A stretch of DNA of 20,000 bases from positions 47,541-67,540 of the forward strand of contig MEDY01000133.1 in assembly GCA_001724265.1 (NCBI GenBank). The letters are read 5' to 3'. The notes beneath the pieces were generated by a model. The model searched no databases, was not told the origin of the DNA, and saw nothing but the letters and a program-made list of their open reading frames with translations. The number at the start of each line of letters is the position of its first letter. Positions within the stretch are counted from its first letter, which is position 1. This document shows, piece by piece, positions 1 through 20,000 of the stretch. The translations under genes were made by a program, and so were the position numbers. The DNA is from Rhizaria sp. SCN 62-66. Its lineage: Eukaryota.

Positions 1-555
1 GCTGCTGCAGATGCCACGGGGCGACTTAACTTCTTCGATCTGCTGCGTGATACCGAGGCGCCTGTGACGGGGATCACGATCCGCGAACTCACGAGTACTG
101 GTGGCAACACCACCGCGGGTACGACCGGTACCGATAATAATAATAACAACAACAACAGCGTCGTGAGTGCCCTGGCGGTCGGTGCCATGGCCAAGGCTCT
201 CGGCCTCGGTCCGTCCGCCTCGGCAAGCGGCCTAACTTCCTCCGCCTCGGCGGCGGCAGGCGGCTTGACTTCCGACGGCGCTGCCCAGGGCGTGAACCGC
301 ATCGAGTGGTCAACCGACGGTGCGCATCTGGCTGTTGGCACCACTGCCGGCGCACTGCATATCGTAGCAGTCGGTGGCTCTCTGCTCAAGGTTGTTCCCA
401 AGGCTAGTGAGAGGCTGTCTGCACTGAAGCTGCGCCTGGCGTCTGGCGCGGCGGCGGCGGCGGCGGCGGAGGCAGAAGCGGACGCGCTTGCAGCGGCGGC
501 GGCGGCGGCTGGTGGGGCGACTGAGAGGAAGGAGGATACCCCGATCGCGGCTTAA
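1..555 (+). CDS. DYNC1I: Cytoplasmic dynein 1 intermediate chain (WD40), C-terminal part; 5' truncated by window
   Basis: Frame 1 is open from base 1: AAADATGRLNFFDLLRDTEAPV...GVNRIEWSTDGAHLAVGTTAGALHIVAVG..VVPK. This resembles, from memory, the last WD repeats of dynein-1 intermediate chains (DGMGRLDLWNLNNDTEVP...ALNRVRW..SG..IAVGD..G.I.IYDVG). It ends at TAA 553-555 with a drop in GC content afterwards. Confidence 0.78.
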   Translation, partial: AAADATGRLNFFDLLRDTEAPVTGITIRELTSTGGNTTAGTTGTDNNNNNNNSVVSALAVGAMAKALGLGPSASASGLTSSASAAAGGLTSDGAAQGVNRIEWSTDGAHLAVGTTAGALHIVAVGGSLLKVVPKASERLSALKLRLASGAAAAAAAEAEADALAAAAAAAGGATERKEDTPIAA

Positions 556-1732
556 CTTGGAGAGTTAGGGCAAAGGTGGCTTCGCTTCTTCGTACGATTG
601 TAAGGAGAGAGATTTTGACTGTGTACCGTTGTAATACGCTTTGTTTTGCTGTTCTATTTTGTTCTGTTTTTGTTTTCTTTCTTGCTCGACTTTTAAGAAT
701 GTTTCTATTGTTCGATCACCCTATTTGCGAAGATAGGATTGGCAAATGATCAAGTGTGTTGGACCGAATGTCTGAGTTGCTGTCGCCTTCGTGTGTCCCA
801 TCCGTGAGCAATAACACTTAAATTACGCTTATAAATACATGCATTGGTCCTAATACACGAAAACACGAGTGTTCTCGAAGTTTATCTGTTGTTTGTGCGA
901 TCGTGAGTACTGAAGTGTGAGGAAAGAGTGAATAGCTCAAAGAATACAAACATTTACAACGCATCAGTCAAACTTTTTAGACAGATCTACAAGTTATTTT
1001 GTACAATTCGAAAGTATTATGAATCTCAAAGCGTGTATACGGCTGCAAAGCATGGACGACATAAGTGTTCTACACTTGTGGTGATGTTAATAAATCGGTG
1101 CATATCCGCGGACAATGAACTCATAATGGTAAGAAAGTTGCATTCAGTCTAGTTAGGCATTGTTTTATATGTGACGTTTGTGTAGCATCGTGTGATACGC
1201 TTATTACGCCGAGATACGTATGATAATGTGCTCAATTTGCGGTTCTTACGTTTTCGCGGCTCTGACTGGCAGCGAGCTCCTTTGAATCGAAGACGGAGTC
1301 GTTGAATGGTTCTATAACTTCCACGATGCATAATATTGTAATTTATATCAAGAATTGATATTTCACTTTGGTTTAGTTTGTCACATTGCTATTGACGGTG
1401 TTTGCAGTTTGTTCTATTCAAAATTCGACTGTCATGCGCACTTCGCAAGTCAGCAAACTGGAACAAGCATAATTGCAGCTGTATCGCATCGCCACTGAGC
1501 CCCTAACCGAAACTAGATAAGCCCGCCAATATTAATCTATGTATAGAGCCTTTAACATACTTGTTGTGTTCTGTAGATATGCTTGTGTCGCTATAGAGAG
1601 CAAAATGCGTTTTGCCACAGGCACCACGCACCTCCCTGCTGTTCACCCTCACACGTTCGCTCACAACTCTCTCAAATCTCACACATTATCCCTATAAATT
1701 GATGTTGCCGCTTCTTATGGATGTCGAAAGTC

Positions 1733-3520
1733 ATGGCTGCTGAGCGTATTGCCGTTGGGCAATGGGTACACACGCTGGAGGCCGATCCTGCCTGGCTCGA
1801 GGTCGGTACGTCCCTCTCGAACAAACCCCATAAAACGTTCTCGACAGCCGCATTAAAAACGTTTCTTAGCAAAACCGCGTTGCCCAGATATGAGCCCTAT
1901 AGATTTTATATCTGATAGCATAGTACGTATCTTTAAAGTGCTTATATAAATGAAATAATCTTGTTTTTGTCTACTTAGAGAACCGTCCCTGGGCGAACGA
2001 AAACGCGCGTTGGACCCACTCCGGCTGCGTTGGCTACGATTTCGTTAACTTTGACCCCCGTGTCAAGATGCGTTTCTTCTGGAACGAGTCTACACAGACG
2101 TTGGCGGGCACGGTTGACTGGGACGAGACCACTGAGGGCCCTCCGAAGGGCGCGCACGGTACGTTTGAATGTCCACACAAAACAAACTTTATATTCACCT
2201 TAATCATCTTGAATTGATCAATTTTTGGGGTATGTGGTGTATTTCTACGTGTGCGTTTGTGTATTTTTGTTTCATTATTGTATGCCCTAATTTAATCGAG
2301 ATTATTTCTTGTTTGTTATTTTCATCATGTGATGCTCCTCTAGGTGCCAGTATCATGATGGTGTTCGATGAGATTCTCGCTTACCCTGTCTGGCGCTCCG
2401 GTGTTCCCGCCTTCACCGCAAACGTCAACATTAACCTCCGCAAGATGGTACGTGATCTCCGCCTCCCTTTTCTGTTGTATCACTGATCCTGGGCTTCTAG
2501 TCACATGGCTCCGTATACTGGTTTATCTCACGTCATTCCTGACTTCTTACCGGTGGCTGCGTTGTATAGGTTCCCTTCAACACTGCGGCCCGCTTTGAGT
2601 CCCGCGTTGCCCGCTCTGAGGGCCGCAAGCGCTTCTTGGAGGGCGCTATTTACTCTGCCGACAAGAGCATTAAGGTACAAATCGTAGACTTTAACATCTT
2701 AAAGATTGCATACTGCACTTAAAATACGATATAACATCAATTGCGTGTATTTCTGCATGTATGCAAGATATTTCTCGGAACATTGAGATATCTCGACGTC
2801 TTTTCACTTAAATATCGTCCCGTCATCACATTATCATCACTTTTTGATCACTTTTGCGCTTAGTATGCTGATGCGACTGGTCTCTGGGTCGTCTCGAACG
2901 GCATTGGTGGCTCTTTCGCAGTCTGGGGTGAATCCCTTGCTCAAGACGCCGCTCGTAACGCTTCCACCCTCACAATTGCTCCTAGTTCGAATACTGTGAC
3001 GGATTCCAGCGCTAGCGCCGGTGCCGCTAGCGTCAGTTATGTGATCACTGACCCTGCTGCCCGCGCTTTGTCGCATCCTTACGCGCCCTCCGCCGCCACA
3101 GACGCCGCCCCCGGCCGCATTGCCCAGCTCACGCACGCCGAAGCCTCGGCCGCGGCCTCTGGCGTCGCGCCCACGGTCACTCAGAATGGCGGCAACAACC
3201 CCTCCGCTGGGGCCGCTGCGACTGCGAGCGGAGCGGCTTTGCCAGTGGCAGCGGATGGTGCGGGCCAGTCATACCGCCACTGGGTGTCCCCACCGCCGCC
3301 GCGCGACCGCGTTCTGCCTTTTTCCCGCGCTTCCCCGGCCGCTGAGAGCTACATCTCGGCCTACGAAGCCGCCGCGAGGGAGACGGAGCGTCTGGCGGGG
3401 CCGGCCGGGTTGTTTGGCCGGGCGGTCTATCGCCAGGCGCTGCCCCCGCCGCCGTCAGCGTTCGCGGTTGCGGGGGGCAGCGCAGGCGCGGCGGCGGACA
3501 GGCTGGTTGCGCGGCTGTAA
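1733..3520 (+). CDS. Hotdog-fold acyl-CoA thioesterase (PaaI/THEM4-like), 5 exons, ~372 aa, C-terminal PTS1-like ARL
   Basis: Exons 1733-1805, 1979-2158, 2344-2447, 2570-2674 and 2864-3520 join in frame via GT-AG introns. The spliced protein contains EGPPKGAHGASIMMVFDE (GPP..HG...FDE motif), AFTANVNINLRKMVP, EGRKRFLEGAI and YADATGLWV. An alternative in-frame ATG lies at 1721. Ends ...LVARL-TAA. Confidence 0.85.
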
Positions 3521-3655
3521 GTGGCGGGATGAGCGCAGTCTTGCATGGTAAATCAGGCGTTGAGAGAGGGAAAGGAAACTCGTCGTCGTGAAGCATGGAG
3601 GGGGGTGGATTGGCGTGTTGGGCAAGAACAGAGTGGAAACGTGATGGCTGTATGG

Positions 3656-3661
3656 AATAAA
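3656..3661 (+). promoter_or_regulatory. Candidate polyadenylation signal AATAAA for the thioesterase gene
   Basis: AATAAA ~135 nt after the TAA stop, followed by GT-rich sequence; the hexamer alone is weak evidence. Confidence 0.25.
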
Positions 3662-5022
3662 CAGCGCACTATTGTGAATATAGAGCTGTCTCGGTGATTG
3701 GTAGTGTTGTTTAAGTTTGACATGTGAATGGGAATGGGTGGATATTCTGCGTTTAAACGGGCTAACAGGTGTTGAGCAGAGGAGCAAGTCACTCAAATAA
3801 GTAGGAATATGCACGGCAATATGATATCTGGTACTAGTACCACTTTTGTAGAAGTAATAAAAAGAACAACAGAACGCATGTCCGAGAAAGTGGGATGTTC
3901 AAGTGACACTAACGTGGACAGTGACAAGGTTTTGATTGGAGGAACGATCGTTAGTAACGCATGCACTAAAGCGCGAAAAACGGCACCATGCTCTGATAAT
4001 ACGCGCAATGAACAAACAAAATTGCATATCCTGATAGAACAGACAACGATACATCTTCTGCCGGAGGTTGCAATGTTGCATGCGTCAGGTTGACAGTGTA
4101 CGAGCGCAAGAAATAGCTTGCACGTAGCAGGAGCGAAGATGGCGCGAGAACGAATAATGCGTGAAACACTGCATGGATCGGCGTTCTTTGTACCTTGTGA
4201 CGCATTTAAATGCGCAACACAACCGGTGGTTTCTTGCGCGCGTGAAGGATGCACGACTCTATGATTTCGTAGTCAGGAATATCGAGAAATCTACCTGTCA
4301 CCGGGAGTGCTCGCAGACGCGGCAGTTATCTTGAGCAATTTTTGCCCGGCAAATCTCAAAACATGCGTGACTCTTCAGTGAAAGAAAGTTACAGAAAATG
4401 GTGATTCAATGCGGTGTCTGTCACAAGTGCGTCGTGAAATCTCATTTCATGTCATTTGCAGAGCGCCAAAACGAATTGAAGTCGCTCTTCCCAGTCAAGT
4501 GTCCATGTACAGTTCGTGCGATGCGGGCAATCGCCACCATCACTTTTTGTTTTCTGCTGCCACACTCGGCGGGCGATTTGGTTCCCGCCCTGATATGCGT
4601 CGTAGAGCGCGATTATATTGCTGATTGTGCAATGATTAGTAGCTGGTGTTGTCTATGGAACAGAATTTACTGCACTTGTATCTCGTCGGTATCGGTATTC
4701 CTTGATCTTCTTGACCCAGTCCGAGAGTTGAGCTTCCTTGCCCGAGCACTTTGTTAGTTTGCCTCTACGACTTTGCCACGGCGGCAACCAACCATCATTA
4801 AGTGATGCTCATTTTCTCCCCTGTCTTTCCTATCCCCGCGCACATGCAGCACGACAAACTGCGCAAACAACCGCGCTCACCAACCCTCTCGGTGCTTCCG
4901 TCTGCCCCAGCCCCAACTTCCATCCCGACTTGCGGTGCAATCTTTCTTTTCACATTGATCTCCCACCGCGCGGGCGTGCTACCTTTTGCTTCTCACGGCT
5001 AACCCCGGCGTGTTTTAACGTC

Positions 5023-5482
5023 ATGGACCGTAAGTCCGACTCGGACGCGCTGCGCGACGCACGCAGCCTCCCAGACTCTCGCGACTAGACTGCTCGAGAA
5101 GCTACGCTCCACACCCATCCGCCCACTGCAACTCAGCCCCCGTCGCCGTCTCCACAGCTGCAACAGTCGCAGCAACCACCACCGCGCCGTGATGCGCCGC
5201 CCGACGACCCTTCTGCCGCTGGCGCTGCCCCTGCCGCTGCTCCTGCTGCTGCTGTTGTAGCGCTTGGCGGTGATCCTGGCTCTACTGGCAGTGCAGCTCC
5301 GGTGGGAAAGCAAGCCGTCACGACAACAACTACGGTGACGGCGACTACGCCTGCACTGGTGGTGGCGGCCGCGGCGCCTGTCGCAGCAGCATCCGCCCCT
5401 GTTTCTGCAGTTGCTGCGCACGCTCCCATCGCTCACGCTCCCGTCGCGGCTGTTGATGCTGCTGCTGCTGCTGATGCTGCTG

Positions 5483-5543
<61 letters not shown>

Positions 5544-5798
5544 GGGGACTGCATCGGCGACGTCGAGCCTCGACGTAAGCGCGGCTGCGTCAGCTGCTGC
5601 GACTCCGGCCGCCGTCGCCGCCACCACTGCCGCCGACTTCGCCGCCACGACTGACAGTGGCGCCGACAGCGCGCGCGCGAGCGGCGCACCGAGTATGCGC
5701 GCCAACAACACGGCCGCGACCGCTGCGGACCCGGCTGTGGCGACGACGACGGCTAGCCCCGGTTCTGCTGCTGCGAACGTCCACAACAGCAATTACCA

Positions 5799-5830
<32 letters not shown>

Positions 5831-8800
5831 CGTCGCAGCGTGTGGGGGCGGCTGTCCGTTCCCACAGCGCATCAGCAAGCGCTCCGACCACCGCAGCAAC
5901 AGTCGCTGTATCAGCAGCAACAGCAACAGCAACAGCAGCCGCGAGCAACATGAGTGTGAATCATGCGCACATGACCAAAGCGTCTGTGCTGACTCCTGTG
6001 TCCGCGCCTGCGCCTGCGCCTGTGGGCACTTTGAGTGACCCTACGGCGGAGGCAACGATGGCTAAGGCTCAAGCGAAGGGGCAGAGTGACGGTGTGATGA
6101 CACCGCAACAGCAGGATCTTATCAACCAACGGCACCACAACTACATCTACTAGTACGTCAGCGTCTCTTAAATAGCGTTCTTATGTCACAATAATATTTT
6201 AAGGGCTCTTTAGGCGAATGCAGGTTGCATTTTCTTTAGTAGGCGCGAAAGCACGTGCACTCGAAACCACACTTTTAGAACGTGTCTTCGATATCAATCG
6301 ATTATGTTGATGTATTCTTGTGTTAGTGTATGATTATCTAACAACATTTGACTTCACGTTGATATTTTTTCATATATTTAGCTTTCGCACCCGTCTGTGC
6401 CCTGCTGCCTCTGCGGCCGCCGCTGCCGCCGCTGGCTCTGGCTCCAACTCTGTTGCCGACGTCATCGGTTGCCCCTTGGACCGTAACGAGTGCTCTGACG
6501 CTCATACGGTCTACCACTTACGCAGGCAACCCTTGCTCGTACGTCGTCACCGATTCGATTCTAAGTGCTTCACTAGTCAGCAGCTAAGTGAACCTCGACT
6601 TGTGACTCCACTTAAGTTTGACAATCACGTTCTCATCTTTCTGAATTAATTTCTTTGTTTTTGTGTTTATTAATTGCAGGACTTGCGGTACGGCCAGTAC
6701 CCGCACCCCTTGGGCCCCGCCGCCCCGCTGTGGTCTTACAGCGCCGTGCCCTGCCTCTTCTTCTCTCTCACCGACTGCCCTTTTGGCGCCCACTGCCCGT
6801 TTTCACATCGGGCACAGCTGGAGTCGGCGTATCACCCCAGCGTGTTCAAGTCGCAGATGTGTTCCGCGCCCTTAGACCCGCTAAGCACCCCCTTAGAAGG
6901 TCTAAGTACTGGGCACGGTGATGCTGATACCAGCAACTGCGGGCTTTTCTGGTGCGCTGCCTATGGTAAGCATTGCTCCAAGGCCCACAGTCCGGCTGAG
7001 CTCCGTTTCCCTCCCAACACCACCACGGGTACCCCCGCTGGTACTGGCACTGAGCCCGCCGCGGGTTCCAGCGGCAGCGGCAGCGTAAGTGCTTCCTCTG
7101 CGACTGTTGCTGCCGCCGCCGCCGCTGGCACTGCTCCCCAGGGCCACTCTGACTGTCTCCCTGACCCTCCCCAACACCGGACACTGCTGCAAGCCGTGCG
7201 TGAAGTCCTCTTCCGCCGTCTGTTGACCGACAGTGACCGTGCTGCCGTGAAGCGGTTCGGACATCTCAGAGGCCGTGGCGAGTGGGCGAACGTGCGCCGG
7301 GCGCCGGAGCTGGCGGATATCTACACAGCTGCACTTGCCACCCTCAATCTCAACAGTAATAACAACAACAATAGCAACAACAACAGCAACAACAACAGCA
7401 ACACCAACGCTAGCTTGATTCCTACTGCAACGATCCCTAGTAGTCACACCCTGGGGGGTGTTTCGAGCAGCAACAGTTACCAGCAACAGCATCAGTACCA
7501 GCAGCAGCAACTGCAACAGCAGCAACAACAACAGCAACAGCAGCAGCACAACATCAGCGGATCCTTGCAAAACGCGAGCGGGTTAACTTCGAGCTTCGCG
7601 ACAATGGATGCAAACAGCAGTCGCGCGAGTAGTCGTCCTGACTCGCGTCTAAGTGCGCACAGTCACCAGCACTTACCCTACCACGTCCAGCAGCAGCAGC
7701 AGCAACAGCAGCAACAGGCTGCCGGCAACGCTGCTGTTGCGGCTGCGGCTGCTCACGGTCACCCTGCGAGTGCTTCTGGCGGCTTCGGTCAGCATATGCT
7801 GCACAAGGTGCCGTCTTTCGGCTCCCACAGCCACATTCACAGTCATACTGCGTCCCCTGCGCACGGTCACAGCCATGCGCACAGTCACCCTGCCCACGGT
7901 CAGTACGCACCGCCTCTGGGCGCTGACAACGTGGCCGCTGCTGCTGCGTATCAGCAGCAGCAACAGCAGCAGCAGCAGTACCAGCCGCATTATTACCTGC
8001 CGCCGCCTTCTTCGCAACAGCAACAACAACAGCAGCAGCATCCTCAGCAGCAACAACCGCCGTCTCAGCCACCGGCGCAGTTGCAGCGCCATCAACCGCT
8101 GCAGTTACACCGGCGTACCCACAGTCACTCGTCCACGAGCACCAACGCGAGCACTTCATCAGGCGCCCACGGTCACGCTCACGGTCACCCTGCTGCCCAC
8201 GGTCTCGGTCATCCGACTGCTCACGGCCACGGCCACCCAGGTGGGTATCTGTACCCGCATCCTTCCGCTGGCTCTGCACACGGCCACCCTGCTGCTCACG
8301 GTCACCCGGCGGCTGCCCACGGTCACCCGACTGCGTACGGCCACTCCTCTGTGCCTCAGAGTGCGAGTGGTCCCACTGGTGGTCGTTTGCGGTCTGCGGC
8401 AGCGTCCGCGGCCGACTCCCGCTCTCTCGTGCACCTCATGAGTACTGCGACACACGTGGCCAGCGCGCACGCCGATGCTGACGGACCAGACGCAGATGCT
8501 GCGGACGTTCCAGACGCCGGCGCTGAAGCCTCCGCTGCCGCTGCCGCGGCCGCTGCTGGTGCTGGTGCAGTTGCGCCAGAGAATCCTCCAACACCCGCCA
8601 CTGCGACGATCATTGTCACTGGTGCGGACCACGAGTACGCTCACGGTCACCCGGGTACTTCTGCTGCTCACGGTCAACATGGTACTCACGGTGCCCACGG
8701 TCAGCCGCCGAGTGCCGCGGATGCGTACAGTGCGATGCTAGCTGCGTCTAAGGGTGGCGCCACGGCGGGTACTTACACGGAAGTAAGTGGGGCCCAGGTG

Positions 8801-11800
8801 GCGCCGGTGTACTTACACCATGCTAGCGGGTACTTACAGCACCCTCAGCAGCAACATCAGCAGCAGCAGCAGCAGCAGCATCAGCATCACTTGCAAGAGT
8901 ATCCGTACAATGCAAGTCACAAGGGCAGTCACATTACACCCAACAGCAATCCTGACTCCATTGCGTTCGTGGCTCCTGCTCCTGGCTCTGGCTCCGCTGC
9001 TGCTAGTTCTGGCTCTGGTTCTGCGACGTCCTCGGCGAACGCCGGCGCTCTCAGCGGCGGCAACGGCCACCATCGGCGCCACAACTCTGCCGCGTTTGCA
9101 TTCCATAACAGCGGCGCGAACAGCTCTAACTCGAGCGCGAATTCGAGCATGTACGTGAACAACGCGAGCTCGAGCGGCGCAGTTGTCGCCGCCGCTGTTG
9201 CTGCAGCAGCGCAAAGCCGCTTCATTAGCCATAGCCGCAGCCACAGCCAGAGCCAGAGCCAGGGCCAGCCGTTTGCTGGCATGGGTACTCATGGCGCTTA
9301 CGGTCACTTGTCTGCGCACGGTCACTTGCAACTCTCGCGCGGGCATACGCCGAATCTGAACAGCAGCAGTCTAAGTACCCCCTTAACCACTGCTGCGACA
9401 GCGCCCTTAGACGACATTGAGCTTCGGAGTATGTCGATCGCAACTCTGCTCGCCAACGCGCGCCACCATCTAAGTAGCACTCCACAGGGGACACACACGA
9501 GCCCTGCGGCGACGGGGGCGAATGGTGCTGCGACGACCACTGTCAGTGTCAGTGTGCAGAGTAGCGGTGGCGCGGTCATGACGATGGGCTGCAACCGGAA
9601 CAACTGCTCGTGCTGTAGCGATGTTCCACTCTCTTCTGAGTCAGCAGTGCCTCAGCCGACAACTGCGACGACTGCGACAACGTCGACTGTTTCTGTGCCT
9701 GCTCTTGTGCCTGACAACAGGAACAAGACTACGATGGCGAATAACGCCAACAACAACGATATTAAGAACGCCAACATCACCACGATTACTACCACGGCCG
9801 CAACCAACGCCACGGATGATACCGGCGCTGCGGTTGCCGTTGGCAACAACAATAACAACACTAGCAACAACAACACGGCCCCTCGCATTGCTTCTGACGC
9901 TGTGATTGCTTACAAGACTGAGACTAAGCCTGAGATTACCACGACTAAGGCTGATACGACTGAGACTGTAACTGTACCTGAGCCTCCTACGAACGACAAC
10001 GAGATTGAGGCTCTGATTGATACTTCAGCGACTGAGACCAATCCGATGATTAAGACGGATTCTGATTATGTCTCAGCTTCCGCCTCTGTGTCGGCTCCCG
10101 CGACTTTAACTGCAACTGCAACTGTTCCTGTGTCCGTGACCGTGCATGTGCCTGTGACCACACCTGTTGCTGCTGACGGCAACGTAGCTGATCCTATTGA
10201 TGACCCTGTCTGTACCTGCAACTCTATCGACAGCACGAACGCTGCTGCCGCTAACGTCGGCACTGCTGACTCGGGTGTTTTCAACGACAACAACACCATC
10301 AAGACTGAGTCGACGACTGTTCCTGAGGCTGAGACTGCAGTTGCCGCTGCAACCAAGCCTTCCGAGGCTGAGGCTGAGACTGCGATCGAGACTGCAACTG
10401 CAACTAAGACTACTAAGGCGGAGACTGCTGTTCCTCAAACGACGGACAAATGCAGTTTAGTCGTCGAGACTACTACTGACCCCGACCTAAGTACCCCTGT
10501 GGCGGCCGCCACGAACAGTCAAAGTACCTCGTGCGCCAACTCTAAGTGCATCCTGCGCCGTTTGCAGGATTGGCAGTCCCGTGAGGCGCCTGTCCACTTG
10601 GAGGTGATGCTCCACTACCAAACACGCGTGTGCAAGGGGTATTTAGACGGCGGCTCCTGCCCCTTACCGGCGTCTGAGTGTTTCGACACGCACGGCCCCG
10701 TCCCCTTACGCAGGGTTCCACGTATAAGTGCTTCAGGTAAGTACAACTACTACCCCGTCCGCTGTCGTCCACACAGGACGGCGCTGCTTGCTCTCACGCT
10801 TGCCAACAACAAGAACTCCGCCTCAGCCAACGCCAGCGCTAACTCAAACGCCACCGCCAATGCTCACAATGCAAGTGCGAACGTACATAGTGTCGATGCG
10901 GGGAACAGTTTCGGCGACAGCCATAGTAACTACCACCAGCAGCACAGCATCAGCGACTCGGTCGTCAGTGGTCACAGCACAGCCACACTGTACGCGGCGA
11001 GTAACAACATCAGCGCTGTGTCGGCCGCGGCGGCGTTACTCAAGAACGTCAACGGCTGCGGCGGCGCCGACTGCACGCACGCGCACAGTGGCGAAGAAGT
11101 CGTCTACCACCCGTCTAAGTACAAGACGCAGCTCTGCTCTAAGTACCCCCTTACCGTCGGCGCGGGGCCTAAGTACCTCCTGAGCACTTCTGATCACACC
11201 GCGGCTGAAATGTCGACCGCGAATGTAAGTGCCGAACATCTGAGTACCACGGACCACCACGCGAGCAATGTCCACAATCCTAACAGCACTATCATTGGCA
11301 GCGCGGAGGTGACTCCCGTTGCCGGTGTTCACAGTTCTAGTCCCAGCGCTAGCCTCACTGCTGCCGAGATTGTCATGGGCGCTAGCGCTGACTCTGCCGT
11401 TGGCTCCGGTTCATCTAGCTCCAGCTCCAGTTCTAGCTCTGGCTCTGGCGCTGCTGCTGCCCCAGGCGCGGACGCTGACGCGGGCGCGGGCGCTGGTATC
11501 AACTCTGGTACTGGTGTCGGGTCTGGATGTGAGCGTTTTGGTGGCTTTTGCGCCCGCGCCCACAGCCAATCCGACCTCCGCTCCCCCGTGCTCGACTTGA
11601 CTCTGCTCGCCAAGGCCGCTGCGAGCGCGCTCAACGCCGCCAGCGTCGCGACAACGGCCGCGACGGCGACGGCGGCGGGATGCGGGAGTCCAGCCAACAG
11701 CATCAAGACCACGCGCAGTGCCACCGCGAAATCGGGCAAGAAGCAGCAGGATAAGCAGCACCCTGGTGCGACGACCGGTGGTGGCGGCCGCAGCAACGCG

Positions 11801-14800
11801 TCGGATACGCATATCAACAACGTTCTCGGTGAGATCACTGCGAGTGACCGTGCGAGTGTGCCGAAACAGTGGCATGAGGCGCATTGGTGGTCCTTTGTGT
11901 GTCCGCCGTCGCAGCGGGAGCAGGAGCAGCATTACTACATGTTTCACTATAAGACACGTCCCTGTGCTGCGTTTAAGCCGCCTTCCATCCAAAACAACGC
12001 CAACGCTGCTGCTGGTAGCACTGACAATAACGACAGCGCTATTGCTACTGCAACTGAACGCGAGCAGCAGCAACAGCAGCAGCTGCCGCCGCAGCAGCAG
12101 TGTTACTGCTATGGCTTCGGCTACCACCGCGACGAGGAACGCCGCCGTCCTCCTTTCCCCCACGCCACTCCCATCCCGTGCCCCAAAGTCAAGCCACCTG
12201 TCGCCCACGGCGCCGCGGCCGCGCAGGCCGGCGGCGGCGGTCCTCAGGTCGGTGGCCAGTCAGTGTGGGGAGCACCTGGGTTCAGCCCCGTTGACGGCAC
12301 GTGCCACCACGGAGTGAGCGGTGCGGGTAGTCTGAGCGGTGTCATCACGAGCAGTGCGAGTGGTGCTGTGTTGCACTCGATTGCGCCTGTTGCTCCCCCT
12401 TCTGCTGCTGCTGCTGCTGCTGATGCTGATGACCAAAAGCGTCCGGACGCTGTGGCTGCGGACATTGAGACTTCTGCTCCTGCTGCTTCTGCTGCTGTCC
12501 CTCCGGCGACCACGAATCAGATACAGAGCCAGTGTGCATTGGCGCACACGTTCTTGGAAGTCATGTACCACCCGTCGCTGTACAAGACGACTCTGTGCTC
12601 TTTCTTCGACGCGACGAACCCTGCCCGCGCACAGTGCGTGTGGCGTCGCCGCTGTGCGCACGCGCACGGCTACGGCGAGCTAAGGGGCAAGGAGGCGGCT
12701 AAGGGGGAGTGGGCTGCGTGGGTAAGCGCGAGTCTAAGTAGCCACGGTCACACTGGGAGCGTTTCCGGTGTGAAGAAGAGCGTGGATGTCACCACGGGTA
12801 CCACGGGTTCTGCCGCAGCCGCCACCGCTGCTTTAGAACCGGTGATGGTGCCTTCTCCAGCTGATGCCACCAACGCCAACTCCTCTGACTCGGTGGCTGT
12901 GACCACCCCGACCGCGCCTTCCGACGCCGCCGTCGCGCCCACCGCTGCCAAGAGCACGATCCTCGCTGCGCCGCCGTCGCCCGCCCTCTCCAGCCGCACC
13001 GGTCTGCAAGCACAACAGCAGCTGTCGAGTGCGGCAACGTCGGGCGACGCGGCGGCTGCGGCGATGGCGATGCCCCGGTCGCCGCCGCAGAGCACGAGTA
13101 GGCCGCCGACCAGTTCGACCGCGTTTGTGCCCAAGGGCGGCGGTGGCAGCGGCAGCAGCTCTGCAGGCGCTGCAGCTTCGGGTGCTGCAAGTTTAAGTGC
13201 TTCCCGCCACCAGTCGTCTAAGGGTCACGCCGTGCCGAAGGGCGGTGTGCCACCTGCACTGCAGATCAACTCGCCCAACAAGTCGCCCTCGAACCTGCAC
13301 TTACACTCGCATCTGCAGCAGCCCCAGGGCCAGCAGTCGCATGGGCAGGGGCAGGGGCAGGGACAGGGACAGGGGCAGGGACAGGGACAGGGGCCGCCGC
13401 CGCCGCTGTCGACGCGTACCGTGGGGTACTTCGCGTGGGGATTGACTCATGGCAGTCAGCTGCCCCAGTCACAACCGCAGCCTCCGCAGCAGCACCATGT
13501 CGCTCAGGGGCACTTACAGCAGGGGCACCTACAGCAGGGGCACTCCCAGCAAGGGCTCTTACATGCGCCGAGTCAGAGTCACCTCCACTTACACGCGCAA
13601 CCACAGCAACAACAGCCGCGGGCGCAGCAGCCGCAGCAGTATGTGCATTCTAGCGCTCCTGTCCCTGCCCCTGGTCACGGTCACGCTGCTCCCCACGGTC
13701 ACCCTCACGCTCACGCTCTCGGTCACGGCCAAGGCCCCAGCCATGGTTATCATCCGAGTGACCCTGCTGCCGCCGCCGCCGCTGCTGCTGCCGCCGCTGC
13801 TGCTGCTGCTGCGGGCGGCGGCACCGTCTACGCCCACGGTAACCCGCACGGCCACCCTCCCCATATTGGAGATCCGGGGGTTGTCGGCGGGACCTACATC
13901 GCTCCTGGCGGCGCTACTTACATCGCCCCCGGCGGTGCTACTTACATCGCCACGCAGCCTGGCCAGCCGCCGCACCACGTCCAGCACGTGTACTTCTCGC
14001 ACCCGCCTGCTCACGGTCAGTACTTACACTACCCCCCCGAGCACTTACACCCGGCTCACCCAACCTCCGCACACCCACACCCACATACGCTTCAACATCA
14101 CCCCTCTCATCAGCAGCAGCATCCGCATCAGCAGTACGCAGCGCCCTTGGCAGCCGCCGGTGTGTCGTCCAGCAGCGATAGCGGAGCGACGACCCCTGTG
14201 CCAGTGATGCAAATGCCGGTGATGGCGTACGGCGTGCCGTATCCTGCTGGAGCCCCGCCGGTGTCTGTGGTGTCGCACGGTCACGGTCACTATGTGCCAG
14301 CGCACGCCCACAGTCTCGCTCACGGTCACCCTGCTGCAGCCTTGACGGCGGCCGCCCACGGCCAGCCTGTCATGTTAGCGCATCCGCCGTCGCAGCCTCA
14401 GCAGCAGCAGCAGCAGCAGCCGCAGCAGCAGCCGGAGTATCTGCACTTGCCACATCAAGTCGTGCTGAACCACCAGCAACTGCAGCACTTGCAAGCGCAA
14501 CAGCATCAACAGCACGCGCAACAGCAACAGCAACAGCAGCAGCAGCCTCAGCCTCAGCCTCAGCCTCAGCCTCAACAGCAGCATCAGCGGTATCCGCAAG
14601 GACAGCAGCAGCAGCAGCAGCCGCCGGGGGGTCAAAGCGGCAAGAAGCAAGGCGGCGGCCGTGCCGGCGGACAGCTGGCAGGCAGCGCTAGCCTCAACAC
14701 CAGCAGCGCCACTATGCGCTCTCTGCCACCGGCCCCGTCGGCCGCAGCGCCGCCGATTTCGCGCTCGCTCGGTTCCCCCAAGACTAGCCAGGCGGGTCTC

Positions 14801-15796
14801 GCGGGCGCTCACGCCAGCTCCTCCTCTGCTGCTGCTTCTTCTGCGACTTCTTCTGCGGCGGTGAATAGGCCGGTGCAGCATACGCTCTCTAAGCCGCCTC
14901 TGCTCACGGTCTCCACGGTCAGCGGCGGCGATCCTTCCGCAGTCACGGCCGACGACGACCTCACCGCGAGCGCCGCACCGCAGCAGCCGCAGCAGCAGCA
15001 GCACGCAGCCACGTCCGGCTCAGCCGCGGCGAGTGCGCTGCCTATCGTGACTGGACTGGGGACTCAGGGCCTCGTGTCACCGGCGACGGCGTTAAGCGTG
15101 GTGCATCGTCATATGTACCTGTTTTCACCGACTCAGCCGTCGCAGAAACCGCAACAACAGCAGCAACAGCAGCAGTAGCAGCAGCAGCAGCAGCAGTATA
15201 GCGCTGCGGGTGTGTCGTCTTCGTCTCTGTCTCCGCATCCTCGCGCACATTTACACTCGCACGCGCACACGCAGAATTCGCACTCGTACTCGCAGCAGCA
15301 GTCATACTCGCAGCCGCAGTCGCAGCTTTCGCCGCCGCCGCAGCAGCAGCAGCAGCACGTGCATGTAAAGCAGTCACAACATCAACAACACCATGTATAT
15401 TCTCACTCGCAATACCTACACCCTCAGTATCCACACCCTTACACTCATCCCGGCCAACGGCAACAACAGCAGCAACCGCAGCAAGCGCAAGCGCAGCAGC
15501 AGTCGCAACAACAGTACCACGGGCACGGGCAGCAAGGGCAGGGACAAGGGCAAGGACAAGGGCATGGACTGCACCAACAACACCAGCGTGCCGTCAACTA
15601 TAGCAGCAATCCGAGCAACATGAGTGCTCTGGGTGGTGCAAGTGGTTTGGCTGGTCGGCGTCCCTATAATAACAGCAACAACAACAATTCTAGTCAGCAA
15701 CAACAGCATGCAGCTTCAACGAAGGCTGTGGCTGCTCTCTCAACGACGACGGCGACGTCGACGACAGCAACGCCCTCTAAACAAACCCAACAGTAA
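5023..15796 (+). CDS. unk: Giant Unkempt-like CCCH zinc-finger RNA-binding protein (9 fingers), 3 exons, ~3467 aa if TAG 5086 and TAG 15176 are read as sense
   Basis: Exons 5023-6152, 6382-6538 and 6680-15796; introns 6153-6381 and 6539-6679 both start GTACGT. Splicing rebuilds HNYIYYFRTRLC..CPLDRNECSDAH..LRRQPLLDL..YSAVPC..CPFGAHCPFSH..ESAYHPSVFKSQMC..CAAYGKHCSKAHSPAELR. Further clusters: LHYQTRVC..CFDTH..LRRVP..YYPVRC..CTHAHSGEEVVYHPSKYKTQLC..FCARAHSQSDLR and YYMFHYKTRPC..GYHRDEERRRPP..CPKVK..CALAHTFLEVMYHPSLYKTTLC..CAHAHG..ELR, all typical of Unkempt. The conservative standard-code model is ATG 5695 to TAG 15178. Confidence 0.8.
5485..5541 (+). repeat. (GCT)19 trinucleotide tract encoding polyalanine
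   Basis: Perfect GCT run in frame with exon 1 of the Unkempt-like gene; the imperfect tract extends from ~5449. Confidence 0.95.
6153..6381 (+). other. Intron 1 of Unkempt-like gene (229 nt, phase 2)
   Basis: TA|GTACGT...TTTAG|C rebuilds a TAC codon giving YIYYFRTRLC; AT-rich. Confidence 0.88.
6539..6679 (+). other. Intron 2 of Unkempt-like gene (141 nt, phase 0)
   Basis: CTC|GTACGT...T-rich tract...TTGCAG|GAC; contains in-frame TAA 6647-6649. Confidence 0.85.
7481..8060 (+). repeat. Multiple CAG/CAA polyglutamine tracts (further tracts at ~5798-5829, 8845-8890, 14398-14620, 15152-15196)
   Basis: In-frame CAG/CAA runs visible directly. Confidence 0.9.
13343..13393 (+). repeat. GG(G/A)CAG hexamer tandem encoding (GQ)n; G-quadruplex-like G-tract array
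   Basis: gggcaggggcaggggcagggacagggacaggggcagggacagggacagggg. Confidence 0.85.
13892..13951 (+). repeat. 24-nt tandem repeat (2.5 copies) encoding TYIAPGGA
   Basis: acctacatcgctcctggcggcgct / acttacatcgcccccggcggtgct / acttacatcgcc; differences are synonymous. Confidence 0.85.
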
Positions 15797-18264
15797 CAGC
15801 AACGACAGGCACCGCAATAGCACATACAGACACATAAACAGTTCCGGCGAACTGAATTGTGTTACTATTTATTGCGTGTCTATTTATTCCACGTTTCCCC
15901 CCTTCTTAGTTGTTTGCTTGGATGGTGTGATCCCGCTGTGTCTTTCGTGCTTTTGTACAAAAATAACGTCTTTTGTTTGCGTAACAAGACTGGTTTTTTT
16001 GTTCTTTGGTCGTAAAATCACGATTTTTGATTGATTCAAAATTCATTTTTCTTTTCTCTTTTCTTTTCGTCTACCTTCGCTACCCCATATGTGTTTTATG
16101 TCTGCAGTGCAGCTGTATAATGCTTATCACTACCCTTGTCGACGTATCACGCGTACAATATGTTCCGTTTTAACTTTTATTTTTGAATGCAAACGTGCTT
16201 AGTATCACATAACCTTAATCGTAACTATAACTCAAGATTTACTCACACACAGTGCTTGACATATCCTGCGTATTACTGCTTAACACACAAGAACAGTCTC
16301 ACGTGTGTATGTAAATCCAATTTTCTTTTCCTTTCCCCCCTCTCGCCCTCTGTTTTTTGGTTTGTCCTCACATCTTATACTCTTCGTGTTTTTTTTCTTG
16401 TCATAATATTTTTTCACGACAATTTACCACTTTCTTTTTGTTTCTTCATATGCCTCTATTTTCATTTCTCATTGTAACGACTTATAATTAGATTAAAACA
16501 ATTAATTATAGATCAAACAAGCACTCCATCTTTCGTGAATCTTTGTGAAACGTGTTTTTCGCCCCCGTGGTCGTTTCGTGATGTTCTTTCCTCTTTTCGC
16601 TTTCGCTTGGTTTTTTTCAGTTCAGCATGCTTAACAACGCGATCTGCATGTTTTTGTTCGCGTTGGTCTTGTTGCTTAACTTAAGACGCCTGCCATTTCA
16701 TCATGTCTCGTTGGATTGTATCTCCGCGCTATACTTCTCTAGACACTCAGTGAAAACCAACCACAGAACTTTCGCAACGTAACAAGTACGCATGCGAACG
16801 TGCTTTCGTTGTGATTATAACTGGAGCTATAGAAAATGGCACGAGCTGTTTCAAAATGCACTCGTTTTAGCAAACGCTCGTGTCATATAGCATAACGCTA
16901 GGTGATTACTTTTATCAACAGCTTTGGCAAAGAGCTTATGACGACATGTAGGTCCTTGTGTGACTGCGTGTGTAGTCACGGCTTGCTGCAAGAGTGGATG
17001 TGTGACAAACAGGCAGGACGTTAGCCCCCTAGTTCCTCTTCCTCGCTCCTCTTCTTTCGTCTCTTCTTGTTTTGATGTTTCTTCTTGTTTCCGGAATTAA
17101 TTTTTTCAACATTTTTTTTTATGTGTTAAACGACTGAAACAAACGTGCTTTGACGCAATATTCGTTCTCCATCTCCCAAACAACACCAACATTCACGCAC
17201 TCATAGTCACAAATTCCGTGGCAAGGCAGTCACATTGTTCGAAGTGATCGCAGTTATTGTTCTCTGCTCACAACCGATCCTGTGTGATCACTGCTGCTGC
17301 TGTCACTGCCGTTGCTATCAACCGTCTGTGCCTGACTTGCCTTCGCTACTAATGCTATTGTTAGAGCGTCTTCCTAATCTATGTTGTTCTTTGTTGGTGG
17401 TTGCACACGAATGCCAATCTGTATGCGCCGTAGCACGCTTCTTTCTAAACCCCCCAAATCTTTTTTCTCTCTCATCTCTCATTTTTGTGTTTGTCTTTTT
17501 TTACATTCATCTCTCTATTGTCATGATATCCCTTCTCATTTTGTCTTCTGCCCATACTCTTCTCAGCTACACTTCTTCCTTCATCCGTTTCTTATAATAT
17601 TCCGCTTGTATCATCACTATCACGTAACACACACCACCACCATTCTATCCCCCGAAACAAGAGCAATAGTACAACACTCGCTAAATAGCAATGTCAATAC
17701 ATCTCATTTTGTCAAAGAACTTAAAACGCATAGCAAACCGCAGTACACTGTACTGCTCTTGAATGAAGCGAAGCGTGTGAACATCAATGATTGAAGCTGG
17801 AGTAAATAGATGTATTATATTATATTATATTACGATAAAGTAATGCTATGAATAGTGAAACTAAGAAATTATAACGTTGACGAAATCAAAAACAAAAAGA
17901 GATATGAAAAAAAATAGATCGAGAGAGAGAAAGTACAGTAACACTGACATCAACAGTCCCACTCAGGGATACATTGAGAATCAGCCTTACCGATTACTTC
18001 TTCTTAAATACACCACGCATATCAATACCCACGCACTAATCAGCACTCGTAACACGCATATACGAGTGAGGTTGTGGTGTGATTTATATCTAGATATGCA
18101 CGGGCCAGACTGTTTCACATGAACAGTCCAGGAAAAAACACACAGCACAGCACAAGCGCTGCGGCGGCGGACACACAGGGAGGACACGTGGCGGCCGAAA
18201 TTCTGAAGCACCCGTCACGCCTGCTTGTTGTCTTGCTTGTTGTCTTGCTGACGTGCTGATGTAC

Positions 18265-19967
18265 TTACTTGTTGACGTTGTTGACGAAGCGGCTGCCAGC
18301 AGCGAGACCACGAAGCGCAACAATGCGCGTGCTCTTAGACGCAGTCTTGCGCGCAGTGGGGTCGAGAATGCGCTTGCGCAAACGGAACGACTTAGGGGTC
18401 ACCTCAATCATCTCGTCGTCGCGGCAGTACGCGATCATCTCTTCCAGGGTCATGCGCTTGGGGGGAGTAAGGCGAGTCTTCTCCTCCTTAAGCACGGAGC
18501 GGACGTTGGAGAGCTGCTTGGCGCGCACAGGGTTGAGCTCGATATCCTCCTAGAAAAGCATTAAGTAAAACACAAAAGGATATGTTTGACGGCGAAGATG
18601 TGAGGGCTTCCGAATAAAACTTAAGACATAGCTCCGTATATGCATAATACAGTTTCACGTTGAAATGTAAGATATATGCGATTTGTTGATGCTATTACGT
18701 ACCTGACGGGAGTTCTCGCCGATGACCATGCCGCGGTAGACCTTAGTGCCCGGCTCAACAAACAGGGTACCGCGGGACTCGCAGCCTTCGAGCGCGTACA
18801 GCGTGCACGGTCCCTCCTCGGTGGAGATGAGGGCACCCTTGTCGGAGCGCTCGAGCTCACCGCGGAAAGGCACGTAGTCGAGGAAAACGGTGTTGATGAC
18901 GCCCTGGCCGCGGGTATCGTTCATGAACTCACTGCGGTAACCGAGGAACCCACGGGTCGGGATGTGGAACACGAGACGCACACGTCCGTCGCCGAGAGGG
19001 TTAAACTCCTTCATCTCACCGGACCGCTTCGAGAGCTTCTCAATGACGGAGCCAGACATGGGCTCGTCGACATCCACGGTCACTTCCTCGATCGGCTCGA
19101 GGAGGTTGCCGTCCTTGTCCATGTCGAAAACGACCTAAATTAATATGAGAGCGCAAGAAGAACAAAGCGAAGTTGAAGATGAACAAAAAGCCAACAATGA
19201 GTCAAATAGATAGAGATAGAACTTTTAGAGCTTGAAACTTAAGCAAACAACGAATGAACAATAAATACACATGAAAAATCACTAAATAAGACTAGACAAC
19301 TGTGATATATGTGTGATACATTCCACATACCTGCGGGGGGCAGACGGCGAGCTCGGCGCCCTCACGGCGCATCGTCTCGATAATCACACCCAGCTGCATT
19401 TCACCGCGTGCGTGCACCTCGATCTGCTCGCGCGACTGGCCGGGCTGGAGGCGGATCGACACGTTGTTCTCAGCCTCACGCTGCAGACGGAGGCGGAGCG
19501 CGTTGGACGTGAGGGTCTGACCCTCCTGGCCGTTGAGCGGGGAGTCGTTGACAACGAAGGTCATTGACAGCGTGGGCGGGTCAATGGGGATGGAGGGGAT
19601 GATCTCAGTCACGGACGGGTGGCACAGCGTCGAGTTGACCGTGGCCTGATCGAACCCGGCAAGCGAGATGATATCACCGGCGTGGGCCTCCTCAACGACG
19701 AAGCGGTTCATGCCGCGACGGCGCAAGATCTTGAGCACCTTGGTGGCCTCGAACTCCTTGCCCGTCTCGTCCAGCGCCTTGACGGCGTCGCCAGGACGAA
19801 CGGAGCCCGCAGTGACGCGGCCGATGAGGCACTTACCGAAGTAGGGATCGGACTCGATCTGCGTCACGAGCATCTTGAACGGGGCGTCGCGGTCAACCTT
19901 GGGCGGGTTGATGTGGTTCAGAATGGCGTCGAAGAGAGGGTGCATATCGCCGCCCTGCTTGTCAGCG
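18265..19967 (-). CDS. typA: TypA/BipA ribosome-associated translational GTPase (nuclear-encoded, probably organellar), 3' part; 5' exons outside window
   Basis: Exons ~19967-19331, 19134-18703 and 18549-18265 (introns GTATGT..TAG 196 nt and GTACGT..TAG 153 nt). Motifs: DPYFGKCLIGRV, PPTLSMTFVVNDSPLNGQEG, ARGEMQLGVIIETMRREGAELAVCPPQV, LEPIE, PTRGFLGYRSEF, VYRGMVIGENSR, KQLSNVRS, DEMIEVTPKSFRLRK. Stop TAA. The upstream boundary of the first visible exon is uncertain. Confidence 0.93.
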
Positions 19968-19977
19968 CTGTCAAGGT

Positions 19978-20000
19978 CACACACACACACACACACACAC
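19978..20000. repeat. (CA)n microsatellite, runs off window end
   Basis: cacacacacacacacacacacac. Confidence 0.95.

Follow-up and report, generated by a model that had tools for sequence, protein, structure and literature searches.

Gene content of the window and structure of the large gene

The window, by which we mean the whole 20,000-nucleotide stretch of DNA analysed here, holds the ends of two other genes, a long three-exon gene on the plus strand, and a TypA/BipA gene on the minus strand. The features of these genes are as follows.

553-555, plus strand: TAA ending the first gene
3518-3520, plus strand: TAA following ...ARL, inside GTAAGT (3517-3522)
4682-5022, plus strand: 5' leader of the large gene; two upstream ATGs, at 4805 and 4844; a polyA-RNA contig (X7 record 25) lies on 4682-4891
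5023-5025, plus strand: ATG taken as the start by the first-pass annotation, with G at -3 and G at +4
5023-15796, plus strand: three-exon gene model (exons 5023-6152, 6382-6538 and 6680-15796), a spliced open reading frame
5023-6152, plus strand: exon 1, Ala/Thr/Gln-rich, with more in-frame ATGs at 5695, 5950, 5971, 6058 and 6097
6153-6381, plus strand: intron 1, GTACGT...TTTAG, GC 0.36, from the splice model and L002 alignment
6382-6538, plus strand: exon 2, encoding a portion of the first CCCH module, from the splice model and L002 alignment
6539-6679, plus strand: intron 2, GTACGT...TGCAG, GC 0.38, from the splice model and L002 alignment
6680-15175, plus strand: exon 3 before the second in-frame TAG, with repeated Unkempt-like CCCH modules spaced by long low-complexity stretches
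18265-19981, minus strand: TypA/BipA gene, last three exons 19331-19981, 18703-19134 and 18268-18549, with TAA at 18265-18267

TAA closes all four genes of the window (at 553, 3518, 15794 and, on the minus strand, 18265-18267) and TAG none of them; for the three neighbouring genes this agrees with the first-pass annotation. Its further claim that TAA is a real stop codon is supported for TypA, the only one of the four ends backed by homology (its C-terminus aligns with those of BipA structures and of two full-length relatives). Two of the three neighbouring TAA stops lie within a GTAAGT hexamer. The exons it had named 'dynein' and 'thioesterase' gave no match in Pfam. Its statement that the exons of the other genes are free of TAG is borne out by 857 codons with no in-frame TAG, 455 of them in TypA, where they are aligned to homologues, and 402 in the first gene and the gene ending in ...ARL.

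The spliced model of the large gene comprises 10,404 nt, or 3,468 codons, and contains stops only at codons 22 (TAG), 3262 (TAG) and 3468 (TAA), as against 69 and 138 stops in the other two frames; across these 10.4 kb of repeat-rich sequence there is no frameshift and no in-frame TGA or internal TAA. Both exon junctions are bridged in an alignment of the model to a homologous 792-residue open reading frame, L002 (E = 4e-24), in which homology begins at model residue 358, 55 residues into L002. Because TA|C joins to give Tyr and this alignment crosses the junction, the 3' end of exon 1 is coding. Parts of the gene are covered by polyA-RNA contigs, among them 6760-7333, 9008-9293, 11375-11693 and 14635-14935.

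The encoded protein resembles the Unkempt-like or tandem CCCH RNA-binding proteins in that modules of the form C..C..C..H followed by YHP..YKT..C recur along it, with Pfam scores that are sub-threshold both for zf-CCCH_UNK (20.8 bits against a cut-off of 31.1) and for zf-CCCH_2. It is about four times the length of its 792-residue relative, owing to insertions rich in Ala, Ser, Gln and His. Homology searches found no close relative of the gene. The 69 representative proteins that match all have their best stretch within query residues 61-433, a segment comprising the zinc fingers and what immediately follows them; not one reaches E<=1e-30. Among the 10 CCCH homologues that we looked up, the sole named protein is from Paulinella, also a cercozoan. 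The C-terminal 1,000 or so residues, among them those encoded behind the second TAG, have no homologue (best E=0.82 in a separate search).

Sequence surrounding the two in-frame TAG codons

The first-pass annotation had reported two in-frame TAGs in one gene, each followed by about 200 open and compositionally matching codons. Both TAGs are present in the spliced model that closes at TAA 15794; the frames beyond them are open, and codon-position GC periodicity and codon log-odds persist in the same frame past both. As it had also proposed, neither TAG falls in a conserved domain; both sit in unconserved, low-complexity sequence.

5086-5088, plus strand: in-frame TAG no. 1, codon 22, context GAC TAG ACT, unchanged in DNA contigs of two other studies
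5030-5098, plus strand: candidate 69-nt in-frame intron, GTAAGT...GAG, GC 0.67, which would remove TAG no. 1
15176-15178, plus strand: second in-frame TAG (codon 3262), set in a run of CAG and CAA; under the standard code the gene stops here
15179-15793, plus strand: tail of 205 codons, rich in Q, H and S, with the frame still open and coding-like
15794-15796, plus strand: TAA, which closes the frame should TAG be read through
15797-15820, plus strand: seven Q-rich codons (QQRQAPQ) past the TAA, then an in-frame TAG at 15818

That base-call errors might account for the TAGs had been left plausible by the first-pass annotation. At 5086 the same TAG is found in the contigs X3 record 2 (1516-5441) and X4 record 11 (4623-5416), whereas at 15176 no differing letter is reported and no listed contig piece demonstrably covers the site. 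A polymorphism elsewhere in the gene (A/G at 11472) is reported in all four runs, and none is reported at either TAG.

At the 5' end, the ATGs at 4805 and 4844 lie under the RNA contig of the leader, and thus ATG 5023 is not the first AUG. Codon log-odds in the leader are negative in every frame. Beyond TAG 5086 the frame is open until the exon ends at 6152. The 202 codons to the next in-frame ATG (5089-5694) stay open in 39 of 2000 first-order Markov simulations, and the 287 codons from TAG 5086 to ATG 5950 in 10 of 2000, which counts against a standard-code reading. So does the mildly coding character of the 20 codons from ATG 5023 to TAG 5086, whose score, with a model trained on the remaining genes, is equalled by 5.6% of 5,265 non-coding windows.

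A consensus GTAAGT lies 7 nt after ATG 5023 and could form in-frame introns with seven acceptors, namely that of the 69-nt candidate and those at 5101, 5260 (TAG|C), 5296 (CAG|C), 5314, 5386 and 5389. In the four verified introns the donors are GTACGT or GTATGT and the acceptors TAG or CAG; the two that were measured are 141 and 229 nt long with GC of 0.36 and 0.38. The candidate at 5030-5098 departs from them in its GTAAGT donor, its GAG acceptor and its high GC, a further point against the standard-code reading. None of the 15 RNA joints listed (69 more exist) corresponds to this candidate, and the known introns likewise show no joint among them.

TAG 15176 has eight Gln codons before it and six after it (CAA CAA CAG CAG CAA CAG CAG CAG TAG (CAG)x6) and is a single C>T transition away from CAG. 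No consensus donor occurs within 377 nt upstream, where GTA[ACT]GT matches 0 of 18 GT sites; splicing therefore cannot remove this TAG, which again tells against the standard-code reading. The tail behind it is open in 39 of 2000 first-order Markov simulations, has no homologue in our searches and is not a long DNA duplicate. Of its 1845 possible single-base changes, 104 would give a stop, 55 of these being C>T at CAG or CAA. By our arithmetic from these counts, a stop would arise in a neutral tail roughly every 0.03 substitutions per site, so that its openness sets no more than a limit on how old the event can be.

Relatives of the organism and known UAG codes

The source organism is an uncultured, amoeba-like protist of sewage. 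TypA exon A is 72% identical to the Guttulinopsis vulgaris sequence in EukProt, the next named eukaryotes being at 55-56%. In a tree of 41 TypA rows, the window and P0072 fall in an 11-row clade (SH-aLRT 98) in which Guttulinopsis is the only named member. These comparisons, new in this analysis, suggest from TypA alone that the organism groups with Guttulinopsis (Sainouroidea, Cercozoa), and hence with the one clade of Rhizaria in which a UAG-sense lineage is known, which counts against a standard-code reading.

As set out in the sections of PMC5304391 that treat them, that lineage, 'rhizarian exLh' (Sainouroidea), uses UAG for Leu with UAA and UGA as stops, on the evidence of 384 in-frame UAGs over 71 genes, mostly at conserved Leu positions, and Guttulinopsis is its sister. 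The present gene is like exLh in that TAG alone stands in frame while TAA terminates, in an organism of the Guttulinopsis TypA clade; it differs in that about 4,300 codons yield two TAGs, of which neither falls on a conserved site and one interrupts a polyglutamine run. UAG that recurs in many genes or at conserved residues was not seen among those 4,300 or so codons. The same sections of PMC5304391 describe Guttulinopsis vulgaris as a standard-code organism with almost only UAA stops, in whose data no in-frame UAG survived checking, the one candidate being a sequencing error. By TypA no named relative is closer to the organism, and G. vulgaris shows that all-TAA ends can arise without reassignment; the all-TAA ends in the window, only four in number, may equally reflect such a standard-code habit.

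The code that the first-pass annotation had suggested, UAG as Gln with UAA retained, is known from unrelated organisms. In the fornicate Iotanema spirale, 204 UAGs in 126 genes make up about 8% of Gln codons and UAA ends 104 of 119 complete transcripts (the account of this species in PMC5304391), and in the ciliates Hartmannula sinica and Trochilia petrani UAG is Gln with UAA as the main stop (the relevant part of PMC11687900). The evidence for these codes comprises hundreds of genes and conserved positions, and the Iotanema share of about 8% compares with 0.6% here, the large gene having 242 CAG, 87 CAA and 2 TAG (2 of 331 Gln-type codons). With 0 of 857 codons elsewhere, this share is far under that of known UAG-sense organisms, in favour of the standard code. 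The features of the eRF1 N-domain tied to UAG-sense codes are, in the treatment given by PMC5304391, GTS, NIKS, YxCxxxF and position 69.

Standard and non-standard readings of the two TAGs

We consider it rather probable that TAG keeps its standard meaning, that TAG 15176 is the present stop codon and marks a recent truncation, and that TAG 5086 lies outside the translated message; a change of genetic code is unproven from two in-frame TAGs. That the truncation was recent, and that the 5' end holds either an intron or a later start, we infer as follows. A C>T change at one CAG of the polyglutamine run would have produced TAG 15176 and removed a dispensable, fast-evolving, low-complexity tail, too recently for its 205 codons to have decayed. 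Since a neutral tail would stay open to about 2-3% divergence and Q-rich codons continue past TAA 15794, a recent truncation fits. Nonsense truncation of CAG/CAA-rich disordered tails is a general population-genetic event, and the likeness extends to the C>T at a repeat CAG, the open coding-like remainder and the loss of no conserved motif. Truncation alone, however, leaves the second TAG near the 5' end in need of its own explanation. TAG 5086 may lie within a short intron beginning at GTAAGT 5030, or may end a 21-codon upstream open reading frame in a long leader, with translation from a later ATG at 5695, 5950 or 5971; with M310 or M317 as its start, the protein would have a normal N-terminus.

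That both in-frame stops are TAG, with no TGA or TAA beside them, counts against this standard-code reading. One alternative is that TAG is a sense codon genome-wide (Gln or Leu) and TAA a stop, so that the gene runs from ATG 5023 to TAA 15794 and encodes 3,467 residues. The coding-like sequence that flanks both TAGs, the invariance of TAG 5086 in the DNA of two other studies and the distribution of gene ends all agree with it. So does the company of the organism (the TypA clade with Guttulinopsis and the named CCCH homologue from Paulinella), and precedent exists both in Sainouroidea, which contains exLh and in which G. vulgaris hardly ever ends genes with UAG (as far as PMC5304391 describes these lineages), and in one ciliate class, where UAG alone was reassigned several times independently (as covered in the pertinent part of PMC11687900); a CAG>TAG change in a polyglutamine run would, moreover, be silent if TAG were Gln. 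We nevertheless judge this reading unlikely. The large gene has only 2 TAGs, whether set beside 331 Gln-type codons or beside 168 Leu codons, neither stands at a conserved position, and the aligned TypA codons and the further 402 have none. By analogy with the ratio of TTG to CTG in this gene (25:50), an old TAG = Gln code should have yielded tens of TAGs. No tRNA gene lies within the 20,000-nt window, an ordinary explanation is at hand for each TAG, and the window was chosen from a very large scan for its two stops, a procedure prone to picking rare accidents. The rarity of TAG could be met by supposing that the reassignment is young or poorly decoded. A very early capture of UAG in a cercozoan near Sainouroidea, with UAA kept as stop and UAG at about 0.6% of Gln-type codons, is a form of the idea to which we give little credence; it would amount either to a second independent UAG capture in the exLh clade or to the low-usage beginning of the change seen in exLh, within a group that had by then nearly abandoned UAG as a stop. 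Were TAG sense, Leu would be as possible as Gln at the two sites.

It is less probable still that TAG keeps its stop meaning but is leaky at 15176, some ribosomes reading it with a near-cognate tRNA to make a form 205 residues longer, which ends at TAA 15794 and whose tail selection keeps open. C after a stop codon is the leakiest context in eukaryotes, the usual near-cognate tRNA for TAG readthrough is Gln-CUG, and CARYYA/CARNBA is a readthrough motif. The base after TAG 15176 is C and the tail is open and coding-like, but CAGCAG, the hexamer that follows the TAG, departs from the motif, so that only the +4 C agrees. Weak recognition of UAG is conceivable, given that relatives nearly dispense with it as a terminator (PMC5304391, in its treatment of these species). 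No conserved motif or homologue was found for the extension, however, a tail can be expected to stay open for a while even in the absence of selection, and TAG 5086, which is followed by A, is left unexplained. We regard it as very improbable that the gene is a decaying pseudogene, or that its TAGs stem from assembly errors, base-call errors or minor alleles. Two premature stops in a single gene would suit such an origin, as would the undemonstrated cover of 15176 by other runs and the tendency of contigs to drop rare variants; yet over 3,467 codons there is no frameshift, TGA or TAA, TAG 5086 is identical in the contigs of two other studies, polyA-RNA contigs map to the gene, and variants are detectable, as at 11472, with none reported at either TAG.

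If TAG were sense, an organism that is abundant, free-living and accessible to metagenome assembly would stand at the first, seldom observed step of stop-codon capture and would form, with exLh (complete) and Guttulinopsis (UAG avoidance), a graded series in which to test the uncoupling of UAG from UAA. If, as we think likelier, truncation and a leader open reading frame account for the two TAGs, there is a practical lesson: a single transition turns any Gln codon of a CAG/CAA-rich gene into a stop, and open, coding-like sequence past a stop is therefore weak evidence for a change of code. A similar truncation seemingly happened earlier in this same gene, since Q-rich codons continue past TAA 15794 up to the TAG at 15818.

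A long zinc-finger gene with two in-frame TAG codons

The window lies on a eukaryotic contig, with a GC content of 0.55–0.73 in exons as opposed to 0.34–0.47 in introns and spacers. Reading of the sequence gives its long CCCH gene three exons.

Exons of the CCCH gene
5023–6152, + strand, exon E1
6382–6538, + strand, exon E2
6680–15796, + strand, exon E3

The two introns have GTACGT donors and the acceptors TTTAG and TGCAG, the exons join in frame, and an apparent TAG at 6151 is broken by the donor, becoming TA/C (Tyr) after splicing. In the spliced model (10,404 nt, or 3,468 codons) the only stops are codon 22 (TAG 5086), codon 3262 (TAG 15176) and the last codon (TAA 15794); the other two frames contain 69 and 138 stops. 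Because a homologous ORF of 792 aa, carried by L002, an unrelated metagenome contig, matches the model over both exon junctions (E = 4e-24), we regard the exon structure as sound. The two TAG codons from which the first-pass annotation proposed that TAG is a sense codon, with TAA as stop, are present in frame at 5086 and 15176; the observation itself is real.

The same annotation described open, matching sequence after each TAG, and the codon-position GC pattern and codon log-odds do persist in frame at both places. In particular, the 205-codon Q/H/S-rich stretch between TAG 15176 and TAA 15794 (the tail, 15179–15793) scores 0.67 bits per codon, compared with 0.57 for the 205 codons preceding the TAG under the same model, and has 0 stops in frame, where the alternative frames contain 2 and 6. 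Of 2000 first-order Markov simulations, 39 left 5089–5694 open, 10 left 5089–5949 open and 39 left the tail open.

As to base-call errors, which had been considered plausible, the evidence comes from assembled contigs of four sequencing runs, not from raw reads: TAG 5086 is unchanged in record 2 of X3 and record 11 of X4 (DNA runs from two other studies), and no differing letter is reported at 15176, with no listed piece shown to span the site. The small-share runs X9–X12 do not enter this evidence. Contigs of the polyA RNA run X7 leave 1–2668 and 16009–19343 without cover, and these gaps were not counted as evidence. The 15 contig joints listed are repeat artefacts, with 20–23 letters on the shorter side and none with GT..AG ends. 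An A/G difference at 11472 recurs in contigs of all four runs (three studies), consistent with either fixed heterozygosity at this site or the presence of two strains together.

The predicted protein contains repeated Unkempt-like CCCH modules, whose Pfam matches are sub-threshold, and is swollen by Ala/Ser/Gln/Pro/His-rich stretches (Ala 610, Ser 407 and Gln 329 of the 3,468 codons); its 14 Gln runs of at least 5 residues total 108 residues. It is about four times longer than its L002 homologue because Ala/Ser/Gln/His-rich insertions lie between the conserved zinc-finger modules.

Sequence context of TAG 5086 and TAG 15176

Neither TAG falls at a conserved site, in agreement with the earlier placement of both outside conserved domains. 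Homology to the L002 ORF begins only at model residue 358, 55 residues into that ORF, and a HMMER search with the last 1,200 residues against 1.84 billion representatives gave 69 matches whose best stretches all lie within query residues 61–433; only the zinc-finger part was matched, and 0 of the 69 cover the tail. Direct comparison of the tail with these matched proteins yielded nothing better than E = 1.4. A metagenome scan for relatives of the gene returned just two zinc-finger relatives (39–40% identity), and two scans of prokaryote genome contigs for mis-binned relatives returned, respectively, nothing and three Verrucomicrobia TypA loci (39–40%). A word-index protein search with the C-terminal 399 and N-terminal 142 residues gave zero matches, missing even the window's own ORF.

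At the 5' end, a polyA-RNA contig lies on 4682–4891, a stretch that includes ATGs at 4805 and 4844, so that other AUGs precede ATG 5023. Before the long frame the leader holds at least two upstream ORFs, 4805–5002 (65 codons) and 5023–5088 (21 codons), and further on there are out-of-frame ATGs at 5192 and 5456–5483. Set against the L002 ORF, a start at ATG 5950 or 5971 would yield a normal N-terminus. A consensus GTAAGT starts 7 nt past ATG 5023, with in-frame acceptors at 5098, 5101, 5260, 5296, 5314, 5386 and 5389. The shortest candidate intron (to 5098) has a GC content of 0.67 and a poor GAG acceptor, whereas the four verified introns have the donors GTACGT (6153 and 6539 on the + strand, 18702 on the − strand) or GTATGT (19330, − strand), and the two that were measured have GC contents of 0.36 and 0.38. 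The motif GTA[ACT]GT arises often by chance, with 17 plus-strand copies, of which exon 3 holds 7. The 20 codons from ATG 5023 to TAG 5086 use preferred codons, a score reached by 5.6% of 5,265 non-coding windows. (Note that the missing joint at 5030 carries no information, because none of the joints listed falls at the two certain introns either, the RNA contigs being too sparse.)

TAG 15176 is embedded in a CAG/CAA run. Of the 1845 single-base changes possible in the tail, 104 give a stop, 55 of them by C>T at CAG or CAA, so that by our arithmetic a tail freed from selection would stay open until about 2–3% neutral divergence; an open tail is weak evidence of a code change. In frame past TAA 15794, 15797–15820 encodes seven Q-rich codons (QQRQAPQ) and then TAG 15818, and resembles what an older CAA>TAA truncation of the same tail would have left. 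Splicing out of TAG 15176 was rejected, as there is no consensus donor. Recent duplication of coding DNA from upstream was likewise rejected as the source of the tail, since the only matches were of microsatellite type and no longer than 96 nt.

The other three genes in the window end at TAA, as first annotated. The TypA stop falls where solved BipA chains and two full-length relatives have their C-termini, and we therefore take this TAA to be a true stop. Given this stop, and given that GC and periodicity are soon lost after TAA 15794, the proposal that both TAA and TAG encode Gln was discarded. Two of the three neighbouring TAA stops sit within GTAAGT (3517–3522, + strand, CTG TAA GTG; 18263–18268, − strand, AAG TAA GTA), where a phase-2 donor would mimic a stop in an ORF scan; the TypA stop is backed by homology, and the one after ...ARL is putative.

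Placement of the organism and readings of the TAG codons

Words from the window turn up in sequencing runs from bioreactors, wastewater and activated sludge; these runs belong to six studies and include one polyA RNA library, and a single run holds 99% of the words. A search with one TypA exon found 984 proteins, led by an environmental protein (90% identity); the top named match was Guttulinopsis vulgaris from EukProt (72%), followed among named eukaryotes by two zoopagomycote fungi and a euglenid (55–56%). In a 41-row likelihood tree the window pairs with the environmental protein (SH-aLRT 100) inside an 11-row clade (SH-aLRT 98) whose sole named member is Guttulinopsis, and of the ten best zinc-finger homologues looked up just one carries an organism name, that of Paulinella, likewise a cercozoan. 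One good marker (TypA) and one weak one (zinc-finger) point to a cercozoan close to Sainouroidea. Members of that group (Rosculus, Guttulinopsis) are described as abundant or active in sewage (PMC8827150).

In 'rhizarian exLh' (Sainouroidea), UAG codes for leucine, and the terminator is UAA (56 cases) or UGA (15 cases); the sister of exLh, G. vulgaris, has the standard code, with UAA ending all available transcripts but one, and one Rosculus gene terminates with UAG (PMC5304391). The all-TAA stop usage seen here, being a habit of the group, carries no weight. The same paper reports 384 UAGs in 71 genes of exLh and 204 in 126 genes of Iotanema (about 8% of Gln codons). The window, in contrast, has two in-frame TAGs, 2/331 Gln-type codons of the CCCH gene, and 0/857 codons in the other three genes, as the annotation had cautioned. 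Within the paper collection searched, there was no relevant work on sainouroid codes beyond PMC5304391, and the Rosculus vilicus paper (PMC10770858) mentions neither genetic code nor stop codons.

On balance we favour the standard code, with TAG 15176 a recently acquired true stop and TAG 5086 in a leader ORF or a 5' intron, because TAG usage is low, no site is conserved, TAG 15176 could have arisen easily and TAG 5086 is possibly non-coding. A C>T change in the CAG/CAA run would have created the new stop and left the open tail behind, and TAG 5086 would belong to the leader ORF or to the candidate intron from the GTAAGT near ATG 5023. Several observations sit awkwardly with such an account: the frame past TAG 5086 is open and coding-like for 202–287 codons without an ATG, preferred codons precede it, the candidate intron is GC-rich, with a poor acceptor, a donor unlike the verified ones and a motif common by chance, and no donor could remove TAG 15176. 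Moreover, TAG is the codon at each interruption, and no frameshift occurs in 10.4 kb of sequence rich in repeats, a pattern that also speaks against a pseudogene. Sequence error or gene decay is very improbable.

Reading of TAG as sense across the genome is unlikely, although placement near Sainouroidea, the clade of exLh, gives it a much higher prior than in a random eukaryote; so sparse a use of TAG would fit a reassignment only if that were very young or very inefficient, and leucine would then be as open as glutamine. Less probable still is a leaky TAG yielding a longer isoform. Pyrrolysine at UAG, which is not known in eukaryotes, was set aside. UAG-only reassignment with UAA as stop is already on record for exLh and Iotanema (PMC5304391) and for Hartmannula and Trochilia (PMC11687900); were TAG sense here, it would be another such case, attractive because it stands next to exLh and uses TAG so rarely.

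Other features of the window

GTACGT is the recurrent donor hexamer of the organism, and four further copies lie in the gene upstream of 3520 (1806, 1923, 2159 and 2448, + strand). The first-pass labels 'dynein' (1–552) and 'thioesterase' (1954–3517) received no Pfam support when single exons were searched. Rfam gave no match for the window. The spacer behind the gene ending in ...ARL has a strong GC skew (+0.37 at 3501–4000), for which neither an ORF nor a family match accounts. The TypA/BipA gene (18265–19981, − strand) falls in a eukaryotic clade (31 of the 41 rows, SH-aLRT 100) whose branch lies among TypA sequences of alphaproteobacteria and which includes chytrid and zoopagomycote fungi and a euglenid; it is probably a mitochondrial-type TypA.
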